Assembly: GCF_006345805.1 (NCBI RefSeq)
Contig: NC_042997.1
Coordinates: 202,306,001-202,370,000 of the forward strand
Direction: 5' to 3'
From: Octopus sinensis
Lineage: Eukaryota
Length of the DNA stretch: 64,000 bases
The notes beneath the pieces are model-generated. The model was given only the letters and a program-made list of their open reading frames with translations. It was not told where the DNA came from and did not search any database. Of the stretch, positions 1-64,000 are shown one piece after another. The stretch's first letter is position 1; each line of letters begins with the position of its first letter. The translations under genes were made by a program, and so were the position numbers.

Positions 1-218
1 TGACTGCGACTCAAAAATTTGAAGATGTTAGCAGGCATGAAACGATCGTAGTGTGATATTAATTATATTTTTTTAATAATTTTGTTATATATTTAAATAA
101 TATAAATTAATCATATGTATTGGCTTAAGTTTTTCGTTGTTTGATTTGCCTAATAGTGGTTTTGTCTCTAATTTAATATAATATATATATATATATTTAT
201 ATATATAGCTATAGATAT

Positions 219-381
219 GATGGGCTTCTTTCAGTTTCCATCTACCAGATCCTCTCACAAGGTTTTGGCCAGCCCAAGGCTATAGTAGAAAACACTTGCC
301 TAAGGTACCACGCAATGGGACTGAACCCGGAACCATGTGGTTGGTAAGCAATCTACTTATTACACAGCCGCTCCTGCGCCT
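219..381 (-). mobile_element. SINE family A (tRNA-like head, internal microsatellite), 5' part
   Basis: Head GGCGCAGGAGCGGCTGTGT...GGTTCAGTCCC (A/B-box-like); more than 10 copies in the window. Confidence 0.8.
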
Positions 382-931
382 TTGATCACCTATATTCCAC
401 AAAACCATCTCTAAACTGTGGATCTGTGCCAGTGTTCAGCTGAAATAAACATCAGAGATGCTTTGCCCCATACTGAAACTGCAGGAGCTATTCAGCCATT
501 TTGCAAGCTGGAAAGCCTTCTGTATTACCACCAGGTATCTCAGGGTCACAAGTGTTTCACTCCTTAGCCTGAGCACACACACACATTATATACTTATATG
601 TGTGTGCATGCCTTTTTGTTTCCAATTAACGAGACATGTCACCTGTAGACATCAAGCAGAACATTTTAAAGAAAGTAATTACTGCACAACTATAAATTTA
701 ATTAGGTCAGCTATCTGACCCTACCATGGTGGCATTCTGACCCAGTTTTGATCATACTGGTGACAAATGTTCTTTCAAAATGCAGAAACTCTAAAAGTTT
801 GGAGATGGTCATTAATTATATTGATATTACCAATATTTGATGTCCTATTTGTAATTAATTATAAACAGCTGAAATTAGCTTGTGTATATAATAGCTAATC
901 CCAGCTAATGTATACTAATTATACTCTGTAT

Positions 932-1280
932 AGGCATAGGCATGGCTATGTGGTTATACAACTTGCTTAGCAATCATATGGTTTGGGGTTCAGTCCCATT
1001 GCACAGCACCTCAGGTATGTGTCTTCTACTATGCCCCTGGGTTGCCCAGTGCCTTTGAATTTGGCAGACAGAAACTGTGGAACCCCATCATATATGTATA
1101 ATGTGTGTGCGTTTGTGTCTATCTGTCTGTCTTTGTTTGTGTCCTCCATCTTGACAACCAGTACTGGTTTGTTTACATCCACACAGCTTAGCAAAAGAGA
1201 TTAACGGAATAAGTAAGCTAAACTCTTCAAGGTGGTGCCCCAGCATGGCCACAGTCCAATGTCTGAAGTAAATAAAGAAG
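932..1280 (+). mobile_element. SINE family A
   Basis: Head plus CCCCAGCATGGCCACAGTC 3' end. Confidence 0.8.
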
Positions 1281-1362
1281 AAAATATCTTGTGATATTTT
1301 TCCAGGGAAAGCTGTTTAATTAAAAATGCAAAACTTTCTTTAATGAACTGTATTATGTCTTT

Positions 1363-1768
1363 TGTCTCATTTTCCTTGTTTCAGTCACTGAATTGTGACC
1401 ATGCTGGGGCACTGCCTTGAAGGGTTCAGTCAAGCAAACTGACCCCAGTAGTCTTTTTTTTTTAAGTCTGATACTTGTTTTCTCACTCTTTTTTGCTGAA
1501 TTAATCAGTTACAGGGATGTAAACAAACCAATGTCAGTTGTCATATAGCGGGGGGTGACAAGCATAAATAAAAAGACTCTTGCACACACACACACACACA
1601 TGATGGGCTTCTGCAAAGTTTCTGCCTACCAAATTCACTAACAAGGTATTTCTTGACTTGGGACTATCGTAAAAAAAAGCACTTACTCCAGGTGCTATTC
1701 AGTGGGATTGAACCCAGGATGATGTGATTGCAAAACATGCTTCTTAACCACACAGCCATTCCTGTGCT
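1363..1768 (-). mobile_element. SINE family A
   Basis: Full-length reverse copy. Confidence 0.8.
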
Positions 1769-2436
1769 TTTGCACATTAAAGATGGAGCAGCTTCACAAT
1801 CACTCAACTTGCTAGAAATTGCAACCATATCTCCTTTAAATCACACTCTGTTGAACTAGAAATTGAAGGGGACATTGGATAACAATCTTTTTCTGCCCCC
1901 TATGTTTGGAGAGAATGAGATGAGAACAATTGGAACACCTTTTTATCATATACCTGCTCATTATATTTATTTAGTTCCATCCCAGATACATTCCTTAATG
2001 TCTTCATGTTCAGCTTGACTTTGTCTTTCCCCTTGATAAGGCCAATAAAATTTGAACAAACTGAGGTTAAGCTAAAAAAAGTCAAGGTGCAGAACAGTCG
2101 ATCAAGCCAAAATCCTCTGCTAGAAAAACAAATATCTTAACTCCACAGTTGTGCTTGCATCCATGTCTGTATGATTATGTACATATCATTAAATACTTCT
2201 TGAGATTGAATAAAGCCATCAGAGCTGGTAAACTCTATTTGCATTGATTAAATAACCTCACACACACACACACACACTTACCAAAATCTATGCAGTTATT
2301 TGCATTCTTCAGATCTGTGCTGTTAAGTTCTTATCAATTTGGTGATTCTGTTTCTATGGAGTCTGAAAGCAAAACATTTGATGGAATCACACAGAATTAG
2401 CAAAGCAGACAAAACTAAGGTGATGTAATGTAATTT

Positions 2437-2940
<504 letters not shown>

Positions 2941-3129
2941 ATTGCTTTTATTATGATATACAAATGGCTGTATGTGTGTGAATGCATGTGCATAGCAGCA
3001 GCAGCAGCATTATATTATGCCTGTTTTTCTATGCTTGTATGTGTTAGATGGATTTTTTTCAACACAACACCTTGCCACTACTTACCTTCCTTTGTCCTTT
3101 CTTTTATGACATTCAGCCTCTTTCATCCC

Positions 3130-4030
3130 TTTTTCACATCTTCCTCAACATTTCTCTTCCAAGAGTTCTTTCCACTTAGAAGTTCTCTTGGAACTTCTTG
3201 ATCATTGTTACACACCTTACATACCTGTTCTACCTTAGTCTTCTCTCCAATACACTTCATCTAATAATTTTCTTTATGCACAGGTTTCCTTTCACTTTGC
3301 TTCTGCCTCTCTCTTCATGCACACCAACTCATCCAGCAGAACATGCAAACCTTATTTCTTTCAAATCTTTTCCCATTCTCCAAATTCAGTGTTCATGATT
3401 CATTATCAACCAATATTTTGTACACAAGCATCATACAATCCACCCTTCATTCAAAGACAGAAACCCTTTATTACCACTAGCAGTAATAGCTCTCTGAACT
3501 TTTCCCACCTCATTCATACTTTGTCAAGCTTAGCATTTACAACCATTTGTTTTCTTTCCCATTTTCTGATGAGTATAAAGCCTCTACGGTTTGCATGTTC
3601 ACCTGATTGGTAGGCAATCAGATGACTGGTCAATTTTTTGAAGTTAATATTGAAAATGGTTAAGTCTATTGTATCACAGAATTCCAGGAGCTTTGTTCCC
3701 TTTTCGTTCTTTATATCTTATTCACAGCCTCCATCTATGCTGGAGAAGCTGTCATAATGGCTTCACTATAATGGTTTCTCTGTTAAAATTGCCAAGTGTG
3801 AGAGTGAAATCCACATCATTCATTATCAAGACAGTCTACAGAGAGACCTCATAAAAACAGCTCTTCTATTCATCTCTCTCTTGATTGTGGTGCATATGTA
3901 GTAATAAATATTACTGTCTTGTCATCCATGACTTAAGTTATCCACTACAGCGATAATCTAATTTTTCATTGCTTTATATAGCAGCTGAATACTCTGTCAT
4001 TGATTGCGGAGAAAACCAGATTTGTCTTCT
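3130..4030 (-). mobile_element. Old RTE-type LINE fragments (endonuclease piece joined to ORF 3' end)
   Basis: Minus-strand degenerate peptides VIFITTYAPQ, NEKGTKLLEFCDTIDLTIFNINFKKLTSHLIAYQSG and WEKFRELL...KGGLYDACV; many stops. Confidence 0.65.
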
Positions 4031-4390
4031 GAGGAATGATCAAACTGCAAAATGATGATGGAGGGATATTTGTTTTCTAGTCTCAGACATAATTTCCATA
4101 TATTAATAGTTGATGCAAATGTTAATAGACTGATTGGTGGGTCAGGCGATTTTTTACAGTCACACCTTACATCATCATATCAATGTCTTCTTAGCTGATA
4201 AGAGCAGATTCACGTCAAAGATTTATGACCTACTAGACTGCTATCCAGGTAATATCATCCGTTGATGAATGGGGGACCACAATGAACATCGTGTATCAAT
4301 GCCTGAGTTCTGCTGTAGTGTGGGGAACCTCACAGCATTCCAGGAAACCACCATTTACATCCTTCTACAGTTCCTGTGATGCATTGTTAA

Positions 4391-4611
4391 CCCTTTCATT
4401 ACTGTATTTATTTTGAGATGTTCTGTGTTTCTTTCAATTATTTTAGATATAACAAAGAATTTAGTAAAATAACTTAGTTATCATTCAGCTAGTGTTAGGA
4501 ACACAAATTGTGACTAAGGTTTGGTGGAAGATTTTAATTCAAAACTTATGAAAACAAGACATTTGTACTACAGTGCCAGATGCAGTTTCAGCCGGGTTGG
4601 TAACAGAAGGG
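4391..4611 (+). mobile_element. TTAA-flanked piggyBac-type MITE (about 220 bp)
   Basis: TTAA|CCCTTTC...GAAGGG|TTAA; same internal sequence as the copies at 10079, 10323, 14526 and 14841. Confidence 0.85.
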
Positions 4612-5111
4612 TTAATAACGTCTGACAAGGGAGATAACTCCCTGTCTATAAACCCCATGGTGCATCTCAGAATATCACACCTCTACCCTTCTCAGTTCCG
4701 AACATAGTTACCTAGGTAAAGTGGATAGAGAGTAAAAGAGGGGAATATAGAGTAAAAGAGTTATAGAGAGAAACAGTTAAAATAAGAAGAGGTGCAGGAT
4801 GAGTGCATGAGTAAGAGGAGAAGGAGTAAATGGCAGCATAGTTACGAAGGGGAGTTCTACAAATGAGAAATTTGTTTTAATTTTATTTCAAGGTAATAAA
4901 TATTTTTCTATTGATAATTATTTTATTCATTTCATCATTCTGTATGAGCACCAAGAAATTTGATAGAAGTTAAATTGTAATTATTATATATATGCTACAT
5001 CATCATCATCATCATTTAACGTCTGTTTTCCATGCTAGCATGGGTTAGACGGTTCAACCAGGGTCTGGGAAGCCAAGAGGCTGCATTTCCTAATATTATT
5101 GCCCATGGTGT

Positions 5112-5330
5112 AAGATGGTGAGCTAGCAGAATCATTAGCATGCCAGGCAAAATGCTTGGCAGCATTTTGACTGTCTTCGTTTTCTGTGTTCAAATTCCAC
5201 CGGAGTTGACTTTGCATGACATCCTTTCAGGGTCAATAAAATAAGTACCAGTTGAGTTCTGGGGTCAGTGTAATCAACTTACCTCCTCCCCCAACATTGC
5301 TGGCCTTGCGCCAAAATTTGGAACCAATAT
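5112..5330 (+). mobile_element. SINE family B (GGCGGCGAGCTGGCAGAA head; CTTTGCCTTTCATCCTTTCGGGGTCGATAAA core)
   Basis: B-box-like GAGTTCAAATTCC and a shared central core; many copies in the window. Confidence 0.75.
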
Positions 5331-5399
5331 TAGCCAAGGTGTTAAAAGTTTACTTTGAGAATTATTTGTCATAGACTGGTAATGTTCTGGTGTTTTATC

Positions 5400-5640
5400 T
5401 TCTGTCTTTTACTTGATAATAAAAGACAGAAGACTGCGGTCATGCTGGGGCACCACTCTGAAGAAGTTTTAGTCAAATAAATCAACCCCAGAATGTTTTT
5501 TTTTTTTTTAAGCCTGGTACTTATTCTATCAGTCTCTCTTGATGAATCACTAGGTTATGGGGATGTAAACACAAGAACAACAGTTGTCAAGCAGTAGTGG
5601 GGGGACAAACACACACACACACACACACACAAATATATAT

Positions 5641-5671
<31 letters not shown>

Positions 5672-5845
5672 CATATATATACATATATATACGACAAGTT
5701 TCTTTCAGCTTCTGTCAATCAAATCCATTCACAAGGTCTTTGGTTGGCCCAAGGCTATAGTAGAAAATATTTGCCCAAGGTGCCATACAGTGGGACTGAA
5801 CTCTGAAGGGAAACAAACATCTTAGCGCACAGCCATACCTGCACC
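5400..5845 (-). mobile_element. SINE family A
   Basis: Reverse copy with an internal (CA)n/(TA)n tract. Confidence 0.8.
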
Positions 5846-5869
5846 TATTACAAATTTTCTTTTATATTT

Positions 5870-6080
5870 TGCCAGTACTGCCTGACTGGCCCTTGTACCG
5901 GTGGCACATAAAAGCACCCACTACACTCTCAGAGTGGTTGGCATCAGGAAGGGCATCCAGCTGTAAAAAACTCTGAGAGATCAAGATTGGAGCCTGGCAC
6001 AGCCATCTGGTTCGCTAGTCCTCAGTCAAATCGTCCAACCCATGCTAGCATGTAAATTGGACGTTAAACGATGATGATGA
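5870..6080 (+). mobile_element. SINE family C (AGGAAGGGCATCCAGCTGTAGAAAC ... (GAT)n tail)
   Basis: Recurrent 3' module ending CCCATGCTAGCATGGAAA-CGGACGTTAAACGATGATG; more than 12 copies. Confidence 0.8.
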
Positions 6081-6874
6081 GGGGGAGGAGGAGTAGGAGG
6101 AGGATTTTTGTTCTGCGAGAATTTTTATCTGAATTTTGTTATATTTTGGGAGAATGATATCATTGAAGCTTACAAGTGCCCTCACTGGTTGTTTTTGCCT
6201 GTAACTTTCCTCCCTGCCAACCCAGTGGCGTCTTCATCATCCTCCATACTCCACTGGTTCTTTATGTCATCAACCGAAAAGAATGACAAACTAAGAGTGT
6301 TTGTATTATTCTCATAAAATGTATCAAAGCAATGATGGAGGCAAGCGTCTGACTAAATGGTTAAGAAGGTTATAGGACTGGTTTGATGGAAAATGGTTTA
6401 GTGTGGGAAAGACCAAAATTATAGATACTGTAAGAACTGGTGTGTTTATGAACTAAATGACTCTATCCAAATAAAGCAATAATGGGTTTGTAATGCAATA
6501 ATGCCTTCTTGATACAGTAATGGGTTCTTTATACAATTTGTTTGTAATTAAATGCTTTACACAATTGATGAACAAAGAGAAAAAATGTCAATCCTTAAAA
6601 GCAGAAGGAAAGAGAGAGAGAGAGACCAATTGCTCTGTAATAGTAAGATATTGAATTAGATTGACAACTTAGTAGGTGACTTTCTTACTTTTTGGTGAGT
6701 TTGGTGAAAGAAAATGAAATAAATAGGTGTTATTGACTCCATTAATTGCTTTTAACTTGTGATTTGATCTAATTTATTATTTTTTTTCATCATGCTGCCT
6801 GGTTTAAGGAAAGGAAATATTACTCGGATTCTAGAAAACACATATGACTTTGTGGTTGTGGCAGTAGTTGTTAA

Positions 6875-6901
6875 GGCGGTGGTGGTGGCGGCGGCAGCAG
6901 C

Positions 6902-6939
<38 letters not shown>

Positions 6940-6965
6940 CAGTAGTAGTAGTAGTAGCAGTAGTA
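6875..6965. repeat. (GGT/GGC/GCA/GTA)n trinucleotide repeat
   Basis: Seen directly. Confidence 0.95.
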
Positions 6966-7231
6966 AAGGTGGATTAATAGAAATGTTAGATTGTCAAGCT
7001 AAAAATTGTCGTTCAGTATTGAGTAACAGACTGAAGGTTCTGAGTTCACATCTCACTGAGGTTGATTTTGTTTCTCATTCTATTAAGGTCAATGACAAAA
7101 AAAATTGGGGCACCAGTCAAATACTGAGTTCAGTAGCATTGACTAACCTCCACCCCTCAGGAATTGTGGATCTTGTAGCTAAATGAGAAATTATCATTAC
7201 TTTTTGAGCATTTCTTCCATTTTGAGTTTAA

Positions 7232-8066
7232 CCCCTTAATGGATTATCCCGAGTTTACTCGTGCATCGTACAAATGTATCTTTTTAGAACCAGTCAAGTA
7301 TACTCAGTCAAAATTAACTTTTAATTTTAGCACACAAATGAGTTTATTTGTTTTGTGTTGTTTCATTTTTGAGCAATCACAAATTTACTCATTGTTGTAC
7401 GCCTGGCAGCGCATATTCTGGTGCTGTTTCAAAGAATTTATGCTTCTGAGTTTTGGACCTTTACTTCAGTGCATACTCAGATTCAGGCAGAGGTTGATGT
7501 CATTCTAGAACCGTCTCATTTTGATTCTCTATTATTTATACAAATAAGAGAATTATTTACGCAGCAATCCCACATCCAACAAGATTTGCCCCAGCCGGTC
7601 ACTTTCCCATGGAAATATCACCAAGTGATAAGAAAAAGAACCCTACAAGACAGTGTGCAAAATGCGCAGAGAAGAGAGACGCTAAAGGAAAGAAGATTCG
7701 AAGAGAAAGCAGATACATGTGTGATGTCTGCAAGATAACTTTGTGTGTAACTCCTTGTTTTAAAAATTATCATTCTAAATAAACTGTCTATCTCATTTAA
7801 AAAAAATTTTCCTTTGATTTAAAAGCAATACATCTTATAAAAAATCAAAGATAGTTAAGTTATTTGTATTTTTTTCAATGTCCGAGTTAACTCGTTTAAA
7901 TCCAAATTAGTAAAAAGTACATTTTAATTTCTATAATAAAAAATAAAGGAAACAAGATAAAAAACCTTTTTTTGTAATTAACACAGTGTATACAATTAAA
8001 AAAGGAAATTAAAAAATTATGCCCTGAAATGAAACGCCATCTCAAAATAATTGATCCAATAAGGGG
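7232..8066 (+). mobile_element. Internally deleted piggyBac transposon
   Basis: TTAA at 7228-7231 and 8067-8070. TIRs CCCCTTAATGGATTA / CCCCTTATTGGATCA (13/15). Retains the transposase C-terminal cysteine-rich domain. Confidence 0.9.
7609..7782 (+). pseudogene. piggyBac transposase C-terminal cysteine-rich domain remnant (57-aa open frame)
   Basis: MEISPSDKKKNPTRQCAKCAEKRDAKGKKIRRESRYMCDVCKITLCVTPCFKNYHSK*, matching the CxxC...CxxC-x4-C-x3-CFxxYH pattern of PGBD-type transposases. Confidence 0.85.
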
Positions 8067-8728
8067 TTAAAAAAACCCTAACCAGGTCAACTTTGCCTTT
8101 CATCCTTTTGGGGTTGATATAATAAACTAAACCCTTCTCCCCACAATTGCTGGCCTTGTGCCAAAATTAGAATTATTATCACCATCATCATCATTGTTAT
8201 TATCATGAACCATTATTGTCACATTTATTTGTTTTCTTGCTCTGAAAAGAAGAGAAAGTTGTCAGAATGTGATTCCTAGCTAAGTGGAGGATCTGCTTTT
8301 GCCAGGATAGATTCTTGATGAAACCCAATAACTGGATCCCTTTTTGAGATCTTTAGCTAAGTGCTGCTCTGATGTAGGGTATCGGATGCAGTAATGTTTT
8401 CTTGATATACATAGTGGTTATGTTTCCTTCTTTTTGAAAGGGACACAGTTACCATATCCCTCACTGAAGGATGTTTGCTACATATCTATTCATAGAGTCA
8501 GTGTGAGTTTAAAATATTTATCCAATTCCATGCCATTAGCCAATTCCAGTTATTTCCCCAACTTATTTTGTAATAGGTTCTACAAGGGAATTTTTTTGCA
8601 TGAATGTTTGCTGGAAAAGACTGTAGGATAGTAGACAGCATGACACTATGCAAGCTAGCCCAATTATTATATCATCTGAACATGATACTTATAGTAACTC
8701 ACATTTAAATCCTGTCTTTGTAAAATCT

Positions 8729-8939
8729 TTTCTACCTTAGGCACAAGGCCCAAAATTTTGGGGGAAGGGCCAGTCAATTAGATCAACCCCAGTATGCAAC
8801 TGCTACTTAATTTATCAACTCTGAAAGGATGAAAGCAAAGTCGACCTCGGCAGAATTTGAACTCAGAACGTAATGGCAGATGAAATACCGCTAAGCATTT
8901 CACTCGGCATGCTAACGTTTCTGCCAGCTCACCGCCTTA
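8729..8939 (-). mobile_element. SINE family B
   Basis: Full reverse copy. Confidence 0.85.
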
Positions 8940-9000
8940 GTCTTTGTTAATATTTACATGTGTCTGTATGCTTGTGTGTGTATTAATGTATATATGTATA

Positions 9001-9031
<31 letters not shown>

Positions 9032-9032
<1 letters not shown>

Positions 9033-9408
9033 GGCACAGGTGTGACTGTGTGGTAAGAAGCTTGCTTCCCAACTACAGGGTTCCAGGTTCATATCCACTG
9101 TGATGCCTTGAGGAGGTGTCTTCTACTCTAGCCTTGGGCTGACCAAAGCCTTGTTAGTGGATTTGGTAGATGGAAACTGAAAGAAGCCCATCATGTGTGT
9201 GTATTAGTCCCCCACCTCCACCACTGCTTTGACAACCAGTGTTGGTATGTTTATGTCCTGTAACTTAGCAGTTCAGCAAAAGTAACTCATAGAATAAGTA
9301 TTAGGTTTTAAAAAAAATGTCCTGGGGTCAATTTATTCAACTAAAATCCTTCAAGGTGGTACTACAGCATGGCCACAGTCAAATGACTGAAACTAGTAAA
9401 AATAAAAG
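9032..9408 (+). mobile_element. SINE family A
   Basis: Full-length copy after a (TA)n run. Confidence 0.85.
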
Positions 9409-9461
9409 ATATGTATATATATGTATGCACATATGTATAAGTGTATGCACATATGTATATG

Positions 9462-9660
9462 TTGCCAGTGGCACATAAAAGCACCCACTACACTCTCGGA
9501 GTAGTTGGTGTAAGGAAGGGCATCCTGCTGTAGAAACCTTGTCAAATCAGATTGGAACCTGGTACAGCCTCCCATCTTACTAGTTCTCGGTCAAACCTTC
9601 CAACCCATGCCAGCATGGAAAGTAGACATTTAACAATGACGATGATGGTGATTATGATGT
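9462..9660 (+). mobile_element. SINE family C
   Basis: Same module. Confidence 0.8.
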
Positions 9661-10078
9661 TTCCTAAATTGTATAAACTGCACTTATCTTCACTCTGTAA
9701 TTGTAGTTCTGCTGTTTAGTTGTTAGTCTCTAAAGTACAGCATTAATTCTAGTTAACAGTTCCTCTGTGATTTGGCAACGAGTCAGAGGTTAGAAATCAT
9801 ATTTTATTTCAGTTTAATTTCCTTGCTAAAAAGAGGAATAAGTTTTACTTGGCAGCATTTCATAAAAATTTTGTAAAATTTCTGAAATGTTATTTTATCA
9901 ATTTTATTACCTGCTTTTTTTTTTTAAACTATCACTAGTTTTTGCAGGGATTAGTTTGTTTTTTTTCCCCCCGTATTTTTCCTTTTCTTATCATAAAATT
10001 TGTCAATCATCATAAACTGAAGTTTTCTGTGATATTTTGGTGGTGACTTCTCAAACTCATTTCATAAATACACTTTAA

Positions 10079-10302
10079 CCCTTTCGTTACTGTATTTCTG
10101 TTGAGATGCTCCATGTTTCTTTCAATTAATTTTAAATATAACAAAGTATTTAGTAAAATAACTTAGTTAGCATTAAGCTAGTGTTAGGAACATAAATTGT
10201 GACTAAGATTTTAATTGGAAGATTTTAATTCAGAACTTAGGAAAACAAGACATTTGTACTTTTGAGCCAGAGGTAGTTTCAGTCGGGTTGGTATGAAAAG
10301 GG
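10079..10302 (+). mobile_element. piggyBac-type MITE, full copy
   Basis: TTAA at 10075-10078 and 10303-10306; CCCTTT/AAAGGG termini. Confidence 0.85.
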
Positions 10303-10322
10303 TTAAATTAGTCATTTGTTAA

Positions 10323-10474
10323 CCCTTTTGTCACTATATTTCTGTTGAGATGTTTTGTGTTTCTTTCAATTAATTTTAAATATAACAAAGAATTTAGTAA
10401 AATAACTTAGGTATCATTATGACATTTGTACTACGGAGCCAGAGGCAGTTTCAGCCAGGTTGGTAACGAAAGGG
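10323..10474 (+). mobile_element. piggyBac-type MITE, internally deleted copy
   Basis: TTAA at 10319-10322 and 10475-10478; lacks about 70 bp of the middle. Confidence 0.8.
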
Positions 10475-11654
10475 TTAATATAAAAATGTCTATTTTCATC
10501 ATTACTTTATTGTGTTTAATGATAATAAATATATCAGGTCAGACACAGCTGTGTGGTTTAGAAGCTCACTTTGGAATCATGTGGTTTTGTGTTCAGTCCT
10601 ACGGTGTGGCACCTTGGGAAAGTGTCTTCTGTTATAGCCCCAGGTCAATCAATACTCTATGAGTGAATTTGGTAGGTAGGGACAAATTTCAACAGCACAT
10701 ATTCACAAAATTTTTAATGCATTGAAGCTTTTAGGAAGCCAAACTTCACATATAGGACCCAGGGTGGTTTTTTTTGGGTTTTTTTTGAGACATTTTTGCA
10801 GGAAAAGTGGCTCATATACCATCAGATATGGCAACGTGTGTTTGTAAACTGAGACCCATTTCTGTCCCAGTTGCATATTTTCAAAATAATATAGTCACTT
10901 GAACATAGTTGAGCTTACATAACTCTGTACAACAGAACTGTGGTAATCAGAGTTTATAGTGGCAGTCAGCCTAATTATTTACTAGTGTCATCTTTTGTGT
11001 TGTCTTCATAAATAATCACATCATTTATTAAGTGTGAAATCTTTAAATAACTTTCAATAGAAACTTGTCTTTCAAATATTTTCCTCTGATTTTTTTTGTG
11101 ATGGTATTTACACTTTCATCGTCTTCTTCATTGAGTGTTCTTGTAATTAATTACGTGTGTGTGTGTATGTGTTATAGTTTTTTATTTATTAAAGTGTGAT
11201 ATGAATTTTCTTGTTCATTTTCCTTTCTCCCCAATTCTTAAGGGTTGTATCATTTTGAATTGGCGATGAACAAAATGTCTTTTGAGAACAAAAATCACTT
11301 TTAGAAAATATAATCAACCATATCTTTATGTTTTGAATCATAATTCAATATATTTTCAATATATTTTCAACATGTGATAAATTTTATGCTGTTGATTTTC
11401 ATTGATTTAACAAAAAATGTGTTTAATTGGTTGAATATGTCCATAACATAATTCTCTGAATTCTCAAAGCTATTCTAACAAGTTTTATATTTATTTATTT
11501 TTCTTTGTCTGTCTGTCTGTGATAGAAACTCAAAACTATTTCAGGTAGTTTTCTCAATATTTATGCAACTTTAATTTCAAATTAGTTACTGACAAAACCA
11601 GTGAATATCACACATTTGAATTAGCTTTTAAAAAAGGGAGATGTTTATTTAAGG

Positions 11655-11909
11655 TAACAGTTGTCAACCAGGATCCATAGGATCCTTGGAGATCCATATA
11701 AGATTTTGTAGTTAAAGTTTATGTGCGATAAATTGATTATATGTCTACAATACAAACAATATTTTAACAATTTCCTTATCAGATTTCTAATGATATACAA
11801 TTAAAAATTTTACTAGGGGGTTTTTAAACATCGAATAGCTGTGAGGGTCCATCCAAGTAAAATAGGAACCTAAAGGGGTCCATAAGTAAAAAATGGTTGA
11901 AAACCACTG
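11655..11909 (+). mobile_element. hAT (Charlie-like) MITE
   Basis: Right TIR GGTTGAAAACCACTG, degenerate left TIR, 8-bp flanks ATTTAAGG/ATTTAAGA; homologous to 42943-43254. Confidence 0.65.
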
Positions 11910-11927
11910 ATTTAAGATGTGATTGTA

Positions 11928-12165
11928 TCATCATCATCATCGTTGTTTAATGTCCACTTTCCATGCTGGCATGGATTGGATGGTTTAACTGAGGACTGGC
12001 AAGCCAGGAGGCTGCACCAGGGTCCAATCTGATCTGGCAAGGTTTCTACAGCTGGATGTCCTTCTAACGCCAACTACTCCAAGAGTGTAGTGGGTGCTTT
12101 TTACGTGTCACCGGCACAAGCATTGACCATGCTTGAAAAGTGATTTTTACATGCCACCAGCACCA
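11928..12165 (-). mobile_element. SINE family C
   Basis: Reverse copy starting with (CAT)n. Confidence 0.8.
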
Positions 12166-12827
12166 ACCACTAAAAAATATATATTCATAGGTGGTTACTG
12201 AAAACCCATTATGTTGCAAAGCTTGCTTCTGGGCTAAGTGGATTCAGTTTCAGTCCCAATGCCTGGTATCTTAAGAAAGAGCCTACTACTCTAACATTAG
12301 GTCAACAAAAGCATGGTGAACAGATTTTGTTGAGAGACACTAAAAGAAGTCCGTTGTATATATGTGTGTGGATGTATATGTGTATAGGTATGTGTTTCTG
12401 TATGTGCAAGTGTGTGTTTATGTCTCCTTGTTTTGACACCATGCTATAGTTATAAACAGATGTTAGCTTCATCATACAAGTAATGTTTGCTTCTGGTTTT
12501 CTGTAAAAAAACATGTTTGGTTATGGGGAAGGTGAGGACTGGCGACAGGAAAGCTTTCCAGCCATAGCAAAATCTGCCACATCAAATTCTCTTTGATCCA
12601 TGCAAGCACGAAAACAGTGGCTGTTAAATGAGGGGGATGATATCCATTCTATCATAGTCTGATTCATAAGAGAAGATATGTAACATTGGAACTGGTTATT
12701 AAGAAAACATAGCATGTTTACACAGGTCATTGACCCAGGAGGCATTGACAAGACTGGCAAAGATGAGGGGGCAGAAAAATGTTGCATAAAACTGTTATAT
12801 ACCCTGCACAAGCACCAGTTTTATTTT

Positions 12828-13152
12828 AGGCACAGGCATGGCTGTGTTGGTAAGATGCTTGCTTTGCAACCATGTGGCTTTGGGTTCAATCCCATTACAC
12901 AAACTCCTTGGGCAAACGTCTTCTATTATGGACCTGGACCAACCAATGTCTTAAAAGTGGAATTTGATGGATGGAAACTGTGGCATCCTGACAAATATGT
13001 ATGTGCTTTTGTGTTTCCCCTACCCATTATTTAAGTCCTCATAACCTAGCAGTTTGGCAAATGTGACTGATAGAACAGGGTTAACTTGTGACTAAAACCT
13101 TCTGGACGGTGCCCTAGCATGGCTGCTGTCCAGTGTCTGAAGTAAGTACAAG
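12828..13152 (+). mobile_element. SINE family A (diverged)
   Basis: Head and 3' end recognisable. Confidence 0.7.
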
Positions 13153-14075
13153 ATATATCTTTGGTAATCTTTTAAGCTGCATTTTCTAAAAATGGTTTTG
13201 TTAAAATTTTCATCAGTCTTTTTCAGTTTTCAAATTTAAAATGTATGTAAATTTCAAATCATAAGAATTAAATATTTCACGATGTGTGTGTGTGTGTATG
13301 TGTGTATTCTGTCTCGGGAAACTTCATTTGACCAGAGGCAAACAAAATTACTACTTAATTTCACAAAACTGTCTCTGCTGTATCTTCTGGGAAATTAATT
13401 GATTTCACTATTGAGTCTAGTAGACATTTTAAACTCTCTTTTTCTTTTTTCTTGATCTATTTAAATCATGTATACTCCAGTATCGTTCATTATTATCAAA
13501 GAAGATTAGCTTTCAAAAGCCTATCATTTGAATGAAATCGAAAAAAAGTCCATTTCTAATAACTAACTTCTTGGTATGTCTGTGAATACTGAATGTTTCC
13601 ATTCTTATTTGAAAGAATATTTTTATTTCTGAGATTAGATTCTCTCAGTATGAAATTATATTTGAGTATAGAGGTAAAAAATCATCTTTTTTAAGAATAT
13701 TTTCTATCCTCATTGATGATTCAAAACATGTAATGACTTTTAATTATGTAAGTCTCTTCTCTTGAGAGAAGGAAGTGATACACATAATTTTGTTTTTCAG
13801 TCTTGAAAATATGAATGTATTTACACACACACACACTTGTGCGGGTGTGTGGGTGTGCATGTGCTAGGGTATGCAGTCATCATCATCATCATTATTTGAC
13901 ATCCATTATCCATGCTGCCATGAGTTGGATGGTTTGACAAAGAGCTGGCCAGCTGGAGAGCTGCATCAGGCTCCCACTGTCTGTTTTGGCAAGGTTTCTG
14001 AAGTTCGGTGCCCGTCCTAACATCAGCCTCTTTACAGAGCAAACTGAGTGCTTTGTATATGGCACCAGCAGGGAT

Positions 14076-14376
14076 ACAGTTCTATATTTAAGAGATGAGG
14101 AATTATGTACATTATTTACATTTGACAGATATTTGTCCTCATTTTGTTTGTTGTTAACACAAGGTTTCAGCTAATATACCCTCCAGCCTTCATCAGGTGT
14201 CTTGGGGAAATTTCGAACCTGGTTTTTCTTTCCTAAGGTATTTTTCAATTCCAGGCAGTGACCTGAATAATAATCATGATAATGATAATAATAATAATAA
14301 TAATAATAATAACATCAAAAAAAAGCTTAGGAATGATAACCCAAGTTCAAAATTTCCCCAAGACACCTGATGAAGG
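14076..14376. mobile_element. Penelope-like element terminal-repeat fragment (inverted partial pLTR pair)
   Basis: About 14187-14247 and 14317-14376 are inverted copies around an (AAT)n spacer. Both carry hammerhead sequence (GACACCTGATGAAGG). Inserted within a family C SINE. Confidence 0.6.
14156..14201 (-). ncRNA. Minimal type I hammerhead ribozyme motif (degenerate), Penelope-like pLTR
   Basis: Minus strand reads GACAC-CUGAUGA-A-GGCUGG(AGGGUAUA)UUAGCU-GAAA-CCUU-GUGUU: stem I GACAC/GUGUU, catalytic core, stem II and a rudimentary stem III. Confidence 0.65.
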
Positions 14377-14525
14377 GATGTTTTTTACATGATACCAGCT
14401 GGGTCACTTTTTATATGTGGTGCCAGCATGATGCTTTTTACATGGTACCAGCATAGGTGCTTTTTATAGGGACCAGCATGAGTGCTTTTTGCATGGTACC
14501 AACATGGGTGCTTTTTATAGGACCA

Positions 14526-14662
14526 TTAGTTATCATTAAGCTAGTGTTAGGACCATTAATTGTGACTATGGTTTGGTGGAAGATTTTAATTCAAAACTTA
14601 TGAAACAAGACATTTGTACTATTGAGCCAGAGCCAGTTTCAGCCAGGTTGATAACAAAAGGG
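14526..14662 (+). mobile_element. piggyBac-type MITE, 3' partial copy
   Basis: Matches the right two-thirds of the 4391 copy and ends AAAGGG|TTAA. Confidence 0.75.
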
Positions 14663-14840
14663 TTAAGAGTTGATAAAATATGTACCAGTCAAGTACTTGG
14701 GTCAATTTCATGAACTGACCTCCCACCCACCCCCACCATCATACACACACACCCTTAAAATAGCTGGTTTCGTGCCAAAATTTGATTGTTTCCCCGCAAT
14801 CTCTTTACCTCTCTGATTAAGTCCTTTTATTTCTCATTAA

Positions 14841-15062
14841 CCTTTTCATTACCAACCTTGCTGAAACAGCCTCTGGCTTTGTAGTACAAATGTCTTGTCT
14901 TCAAAAGTTTTGAATTAAAATCTTCCACTAAACCTTAGTCACAATTTATGTTCCTAACACTAGCTGAATGATAACTAAGTTATTCTACTAAATTCTTTGT
15001 TATATTTAAAATTAATTGAAAGAAACACAGAGCATTTCAAAATAAATACAATAACGAAAAGG
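14841..15062 (-). mobile_element. piggyBac-type MITE, full copy in reverse orientation
   Basis: TTAA at 14837-14840 and 15063-15066; reverse complement of the 4391 copy. Confidence 0.85.
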
Positions 15063-15913
15063 TTAATAATTGATGTTTAAAAATAAAGGATTTTGGAGTT
15101 GTTTTTTGTTGTGGGAGTTTGACTTAATCTATCACCCATCCAGAGCAATGGATTGGTTGAACTGTAACAACATTAGATTGGATACTTTGCAGAATTTTTT
15201 CCAACTCTTTACGTTCTGGGTTCAAATTCATACATGGCCTATCTACAAGGTTTGACAGTTCAGTCTTTTCCCCTGACTAAAAGATGAAAATAAAAATTGA
15301 GTGAGTCAAGGCCATCTTAGCAGCATTCTAGACCCCTGGTCAAATCAATGCGGGGGTGTATAGTATATATTAGTTGAAAGCAAGCTGCAACAAACACAAC
15401 TGGCATTCCATCTGTTACGATGATGAAGTTTCCTGTTGATCCGATCTCAGAACAGCCTGCTCATGAAATAAACGTGCAAGTGGCTGAGCACCTCACAGAC
15501 ATGTATACCTATTTTTTTTACTACCCACAAGGAGCTAAACACAGAGGACAAACAAGGACAGACAAACTGCATGGTGGCCTTAATAATGCAGGAGGCACAA
15601 AAAAATGTATCCAGTCCATGTTGTAAAGGGGTTAGTTTTAGGTAAGTGTAGAAACCTTGCTAAAATAGACATTGGAGTATAATGTGGTCCTTGAACCCAT
15701 CATATCCCATCAAACTGTCCAACCCATGTCAACATGGAACATGGACTTCAAATGATGATGATGATGATGATGATGCCAGTGAACAGTGAGAATCAAAATG
15801 ATGGCATGCATATTCTTTATATATTCCTGCAGATTGGAATGTATTAAAAATAAATACGACGCAGGTAGAGAACTTCACCAGAAGGTTATTATAACAGTTA
15901 TAATTAAAGTATA

Positions 15914-16304
15914 CTAGCAGTATTGCCCAGCGTTGCTCGGGTTTGTTTCGACCCTTTAGAATTGGAATTTTTGAAAAGTAAAAATTTTGCATTATGTAGC
16001 TTGTTATTCTCTTTAAGTGAACATTTTTCTGGTTGAAATACACCGAAAAATGGTGACACAGTAGTAAAAAAATCGTAAAAAATAGGGATTTTCGTAGAAA
16101 AAAAAAGCACCTTTTTGATGTAAATAATTTTTGGTCTTAACATGGTCCAATTTGAATTTTTTCTTCTACGGAAGGAAGAGCAAGCCTCCTATCATACTCT
16201 CAATTTTGGTCAACTTGCACCGCAGGGTCTCGGAGGAGATAGTGTTAGTTGAAGGCTACCAAACCTGCCATACACAGACAACTTCAGCTTTATATAGAGA
16301 GAGA
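15914..16304 (-). mobile_element. Non-autonomous Helitron
   Basis: Minus strand starts A|TCTCTCTCTATATAAAG and ends with a GC-rich hairpin (15925-15942) followed by CTAG|T; no TSD. Confidence 0.75.
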
Positions 16305-16900
16305 TGTGCCAAGGACAACAGTATAGCTTTCACCAACATACTCAGCACTGAGAAACATTGTGTTACCCATGAAAGCAGGTCTCTGCTGAAACTGATTTTA
16401 TGGCAGTCTGTAACGATGCTAACTGGACTAAGAAAGATGCTGAGAAAAAGGAGGTGGGGTTTACAATTTTCATTGTCTTTGACATATTGGTGGGGGGGGG
16501 GAGATGTGGGGTCAGTAAGAGGCAGTCTCATAAAAATTGCTCTATATGTGAAGAAACAAAACAAAGAACATTTAGAAAGTTTCATCCTTCTATAAATCCA
16601 ACAGGCCATTATTTTCAGCCATAGCCTCTGTAAGTTACGAAGACTGTTATGACACCTGAGGCCATTTCTAATGCTGTTGAGCTATTCTGGTTTTCACTTA
16701 AATGTCTTTTAGCAAGCTTCTTAATTCTGTATCTCAAATCTGATGATTTTCTAAGCTGATTAATTAACAAAATATTAATTCATTCATTACATAATTAATG
16801 CTATGTTTATCTTCATCACTTCCCAAGCTCTGATACTGTTGTCACAATGACATTTTAAAAATATAAAACAATTTAACTTTTCAGAATTTTTTTTTTTTAA

Positions 16901-17280
16901 TTCTTTTATTCTTTTGCTTGTTTCAGTCATTAGACTGCAGCCATGCTTGAAGAATTTTAGTCAAAGGAATCAACCCCAATATTCTTTTTTAACCTGGTAC
17001 TTATTCTATCAGTTTCTTTTGCTGAACCACTAAGTCACAGGGATGTAAACACACCAACACCAGTTGTCAAGCAATGGTGGGAGACAAACACACACACACA
17101 CACACATACATATGTACAACGGGCTTCTTTTAGTTTCAGTCCTGCAAATACATTCACAAAGCTTTGGTCGGTCTGAGGCTATGGTAAAAGACACTTGCCC
17201 AAGGTGCCATGCAGTGGAACTGAACCCAGAACCATGTGGTTGGGACGCAAACTTCTTACCACACAGCCACGTCTGCACCT
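16901..17280 (-). mobile_element. SINE family A
   Basis: Full-length reverse copy. Confidence 0.85.
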
Positions 17281-17339
17281 ATGTATCAGGTTTTATTACA
17301 TTTCTGGCAGACTGATTGTTTATTAAAGCTTCTTTCTGT

Positions 17340-17383
<44 letters not shown>

Positions 17384-17459
17384 CTGCCTGTCTGTCTGTC
17401 TGTCTTGTGCATCAAATGATAAAAGTATTTAGTCTATATACAAAAGCCCTTCTTCATAT

Positions 17460-17649
17460 CAGTGCTCTGCTACCAGTATGCTGTGGCACACTGGTGTGCC
17501 ATTAGACAATGCTAGGTGTGCCACAGTGTAAACTGAATATAATTTTTTTTTTCCCCTATACTCATAGTTATATTTTTAGTTCGGGTGTGCCACCAGATTT
17601 TGAAAAGACTATCAGTGTACCAAAAGCGAAAAATGGTTGTGAAGCGCTG
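17460..17649. mobile_element. Degenerate hAT-type MITE
   Basis: CAGTGCT...AGCGCTG termini, repeated GGTGTGCC subterminal motifs, weak 8-bp flanks CTTCATAT/CTCTGTAT. Confidence 0.45.
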
Positions 17650-18082
17650 CTCTGTATTCATGGTTTTGTAGTTAACTTGAAGGTTTAGTTAAATTTCTAT
17701 TTCTGGATTAATGTTTATTTAAAGCTGGGGTATGGTTAGAATTAATTTCAAATAATTTTGTAAATATTGCAATCATTGGTTACAAAAGTTTAATTAATAA
17801 TTAAGAATGAATCATCATAAAGTGCCTGGAATATCAGTAAATGAATGGAATACATGTCTGACCAGAAGAAGAAAATTATGCAGTCCACTGGAATGATTAT
17901 TAATCTAAATTAACTTAGAAAATTATTTTGTAATTGAAATGGTTAATAGCTTTATGAATAACAGTAATTGCATTTTTAAGACAAATAAAGTGGCGATGGT
18001 GATGTTGGTGGTGGTTATTTTTGTTTAACCCCAGGTAGTACTGATAAGACTTTTTGACCAAAAGTAGTTCAGTTGTGACCAA

Positions 18083-18462
18083 TAGGCACAGGTGTGGTTG
18101 TGTGGTAAGAAATTTGCTTCCCAACCATATGGTTCTGGGTTCAGTCCCACCGCATGGCACCTTGGGAAATTGTCTTCTTTTATAGCCTCAGGCTGACCAA
18201 AGCCTTGTGAGTGGATTTGGTTGACAGAAACTGAAAGACTCCCATCATGTGTGTGTGTTTGTCCCCCACCATTGCTTGACAACCGGTATCGGTGTGTTTT
18301 GTCCCCATAACTTAGAAGTTCAGCATCAGAGACCAATAGAATAAGTATTAGGCTTAAAAATTAAGTACTGGAGTTGATTCATTCAGCAAAAAACTTCTTC
18401 AAGGCAGTGCCCCAGCATGGCCACAGTCTAGTGACTAAAACAAGTGAAAGAATAAAAGAATA
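18083..18462 (+). mobile_element. SINE family A
   Basis: Full-length copy with a (GAATAAAA)n tail. Confidence 0.85.
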
Positions 18463-18474
18463 AACATCCAGTCG

Positions 18475-18509
<35 letters not shown>

Positions 18510-18669
18510 GGAGTAGACTACATTATCCAATGTGTCCTCTTTCCAAGGTAGTAGGAAATGATTTGAGGGAGATTTCACTGCTATTTACAGACTCACGTGT
18601 ACAGGTGTGGTGTTGCAAACAGGGGAAATAGAATTCAATATTCAAGAATAAATATATTTGTTTTATAAA

Positions 18670-19510
18670 GTGATTAAAGATATGAAGAGTGGAAAAGCCC
18701 CTGGCCCTTCAGGAATCATCGCTGAGATGCTTAAAATATCTGGTGGTGGTGGTGGTGGTGGTGGGTTGTGGTCTAGTCACCCATATTGTAAATTAGGTGG
18801 TTCACAAAGGAGCCATACCCAATGACTGGTGTAGCAGCACTACAGTCAACCACTACAAAGGTGATGCCTTAGATAGAAATAATTACAGAGGTATCAAATT
18901 GTTGGATCAGGTGATGAAAGTTGCAGAGAGAGTCATAGCCCAACTAATTAGGGAGAGAGTTAGTTTAGATAAGATGCAGTTTGGTTTTGTGCCAGGGAGA
19001 AGCACCACTGATGCTATATTTCAGGTAAGACAACTGCAGGAGAAATACCTAGCCAAAGATAAACTTCTGTACTTGGCTTTTGTTGACATGGAGAAAGCTT
19101 TTGACAGGGCTCCCCAATCCCTTATCTGGTGGTCAGTGCAGAAACTAAGGATAAATGAGTGATTGGTGAGAACTGTACAATCCTTGTACAGGGACACTAC
19201 CAGTAAGGTGATGGTTGGCAACGGGTAGAGTAAAAAATTCAGGGTACAAGTAGGGGTTCACCAAGGATCAATCCTCAGCTCCTCTTGTTCATCATAGTCC
19301 TCCAGGCAATGGCAGAGGAATTTAAAACTGGCTACCCCTCGGAACTCCTCTCTATGCTATAAGACCTCGCTCTTATAGCTGAATCACTACCAGAACTAGA
19401 GAAGTTCCAGGTATGGCAGCAAGGTCTAGAATTGAAGGGCCTTGGAGTTAACCTAGCCAAAACCAAAGTCTTAGTATTTAGGAAGGCAGACAAATCGCAA
19501 ATCCCATGGA
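18670..19510 (+). mobile_element. RTE-clade LINE reverse transcriptase fragment (pseudogene)
   Basis: KSGKAPGPSGI, NYRGIKLL, QFGFVPGRSTTDAIF, LAFVDMEKAFD, GVHQGSILS and a frameshifted YADD region. Stops and frameshifts present, plus a (GGT)n expansion. Confidence 0.92.
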
Positions 19511-20360
19511 ACATGGATGTTAAATTATGATGACAATTGTTCGGTAATGCGGCTTTGCTTTAATATCATATCATTCTACTGTCTTTACTATTAGTAATTA
19601 CTACCAGTTTTTAGTAATACAAACTTAATTGTGAGGAGAGACACAAATGTAGAAGTTAAACAACATAACCTCCATCAACACTGCCACCATCATCATTTTA
19701 TATCTGTTCTCTGATATATTTACATGGGGCAGTCAAATCCTCTCCAGCAGCACTTTGCCACAAGCGATGGCCTTTTGTCTACATATATGTAATGTATGTA
19801 TGTAGATAGTTTAATAAAGACATTTTCTCACTGTTTTCTGAAAAATAAAAATCTTTGATGTTGCTTAAAGCATTGATGAGGTTTTGTTTTTGCTTTTTCT
19901 TTTTACATTTTTAATCAATAATACCTTTTCATATGTATCTGGAAAGAGCCCAGCCTTTGAAAAATGACAAAATTTATTCTTGGTTTAAATTTACATATGA
20001 ATTGTGGTTCATATTAAATTTATGTTTCAATAACACAGAACAAAAAAAAAGTATTTATTATTGATATGAATATTTGAAATTTTTAAAGAATCGAAAAGAA
20101 ATTAAAATTATTGTGGATGTTATATTTTATCATCATCATCATCATCAAAATCTTGTCTTATCTTCTCCTGTATCTTTATACATTGTTAAAATTAAAATGA
20201 TTTCCTTTGTATATTACTACTAAGCTAAACTTTTCTTTTAGTTTTACATAGATATATATGTATATTGTAATAATAATCACTACGAACAGAAAATGTTTGA
20301 TTGAATTAATATTCATGTATATGAAATGTCATAATATCATTTCCAGCCACTGTTGAAATT

Positions 20361-20460
20361 TGATTTAATTACGTAACAAAGGAGGCGCATGATTGGCTCT
20401 CTCTGGATCACTCATTTTTCACTTAGCTTCATTGATTGGTTGATTGGAAATTATTTGCAT
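20361..20460. promoter_or_regulatory. Putative cis-regulatory motif cluster
   Basis: TTACGTAA (20369-20376), three GATTGG inverted CCAAT boxes (ATTGG at 20392, 20435, 20443) and octamer ATTTGCAT (20453-20460), in a transposon-free block. Confidence 0.3.
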
Positions 20461-21665
20461 TGATCAAATTATCTCTACTGTTTTATTTCATCTTATTCCT
20501 TTAGATCTTATCAGCCTTTCAGAAACATAAAAAAAAAAAAAGATGTAGTGCTGATTATTTTTTTAAATGTTTATAAATATGTAGAGAATAAAACAAAATA
20601 ATTGTTTACATTTCCTCCATTGCTGAATACATTTTTACTTGATTAATTAAATATATCACAATCAAATGCAACTAAGTTTCCAGAATTTGTTCAATAAATT
20701 TCAGCCGTTAAAATTAGTTTGCTCAATAATACAGACTAATATGAGTTATTGAAGGGTGCAAATCTTTTCATTTAAGTCCTTTGTTGAATGTAATGGAATT
20801 TGCTGGAGTGTACATAGATGTTCTGTTGAAGATCTACATACACTTCCCAAACAGATCTGTGGAAAAAAAATTCTAGAGTTCCTTAAGATAAGGTTTCTTT
20901 TACTTAGATTTAATAAAACTGATTTCCATTCTCCATTTTTTTTCTCCTCATGAAACAGATAAGCTATCATGTTTAAATTAACGATATGTATTAATTTTAT
21001 AATTATGGAATGATAGTGCTAAGTAATGATGTATATAAATACAAACTTGCTACCACTTCAAATATGTGTGAGGAATATCTGAGCCTATTAGAAAGTCATT
21101 TGCTCTATTTTGCCATAGAGAAAATTTCTCACTTTAAACAAATAGGGTAAATGCACCAAGTCAGTTCACAGCGCCCCCTAACCAGACTGTTGGATTTATG
21201 CATGTCAGAGTAGTTATCTCCTCTTCAACCACAGAGACCAGAAATGCTGCATGAGAGACAAGTCCCTCTTATGATACTTCCATCGTTGACAGGTTGTGCT
21301 ATTCAGCAGTTCACTGCTAATAAAATATGAGATGACAGCACTAATTTATAATTATATAAACGATGCTTTTACTCTATTGAAACAGATGTAGGGAACAATT
21401 ATATTATGAATCACCTGTGAAATTTCAGCCATTTTTGCTAGTGATGGCTATAGATTTTGCGGTTCATAAGAGCTAAGATAATCTAAGCATTGATTTGTTT
21501 CCAAGTATAAAAACTTATACAAAAATTAAAGTATTTTTCTCAAATTTTAACAGTTACCATGTATAATTAACTCCGAAACCTTTTTTACATAAATCATATA
21601 TATATATATATATATATACAAATTGAGATAGGGGTTGTGTATATATATATATATATATATATATA

Positions 21666-22115
21666 GGTGCATGGCTATATACACTTATATGTATGTGTAT
21701 ATTATATATTATGTATATGTACCCATTCTTGTATGGGTGTACCTTCTCTGATATTCATATTTAGATTGTACTTTATAATCTCTGAAGAGGCCTTGGGATA
21801 TATTTGTAAGTGTTTCATTTATAACCACATATTAACTTATCACACCTGGCTAATATGAGCATAATGAGATACTCATATCTACATGGCTGAAACAGCTGTA
21901 AGATATAGTTTATATTTATATTTATTTATACCTATTGTACTTATTGTATCATATTACTCATTGATGTGCATTGTTTTGTTCTGTACTATTATGTTTTGAC
22001 CTTGATGTTCATATGTAGTTGGTTAATAAATTATGTGAATGGGTATTATCTGGTAGTTGATTATTGATTAACGTGTGTTTCTCCATTTTCTTATTTTGTA
22101 TATTTATATATATAA
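21666..22115 (+). mobile_element. Hammerhead-bearing short element inserted in (TA)n, probable Penelope-like solo pLTR
   Basis: About 450-bp block bounded on both sides by (TA)n runs and containing the 21778-21904 hammerhead motif. Confidence 0.5.
21778..21904 (+). ncRNA. Type I hammerhead ribozyme motif with long stem II insert
   Basis: AUCU-CUGAAGA-GGCC..(about 90 nt)..GGCU-GAAA-CAGCUG-UA|AGAU. Stem I AUCU/AGAU, palindromic stem III ACAGCUGU, predicted cleavage after GUA at 21900. Confidence 0.75.
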
Positions 22116-22141
22116 TTTGAACTTTTAATTTATCGTTTTAG

Positions 22142-22839
22142 GGTACTTCATGTTCAGTGTTGGATATGTCTACCTCTGTCAAGGAACATTTGTGAATGAT
22201 GGCAATGTAACCAGCCAGAATAAATCATTGGTAAACCACAGTATGTTCGACGACCTAAGTACTGCATCTTTCGATTCTGAAATAATAATTAGTAGTACTC
22301 ACTTACCTGGTGCTGCAGTACTGCAATCAACAGGTAGAATGAAAAAGCCTCCCCTAACTTCCACTACTGCTGCTACTAATAAGGGCCAAAATGTAGGCAA
22401 TTCAGAATCCATAACTACAGCATCTGTATCTTCACTATCATCGGCCAATCCAGCAATAATCCGTTCCCCTATTTTGGAAAATGTTAATGAAGCACAATTA
22501 AAAAGTTTGTCTAGTAAAGATCAGTTTAACCTAAAAAAGGCCCCAGTTTATAAGATTCCTGAATTACCTCATAGCCACTGGATTTCTGGCCCAGCAAATC
22601 ACACAGTTATACATCGAGTTAAAAAAGATACATGGCCTCAGTCACTGAAAACCTGCACCCCACCTGGAACACCAATATTGGCTATTCACCAGTCAGTACC
22701 AGAAGACACACCCAAGGACAGCACCTTGCCTGAATGGAGTGAGCAATTAAAATCATTGTGTGCTGATAATGAAGAAAGGATTTATTTAATCCTAGAACAG
22801 GCTCCTGCAAACCCTTATTTTGGTATTGACAAAGTTACG
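22142..22839 (+). CDS. Cadherin-family gene, first visible coding exon (signal-peptide tail, Ser/Thr-rich pro-region, N-terminal part of EC1)
   Basis: Acceptor ttttAG at 22140-22141 and donor ACG|GTAAGT at 22840. Open frame (x)YFMFSVGYVYLCQG...HRVKKDTWPQSLKTCTPPG...SVPEDTP...NPYFGIDKVT carries the cadherin VPEDxP and YFxIDxxT motifs. The ORF-track tail after VT is intron read-through. The start codon is either ATG 22150 or in an unlocated upstream exon (phase 1). Confidence 0.85.
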
Positions 22840-24649
22840 GTAAGTTGCATCTATTTCTGTGATATTTTCTTTGTACTTCATCATTTGTACATCTTCTTTC
22901 TATACCAGCATGAGTTAGATGAGTCGTCACTGTCTGAGTCACTGTATTTTGGAATCTGCTGCCCTCATTGACTGCTACTCTTACATTTCATTGTTGATTT
23001 GATTTGGTTTGATTTCTGTGGCTGGATGCACTTTTTAATGTGATATACCTTTCAGTCTGGCTGGAACCTTGCACCATCCACAAACTTGGTCTGTGGACCT
23101 TTCTCGGCAGTTAGGAAGAGCCAGTTGTCCTATATGCCATATGTCTCTATTTGCTTCTTGTTAAATGCTTTCAGGATCTTTAAACTCCTGTATATTGGTC
23201 TTCTAGATTAATTTCTGCTTCTGAGCCCACCTGACTCTAAATATGAAGTCACTAACTACTTACTATTGTCAGGTAGTACATACTTCAGCATGGAAAGATT
23301 TCACATTCACAACCATTTGTCTATCTCATTTCTTAGATCAAATAAAGTCTGTTTTGCTTGTGTGTCCACCAAATAATTTCAAATAATTTTTAAAATAATG
23401 AAGGATTTATTAAAATAACTTTGTTCTTATCAAGTAAGTGTTTGGTGAATAGCTTGATGAAAGGTATTAATTTTGATCACTTTAAAAAAGCTATTTTATA
23501 TCAGAACCAAGGTTAGTCTCAGGCCGGTGGTATCAAAAGGGTTAACTGTTTAGTCACAATTTTTATCATTCATTCATTTTATAGTGCGTGCACATGCACA
23601 CACACACACACATGCATGCATGCGTGCACAACATGCACAATGTTGAAAAGATTAATAAAAACTAATTATATCCAGTTTAGTTTGGATCACATTATCCTAG
23701 GTATTATTTTCATGAGCTTTTATTTTCTGCCTATCATGTTCCTTTAAGTAGAAACAAAATGAAAATAAACCACTTAATTCAAACAAAACTAGTTTACATA
23801 AACAAATCTTTCATTTAAAATTTTTCACTTTATTTCTATTTCTTTCTCATGAAAATTCCTTAAATAGTCGAGTGTTTTATGATGCTAAAATTTTATGCTT
23901 CAATTTCTTTTAATATAAACAAGGATTATTCTTAAAACTACCTCCTTGCTCCTTCTGAATAAATTTATGAGCAATTTAGCCTGAAGCAAGCATCACATTT
24001 GCTATTGAGAATGTTGGAAAATGTATAAATAATTAAATGTCTCAATAAAATCATTTAATAAATTAATTGAAGCAACTCCATAAGTTGTTTACCTATCATG
24101 TCAATTGTGTCTGTGATTAAACTCACTTGGGGCTGTGGCTGTGGCTGTGGCACCTTTGGAAACAAACCATAAATTATGCTGCAAACTCCACCTGTTCTTT
24201 CATTCATAATTACTCCAACTTGCAGGAATTTTTACTGGTACTGAACGAAATTTTGTAAATTAATTTTCATGTGATTACAATTTAGCCAGCAGCATTCTTA
24301 AACAGTTTACATTCAATGTCCATGGTTTACTGCTATACAGCATTACACTTGTTATACATGCTTCAAACAATTTGCTTCTTTGGACCAAGACAGAGAGGAA
24401 GGCCTTTGCTAAGAAGATTTTTTTAGATGTAATTTGGTTATTTCCAAACACTTATTTTAACATTTACTGCCAATGCTGACCAGGACAATTGCCCCCTTCT
24501 CCCATGCACAAAAACCATTCATCTACATGTTTTCAGTGCCTAGCAGACTATAGGGTAGTGGTTTTCAGTTTTTTGCCTATGGACCCCTTTCATTTCTGCT
24601 TTACTGTTGGATCCTCATAACTATTCCATGTTTAAAAAATGCTCTTATC

Positions 24650-25110
24650 ACATCATCATCATTTAATGTCCGTTTTCCATCCTGGCATGGGTTGGACGGT
24701 TTGACTAAGGTCTGGAGAGCCAACAGCTGCACCAGGCTCCAATCTGATCTGGCAATGTTTCTACAGCTGGATGCCCTTCCTAATGCCAACCACTCTAAGA
24801 GTGTAGTGGGTGATTTTTACATGCCACCAGCACAGGAGCCAGTCTGTGGGTACTGGCATCGGCCACATTCGGATAGTGCTTTTTACGTGCCACTGGCATG
24901 AAAGCCAGTCAGGGGGTACTGGCATCGGTCAATATTCAGTTGCTGGTTTTTACATGCCACCAGCACAGGAGCCAGTCAAGCGGACCTGGCATCGACCACA
25001 TTCAGATGGTGCTTTTTACATGCGACCAGTACGGAAGCCAGTGAAGGGGCATTGGCCACAGCTACAATATTGGTTCTACTTGACTCAACAGGTCTTCTCA
25101 AGCATATCAT
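24650..25110 (-). mobile_element. SINE family C with internal tandem units
   Basis: (CAT)n, 3' module and four units of about 60 bp. Confidence 0.8.
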
Positions 25111-25149
25111 ATTGCCCAACACATCAGAGATACTCTTAACTGGGCCGGA

Positions 25150-25430
25150 CATGCGTGGCTGTGATCTCACTTTAGTTGCTGGATCTTCTCAATCACAGCT
25201 TATCTCCAAGGCCTTGGTCTCATGTCATTGCCTCTGTGAGGCCCAATGTTCAAAGGTCGTGCTTCACCACCTCATTCCATGTCTTCCTGGGTCTACCTCT
25301 TCTACAGGTTCCTTCCACAGTTAGAGAGTGGCACTTCCTCACACAGTTGTCCTCATTCATACATAACACACGACCATACCAATGCAGTTGCCTCTCTTGC
25401 ACACCACTTTTGATGCTTCTTATACCCAAC
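25150..25430 (-). mobile_element. RTE LINE 3' end fragment
   Basis: RQLHWYGRVLCMNEDNCVRKC...RRGRPRKTWNEVVKHDL. Confidence 0.85.
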
Positions 25431-25446
25431 ATATATATATATATTG

Positions 25447-25726
25447 ATCATGGCCATTGCCAGCCTTGCCTGGCCCCCATGCCGGCGGCACGTAAAAAGC
25501 ACCATCCATCCGTGGTCGTTTGCCAGCCCCGTCTGGCACCTGTGCGGGTGGCACGTAAAAAGCACCCACTACACTCATGGAGTGGTTGGCGTTAGGAAGG
25601 GCATCCAGCCGTAGAAACACTGCCAGATCAGACAGGGCCTGGTGCAGCCTTCTGGCTTCCCAGACCCCAGTTGAACCGTCCAACCCATGCTAGCATGGAA
25701 AGCGGACGCTAAATGATGATGATGAT
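25447..25726 (+). mobile_element. SINE family C (CpG-rich)
   Basis: Two internal units, 3' module and (GAT)n tail. Confidence 0.85.
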
Positions 25727-25954
25727 ATATATATATATATTATAATTGAATATTATTAGGAATTGTATAAAAAAAATTGTTAAAATATTTTGCATATCGT
25801 AGAACTATAACCAAATTATTGCACATGAATTTTAGCAAGATCTTATATGCACCACTATTGAGAACCATTGCTGTGCTATAGAATCTGGAACTTATCAGCT
25901 GCTCTTCCAAGTCACTCTACTAAGTCTGGTGTGCCTTAGTTTTTGGTTGTCTCC

Positions 25955-26050
25955 CCTGCCTCCTGCTTCTTACATCAATAACCTGCTTGCCATCTCCAAC
26001 AACATCCATTCCTGTGCAGATGATATCACTCTTTATTCTTACTTAGTCAT
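25955..26050 (+). mobile_element. Small CR1/L2-group RT fragment
   Basis: YINNLLAISNNIHSCADDITL, the degenerate YADD region. Confidence 0.5.
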
Positions 26051-27174
26051 CACTCATATAGAATCTTGATGCCTTGTGACAAATCAACACATTTGGTCAA
26101 GTGGCTCTTTTCTGGACATCTGTTTGTGTGTGGCAGCAACACCTTCAACATTCCAAATTTAAAAGTAATTCTGCCACTAAACAAATACTCAGCTTCTTAT
26201 ATTTCATCTCTGTTCGATAAAGAATCCTCCCTGCAACATGTTTGGCTCCACTCCTTCCTCACAGCAAGATAATTTATTAGGATAGGATAAGCTTTTAGGA
26301 TAAAGCTCCTTCTCAGGTCATATAGACTCATAAGTTTGGTCTCCTGGATTCTGTAGTGCATCTCTGGGAATTGCAGGAATACTCACTTTTGCCATCTGAA
26401 TGGACTGGAGAAATATAAAATGAAGAGTCTTGCTCAAGAACACAATGCATTGCCCAGTCCAGAAATCGAGAAATAATTTATTCTACTTTATAAACTCTTA
26501 TTCTTAATATCTGCTGACTCAGACAATTTCTAATTTCCTCTGAATCTACCGTTTCACTTTGCTAGCCACACACATAGTGTAATGCCTTCAATGTCTCCAA
26601 CAATCTTTGATGTACCACTTGTAGCTTTCCCTGCTTTCATCTCTATAACTGCCTTGCTAATCACACTTGAAGCTAATCTCCAAAGCTGGTCTTTCTATCC
26701 CACTTCATTGCTTTCTTCTTTTCACCGAGACCGAACAACAACACTTGCGTCTGTGTCACCTCATACATCACTTCTTCCCGAATGACATCCTTGTTCATAC
26801 CTTCACGCTGCCTTGTAATTTGCAATATCATTCTCTGTAGTATTCTCTAACCCTATTATTAAATCGGTAGTAATGCACTAACTGTGTCATCATCATTGTC
26901 ATCATCGTCATCATTTTCATCTTTTAATTCTCCTCGTTACGATAAGTAATTGCTGCATTATCAAAATAACACCTCAGCTGTATCCTACATCACAGTTTTT
27001 TTTGTTTCTTTTTATTTTCCTTCAATCTGATCAAATAATATTTTGATGTCATATTTAATATACACTTTTTCCTCCCATCATGAGAATGAACTCCAGATGA
27101 ACTAAATATCATGATCTCTATGTAAGAAGTCAGTGCTTGAAACACTTGGACAGTATTTCATCTCATTGTTTAAA

Positions 27175-27205
<31 letters not shown>

Positions 27206-27858
27206 TTGTTCTTTCAGGATTCCCTAATTATTTCTCTTACTTTTAAATTATTGAATCTTTTCATAATTGAGCTTATCGCATTCTTATGAAATGATTTGAT
27301 TTATTTATTGACTACTACTACTATTTCTACTACAACTACTGCTACTGCTAATGTTTCTAAACACCATTATTCACTTTTTTCAAAGAACAAAAAATACAAA
27401 ATACTTATTCTTTCAGCAAAACAAAGAAGCTTGATGTCCATTAATTTCTGAAATTACTATCACATCACAGTGTCTGAAATGATTGCCTCTCTCTCTCTCT
27501 CTCTCTTTCTTTCTCGCTATATATATTATATATATATATATATAGAGAGAGAGAGGGGTTTATATAGGTTTTTATGGGCAATATTTTAGTTATGAAAAAT
27601 TTTAGTTTATAGTTCAAAAGTAAATGATAAGTGAACTTTATGAAATTTCTTTCATGTCCATGTATGGTGTGTGGGGGGGGGCGTGCACACATAATGGTTA
27701 TGGAATGAGTGTGCTAGGTTATTGACCGTAATTGCTTATTTTCTGTGTGTTTTACTTTGAGTTAATAAATAAGAATGATTTGATCTAAAATAAATGTGCT
27801 GTTTTAATTTGATTAATTATGTCATTTTGTCCCTTTTTCTACTTTTCCTTTTCGTTAG

Positions 27859-27957
27859 GGTGCATTGAAGGTTATTCGCAGTCTTGACGAGATTGATAGT
27901 CCTGAAGACCATGTCCTTGTTATAAATGTGAGGTGTGGGAATAGCATTACTATCGTG
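27859..27957 (+). CDS. Cadherin-family gene, 99-bp exon (EC1 C-terminal half)
   Basis: Long polypyrimidine tract with AG at 27857-27858 and donor GTG|GTAAGT at 27958; phase 0/0. Encodes GALKVIRSLDEIDSPEDHVLVINVRCGNSITIV, completing the IDxxTGxLxxxxxLD motif begun in the previous exon. Not in the ORF track. Confidence 0.85.
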
Positions 27958-28461
27958 GTAAGTATACCAACATTACCATTTTCCAAACTACCTGGTACAT
28001 TATCTATCAATCTCAGAACGGTGAAAGTTTAACACAACAAGATTTGATCCCAGAACACAGAGAACTGGAGCAAATACTGCCAAGCATTTTATCCAATGTC
28101 CCAAAAAATTCTACCATTCTCTGCTGCTATAAATTTTTGTCAAGATCTATTAGCTATAACTGCTATAGCAAGCATTTAAAAGTATATATTCTTGATTTGT
28201 TTTCAGTATAAATTTATAAAATACACTGAATTAATTTTATTTTATTTAATTTATGGTAGTTCATAGATATTGTCATCTTCATTGCTATCATGTATAATTT
28301 TAGTATGAAAATCCACATTGCTCCAGTCCACTCAGCTGTGAATGGGTGAGTCTTCACTGATCTGGTTCTGTATAAGGGGACTGTTGTGACCTCGGTCACT
28401 TACATGCTTTTCAAATTGGGTTACCAGCCCACTGAGTCCTTGGACTTGAAATAGTGTCCAA

Positions 28462-29606
28462 CACTGGGGTCTGTGGAAAGCTGCTGCAATGGATAAATTG
28501 TTTCCTGATGAACAGAACCCAACATGTTGTGGTTGAGGGAGTCTGATCTAATTCAGCCACAGTCAGTAGTGGTGTCCCACAAAGTACTGTGTTGGGCCCA
28601 CTCTTCCTTATCTACATCAGTGACACAGACATCATCAAACACTGTACACTGAAAATCTTTGCAGCTGATTCCAAGCTCCAGAAGGCCAGAAACGGTATGG
28701 GAAACCAACATGCTTTCAGTCGGATCTGTTTGCTGTTGTCCAATGAAGACAAGTTCAATTTGATCCAATTTGGAAAAGAGGATGCTCTGAAACTACCATG
28801 TGCCCTTCCTTCGAGTGACTCCCTAGTGTCAGCCAACAATACCAGAGACCTTGGAGTAATTGTTGATAACAATCTAAGCTGGAGTTCCCATGCAAACAGT
28901 AAGGTTGACTTGGCCTGCAAGATGTGCTCCTGGATTCTGAGAAATTTCTGGTCTGGAGATGCTCACACCATCATCCTTCTCTGCTCTATTTTTGCTTGAC
29001 CTCACCTTGAATACTGTTGCCCACTGTGGTTTCCCCACACAAAGCAAAGCATTATGAAAGTGGAAGCATTCCAGAGGTCAATAACAAGAAAGATAGATGG
29101 TATGACAGGCATTGACTACTGGGGTTGACTAAAAAAAATCAATCTCTACTCTCTCCAATGCCACCATGAGCACTATATCATGTGTATGATGTGGAAAATA
29201 TTCCATCAATATTGCACAAATGATGTTGGTACCAGTTTTAAAATCCACCCAAGACTTGGCCTCCATGCTATCCACCCACTACAAAACTCAATCTCAAGAC
29301 ACATAACAACATTGTGACACAACTACTTTACCTCAGCCAGTCTGGTTCTATTTAATATTATACCAAAAACATCAAAACATAAAACAGATCCCATAAAATT
29401 CAAAAGTTCACAGGACAAATTTTCTCAAAAAAATCCCTGACCAACCTCCTTCACCCAGATGTCTCCAACAATAACTTTTTACTAGAGTGATCCATGGTGC
29501 CCGATATATGACTGAGGTGTGAATGATGATCTAAAAGACTTCACCAAGTGGTGCTATTAAGTTAGACATGGCCTGGGCCTCTATACTGGCCGAAACCTAT
29601 CTAAGT
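28462..29606 (+). mobile_element. 5'-truncated CR1/L2-group LINE (RT core to 3' end)
   Basis: SGVPQSTVLGPLFLIYISD, KIFAADSKL, RDLGVIVDNNLSW, PHLEYCCPLW...QRSITRKI; stops and frameshifts present. Confidence 0.9.
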
Positions 29607-29811
29607 TATATCTTAGAACCAACTGTTGTTAAATGCTTACAATATATTTGAGGATGAAGTTACTTAATTCTAACAGCTTCCATTGTCTACTTTCCCCTTT
29701 GCCTCGGTTATAGACGAAGTATGTTGAAATATAAATGAATAAATAGTGAGATATTGACAAAGGATACAATTGAAACTAATTGTAGGTCTGTGCACTCTGA
29801 AAACATTAGTG

Positions 29812-30335
29812 ATCATCATCATCGTCATCATCATCGTTTAATGTCCGCTTTCCATGCTAGCATGGGTTAGATGATTTTGACTAAGGGCTGGTGAACCAGA
29901 TGGCTGCACCAGGCTCCAATCTTGATCTGGCAGAGTTTCTACAGCTGTATGCCCTTCCTAACGCCAACCACTCCGAGAGTGTAGTGGGTGCTTTTTACAT
30001 GCCATCGGCACGGGGCCAGTCAGGCGGTACTGGCAACGACCTCGCTCGAATATTTTTACACATGCTACCGGCACAGGTGCCAATAAGGCGACGCTGATAA
30101 CGATCACGCCAGTTAACCACTCTGGCAACGATCATGCTCGGATGGTGCTCTTAGCGCCCTACTAGCACAGGCACAAGTGCCAGTAAGACGACGCTGGTAA
30201 CGATCACACTCGAATGGTGCCTTTTATGTGCCACTGGCACAGAAGCCGGTTAGCCGCTCTGTCAACGATCACACTCGTATGGTGCTCTTTGCACCCCACT
30301 AGCACGGATGCCAGTCATCGAATTTGATTTTGATT
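29812..30335 (-). mobile_element. SINE family C with long internal tandem array
   Basis: Repeated GGCAACGATCACGCTCG-ATGGTGC units. Confidence 0.85.
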
Positions 30336-33300
30336 TGTTTGAAAAAGTTATGATGGCTGAAATATATAGCTGGCTTTTTGAGAAAATGTTGTTGAAAGTA
30401 AGTTTATGAAGTAAATCGTCTTTAGATATTATACATGTACAATTGGCAAACCAAGCCCTGGACAGAGGGAGGGCATCTGGTTGATAGCTGATGATGTACA
30501 ATTATTAAACAATAACACAGGAACAATTTTGAACATAACTACAGTTAGTCTTCTGTCACATCAAGTTTTTTTTCTCTACAGCTTTCTCTCTGAATAATCA
30601 CAATTGCATTGTTTGTCAGTACGTGATAGGGCTGGTCTGCTGCTTTCATTATTTTATTAATAATTATCAATAATTATAGATGACAATTATAATTATACTA
30701 TCAAAGCTAGGTTTGGATTTGATATAAACTTTCCCTTAAGTAGTATTTCCTCGATATACATAAGTCACATACGCTCAGTGTTTTCTAGAGATAATGGAAT
30801 ATTGTGGGTATAAAGTTCTATTGTGAACATAAAGTTAGTTGTAATTCAATTGACATAATAGTAAATGGCGGATTTCATGTGATTATTTGAACATATAATT
30901 TTAAAACTATTCTATTATGAAATAAATAAATAGTAAAATGTATAAGTAAAATTACCTTCAGGTTTCATATAATGGAATTATTAACTGTAAAGAAATTCTC
31001 TATTAAAAGACTGTAATTTGATATTTTCATATCTTTTTTATCGGGTTTTTGACTAAAAATGGTTATAGCAATGAAAAGTATTCAGTCTAAAATAATCAAA
31101 AGAAAATTTAGTTGTGTTGGGTCTCAACCACTGCTGACACTTTTATATTTTATTTCGGTTTTTCTTTTCCTTTTCCTTTTTCCCCCACCTCTAATATATT
31201 TTAGGGTGAATGACTTAGGGGTTTAGAGTGTTTGCACTTGCAATCAAAAGATTATGGTGTTGATTCCTGGACTGGGGCTGTGTGTTGTGTTCTTGAACAA
31301 AACACTTCATTTCAGGACACTTAGCTGTAAATAGGTAACTCTGCAGTGGACAGGTAATGTTTTGGCCTTGGTCACTTACATGCCATTGAAAGTGGGTAAC
31401 TACCCCAATCAGTCCTTGGACTTGTGACAGTACTTACATTAATATATCTTGGGACCAACTGTTGATGATTTTTTACCATATTTTGGGGATGAAGTTACTT
31501 AATTGTAACAGCTTCCATTGTCTACTTCTTCCGCATCTATTTAAGACTGTTAAAAATGAAACAAACAATTCTCTTATATATACGATCCTTGACATGCCAC
31601 TTACTTTAAAATTCCTTAATCTAAAAACACTTAAATGATTCGTCAAGCACTTAAATGCTTGACCTGTTAGAAATAGCAACCAAATCTCCCTTACATTACA
31701 TCTTTACTGTCTTAAAAATGGCAGGGTGCCTCTGATAATGTAATTTTAGACAGCAGTGCCTAAGAAAAGAACAGGTTGGAACTGTTCCGAGGGATAAACA
31801 ACCACCATCCAATGAGAGGCCTTTATCCACATATTCTACTAAAAACAATGCAACCAAATCACTCTCCATCATCCTAAAAATGGAAAAACACATTAGATAA
31901 CCTTATTCTTGATACAGTCCACCTGATAACCAACTACTTAGGTCACAGCTCATACCATAGATCAATTCAACCAGAGTTGATCAGGAACTGAACAACTACA
32001 AAAATCAGATGTACAGCTACAATTGAAACAAAATGAAAAATCTACCTCCAACAGTCGTAAGAGTTGAAAAGACAAGAACATGTGTTGACAAACTGAAATG
32101 ATTATTTGTTGAGACAAAGGAATTATCATTTAATGTTAACTTTTCCTTGTGTGGCACCCAGGATGTCATACAATGGAACTGGATCCCAAGATCACATGGT
32201 TGGGAAGCAAGCTTCTTAACTACGTAGTTATGGAGATGGTATTTGCTATTAAACTCTACACATCCTGTTTAAAATTTTCTAAGTCCTTTAATGATGGAGC
32301 AGGAAATATCTAAAAATGGGTTTGATGATGCAAACAGAAAAAATAGAATTCAAAACTGCCACACATGGGACTGAACTCAGAACTATGTGGTTGGGAAGCA
32401 ACACAGCCATGCCAGAGCACAGAGCTGGTTAAGATTGCCCATACAAGAAAGCTTCCCCTCTCGTTGTTACTGATGTTGTCCAAGGATGATACAACTCAAA
32501 TGCAAAAACCTAGAACAAATACTGCAGGGCATTCTGTTTTATACACTTAACAATTTCACAGGTCCAAAACCCTGTTTTTTTACTTGAAAGGATGAAAGAC
32601 AATATTGACTTCAGTAGGATTTGAACTCAGAACATAAAGAGCCTCAACAAATGTATTTGGGTATTTTGTCCAGTGTTCTCGTGGTTCTGCCAACCCACCA
32701 GCTCTACTGATATTACCATAATATTCAGCTTAATAATGGAATATTTTAATTGTTGACATACAATAAAGATCATGCTATTTGATGTGGTGAATAATTAAGG
32801 AAGGCAACAGTGGGAGGAGGGAGATAAAAGAACGAAACTATTTCATCAGTTGTAACCTATGTCACTCAAATTTACATTATATAATAATTATATTTAAGAT
32901 CAAAGGAAATTAGAAATAGATTGGATTTTTCTAATTACATCTTAAAACAGTCATGTTTTCTTTATATCAACAAACTGAAATCTAATATAATTAACAAATA
33001 ATCCAAATACATTAATTTGGAGTCTGTACAACATCGTAATAATTTCCAACATTGGTACAGTATCATAAATTGCAGTGGGTGGTGGGATGTGTATACTTTG
33101 TTAGATTGATCCCTAATAGTTGACTGATATTTATTCTGTCAAATTTATTCTGTCAACTCTGAAGGATGAAAGGCAAGGTGAACTTGGGCAGAATTTAAAT
33201 TCAGTACGTAAAGAGACCTGGCTAAACTCTGAAAAACATTTTGTTTTATGCCTTACCAATTCTACCAGGTGCTTCCCTTCTAAATGTCATGATACTGCTT

Positions 33301-34072
33301 GTTGTGTAAGTGAGTCTATGGGTTTGCTGTGTAATTATGGTCAAAAAGAAAGTTAGGCCCTCATGCAGATGCAGCAGTCACCAGACAGCTCAGATCAACC
33401 CTAGCAGAGAGCACCATGAACTCCCACCAAAAACATTTGGAAGCTTAACGCTTCTAAAAGTTTGTTGGCACCATGTGCAGGCAAGCTGAAGTAGAACTTG
33501 TGAGACATGTACGGTTTAGATAAACGCACTTCTGGATGTTATTGTAGCTCTTAACATTTTTCCCCATTTCTCACTGTTCCATGCCTATAAAAAATTATGT
33601 ATAAGCAGATAGACTCCAAAAGAAAATTGAAATCTTGGAGAGTAATTGAAGCTAGGAACTTGATATATTTCTAAAGGTATTGTATAAATAGTCAACAGGA
33701 AATGCTAAAAGCAAACCGTCATGAACTCTACTAAATAAGCAATACAATTAGAAGTAGATACACAAGAAGCCTAGCGTGATACCTGGTATCTGATGTTGTG
33801 TTCTGTATGCCATATATAACTGGTTCAGCTAATTCTAGCATACAAGAAATACAATGACTGTTTACTAACCTGAAGCTAGTTTACATATAAATGATATGTA
33901 GACTTTGGATGACTTTCCTCTTTGTGACCATCCCATCTTTTGGTGAAATATTTCTAATAGGTTGGGCATGTACGAAACCTGGATGCAAAAGACAAAGTTC
34001 TCTTATTTTTTATGTACCAGTAACACAGACCTGTAGCAGTCTAACTGTTATAGTAATTCAATCTGAAATCTG

Positions 34073-34368
34073 TGGAGGCACATGGCCTAGTGGTTAGAGC
34101 AGTGGACTCACAGTCGAAGGATCGTGGGTTCGAATCTCAGACCGGGCGATGTGTGTGTTCATGAGCGAAGCACCACGCGGCTCCAGCAGAAGGTAACGGC
34201 GAACTTCTGCTGACTCTTTTGCCACAACTTTCTCTCACTATTTCCTCCTGCATCTTGCAGCTCACCTGCGACGGACCGGCGTCCCGTCCAGGTGGGGAAC
34301 CTATACGCCTAGGAAAGTGGGAAACCGGCCCTTATGAGCCAGGTATGGCTCGAGAAGGAACAAACAAT
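34073..34368 (+). mobile_element. tRNA-derived SINE family D1
   Basis: A box TGGCCTAGTGG, B box GGTTCGAATCT, AACAAACA tail; flanking direct repeat AATCTGAAATCTG. Confidence 0.85.
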
Positions 34369-35154
34369 CTGAAATCTGCCAAGGAAAGTGATAAACAGGG
34401 GTGGGGTGGGACCTTAAGTCCATTTATGTATCATGTGCTTGGCTCAGACGTACTGTTTTCACATTTCCAATAGACCTGTAGAAAATGGTGAACAGCTAAA
34501 GCTTCACCTACACCTTTCTATATTGCTGGGAGGAGTCACTACACCCTTCTATATTGCTAAGAGAATGCAACTGTTCAATCTGAAAACTAAAAACAGTTGT
34601 GAAAACTGAACAAGTATTCAAAGAATGTCCCTGACAAAAGTCTGACAGAAACATAACGATATGCAGGTGCAAGATGCAAATGAGGTCTGTGTAATGTGTA
34701 CACAAGATGCAAGTGAATCTGTATCATGTGCATGCTTTGGTTCCAGTCAGCCTGTAGAGGGTGAATAAGAAAGGTATTAGAATGCATCTATGTAAATATG
34801 TTTGTATTCTCATCTTCCACATTTTCTCTGCTAAAACTAACCAATTTGTAAAGCAAAATAATGTGTTAGAGAGTTCAGTTCTGTGAACTACAGTTATGCA
34901 ACATAAGGAGTTGCTAAGTGTTAAGCTTACATATATTCTTGGTGTGGGTTCATGGTGCTCCCTGCTAGAGTTGATCTGAGTTGCTTGGTGACTGCTGCAT
35001 CTGTGTTGGTACTTCATGGCTGATCTACTGCCCTTACCTTTGGATCTGCACTTGTAAGATATAACGTGTCCCAAGGGGTGACAATTTCAAAGAAGCTATA
35101 TCTAGCCAAGTGATACGTCTGAGTATTAATGAACATTTAATCTATAATTGTAAA

Positions 35155-35408
35155 TGTAGTGTGATGGAGGAAAAAGGACAACAGAAAAAGAAGCAACAGG
35201 AGAAAGAAATACAAAATCAGCGGCCACTCTCACGAATTCAACACGTCTTGTCGCTCTGCGCTCTTTGCTGGAACTGACCACACGTGCTTCCTGACCACAC
35301 ATGCCCCTTTCACTCTTCCACTGGCCCCTGCAAGCCTTACTTCCGTCCACCTCATCTGTCATCCTCTCCACCAGCACCACATAGCTCATCACAGCCCATA
35401 ACACCACA
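35155..35408. mobile_element. Probable solo LTR
   Basis: TGTAGTGT...ACACCACA termini (TG...CA, inverted), 5-bp flanks GTAAA/GTGAA, GC-richer than the surroundings. Confidence 0.5.
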
Positions 35409-36067
35409 GTGAATCCAATAAAGTATATTTTGTTGGTCTAATGATTATGGATTAAATGTTTGTGTGTGTATTTGTGTATATATTTTTCATCATCATCATC
35501 ATTTAACGTCCATTTTCCATACTGGCATGGGTTGGACAGTTTGACAGGAGCCAGCAAGCCAGAGAGCTACACCAGGCTCCATTTGTCTGTTTTGGCATGG
35601 TTTGATATGACTAGATTCTCCTCCTAATACCTACCACTTTACACAGTGTACTGGGTGCTTTATATGTGGCAGCAGCATGGATGCTTTTTACATCCATGCT
35701 GCTGCCACATATAAAAAGCACACACACGTGGCACCATGTAAAAAGCACTAGTGCAGGTGCTTTTTACATGGTGCCACATGTGTGTGTGTGTAACATGTAT
35801 TTAGTCAAACCCATGTGATTATGGAAAAACTGAATGTAAAAATAATGGTGACGATGTATGTTTGTATATCTGTGTTGGGTGCAGGAATACATGCACATAT
35901 ATATATATATATATACCCAGTACAGATATCTATTTTTAGGGGGTTCTTAAAAATAAAGTGTATTTACTTTTATTGTAGGAAAGTGACTTAGTTTTGAAGT
36001 TTCAGGTAATGGCATTTAATAGTTAGTGAGATTAACATTGACAGAACTTTGTTATAAAATAGACAGG

Positions 36068-36613
36068 TACATGTACATGCATGCATGCAGGCATATATAC
36101 ATATATACATACATACATACATACATACGTACATGCATACATACATGCATACATATATACATATATATACATACATACATGTATACCTACATACATACGT
36201 ACGTAAATGCATACGTACATGCATACATACATACGTGCATGCATACATACATACATACATACACATATATACATACATACATATGTACATACATACATAC
36301 AAACATGCATACATGTATACATACATACGTACGTAAATGCATACGTACATACATACATACGTGCATACATGCATACATACATGCATACATACAAACATGC
36401 ATACATATATACATACATGCGTACATACATACATACATACGTACATACATACATACATACATACATACATACATACATACATACATACATACATACACAC
36501 ATGCATGCATGCATACATACAAACATACATACAAACATACATACATACATACATACATACATACATACATGTGTGTATATGTATATACCCACTCATGCAC
36601 ACATACACACACA
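36068..36613. repeat. (TACA)n tetranucleotide complex repeat
   Basis: Seen directly; source of the spurious YIHT and CMYV ORFs. Confidence 0.95.
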
Positions 36614-37652
36614 GAGTGAATCTCTAGTATAACTAATACACAAATTCATCTCTTTGCCTTTGACATTTTATTTTCAGTAAAAAAAAATTCTAATTGCAGT
36701 GAAAGTTCACTTGTCTCTCTTCAGTTATTTTCTTATTCTGATTTTCCTTTTAACTTGTTTATCTCTTAACTTTCTTATTTAAGAAACTTTCAGTTTTATC
36801 CGTCGTCTGTCAAAATATTTGATAGATGACATAGATTCATTTCCATTTCTTCTTAATCACTTGTCATAATATTTAATCTTTAGATTTGTTTCAAGTCAAT
36901 TTTAACTTAATCTTTTTATTGTTCTACTTTTTTCTTTTTAATTTTTTTTTTCTCGTCTTCGTTGTATTCGCATTAATTTTTCGGGTGTTTTGCTGCTGCT
37001 ATTAAGTATTTGTCATTTAGTTACTTCAAGCATGATAATTCCTTTATGATAAACTCTATTTAATTTACAAGTCTGTATGTCAGCCTATTTTTCCTTTCTT
37101 TTTTTTCTTTCTCTGTAAGTCTAATTTGTACGCAATGAGATAATTATTATTTGGTTTTCAATCTGCACTCTACTTTTCCTGAAAGTTCTCTAAGAATTTG
37201 TTGAAACTTTCTGTATTTTCCTAAATCAGACTAAACCATGATAAAATACTTGAGGTTCAAATTTAGATTTTATTCAAATTAATGTTTAAAATATATAAAA
37301 AAATTTTTCATTATTAAATGGTTTCATCGTCAAATATATACAATGATTCATATGTTACATTTAATGGAGAACATAATACAAATTTAACTCTAATTTAAAA
37401 TCTAAGAGCTGCAGCTAAACACGCCATTTGGTCTGAGGTGAACAACCCATTATCCTCTCACATCATTTTCCGTTGTTTGATGAGATAGTTATAGTTGTTG
37501 TTTTTTTCTCAATAATTTTGATTTTTATTCTGTTAATGTTTTATCTTTTCTTTACTTCCTGTGAAAATATGTTTATAAAACATTAAATTTTCTGGAAAAA
37601 AATTTTACATTAAAATATTTATTTATTTATCTTTGTTTATCTTTTTTTAAAA

Positions 37653-37885
37653 AGCACCATTTGAGCGTGGCCGTTGCCAGTATTGCCTGACTGGCCCTCG
37701 TGCCGGTGGCACGTAAAAGCACCTACTACACTCTCGGAGTGGTTGGCATTAGGAACAGCATCCAGCTGTAGAAACTCTGCCAGATCAGATTGGAGCCTAG
37801 CGCAGCCATCTGGTTCGCCAGACCTCAGTCAAATCGTCCAACCCATGCTAGCATGGAAAGCGGACGTTAAACAATTATGATGATG
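37653..37885 (+). mobile_element. SINE family C
   Basis: Same module. Confidence 0.85.
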
Positions 37886-38077
37886 TTGATCTTTGTATTT
37901 TTAATTCTGTCACTTCATAACGATGTAGTGCCAGGTTCAATGTCATTGTGTGGCAGCTTGTACATCTTTAGAATGAGACAATTCTGTGCTGCTGTTTGGA
38001 TTCAGATGATTTGGCACAGCTAACTGGACATCCAGCCTGTTTGGGCAGCAGTAAATTTTGGTGTTGGAGGCAAACTG

Positions 38078-38397
38078 GTACTCTGTTGGTTACATTGATG
38101 AGGGTTCCGGTTGATCTGGTCAACAGAACAGCCTGCTTGTGAAATTAATGTGCAAGTGGCTGAGCACTCCATAGATATGTGTACCCTTAACATAGCTCTC
38201 CGGGAGATTCAGTATGATACAGAATGTGACAAGGCTGGCCCTTTGAAATGCAAGTACCACTCAATTTTTGCCATCTCAGTGGACAGGAGCAATGTGAAAT
38301 GAAGTGTCTTGCTCAAGAACACAACACGCCACCAAACCCATGATTTTACGATCATGTGCTGAATATCCCTAACCACTGAGCCATGTGCCTTCACTTG
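38078..38397 (-). mobile_element. tRNA-derived SINE, D2-related
   Basis: Shares the GAAATTAATGTGCAAGTGGCTGAGCACTCC 3' module. Confidence 0.75.
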
Positions 38398-38466
38398 AGG
38401 TGAACACACATGGAGAGAGAGAGAGAGACATTACAAATTATTAACTGAACTCAACTGACATAAATA

Positions 38467-39110
38467 TTGGGTCATCCCATAAATAATGCGGTGTTTTTAT
38501 ACTTCTTTTATTTTTCAAAATTAAGATAAACAAAGTTCTTTTTTTAATCTAAAATATACTCTCCTTCATTTTCTACAATGCTCTTCCATCTATCTGGTAG
38601 ACTTGCGAGGCCCCTCTTCCAAAATTCACTTGACATTGATGAAAACTATTCCTCCAGTATTGTTCTGACCTCATCTACAGAATTCATATTTTTTCCATCC
38701 AAATGATTTTGAAAACTGTGGAATAAAGGATAATCAGATGGGGCAATGTCTGGCGAATATGGTGGGTGGAGTATCATTTCCCATTCAAACTGCTCCAGCC
38801 TTTGGAATGTCATCCTCGCTGTATGTGGCTGAGCATTATCCTGATGGAAGAACACCTTTTGCCTTGAAACCAAAGATGGTCGTTTTTCTTCTAGTGCAGG
38901 TGTCAAATGGTTGAATGACCAAATCCAAGCTTCTCTGCTAGTTCTTCAACAGCTATGATGGGATGTTGTTCCACCAGGGTTTGCAGGATGTCCTTGTTGA
39001 GCTCTGCAGATCTTCCAGGAAGAGACACATCTTCTAGCCTGTAGTTTCTGGCTCAAAATTTCTTACGCTTATTGTCTGATCCCCATATACTGCATTAATA
39101 TTCCTCTCAC
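38467..39110 (-). mobile_element. Mariner transposon remnant, internally deleted
   Basis: Minus-strand FFHQDNAQPH...LHPPYSPDIAPSDYPLF catalytic motifs fused to the HTH part (LEDVSLPGRS...EELAEKLGFGHSTI). TA followed by a TIR-like TTGGGTCATCCCATAAATAATGCGG at 38465-38491. Confidence 0.9.
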
Positions 39111-41805
39111 TTAACAAGTGACAAATGGGTGTGTAGCATTGACAAGCTCCTTGTTGGATGAAATGCATTTGTCATTTACGTGAATGATTGTTGTAATGAT
39201 GTCCACCTTGCTATGATCTGTATATATTCTGTGTTTTTAACACATGTCTATGACAAGATTTTCTTTTAGCATAGTAATACCTACAGCAAATATTTGGAGC
39301 AGGCTTTTGGTCTAACAATAACCTAGAAGTAATATTGATTTTTTGCCATCCTTCCCACCACCAGCTGCACCAGGACAAGTCTTGGAGGCTTTGCAACAAA
39401 GCTGCCGTGATATTTTGAGATGTGCTACAGGTTTTATGGATAAGGAGTTATCTCCCTTGCTGGACATTGTTTACAGCACGTGACAGGAAGTGAGAGTATT
39501 TAGATGGTGTTCTCCTGAAATGCATCGGAGTGGGGGTCTTTGCTGTGAGGTTCCCTGTGGTACAGGAGAACCTGGACATTGATATGTGATGTTCTTTGTA
39601 GTATTTCTTGATTTACAGACAATATTACCTGGGTGCTTGTGCCACATTAGAAGCACTAAGTCCACTCTGCTGAGTGGTTGGCATCAGGAAGGACATCCAG
39701 CTGTAAAAAGCCTGCCAAAACAGTTGCAGAAGTCTGGTGCAGGCTTCTACCTTGCCGGCTCCAGTCAAACCGTCTCACCCATGCCAGCATGGAAGGCAGG
39801 CATTAAATGATGATGGTGATGATGATGATGATGATGTAGCAGTCTAGTGTTGGTCATTACTCTTTGACGTGAATCTGCTCCTACCAGCTAAGAAGGCATT
39901 CCAGTGGCAAAAGCCAGTCCTTACTTCATCTCTTCAACAAATGGTTGGATTAGAATTGTTAGTGTTGCAGTTTCTTTTTTGTTTTTTTTTTCCTTATTCA
40001 GTTCTGTTTACATCCAGAGTTCAAATCCTACCAAAAATCATACCATCTTAGTTTTCCTGGGTTGATAAAATAAAGTATCAGCCAAATAATTGCCTGATAC
40101 TGGTGTCTCCCAGATTTCTTGCAGCAAAATACTACAATGTTATAGTGGGGTTTTGGAGGGGGGGTGTTAGAAGTATTCTTTTCAACTATCTACAAACACA
40201 GCCAGGGATGAATAAAAAATTCTCAAACTTGAGGGGATGGGCCCTCATATATGGATCCAAATGGCACAGGGCCCACTTGCCATCGGGCAAGCTGACAACC
40301 TGGCCAGTCCACCACTGCATGACCCCATCACCACCAGATGTTATTAGTTTTGATAGACATTGTGTTTGGTGCAATCTGACAGAAGAACAACAACAGGAGA
40401 CGGAGACAGATGGAGCTGGCCGTCTTAAAACTTCATACCTGAACTAATAGACTGCTGGGTTATTCCAAATGACAAGATTGGTAACCTCCATGTCCTGAAT
40501 CTACTCCACATGTTTCAATGAGATAAATACAAAATAATTATAGAATTGTAAAGGTGATGGAAGAGAAAATAAAGATATGATGAGGAGGGAGAAGGTATAA
40601 AAGGATAAACAAAGACAAACACAGGCACATAATTTGAAAGAGAGTTTAAAATGTATATAATACAGATATAGTAATAATAACACAGTTTGGTTTTGTGTTA
40701 CTTTGCATGAAATGTGTGTTTGTCTACAATCATATCTGTGGGTTGGTTGTGTTCTCACCAAAGAACATGAATAAAGAATATTTAATGCATTCATTTCAAT
40801 GGAAATAGTTATTTTATTTGAAGGATATTTTATTCTTAACATATGAGCAAAGAATTTTTCAAACTTTAGAAATATAGATTTTCTTATCAATCATTTTCCA
40901 ATAAAGGGATTTTATTTATTTTTTTTTTTTTTGAAAGTTTGCTTTTTTGAAAAATTTTCAAAAAATTCTTACAGGCAGATGTTTTTTAGCATTGATTATC
41001 CTCTTTTTTTTTCTTTTTTTTTTTTGAGGACATTTAAACATTGATTTGGTGTTTGTTTACATTATTTATTATTTTATATTTTTATATTTAAATAATTTGT
41101 CTTTGGTGTGTATTTTTATTGGAGAAAAAAATATACAATCAAGCTTTTAGATCTTCAAAGAAAGCTTTCTAACATCTTCTGCATTAATTTGAAAAAGAAA
41201 ATGTATTCCATTAATAAAGCCCACCTATTAAGGAATGTACTGGAACCTGGGTGTTAGTAATAATGGAGAACAGGGTGGAGAGAGAGAATGTGTATGTGTT
41301 TGTGCATGGAAGAGACAGAAAAATACAATGTATGTGTATGTATGAGATAGACAGATAGTTATTTAATCTAAATCATATCTAGCTTAAACATTTTATCTAT
41401 CCCCATGTTTCATTATATAGATATTATATGCATAGACTTTTCCACTTGTTTTGAGAAGATTCCATATCCTTTTATTACCATTCTCGATGTCGGCTTTAAA
41501 ATACCGGTTTAGTGTAGTGAATGAATACTACATCAGAAACGTGTTTTTTTCCTCTTCTTTTCTCAGTACCAGTTTGGGATATATATAATAGAACATAGAA
41601 CTAGTTCATTCTCACTTTGCTATTAAATGTTTCCATTGATAAATCTCACAACTTTTACAAAGGCAAAACATAAATTATATTGAAAATATTTTTATTGTTC
41701 TTATAAATGTTTAGCTTGAAAATTGGCAGCTGCTAGACACACTTGCAGTTTTGTTCTATGACTGAACAAAAATGGAAAGCATTCACCACTATGCAACTAT
41801 ACATA

Positions 41806-41837
<32 letters not shown>

Positions 41838-41840
<3 letters not shown>

Positions 41841-42209
41841 CTTTACTCTTTTACTTGTTTCAGTCATTTTGACTGCGGCCATGCTGGAGCACCGCCTTTA
41901 GTCGAGCAAATCGACCCCGGGACTTATTCTTTGTAAGCCCAGTACTTATTCTATCAGTCTCTTTTGCTGAACCGTTAAGTGACGGGGACGTAAACACACC
42001 AGCATCGGTTGTCGTGCAATGCTAGGGAGACAAACACAGACACACAAACACACACACATACATATATATGACAGGCTTCTTTCAGTTTCCGTCTACCAAA
42101 TCCACTCACAAGGCATTGGTCGGCCCGGGGCTATAGCAGAAGACACTTGCCCAAGATGCCATGCAGTGGGACTGACTGGTTGGTTAGCAAGCTACTTACC
42201 ACACAGCCT
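41838..42209 (-). mobile_element. SINE family A (CpG-rich, young-looking)
   Basis: Reverse copy; head partly deleted. Confidence 0.85.
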
Positions 42210-42299
42210 GGATTGTGTGTGTGTACATCATCAGTATTTTTTGTCTGCTTTTCCATGCCTGCATGGGTTGGATGAGTCCTCTCTAACATAGTCTTACCA

Positions 42300-42680
42300 T
42301 TTATTGCCTTTCTTTGTCATCTCCTTTGTGAAGTTCAGCATCCTGAAATCAGTTTTAACCGATTCTATCCATTTCTTCTTTGGTCTTTTTCTTCTATAGT
42401 TTCCTTCCATGTGGCTCTCAAGGCACCTCTTTACCAATTCCTCCTCATCCATGTTCATTACATGACCATACCAAGACAGTCATCTCTCTTACACCTTACT
42501 TTTGATTCCTCTTTCACCCAGTTTTTCTCTCAGTTCATCTGTATCACAACACTCATGTACACTAACATTTCACATCTGCTGTTTTTAATGCCAACGTCTC
42601 CCTACCATGCAGCATCACACTTCATACCAAAGCAACTTACATTCAACCCCTTTGCTCAAAGAGTGAATCTCCTCTTTATT
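42300..42680 (-). mobile_element. Degenerate RTE LINE 3' fragment
   Basis: Homologous to 25150-25430 (WYGHVMNMDEE, RKRPKKKW). Confidence 0.65.
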
Positions 42681-42942
42681 CTTATGCAGAACACTCTCCT
42701 CCACTGCTGAGTAGTTTGTCAGGCTGACAGAAGCTATCAACTACTTCTATGGAACCTTCCAAGCATCAAAATGAGTTTATTTTACTGGTGCTCTGACTGC
42801 TAACTACTCCTGTGCATCTACCACATACACAGTCTTAATTTGCCATCAACCTACATGTTTCAGTTGCATTCATTGATTTTTTTACAGCCCTGCTACCTTT
42901 ATGCAATACCCATCAATGTATTATTCACTGTTTCCTATGCAT

Positions 42943-43254
42943 CAGTGGTTCTCAACTAGTGTCCATATGCCCTTGAGGTTCCATATAGGATTTTGTCATT
43001 AAAATTTGCCCCAGCATGGCCACAGCCTTAGGGCTGAAACATAGAAAAGAATAAAAGATCAAAAGTATAATAAATTAATTATATTTCTATAATACACAAA
43101 ATATTTTGCTAATTTTTTATACAGTTCCTAGTAATATTTAATTATGAAAATATAAAAAAAGGTATTTTTTAAGCATCAAATGACTATAGGGGTCCATTTT
43201 GAGTAAAATAGGGATCAAATGGGTCTACAGGCAAAAAACTGTTGAGAAACTCTG
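42943..43254 (+). mobile_element. hAT (Charlie-like) MITE with a short SINE 3' piece inside
   Basis: TIRs CAGTGGTTCTCAAC / GTTGAGAAACTCTG; 8-bp TSD CTATGCAT/CTCTGCAT (7/8). Confidence 0.75.
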
Positions 43255-43470
43255 CTCTGCATGAAAGCATGAATTATGTCTTAGCAAGTGACAAATGGAT
43301 GCACAGCACGGACAAGTCCCAAGTTGGGCAAAAACACATCTGTCTTTCTTGGGAATCACTGCTGCAGTGCTGTTTGCCTCATTCTAATATATTTTGCTTT
43401 ATCACATTTGTGAAGAGATTTTCTCACAGACAAAAACCACAGCATCATGCCTTTCAATGGTTTATATACA

Positions 43471-43790
43471 TCTCTCTATATACAAACAGCAAAATGTCTG
43501 TGTGTGTGTGTGTGTGTGTCCTTTATACAAATCCACAATTTTTCAGTTAGAGGGCTCGCACTTTCTATGGTCATTCAAAACCGTCCAAGGGTGGTCGTGC
43601 ACATCTTTACATTTCCCCAGTCACCCTGTAAAGCCATTAAAAAAATCAATAGAAGTGACTTTTTTGTGAATTTTCTATCCAAAACCCAATCAAAATGCCC
43701 GAAACGTGATATGCCAATTGAATGCCAGCTAGCTGTATGTGATTGGTCGGAGATTTGGACAGGACTCGTGTTGCTGGGTCATAGTGCTAG
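43471..43790 (+). mobile_element. Non-autonomous Helitron
   Basis: A|TCTCTCTATATAC start, internal (TG)n, hairpin GACTCGTGTTGCTGGGTC (43763-43780), then CTAG|T. Confidence 0.75.
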
Positions 43791-44117
43791 TTTAATATAA
43801 TGGTGATTTTGATTTAATACTTTTTAAATTACGTTCACTGCCGGTTTTTTTTCTAACCTAGCTTGAAATATTGCTTTCAAATTTTAGCACATGACCAGCA
43901 ATTTTGTGTGGGCTAAGTTGTTTACATTGACACCAGTATACAGCTGGTACTTATTTTAATGACCTCGAAAGGACAAAAGTCAAACTCAACCTCAGCAATA
44001 TTTAAATTCAGAACATAAAGCCTGAAAAAATGCCACTAAGCATTTTCGCCATCTCAGTGATAATTCTGCTAGCTTGACACCTTACTTTTAGCTTGAAATA
44101 TTAAAATTATGTCTCTA

Positions 44118-44490
44118 ATCATCATCATCATTGTCATCGTTTAATATCCGCTTTCCATGTTGGCATGGGTTGGACAGTTTGACTGAGGGCTGGCAAACCA
44201 GAAGGCTGCACAAGGCTCCAATCCAATCTGGCAAAGTTTCTACAGCTGGATGCCCTTCCTGACGCCAATCACTCTGAGAGTGTAGTGGGTGCTTTTTATG
44301 TGCCACCAGCATGAGGGCCAGTCAGGCGGCACTAGTAATGATCACGCTCAAATGGTGCTTTTTACATGCCACTGGCATGAAACCAGTCAGACGGCACTGG
44401 CATCAACCACACTCAAATGGTGCTTTGTATGTGCCACCGGCATAGGTGCCAATCGGGCGGTACTGTCATCAGCCTCAACAACAATTTCTA
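44118..44490 (-). mobile_element. SINE family C
   Basis: Reverse copy with three internal units. Confidence 0.8.
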
Positions 44491-45451
44491 ATATACATTG
44501 ATACTTGTGAAAATGGTCATGGTGAAATCAACTACTTTAAACATTCAGTTGTAGACTGGAGAACAACAATTGGAAGCTGGATCATGCCCCCCATAGTCAT
44601 ACTGATCCTGGATCTGTGGGATTCCTTGACTGCAGGTTCCCCTTTATCAGGTGGGCTACATCAGCCATTCACATTTTGTATACTATATAAACATTTTAGC
44701 TCATTTCTCCCCTTTTCCTTCTTTTTTTTCTCTTCACACCATTTCTATGTAAATCTCACATACAAATTGTAAATCATCCTTGTAATGTCCCCCCTCATTA
44801 ACCACCCTTCTAACCAATAAAAGTAATTGTTGTTTTACTTATATCTTTTTATGTTAGGATGGATGGGCATGCAATTTGTTGAAGCATTGGTTTTTACAAC
44901 ACCATTCTTATTCCTATCACCAATCCAGAAACCTGTCTTATTTCTTGACCATTGTGGTCAGTAGTCTAGCACTTCAATTTTACAGTATAATATCTTGTAT
45001 AAGATAGATCAATTTCCATCTCTGTTTGAGGCAGTAATTTTACTATTATTTTCTTAGCCTTAAAGTAAATATATTGTTTAGATTTGTGATGAACAGGAAT
45101 TTAGTTTGTTTACAAAACCTCTAGAATAACACAATGCTTGTCATTTCCAGACCTCATATTTATTGATCAGCTAAATTAATATTTCACAAATTTCTTAAAA
45201 ACTACTTTAATTTTAGTTTGCTCTTCTCGTGAAGAGCTGCTTATTTCAAATGACTATCAGAATGAAACCCAGGCCTTGTCAGCTATCTACTCATTCATTG
45301 TGCTTCGTCAGTAATCAGAGATAATTAAACACCTCATTTAAAAAATTTCTTATCAAAAGACTTAGCTCGTCAAACTTTGTAATTCATAACGAAACCATTG
45401 ATAGGCATCTGACAAACGCATAATAATGCTGCATGCCTTTTTAATTATTTT

Positions 45452-45487
<36 letters not shown>

Positions 45488-45716
45488 AATCTTCATTCTT
45501 ATTTGGTATTCCATAGCTTACAATACCTCTGACCTTTTCAAATTCGAAGCTGCCACTAGCATTAATACTGATCACATTACAAAAATCCAAACAGTTGGAA
45601 AAAAAAAAGAACCAGTTATTGAATTATTGGCAGCTTTTGTCTTTTAATAAGAGATGAAATATATAAAAATGATGACATAGACTTTATGAGTGTGTGTGTA
45701 TATATACATGTGTGTA

Positions 45717-45757
<41 letters not shown>

Positions 45758-47027
45758 ATTCACACGCACACACAAGCAAAAACTCATTTTCATTTTGTGA
45801 AGGTATTTTCTATAAAAATGCATTTTTTGTTTGTACATTTTGATTGGCAATAACTTTATGGATAAATTTCACTAATGCTGAAGATTGAATCGGAGGAGTG
45901 AGAATTTTATTGTTGGCACTAATTGAGATTTTCTTTCTTTCGCTTTTCTAATTATTTCTTGTCTTTATTTTCATCACTTATTTTTCTGGCCAATCAGTGT
46001 TAAGTTTTTTAAAAAATGGAAGAATGATTTATGAGTGGAACCAGATGGAGGCAAGCAAAAATGGCCCCTGTCTTTCCAGTCAACCATACTTCTATCAAGT
46101 CAACATAGGATTCTGTATAATGTTACTCATTCTGCTAGAGATAGCAGCAAAGTATCCTTCAAAGCACATCCTTCAATTTTAAAAGGAAATACACAGTAGA
46201 TAATGTAGTTCTGGATAGCCCTAAATAAAGATGAGTGGAATGCTTTCTATCATATATCTGCTTTATCAGGGTTGATGTGGGGCCAAACATTAAAGACCCT
46301 ACTTTTATGGTCCAACTTCATATAAAAGCTAAAGATGGCCAGTTTTATTGCATCCCACATACCCTATTATCAGTTGATCCAGATAGGAAAAAAAAAAGGG
46401 GGTTCTGTGTAAAAATACATCTTAATGTCATAATTTTCATCATTATTTTTACTGTTTTCCCTATTGATACAAGTTGGATGGGACTTTGAGGTAGGTTTTT
46501 GTAATTGGATTCCCTTCTGGATGTCGACCTCTTTAGTCACCTCTAATGTTTAAACTTATGACTGACAGACTAGTTTATCATCAGAAAGAAAGGGGGTTTT
46601 ATTCCAAATGCTTAAAAAACAATGAAAAACTAAAAAAGAACCCCACTGCCCTCTGTTACAGTAAACTGGATGATAAGCTTGACCTGTTGTCCAGTTTATC
46701 AATATGCCTCAACTGACCACTTAGGAAGCTATTGAAATGAAATGAAAATAAAAACAAACAGCAATCAGCTCGTTATTGTTTTAACATCAAATTTCTATGC
46801 TTGCATGGGTTGGACAGTTTATCGAGGCAGATTTTTGACAGCTGGATGCCATTCCTGTCACCCTCACCCCATGGCCAGACATGTTTTCACAGAATATTCA
46901 AAATGAAAGACACTGCTTGTGTGACAGTGACCCTCGTTTATAAGTATCATTATACAATGTCAAAACAAGGAGACACACATCACATACACGTACACACACA
47001 CACATATACACATATATATTAAATACA

Positions 47028-47400
47028 AGAGCACCATCCGAGCATGATCATTGCCAGAGCAGCTATCTGGCCTCCGTGCCGGTGGTACATAAAAGACACC
47101 ATTTGAGCGTGATCGTTACCAGCATTGCCTTACTGTCACCTGTGCCAGTGACATGTGTAAAAGATTTGAGCGAGGTCATTGCCAGTACCACCTAACTGGC
47201 CTTGTGCTGGTGGCACGTAAAAAGCACCCACTACATACTTGGAGTGGTTGGCATTAGGAAGGGCATTCAGCTGTAGAAACTCTGCCAGATCAAGATTGAA
47301 GCCTCGTGCAGCCATCTGGTTCACCAGCTCTCAGTCATTCATCCAACCCATGCTAGCATGGAAAGCGGACGTTCAATGATGATGATGATGATGATGATGA
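47028..47400 (+). mobile_element. SINE family C nested in a family A-like SINE
   Basis: Three internal units and a (GAT)n tail, followed directly by a family A 5' half (47400-47545, minus strand). Confidence 0.8.
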
Positions 47401-48029
47401 ATGGGCTTCTTTCAATTTCCATCTATCAAATCTACTCACAAGGCTTTGGCCAGCCCAAGGCTAATATAGAAAACACCTGCCCAAGGTTCCACACACTGTG
47501 TTTTTGGGAAGCAATCTTCTTAACTATGCAACCACGTCTGTGCTCGTCAACTTGAATCTGTTAATTATTTCATAAGATTGATTGATTGTTCATGATAAGA
47601 ATATATTATAGTTTATAAATTGCTATTCATTAGACATTGTCAGTCACAAGAATTAAAAACAAAACATTATGTCATTGATGAATTCAAAACAAACATTGTA
47701 TTGATAAAAGATTATACCATTTCTAATTGGGAATATTCAAAACTAATTTTAAGCATGTCTGTGTAGTTAAGAGGAGAATTTGACAAACACATCAGTCTGG
47801 ACACAGTCCTACTGCAGCACCTTGGGGAAGCAAGGAGAGGGCTGGGTTTAGGAGGGATACTCAGTGCCAAGAACAAAATCAGGGGTAATGGCAGGGTGCT
47901 GCCATTGGCAAAATGAAGGGGTCTTCAGGGAAAAAAGGGGAGTTGAAATGGGCATTAATGAGTATTTCATGGAAAATTAAGTGGTAAGGAGATAATATTG
48001 AGTAGGGCCTCATTTTTGCTTGGATGGGT

Positions 48030-48860
48030 GAGTCTTCTCAATCACAACAAATTGCCAATCCTTTCAGTCTTTTGTCATCACCTCTGTGAGTCTCAACATC
48101 TGAAGGTCATCTTCCATTTCATCCCGTGTCTTTTTGGGTCTCCTTCTTCCACAGGTTCCATTCACAATTTGCAAGCAACTCTTCTTCAATCCATACATAT
48201 TGTTTGACCATACAAGTGCAGTCTTCTCTCTTGTACATTACACCTGATGCCACTTGTGCCCAAATTTTCTCTCAACACGTTTGCACTTTGTTGTACTTGC
48301 ACAGTTAACATTGCACATCTAGTGCAGCATGCAAGCTTCATTTCTTTCTAACACTCACATGTCCTCTGCATTCACAGCTCATGTCTCACTACCATCATAC
48401 ACTCTGCCTTCCTCTTTGAGAGAGAGAGAGATAATAACATTCCAAAGTTTCTTCAGTCAGTTCTTATTCTAGTCACTTCTTTCTGAGCATCCCCCTCCAC
48501 TGCTAATTAGGGATCCTAGGAAAAAGAAACTATCAATTGCTTCTAAGGATCATCTCAGGCATTCGAGGAGAGGGATTACCTGTATTCTTTGTTTTTAGTT
48601 GTTCCCGCACATCTACCACACACAAACTCTACTTTCACTTTTAACCTTCCTTTGGTTCCACTGCACCTCTAACATGTCCACTGCATATGCTGTAGGGAAT
48701 TTCTACCTACACATTCTCTACATCTCAAACAGGGCCATTTTCCTGCTCGTTAGAACTTTGGTCTTTACTAAGTTAAATTTAAGACTCTTTGATACTAGGT
48801 TTTGCTGCCACACCTGGTATTTCTTCTCTAAATCTATTGCAGATTTACCTGCGACAGGCT
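48030..48860 (-). mobile_element. Degenerate RTE LINE fragment (RT end to 3' UTR)
   Basis: Reverse complement resembles 19390-19480 (YQVWQQNLVSKSLKFNLVKTKVL) and 25150-25430. Confidence 0.7.
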
Positions 48861-49593
48861 TATTTCAATTTGTGTTTGTTAATCCATTTACAAGGCTTTC
48901 CCAGAGTGCCACACAGTAGGATTGACCCCCAAAACCATATATTTAGCAAGCAAACTTCTTAACCACACAGCCATGCCTGAGAGATCTGCTTCCTCTGTTT
49001 GGTTAAGTTTTGCTTTTGGCTTCATTGGTTGTAATGCAAACTGGAAAAAAAAATATCTATTTGGCCTCAACCTGTTTTAATCTTGCTTCACTGTTTGTAT
49101 TTGAGTTCCCAATAGACATATTATTCTTATATTTTGACATTTTTCCCCACATAAAACTTAAACATTTTACTTTTATTTATCAATGTAGCATATGAAAGGC
49201 TACATGGGACAGAGTTGTTAAATGTTGAAAGTTGTGTTTATTCTCTGGATGAAAGAGCAGAGCTTGTAAAACTATCATGCTATTTTAACTTGAAACATCT
49301 CACCAAATAACAACTATTAATTGGAAATAACAGCTTGATGTATAATATTTAGATTGATATTAATATAATGAGCTACAGCCATAACATGGTTGTTAATGGG
49401 ACTAGTTTCAATTATAGATCATTTACTTCCTTTCATCTATGTAATTTACAAATTCTGAAAATATTTTCACTCAGAAGAATATACTTTCAAGAGAAATATA
49501 ATTTTGATATCTTTCCATGTCCAGTGCAAATAATAAAAAAAAGAAAGAAAAGCAAGTCTTATTTATTTATTTTATTCTTTAGTCCTCTTATTT

Positions 49594-49900
49594 CTCAGCT
49601 CTGTAATGGTTCCAATATGTCACAGCTACTCAGAGACACATAGATACATTGATAGAGATGTTTGGGGGGTCTCAGGGAGTTTGGGGGTCTCTTAATGGAG
49701 AAAATATAAAGATCATTTTTTTGTATTTTTAACCCTTTGCTTCCTCAGTTCTGTAATGGTTCCAATATGTCACAGCTGCTCTGAGACACATAGATACATT
49801 GATAGAGATGTTTCTGGGGTCTCAGGGAGTTTTGGGGGTCTCTTAATGGAGAAAATATAAAGAACATCTTTTTGTATTTTTAACCCTTTGCTTCCTCAGT
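49594..49900. repeat. Tandem duplication, two units of about 150 bp
   Basis: CTCAG-TCTGTAATGGTTCCAATATGTCACAGC starts at 49594 and again at 49744. Confidence 0.95.
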
Positions 49901-50849
49901 AGTCCCAAGATACATCACACAAATGCTCTGGGATCCATCATTAATGATGTTTCTGAAACATTAGAAGGGTTTGCCTATCTTCACAGAGTGATATACAGTA
50001 ATAAACAATAAAAGTAAACTTTTGGGAATTTTAGTCCTTTAATTCCTAACAGAAGTGTCATAGATGTCTTATACATTGGACAAAACTGTATTTGATAGAG
50101 GGGGCAGAACCTTTCCATGCAAGCCTTCCCTCTCTCCCTGTTATTGATGTTTATCCAAGTGAAGTAACATTGACTTGGGTCAAAACAATTTGACACAACT
50201 GTCATTGCAAGTATTGCTGTTGGAACACAGAGTCAGATAAGCCACCACAAAGAATGTTGCCTGCCCCTCTAATTGTTCTGCAAATTCACTTCCCTGGAAT
50301 GGTACAGTATTTATCAACCCTGAGAGGATGAAATGCAGAGTTGACCATAGCAGGGTTTCAACTCATAGTATGTAGTGTTCGAACATACTATCCAACATTC
50401 TTAATAACTCTGCTAATTCACTGTCTCGGTAGATTTAATCTGACATCCATTTTAACATCCCCTGACCCTTGTGTGCCTTCAACGGATTCTACTTTGTTCC
50501 AGGCCTTTGGTTTAAGTCTCCAGCCTAGATATATCTTCAGCCCTTCTTCCTAGCTCTGAATGACCTGTAAATGATGTACATCGAAGACAAAAATGATTTT
50601 TTTTTTTTATTTCAAATAAAACACATTCTACTGTCTTTAAAAATAAAATGTAATGGTTTTATCATCGACTACAGTTCCAGATATACAAGACATTTGGTCT
50701 TGTCTTACTGAAGATATGACAACATCTCTAGTGCTGGTGCTATGATACAATTCACCTAGTATATGTTGTATAGTAGTTGGTGAAAGGAAGAGTGCCCAGC
50801 TGTAGAAACCACAACAATGTTGAAGGGAAGATATTAGGATTAGTTGGAA

Positions 50850-51450
50850 CACTCCAGTACTTGAATGGTACTTTATTTTATCAACCCCAGTCGGAAGAAA
50901 AGTAAGTTGACTCCAGCTGGATTTGAACTCAGGATGTAAAGAGCCAGAACAAGTATCACAAAGTATTTTTTCAATACTTTAACAAATCTGCCATCTTACC
51001 ATCTTGGTAATGATAATTGCTTCAAATTTTGGGATAAGGCCAGCAACTTTAGGAGGGGTAAGTCAACAAACCAACCCCCAGTGCTTAAATGGTATTTTAT
51101 CACCTCCATCCCCAAAAAAAGAAATGAAAGGCAAAGTTGACTTTGGTGGAATTTGAACTCAGAGTGTAAAGAGCCAGAAAAAATGCCACTAAACCCTTTT
51201 TCTTATACTTTATTGATTTTACCAGTTTCATAATAATAATAGTTTCAAACTTTGACTCAAGGCCAGCAATTTTAGGAGGGCTAATTGATTACATTGATAT
51301 AAGTACTTGACTGGTACTTTTACTGACCCTGACAGGCTGACAGGCAAAGTTGACCTCAACAGGATTTGAACCCAGAACATAAATAGCCAGAAGAAATGCT
51401 GCCTAGCATTTTTGTCTGATGTTCTAATGATTCCGCCAGATCATTGCCTT
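50850..51450 (-). mobile_element. Three tandem diverged SINE family B copies
   Basis: GATTTGAACTCAG-type B-box motif recurs near 50920, 51150 and 51363. Confidence 0.7.
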
Positions 51451-51661
51451 TACCTTGGTAAGAACAAAAGATTATGTTATTGTCTTCAGAACTTCAGAAC
51501 TTGCTTTATCATTTTCCAGAATCTTAATTCTATTTTCATAAATTTCATTTGTTTTGTATATTTTACGATTTTGTAACTCTGTTTCCTTTTTTTTAATTAA
51601 TTTTTGGTTACTCAGTTATTTGTTATATTATTATTTTTTTCTCTCTTTTTCCTTTTTGTAG

Positions 51662-51842
51662 CTGACCTTGAGTATTAAAAGAATCAATCGTTACGCACCT
51701 GTATTCACCCAAGACAACTATCTGTTTATTACGCGACGTAATGTTACCGTTGGCAGCTTTGTTGGACAAGTCAGTGCTTTCGATCAAGATGTTGGCCCCA
51801 ATGGTCACATACACATGTACAGGATTTATGGTGGCAATGATG
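51662..51842 (+). CDS. Cadherin-family gene, 181-bp exon (EC1-EC2 linker and first half of EC2)
   Basis: Polypyrimidine tract with AG at 51660-51661 and donor GATG|GTAAGC at 51843; phase 0/1. Encodes LTLSIKRINRYAPVFTQDNYLFITRRNVTVGSFVGQVSAFDQDVGPNGHIHMYRIYGGND, with APxF and VxAxDxDxGxNG cadherin motifs. The gene continues beyond what I could trace. Confidence 0.92.
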
Positions 51843-51893
51843 GTAAGCAAACTATTATTTACAGCTATTACTAGCATATATAGATATATATTG

Positions 51894-52273
51894 TGGAGGT
51901 GCAATGGCCCAATGGTTAGGGCAGCGGATTCGCGGTCATAGGATTGCGGTTTCGATTCCCAGACTAGGCATTGTGAGTGTTTATTGAGCAAAAACATCTA
52001 AAGTTCCACAAGGCTCTGACAGGGAGTGGTGGCAAACCCTACTGTACTCTTTCACCACAAATTTCTCTCACTCTTTCTTCTTGTTTCTGTTGTACCTATA
52101 TTTCAAAGTGCCAGCCTTGTCACACACTGTGTCATGCTGAATCTCCCTGAGAATTATGTTAAGAGTACACGTGTCTGTGGAGTGCTCAGCCACTTGCATG
52201 TTAATTTCACAAGCAGGCTGTTCAGTTGATTGGATCAGTTGCAACCCTCATCGTCATAACCAATGAAGTGCCA
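51894..52273 (+). mobile_element. tRNA-derived SINE family D2, about 50 bp downstream of the cadherin exon donor
   Basis: A box TGGCCCAATGG, B box GGTTTCGATTCCC; 3' part shared with 38078-38397 and 61134-61432. Confidence 0.85.
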
Positions 52274-52615
52274 TGATATATATATTACTAGCATATATAA
52301 TGGTAAGAAATTCTCTAGAAAGCTAAACAAGGTTTTTGAACAAGAAACTCCACTACCACTGCCCCTCACCCTCAGGCAAGTATTTCAGCCCTTAACTTCT
52401 TATACTCCTAGGGAGCCAGGCTGAATCCCAGTCATGACTTCTGGATGCCTTCTACTGACACTTTTTAGCCACTTGGATATTTAAACCACTCAGAGAAAGA
52501 TAGGTGTATGTAGGTAGATATATAGGCTCACACATACACATGCGCACAAGCGCATGCACACGCACACACACACACACACATATAAAATGGTTTTATTTTG
52601 GCCAAGTCAGTCTGC

Positions 52616-52660
52616 TGTTACTCTGGAGTTTCACCTGTGTATTCATGAGATCATCAGACA
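52616..52660 (-). ncRNA. Type I hammerhead ribozyme motif with decayed stem II
   Basis: Minus strand reads UGU-CUGAUGA-UCUCAUGAAUACACAGGU-GAAA-CUCCAGAG-UA|ACA. Intact core, stem III A-CUC/GAG-U, stem I UGU/ACA; stem II is only partly paired. Confidence 0.6.
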
Positions 52661-52769
52661 AATTATGGTCCGCAGTAACAAGAGACTGGCTAGACCAAAA
52701 TAGAAATATTAAGTTCTGCTAGAGTATTGAGTACTTCCTCTTCTGGCAGTTTACACTAAATGTGTGGAT

Positions 52770-52792
52770 GTGTAAATATACATATGTATATA

Positions 52793-52835
<43 letters not shown>

Positions 52836-52870
52836 GTATATATATATATATATATATATCTATATATATG

Positions 52871-52939
<69 letters not shown>

Positions 52940-52970
52940 GTAAATATATATTATATTATATATATATATG

Positions 52971-53031
<61 letters not shown>

Positions 53032-53038
53032 TATATGT

Positions 53039-53071
<33 letters not shown>

Positions 53072-53219
53072 GTAAATATATATATATATTAATATATATA
53101 TATAATGTAAATATATATTATATATATATATATATATATATGTAAATATATATAATATATATATATATATATATAATGTAAATATATAAATATATATATA
53201 TTATATATATTATATGTAA

Positions 53220-53259
<40 letters not shown>

Positions 53260-53289
53260 TATATATATTATATATATTATATATATATA

Positions 53290-53379
<90 letters not shown>

Positions 53380-53723
53380 AGTAAATGGTGGGGTTGTGTT
53401 AACCGCACATGGAGAAATGATAGGAGAGGAAAAATTATAATAAGGCAGAATGCTAAATTGAAAGTAAATTTTAATAACCCATTTTTATTAAAATTACTTT
53501 CAATTTAGCATTCTGCCTTATTATAATTTTTCCTCTCCTATATATATATATATATATAGGAGAGGAAAAATTATAATAAGGCAGAATGCTAAATTGAAAG
53601 TAAATTTTAATAAAAATGGGTTATTAAAATTTACTTTCAATTTAGCATTCTGCCTTATTATAATTTTTCCTCTCCTATCATTTCTCCACGTGCGGTTAAC
53701 ACAACCCCACCATTTACTGACTT

Positions 53724-53785
<62 letters not shown>

Positions 53786-54013
53786 TATATATATATTTAT
53801 ATATATATTTATATATATATATTTATATATTTATTATATATTTATTATATATATATATATTTATATATATATTTATATATTTATTATATATTTATATATA
53901 TTTATTTATATAATATATATTTATATTATATATTATATTATATATATAGATTTATATATATTATATTATATATATATTTATATATATATATATATTTATA
54001 TATATATTATTCT

Positions 54014-54046
<33 letters not shown>

Positions 54047-54139
54047 ATTTATATATATATATATTATTTATATATATATATTTATATATATATATATTAT
54101 ATATTATATATTTATATATATATAATTTATATATATATA

Positions 54140-54186
<47 letters not shown>

Positions 54187-54319
54187 ATATTATATATATA
54201 TATTTATATATATAATATTTATAGATATATTATATTTACATATATATATATTACTATATATATATTTACATATATATATATTTACATATATATATATATT
54301 TACATATATATATTACATG

Positions 54320-54350
<31 letters not shown>

Positions 54351-54434
54351 ATATTTACATATATATATTTTAATATTATATATATATATATATATTTATA
54401 TATTTATATATACATATTATATTATATATTATAT

Positions 54435-54468
<34 letters not shown>

Positions 54469-54508
54469 ATATTATATATTTATATATTATATATATATAT
54501 ATATATAA
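52770..54508. repeat. About 1.7-kb imperfect (TA)n tract containing a nested palindrome
   Basis: Seen directly. Confidence 0.95.
53377..53721. repeat. Nested inverted repeat (345-bp palindrome whose arms are themselves hairpins)
   Basis: A 57-bp unit at 53421-53477, 53485-53540, 53557-53613 and 53621-53677 in alternating orientation; centre is (TA)10 at 53539-53558. Confidence 0.95.
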
Positions 54509-54556
54509 AAACCAAATCAAGATAGAAAATGCTAAAATAATTTTATAAAGAACATT

Positions 54557-54592
54557 CAGTACCGGTTCGGTCATTTGAGACCTTTTCAACTG
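54557..54592 (-). ncRNA. Minimal hammerhead ribozyme motif, U3-A8 core variant
   Basis: Minus strand reads CAG-UUGAAAA-GGUC(UCAAAU)GACC-GAA-CCGG-UA|CUG. Perfect 4-bp stem II, palindromic ACCGGU stem III, stem I CAG/CUG. One A of GAAA is missing. Confidence 0.6.
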
Positions 54593-55337
54593 CAACAATT
54601 AAATAATTAAATTTAGAAAAATTAAAAGAAAAGTTTTTTTAAAAGAATATTTGTATAGTGTTCAAATATAAGTGGCATTTTCCTTGTTTCTGCCTGTCTC
54701 TGTCTCTCTTGTTTACTCTTGTGGTTTCAAGGTCCATGTGAATTCTTAGTAGGGAAGAAGAAGAAGATTGGAGCCTGGTGCAGCCACCTGGTTCACCAGC
54801 CCTCTGTCAAAATCGTCCAACCCATGCTAGCATGGAAAGCGGACGTTAAACGACGATGATGATGATGTTTTGATCAGTCTGGGGCTTTGATAAGAAATAT
54901 TTGTGCCGTGCTTTGCTGTGGGGTTGAACTTGACACTGCTTAGTTATGAAACATGCCTACACCCTTTGCATTGTCAGGAGATTTCCTTTTAGAATCCCTC
55001 TCTTTGTTTAAAACTCTGCAATGTACTTTGTTAATCTACAACAACAATAATACAGAACTTGAAATGTGAAATTGTATCACTGACCTTTCAAACTTATCAA
55101 TATTCCACTAAAATTTTACATTGATTCTTAGTTTTTCTTATTGATTTTCATGATTAAATGGGGGGAAAAAAATGTAAAATTCACTTTCTTTATAGCTTAT
55201 TTCAACTAGAAATTCTTTTTTCTTTTTCCAATTTTATTTCATTGAAATGTCTTATTAAAAAAAAGAGTAATCTAAAAAAAAAAAGTGGAATCTTTTGTTC
55301 AGTCTCTTTTATAATGTGCATGCATTATTTGAAAAGT

Positions 55338-55376
<39 letters not shown>

Positions 55377-55901
55377 GTAACATATATATATATATTATTT
55401 CATAAGTCTTTTATTCTTTCTTTCTTTTTTTTTTCATCCAAATAATTCACTATGGAAATATTCTTATGGCAACTATTAATTAGAGGTTATGCTTTTTTTG
55501 TTTGTTGTTTTTTTTTGGGGTGGTTTTTTTTTATATTGTAACCAAAAGATAATTCAAAAGACATCTTTAATTTTTTTTTTTCCCCGTTTACATTTATTAT
55601 TATATTTCTTACAATGTACCACCAATTCTATCCTGGCTTTTAAGTAATTGAACAGTTTCCAGAATTGTTTTTGTGCCAGTGGGTCTGGTGGCTGGGTAGG
55701 TGGTTCGGTGGTTCCATTGCTTTCCATCTGATGGCTTTCGCCGTCTTACAATAGAGTCATGTATCTCGTAGCATTATCTTTACTCCATTTATCGTATTTG
55801 TAAAATTATAATTTCAAAAATATATTTACAGGTGTTCAACCTGAAACTTTGAAATGAAATTTGTTTCAGACATTCAAATATAATGGTATATCAGGAATTA
55901 A

Positions 55902-56296
55902 TAAGGCGGTGAGCTGGCAGAACTGTTAGCACGCCGGGCGAAATGCATAGCCGTATTTCGTCTGCCGTTACGTTATGAGTTCAAATTCCGCCAAGGTAGA
56001 CTTTGCCTTTCATCCTTTTGGAGTCGATTAAATAAGTACCAGTTAAACACTGGGGGTCGATGTAATTGACTTAATCCGTGTGTCTGTCCTTGTTTATCCC
56101 CTCTGTGTTTAGCCCATTGTGGGTAGTAAAGAAATAGATATTTCGTCTGTCGCTACGTTCTGAGTTCAAATTCCGCCAAGGTCGACTTAAATAAATACCA
56201 GTTACACACTGGGGTCAATGTAATCGACTTAATCCGTGTGTCTGTCCTTGTTTGTCCCCTCTGTGTTTAGCCCATTGTGGGTAGAAAAAGACATAA
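55902..56296 (+). mobile_element. SINE family B, dimeric
   Basis: One head followed by two tandem body units. Confidence 0.85.
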
Positions 56297-56631
56297 GCAT
56301 CTCAGGAATTAATAACAGCTTCAGTCATGTTTCTTCTTGTTTAACAGCTTCTGTCAAGGGGAGGTAACTGTGATGGTGACCTTCACTGCTTCTTTATGAT
56401 TGGTCAAATCGATGTGATTGATATTAAACCTGGCCAACTGCCAGACAACATCTTAGCAGAAACATCGCTTGGGATGTTGAGGTGCTAGAGAGTTATGAAG
56501 AGCAAAGGCCATGGTAATAGAAAAAAAGCAGAAGGAAGAGTCATGTGTCTGATGGTCAGAGCTTGTAATGTATTTGTGAGTGAATCCATCTAATATATGG
56601 TTGTGAGTGTAGCATTAATACATGGCTATAT

Positions 56632-57050
56632 AAGGCGGCGAGCTGACAGAAACGTTAGCACGCCGGGTGAAATGCTTAGTGGTATTTCGTCTGTCGTTAC
56701 GTTCTGAGTTCAAATTCCACCGAGGTCGATTTTGCCTTTCATCCTTTCTGGGTCGATAAATAAAGTACCAGTTTCACACTGGGGTCGATGTAATCGACTT
56801 AATCCTTTTGTCTGCCCTTGTTTGTCCCCTCTGTGTTTAGCCCCTTGTGGGTAATAAAGAAATAGGTATTTCGTCTGTCGTTACGTTCTGAGTTCAAATT
56901 CTGCCGAGGTTGACTTTGCCTTTCATCCTTTCGGGGTCGATAAATAAAGTACCAGTTTTGCACTGGGGGTCGATGAAATCAACTTAATCCCTTTGTCTGT
57001 CCTTGTTTGTCCCCTCTGTGTTTAGCCCCTTGTGGGTAATAAAGAAATAG
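56632..57050 (+). mobile_element. SINE family B, dimeric
   Basis: One head followed by two tandem body units of about 186 bp. Confidence 0.85.
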
Positions 57051-58767
57051 ATATAACACATGGACCATTTCTGCTGTTCCTAACACTATTCTTCCTTTCA
57101 CAAACAAACGCAACAGCAGCAGCTATACAACCACAACATCCATTTCGTTTTCCTGTGTGGCCTTGTGGTTAGGGTGTTGCACTCATGATCACTAGTTTGT
57201 GGGATTAATTCCCAGACTGAGTGGCATGTTGTATTCATGAGCAAAGCACTTCATTTCACATTGCTCCAGTCCACTCAGCTGTAAGTGGGTACACCCTGCA
57301 ATGGACTAGCTTTCCAATTGAATGTGGGTGGGGGAGGGGGTAGCCAGCTCACTTATCCAACAGGGTGACATCGTTCAAAAGCTAAAAAATGATGCAAAGT
57401 AGATTGTGACTAACGATGCACAGCAATATCCAGTAGTCTGGTCAATCGCAGTCAAATGACTTTCTACAGAGAGATACAAAATCTCTTTTAATAAATCCAA
57501 AATAATGGAAGATATTAATCATTGTCAAAAACCGTCATATCTGAAAAGCTTGTTTTGTGTGTGTGTGCGTGTGCCCTTGTCTTGACATCATGTGATAATT
57601 GCGAATGAACATCATCATTATGCAAGTGATGTTGTTCGTTTCCATTCTTCTGCAAAAAACATGCTTGACCGTGGGGGAAATATTACCTTGCTTAGAAACA
57701 GATGCAGGTTGGTAACAGGAAAGGCATCCAGCCATAGAAAATTTATCTCTATGAATTCCACCTGATCCATGCGATTATGGAAAAGTGAACTTTAAATGAT
57801 GATGACAGTGGTGATGGCAGTGGCAATGACGATGGTGGTGGACTTTTAGCTAAACAAGGACCATCATCTTTGTGTTGCTTTATTTAGCAATCAGCCCATC
57901 TCTTTTATATTGTCTTTAACACAGTATAACAGAGATTGCAAGTCAAAGTTTTCCTTTGACCTTTTTTGTCACCATATTTCTGTACAAATACACTGCTGTT
58001 GTTTCAATTGATTTAGAAAATAAAAAGAGAATTTGATAAAACAATTTCATCGTTATTAACCCTTTAGCTTTCAGATTAGCCTGTCAAACAATGTTTATTG
58101 ACATTGTTTTGAATTATTCATGCAATATTTCACAGCTTTAAGATTTTGATGATGTAATTGTTTAATTTTCAACTGATATCGTACAGTAAGGTATGAGAGG
58201 CCAGATCCAGCCATTTAAAATGCAAATGGATTAATCTTGTGTTTGGAGCCTAAATTAACATGAAATTTCAATGGTAGGTATTAAATTAGATTACTTTACA
58301 ACAGCAAGTTTGTATCTGAGAACCATGGATAGTGTCAGATAGGTTAGCATCAAAAGTGTTAAAAAGAATTCAGAGTTTGAAAAATAAGTTAAGCAGTTCA
58401 AAAGACTGGAAATCTAAATATTTTTGTTCTGGTTCCTGATCAAATTCAAGTTTAAACATAAAGTTGTCAACCTCCAAGTTGCTTAGATATTTCTATGTCA
58501 ACTTGTAACTTGCTCCAATATTTGTATGCCAACTTATAACCTTGTCCAATAAGTATGCTAACTTGTAGTAACCTATGTCAGCGTGTAACTTCTTCACACA
58601 CCTGTATGCCATTAAACTGACCAATGTTAAACAATGGCATCATATAAATCTCAATTCCACATAGTGTTACTGACAACAGGTTCTACTTGAATCAATGAAG
58701 GAGCCTCTACTCAGGTGATCAACTTGCTAGAAATAACAATCAAATCTCTCTCCAAATAACATTACGA

Positions 58768-59131
58768 ACTACATGGTTCCGGGTTCAGTCTTACTGCGTG
58801 GCACCTTGGGCAAACGTCTTCTGCTATAGCCTCAGGCTGACCAAAGCCTTGTGAGTGGATTTGGTAGACGGAAACTGAAAGAATCCCGTCGTATATATAT
58901 GTATATATATATATATGTGTGTGTGTGTTTCTGTGTCTGTGTTTGTCCCCCCCAACATCGCTTGACAACCGATGCTGGTGTGTTTACGCCCCCGTAACTG
59001 AGCGGTTCAGCAAAAGAGACTGATAGAATAAGTACTAGGCTTACAAAGAATAAGTCCTGGGGTCGATTTGCTCGATTAAAGGTGGTACTCCAGCATGGCC
59101 ACAGTCAAATGACTGAAGCAAGTAAAAGAGT
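58768..59131 (+). mobile_element. SINE family A, 5'-truncated
   Basis: Closely similar to the reverse complement of 41838-42209. Confidence 0.85.
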
Positions 59132-59140
59132 AATATTTTG

Positions 59141-59475
59141 GTAACTTGTATATTTTGTTCATTAAGTTACAACAAAAGCATCCTGTTGCAGAGTCTGAAG
59201 CCACTTTTCTGCCAGTTCTTTGATCCCATGTTGACACCAGTTCTTAGTCTTTGAGGTGAAGAACTCCTTCACTGAAGCTTCCACCGCCACTTGTTCCAAT
59301 GCATGGCTCACTTTCTGCTCTTCAATCAAGAGGAGGTGGAAGCTTCAGTGAAGGAATTCTTTGTCTCGAAGGACCAAAGACTGTCAGAAAGGTGACTTCA
59401 GACCATGCAACATGATGGCCTCTACTTTGAATGTTAGGATGGGTTTGCTGTAACTTGATGAATAAAACGAGTTAC
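59141..59475. mobile_element. Fold-back element built from a mariner 3' end
   Basis: Two inverted arms of about 150 bp. The right arm translates as QEEVEASVKEFFVSKD...TMQHDGLYFEC*, resembling a mariner transposase C-terminus. Confidence 0.7.
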
Positions 59476-59832
59476 TAAACTGTTGCAAAACATTTGACTC
59501 AACACAATTGTATTGTGTGAAGGGAAGGATAAAGGATATATTGAGAATATAGCCTGTGGTAAACTGTCAGATAAGATAGGGGGGTGGGGTCAAGGCTAGA
59601 ATGTCTTTGATCATAGGATTACTCTAGAGCTAACAACAACATCGACAATGGGTTGTATTTGGATTTAACAGTTCTCTGATAAATGGTGGGAGTATATGAA
59701 AGGTTAAGAAGTTTGCTCCCAAACCATATGGTTTCAGGTTCGGTCCCATTGTGCAACACCTTGACTGTCTTCTGCCATAGCCTCACGCTAACCAAAGCTT
59801 CGTGAGAGGATCTGGTAGACAGAAACTAAAAG

Positions 59833-60066
59833 AAGGCGGTGAGCTGGCAGAAGCATTAACACACTGGGCAAAATGCTTAGTGGTATTTCGTGTGCCGTTA
59901 CATTCTGAGTTCAAACTTCACCGAGGTCGAATTTGCCTTTCATCCTTTCAGAGTCGATAAATTAAGTACCAGTTACACACTGGGGTCGATGTAATCAACT
60001 TAATCCCTCTGTCTGGCCTTGTTTGTCCCCTCTATGTTTAGCCCCTTGTAGGCAATAAAGAAATAA
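59833..60066 (+). mobile_element. SINE family B nested in a family A SINE
   Basis: Flanked by the direct repeat AGAAACTAAAAGAA (TSD-like). Confidence 0.85.
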
Positions 60067-60239
60067 GAAACTAAAAGAAACCTCTATGTTGTCATATAAA
60101 AGTAGGAACATATTAGATAATGCAGTCCTATATCCAAATTATATTATTTTTATGCTTGCTGAGTGCAAAAGAAGGGTCAGAGCCCATGACCTTTTACAGA
60201 CACTCCAAGACTGGTGAGATTGATTGGTACTATTAATGT

Positions 60240-60680
60240 TGGTTTTAAACTGTTATAAGTCAACACTTACAGGAAAGATATAAGCAAGAAGGAGATTCCA
60301 GAAGGATGATGTCCAGAGGAAGAAAGACTGGGAATTGTAGTTGGTACAGTGAAAGGAGGTGGGTGGATGCAACAAGGGTGGATGAAAGGCAGAAGTGAGT
60401 GAGTCAGGGATACCTGAGTGATTGAGGTATGATACCAGCTGTCTCTGAGAACTCAAGGCCTTTATAGGTGATAGAAAAGACAGAGAGAGTAGATAGTAGA
60501 CTTGTGAGCCAGAGGCAGGATTTTGTCTGCTGGTGATGGAATGTCAATCAGTTAGAGGCTCTTCTTTAGATATTGTAGTCTCAACGCTCAATGTTTTGTA
60601 GAAAGATGGGATGGTCACAATTGGAATGCCTTTGATCTTAAGTCTGCATAATTGGAGCCAATTTGAAGCTAAGCAATAAC
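60240..60680 (-). mobile_element. Old CR1/L2-group LINE 3' fragment
   Basis: SQSFFLWTSSFWNLLLAYIFP resembles the SFFPRTxxLWNxLPxxxFP C-terminal motif. Confidence 0.55.
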
Positions 60681-61133
60681 AACTACTACAACACCGTCTA
60701 GTTTTAGTATGTGAACCATTAATGCCAAAATCCAGAAGTATGTTTAAGTTGTAATACTTAATGCCAGTTATTTCCTTATTTTAGTGTCTGAAGACCTCAT
60801 AAAAACACATCTGTCCTTTCCGCTCTCTACCGACATCATTTTGCTGTAAGAACAAGTTAATAATATTGTTGTGTTAGTCCAGAAATTCAATCTGCAGAAC
60901 ATTGTGGAATACAATAAAATTTCTTAACTACAGACTCCAGTTCCTACATCCAAGCCTTTCCCTTTGACTGCTTTATTGGTGACAGCTATAGATTATCTCT
61001 TGTACAATGAACTTCTTATCTTCCAACGGAAATCCTGGCATCATGAAATACAAGTGTTCTGTTCCTATACTGTTGCTTTGCTGTAGTTATTTAAAGTAAT
61101 GATGCCTGGCTTAGTTGTGTAGCAGATAACTAA

Positions 61134-61432
61134 CTGGTACTCTGTTGGTTACAGTCAACGGTTCAGCCTTCTCATGAAATTAACATCCAAGTGGCTGAGC
61201 ACTCCACAGATACATGCACCTGTAATGTAGTTCCCAGGGAGATTCGGTTTGAATTAGAATGTGACATGGCTGGCTCTTTGGATTACAGGTACAACAAATT
61301 TTTGCCAGCTGAGTGGACTGGAGCAATGTGAAATAAAGTGTCTTGCTCAAGGACACAATGCAACACCAAGTATTGAACTCATGACCCTATGATCTTCAGC
61401 CGAACACCCTAACCCCTAAGCCATGTACCTTT
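61134..61432 (-). mobile_element. tRNA-derived SINE, D2-related
   Basis: Homologous to 38078-38397. Confidence 0.75.
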
Positions 61433-62301
61433 GATGCATGGTAGATACAGGGAAACTAGTACAGCTTTTATCTTTTACTCGTTTTCTAGTCATTAAACTG
61501 CAGCCATGCCTGGGCACCACCTTGGGGGATTTTAGTTGAATGAATCAACACCAATACAATAAGTCTGGTACTTATTCTGTCAGTCTTTTTTGCCGAACTG
61601 CTAAGTTACAGAGACCCAACACTGGTTGTTAAGCAGCAGTGAGGCACAAATACAGACACACACACACCTTCCACATCCCAGCCTTCTCCCACATCCCACT
61701 CTTCTCCCACATGCCACCCTTCTCCCACCTGCCACCCTTCTTCACTATTCACTACATTCATCCCCTATATACATCTGACCATTTCCACTCCTGTATCTCT
61801 GTCTCCATCTCTCACAAGCCTCTCACACACCTGCAGCCTCTCCCACTTTCCCTGCTTCTTCTGTATTCATGCTTTCTTCTATTCAGCTTTTGGGCCAAGG
61901 GGCTACCATATTTTACTTCTCTTTTGAGCCCCACTCATCCATCCATACAAAATGAAAAGTAGCCATGAAGCTTTTTCCCAAAGGTAAACCTGTTTCTACT
62001 CCTCCCTTTATACTTTAACCTCCCAACATTTAGCATAAAGCTGCCCTCCACTCTGCCAAAGAGGTTCTTTAATCTTTCGAGTTAATCTGGCAATCTCACT
62101 AGTGATGGTGCCATGCAAAAAAGTATTCGGTACACTCTATAAAGTGGTTGGCATTTAGAGGTCATTCAGTTGCAGAAATCATGCACAAACTAAGATGTGG
62201 TTCTCTGACCCATTGGATCCAGTCAGAATGTTTAACCCATGCCACAATGGAAAGCAGAGGTAAAAATGGTTATGTTGAGGTGTCTTATTCTTCAAGTAAC
62301 C

Positions 62302-62805
62302 ACATCATCATCATTGTTCCACCGTGGTCGAGACAATGGAATTTACTATGTTATGCCAGACTTCACGGTCCATCATAGCATTACAGAGGTCCTGTTGCTG
62401 GATGCCTGTATCCCTGGAGATTACATCAGGGTAGGAGAGTGTGTGCCCTCTGGTATCGCGAGCAGATGGCTTCCAGAGGAGAAAAGTAGAAATTACCTCG
62501 TTTTCAGCTCTAAAACAATGTCCAGCAAACTGGACTCTTCTACTTTTCACAAGAAATGATACAGGTGGTAATTTCCCATATATTTGTACTTTGGGTGGAT
62601 GACGCTTCCACGAGAGATTTTGAGCTCTCATATGGAGGCGAGTGTAAATTCCATCCAACCACCATTCAAGCTTCTTTGATAACATCCAGGTTTCTGAGCC
62701 ATATAGTAGAATTGGTTCGACTGTGGCTTTGAAGATTTTAAGTTTGAAATCTCTACTTAGATTTGATGACCAGATCTTATGCATATCATTACAGGCTGAC
62801 CAGTA
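62302..62805 (-). mobile_element. 5'-truncated RTE-like LINE with open C-terminal ORF and (TGA)n tail
   Basis: KIWSSNLSRDFKLKIFKATVEPILLYGSETW...RRVQFAGHCFR...AMMDREVW; the stop codon runs directly into ATG/TGA repeats. Confidence 0.9.
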
Positions 62806-63372
62806 ACCACAATCAGCATGCACCCTGCAATGTTACCTAAGAATCTCTGTCTGCTATTACCTTGTCCACTGCTTGTAGACATTCTCCAGCAAACCTGGTG
62901 TGTTGTATAAGAACAATAATGATAATGGTGATGATGATGACACTCACTGACAATGATGAAAATAATGCAACTGCTGCTACTGATGGTAATGATGTTGAGG
63001 ATTATGATGATGATGCTGACATTGAAATAAATATATTTAAACTACTGTCATTAACAATGCTCAGAAATCATTGTTGAATCAACTCCACTGAAAACATTAC
63101 AAAATACATAAATACATTTATTCATAAATTGCATTGAAATATTTAAATTGAATCAATTCTTTGCTACACATTTTTAACGACGTCAGGAAAATGACAAATG
63201 AAAGAATGTCAACCACCTCGTTATATAATATGCAAATGAGAGTAATTCTAATTTTCCCTCGTTTGTTTAGACTTGGTTGAATAAAAAGCTATTGGCAGTA
63301 ATGAAAACTGTTGTCTTAGAATATTATTGGGATAAACGGAGAAAACAAAGTTGAATGAAAGAAAGGACAGTA

Positions 63373-63498
63373 TATTTGCTCGATGAATTACAATGTTTTT
63401 AAGGGCCAAAGAAATATTTGCTCGATCAATTACAATGTTTTTAAGGGCCAAAGAAATATTTGCTCGATCAATTACAATGTTTTTAAGGGCCAAAGAAA
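63373..63498. repeat. Minisatellite, 3 x 42 bp
   Basis: TATTTGCTCGATCAATTACAATGTTTTTAAGGGCCAAAGAAA three times, one substitution. Confidence 0.97.
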
Positions 63499-63718
63499 GG
63501 TGAAATTTTACAATAGGTTGTGCCAAATGCTCATTCACTTATCCTTCTCCTCATCAAGATCCTCATCATCAATTAACATCTATATTCCTTTCTGGTATGG
63601 GTTGGATGGTTTGACAAGGATCCAATGGGTCCAATGATGGCATCATGCTCTAGTGTCTGCTTTGCTAGGGTTTCTATGGGTGCATGTTCTTCCTAATACT
63701 AACAACTTTACAATATGT

Positions 63719-64000
63719 TTGTTTGTTCCTTCTCAAGCCACACCTGGCTCATAGGGCCGGTTTCCTGGTTTCCTTGGTGAATAGGTTCCCCAACTGGACG
63801 GGACGCCAATCCATTGCAGGTGAGCTGCAAGATGCAGGAGGAAAGTGTGAGAGAAAGTTGTGGCGAAAGAGTCAGCAGAAGTTCGCCATTACCTTCTGCC
63901 GGAGCCATGCGGAGCTTAGGTGTTTCGCTCATAAACACACACATTGCCTGGTTTGAGATTCAAACCCATGAGTCCGCTGCTCTAACCACTAAGCCATGTG
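63719..64000 (-). mobile_element. tRNA-derived SINE family D1
   Basis: Reverse complement of 34073-34368; runs off the window end. Confidence 0.85.

Follow-up and report, generated by a model that had tools for sequence, protein, structure and literature searches.

The window, by which we mean the whole 64,000-nt stretch of Octopus sinensis DNA analysed here (NC_042997.1, 202,306,001 to 202,370,000), contains part of a cadherin gene on its plus strand. The gene product, P0001, has 2017 amino acids and 11 Pfam cadherin stretches; it was returned by a search of representatives, and no homolog of the exon was found among longer proteins. The exon at 22142-22839 encodes residues 33-265 of P0001, and its acceptor AG at 22140-22141 closes an intron of 57,484 nt. 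Two small exons outside the window, ~40.5 and ~35.4 kb 5′ of its start, encode residues 1-32, and alignment with P0001 places the next two exons at 27859-27966 (residues 266-298) and 51662-51850 (residues 299-361). A long Ser/Thr-rich stretch of the cadherin (22144-22660), with a basic RVKK motif at its end, precedes the first repeat and is possibly a cleaved prodomain; only two relatives were found among 1.84 billion representatives. LINE-like reverse-transcriptase fragments are present in cadherin introns at 18797-19159 (RVT_1, E = 2.8e-10), 28547-28999, and 62311-62832, and a degenerate TA repeat of ~1.9 kb (52668-54538) encloses a 98% inverted repeat of 169 nt with a 107-nt spacer (53327-53771).

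Close to the 3′ end of the long intron we found a complete type I hammerhead core (21778-21904, plus strand), comprising CUGANGA, GAAA, NUH, and three helices, with an open-ended stem I. Stem I has four base pairs (AUCU, 21778-21781, with AGAU, 21901-21904), the core segments CUGAAGA and GAAA occupy 21782-21788 and 21889-21892, and the base of stem II is formed by GGCC (21789-21792) and GGCU (21885-21888). Cleavage is predicted after the GUA triplet, between 21900 and 21901, which is 241 nt 5′ of the exon start at 22142. The palindrome ACAGCUGU (21892-21899) provides a stem III of 2 bp in a monomer and of 8 bp (−11.1 kcal/mol) in a dimer. Domain II (21789-21888) is 100 nt long and is predicted to form an interrupted rod, within which lies a subfamily-specific, donor-like GTAAGT hexamer (21806-21811). 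A competing "off" hairpin is predicted at 21875-21906 (AUAUCU..GGCUG with CAGC..AGAUAU); it would sequester GAAA and the 3′ strands of stems I and II.

An initial annotation, made from the letters of the sequence, had described the core, stem I, the base of stem II, and a self-complementary stem III, all of which are present, and its placement of the motif on the cadherin sense strand ahead of the acceptor is borne out by the sequence and by homology to P0001. The inner hairpin that it drew within the insert (AUAUGAG/CUCAUAU) fares worse: its predicted pair probability is ~0.002, against 0.54-0.93 for UUUCAUU (21813-21819) with AAUGAGA (21863-21869).

A relaxed hammerhead descriptor matches the window once. 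At least one match arises in two of 60 windows resampled from a first-order Markov model, and in none of the 60 if the 8-nt palindrome is also required. The window has no match to Rfam at the gathering score, a miss likely caused by the 100-nt domain II, and none to the short-loop hammerhead pattern. The 161-nt stretch around the motif folds no better than shuffled sequences (z = −1.37). As for the contact between loops I and II that marks fast natural hammerheads, the motif has no conserved short loop II, and stem I in the family is 2-4 bp long.

The motif lies in a host element, as the initial annotation had proposed, and this element is a repeat. Positions 21665-22101 (437 nt, plus strand) are a 5′-truncated sense copy of the 3′ end, a part of the pseudo-LTR, of what appears to be a Hydra-type Penelope-like element (PLE). 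Alignment of family copies places its proximal 3′ termination site at the start of a (TA)n run at 22102-22113. The left outer end of the insertion is another (TA)n run (21594-21616), likely the target microsatellite, family copies typically ending in (TA)n. Adjoining it, on the minus strand, is a 23-nt inverted piece (21617-21639) of the element's distal 3′ end, the second termination site, which matches L012 at ~1995-2020 in reverse; inverted 5′-truncated copies are typical of PLE insertions. The host element had been said to stop about 25 nt from the splice site; it does end near the acceptor, the exact distance being 28-40 nt before the exon, according to whether the end of the (TA)n run (~22113) or of the element itself (22101) is taken. 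Measured against 27 close copies, with two near-duplicate loci excluded, the window copy has five private differences in 437 nt; private variants lie at 21932, 21994, 22072, and 22077. With so few differences, the copy is young.

This repeat is abundant. A 371-nt query around the motif gave 1978 first-look candidates in the genome, and the 40 of these that were scored share 90%-100% identity with it, long insert included. Thirty of the 40 align over 21665-22101; most end in TA repeats, and three carry a tail of ~165 nt beyond the proximal end. An exact pattern for the long domain II, with a spacer of 82-112 nt, matches 169 genomic sites with A at position N7 and 361 with C or U (530 in all), and the reversed control pattern matches none. 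Within 264 kb around the locus, no second hammerhead copy was found. The motif is therefore a "lone copy," as first described, in its neighborhood but not in the genome. Non-LTR retrozymes consist of at least two tandem units, each with a hammerhead, and here there is a single copy in 264 kb. A domesticated intronic ribozyme would be single-copy or conserved at its locus; this motif has 530 exact copies and lies in a repeat copy with five private differences in 437 nt.

Stepwise upstream walking from the repeat by genome searches reached a locus, L118, whose minus strand carries, in order, a terminal-repeat/tail part, an ORF, a 3′ region, and another repeat with the ribozyme; a truncated copy in inverted orientation adjoins these. 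The ORF starts with MEKILINSS and contains RWK, DKT, and reverse-transcriptase (RT) motifs, and the hammerhead sits in the pseudo-LTR in sense to it. Upstream of the same 3′ region, three further loci (L112, L114, and L116) encode a C-terminal endonuclease end with CxCx5C, VVY..YIG, CxxC, and CxH, for which the Pfam GIY-YIG match (E = 0.0067) is below the cut-off. The translations of L114, L116, and L129 show the CxCx5C linker, lack CCHH between GIY and YIG, and have CxxC and CxH downstream. Pieces of L112, L114, L116, and L118 match successive parts of a single 803-aa homolog, linking RT and then GIY-YIG to the repeat; this order is pieced together from several loci, every copy of the element that we saw being partial or broken. 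Of 30 loci with an ORF start, 15 have RWK and 17 have DKT. Pfam searches gave no match for the RT part of the element or for an endonuclease piece of another family, and a PDB search with the 803-aa homolog also gave none.

The family shows the pseudo-LTR arrangement, 5′ truncation, adjacent inverted copy, and optional tail of PLEs. The TA-repeat ends of most of the 30 copies correspond to the (TA)n insertion of the Hydra clade, which is defined by RWK/DKT, CxCx5C, and CxxC/CxH features (Craig et al. 2021, PMC8557442). The host element thus appears to be a Penelope-like retroelement with Hydra-clade features, a placement made from motifs rather than from a tree. Pieces of the element have also been amplified within tandem arrays of ankyrin-repeat genes (L089-L099; contigs C9539 and C11013). 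On the minus strand of L111 (oriented 7022-4780), a different broken PLE ORF (VINLS..KGLKF, DKG, and GIY-YIG with cysteines) adjoins a copy of the hammerhead family; by its motifs this ORF looks Neptune-like.

Among subfamilies, domain II varies from 95 to 114 nt, and in the 35 members folded it is predicted to be mostly an interrupted rod. The ~100-nt insert is a family trait, not a peculiarity of the locus. Over the spacers scanned (3-33, 34-64, and 82-112 nt), long forms outnumber short ones by 530 to 5, with one site in the shortest class and four in the middle one. These short-spacer copies look like deletions and not like spliced genomic copies. The sole copy with a 3-33-nt spacer (L199, G000:C11:57243666-57243709) seems to derive from a deletion between TGAG repeats and would make a natural control for the rod.

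The fetched loci contain six more hammerhead-like motifs, which differ in their palindromes (ACGATCGT, ACACGTGT, ACATATGT, and ACAATTGT) and have rod-like domains of 53-60 nt: at L032 (401, minus), L040 (1987, minus), L117 (4316, plus, and 4255, minus), L175 (2257, minus), and L185 (2510, plus). Those in L040 and L117 adjoin Hydra-type endonuclease fragments. Because of these six, a long domain II can be said to recur in this genome.

We drew a structure by hand on an alignment of 33 members, in which the core columns are fixed by the search pattern and the structure comes from the same sequences. Paired cells amount to 81.6%, compared with 79.6% in shuffles (0/500) and 33%-40% when the structure is slid, and there are seven double-sided pair changes compared with 8.6 in shuffles (475/500); support for the rod from covariation is modest. 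RNAalifold, run on the plain 33-member alignment, did not recover the hammerhead fold and returned two short hairpins, one of which is the off hairpin. To reduce circularity, we turned to loci retrieved with non-ribozyme parts of the element, which gave 49 distinct copies. The share of the majority letter in these unselected copies is 0.963 in the core, 0.976 in the palindrome, 0.967 in stem I, 0.946 at the base of stem II, and 0.863 in the rest of domain II. The core is intact in 30 of the 49 and damaged in 19.

These figures bear on whether the long insert has killed the ribozyme throughout the family, leaving the core as a relic. A relic would agree with the stem III probability of <0.001 predicted for the monomer, and with a stem I of 2-4 bp whose outer pairs are broken in 12-20 of the 33 members. 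However, unselected copies preserve the core and the palindrome better than the rod, and N7, the free position of the core, varies among subfamilies (A, C, and U). The preponderance of long over short forms and the recurrence of a long domain II in unrelated hammerheads of the genome also count against such decay, which we consider unlikely.

Folding predictions for the window copy place the active monomer fold 7.2 kcal/mol above the minimum free energy (MFE) structure. The off hairpin has a probability of 0.51-0.99 in five contexts for the copy's subfamily, and of 0.90-0.99 in three out of three subfamily members; it is dominant in seven of 33 family members, and stem II is formed in 24 of 33. 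A dimer joined through ACAGCUGU comes to approximately −55.5 kcal/mol, against −56.4 kcal/mol for two MFE monomers, as a rough sum of parts. By these predictions the window copy would adopt an inactive hairpin and need a dimer partner, and the suggestion in the initial annotation that it may be slow and depend on a partner in trans gains support from this predicted fold. Among published PLE hammerheads, single min-HHRs are inactive and dimers cut weakly (PMC4209133).

Transcripts of the full element that carry two terminal repeats would bring two motifs together through the palindrome; the paired palindromes would complete stem III, and the RNA would then be cut after GUA. The element's protein probably assists, by analogy with the anole PLE, whose hammerhead cuts only with protein and at whose site no RNA-seq reads end (PMC11167929). 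The ~100-nt rod would lengthen stem II without touching the core, and the long domain may be tolerated because it extends away from the core. Of possible jobs for the rod, protein binding or a folding role seems likeliest. It is a long shot that the rod serves the element protein for docking or as a switch, with intronic sense copies, the window copy among them, staying inert as long as the element is not expressed and cutting host pre-mRNAs in trans once it is; if so, hundreds of such copies would make up a transposon-activity-dependent brake on genes such as cadherin.

In contigs from four out of four RNA runs, the upstream exon is joined to 22142, with no other 5′ join, and loose ends are limited to the upstream exon on the 5′ side and the next exon on the 3′ side. 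The runs come from at most four studies and were taken as RNA by guess, which the exon joining fits; contigs drop rare forms, and partial cleavage is invisible in them. These data show that normal cadherin mRNA is made despite the intronic motif. The initial annotation had raised the possibility that cleavage cuts the pre-mRNA or creates a new 5′ end just ahead of the ATG at 22150, for which we find no support, given normal splicing in all four runs and the predicted off hairpin. That ATG is Met36 of P0001, within a hydrophobic N-terminal stretch. A new start there is unsupported because the cut product would be uncapped, six ATGs (21964, 21991, 22005, 22013, 22033, and 22039) lie between the cut site and 22150, and Met36 is internal.

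Cleavage might still occur in trans at times when the element is active, if family transcripts or the element's protein paired with the motif through the palindrome, cut the pre-mRNA of the cadherin 241 nt 5′ of the acceptor, and lowered expression in some cells. The sense orientation, intact core, and 8-bp palindromic duplex (−11.1 kcal/mol) would allow it, at least 530 potential partners exist in the genome, and protein-assisted cutting is described for another PLE (PMC11167929). We nevertheless regard it as very unlikely: the off hairpin dominates in all three members of the copy's subfamily (P = 0.90-0.99), and spliced mRNA is seen in all four runs. Moreover, the acceptor 241 nt downstream is transcribed within seconds. 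Introns with slow hammerheads are still spliced, and a fast HDV ribozyme blocks splicing, according to work cited in PMC2995048. With no partner in cis and the off hairpin of its subfamily, the motif would cut cadherin pre-mRNA rarely and more slowly than splicing.

The GTAAGT hexamer at 21806 invites another interpretation, in which the terminal repeat acts as a promoter and the hexamer is joined by splicing to the acceptor of the cadherin exon; the transcript would then have an alternative first exon, be translated from Met36, and lack the cut site. The hexamer is a perfect donor that precedes the acceptor by 336 nt, and in Penelope and Chlamys the PLE terminal repeats contain promoters and 5′ introns. 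However, contigs of the four runs show no use of the hexamer, and the sole 5′ loose end in each is the normal upstream exon. GTRAGT is found in 23 of 49 copies, with ATAAGT in most other subfamilies; the candidate acceptor before the element ORF is AG in some copies and AA, TT, or AT in others; and the window copy is without most of the upstream 3′ region. An alternative first exon is accordingly hard to credit. Separately, an intron starting in domain II and conserved in the family was considered and rejected, with a donor in 23 of 49 copies, a variable acceptor, and no spliced genomic copies.

If the genome is assumed to have 150,000-250,000 introns, ~4-7 of the 530 copies are expected by chance to lie in sense orientation within 300 nt of an acceptor. 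A few of the 530 copies would come to lie this close to an acceptor by chance, and the position of the motif accords with that. We are confident in reading the motif as the 3′-end hammerhead of a high-copy PLE, in a 5′-truncated copy flanked by (TA)n runs close to the end of the 57-kb cadherin intron, and as a likely inactive or very slow passenger. Membership in the repeat, the link to the RT/GIY-YIG frame, the pattern of truncation and inversion, and the normal exon joining are the observations behind this reading. Against it we count the youth of the copy and its intact core, compared with the 19 of 49 unselected copies that are damaged, although age alone can explain this. At the cadherin locus the copy is likely an ordinary retroelement passenger, with no sign of a role in the gene, and the locus itself is of little importance: retroelement fragments of this sort number in the hundreds.

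Hammerheads in amniote introns, and the split hammerhead of Clec2, exist as single copies and are conserved between species, whereas the window motif is a young repeat copy. What it shares with them is the intron position and, for Clec2, a long insertion within the motif (PMC6765202).

Closer relatives are found among PLEs. Like the Hydra-clade hammerheads of PMC8557442, the motif is a sense type I hammerhead near the 3′ end with a palindromic stem III and a (TA)n insertion, and several published ones have an ACAG-NN-CUGU-A palindromic stem III; RWK, DKT, CxCx5C, and the absence of CCHH between GIY and YIG are also shared. In contrast to the 26 Hydra rows of file S2 from that paper, where loop 2 has 3-10 nt and stem II plus loop 10-24 nt, domain II of the window family has 95-114 nt. 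The octopus element Hydra-1_Obim, as given there, has another N-terminus, another ribozyme, and a length of 2.5 kb, whereas the window family has >3 kb of 3′ noncoding sequence after the ORF. The min-HHRs of metazoan PLEs, including a Drosophila virilis Penelope variant, resemble our motif in their short helix I, long helix II, and tiny palindromic helix III, in occurring mostly as single dispersed copies from truncated elements, and in needing a dimer (Cervera and de la Pena 2014, PMC4209133). Unlike these, the window family has no extra nucleotide before stem II, its helix II continues into a ~100-nt rod, and a conserved overlap with an intron was not found in it. The hammerhead of the Anolis Poseidon element PAc likewise belongs to a PLE whose genomic copies show two 3′ termination sites and whose targets are AT-rich (PMC11167929); but there the motif overlaps the ORF start and the tail is 30-40 nt, whereas in the window family the ATG follows the motif at a considerable distance and ~165 nt separate the two ends. 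Non-LTR retrozymes are another case of animal genomes with type I hammerheads that come from PLEs (bioRxiv 10.64898/2026.07.22.740005), but the window motif is no tandem array of short units and belongs to a coding element of which a truncated part is present.

Sequence comparison suggests that the domain II rod is the new part relative to published Hydra-clade hammerheads, the second stem being ~4-10 times longer. The open-access literature on PLE and octopus hammerheads and on long stem II yielded no description of the element family or of the rod. Lunse et al. (RNA Biol 14:1499) may describe long-stem hammerhead variants. Our data indicate that PLE hammerheads can carry a stem II domain of 55-115 nt. 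Because Rfam models and short-loop descriptors miss a long domain II, counts of cephalopod ribozymes are probably too low. Subfamilies with and without the built-in off hairpin offer a panel for learning what switches PLE hammerheads on, whether a dimer, a protein, or neither.

Another pair of motifs lies farther upstream. In L154, two short-loop hammerhead-like motifs in inverted orientation, ~250 nt apart, are situated ~52,160 nt (plus) and ~52,410 nt (minus) before the window start, which places them ~12 kb 5′ of the first coding exon of the cadherin; this pair is probably another PLE remnant.
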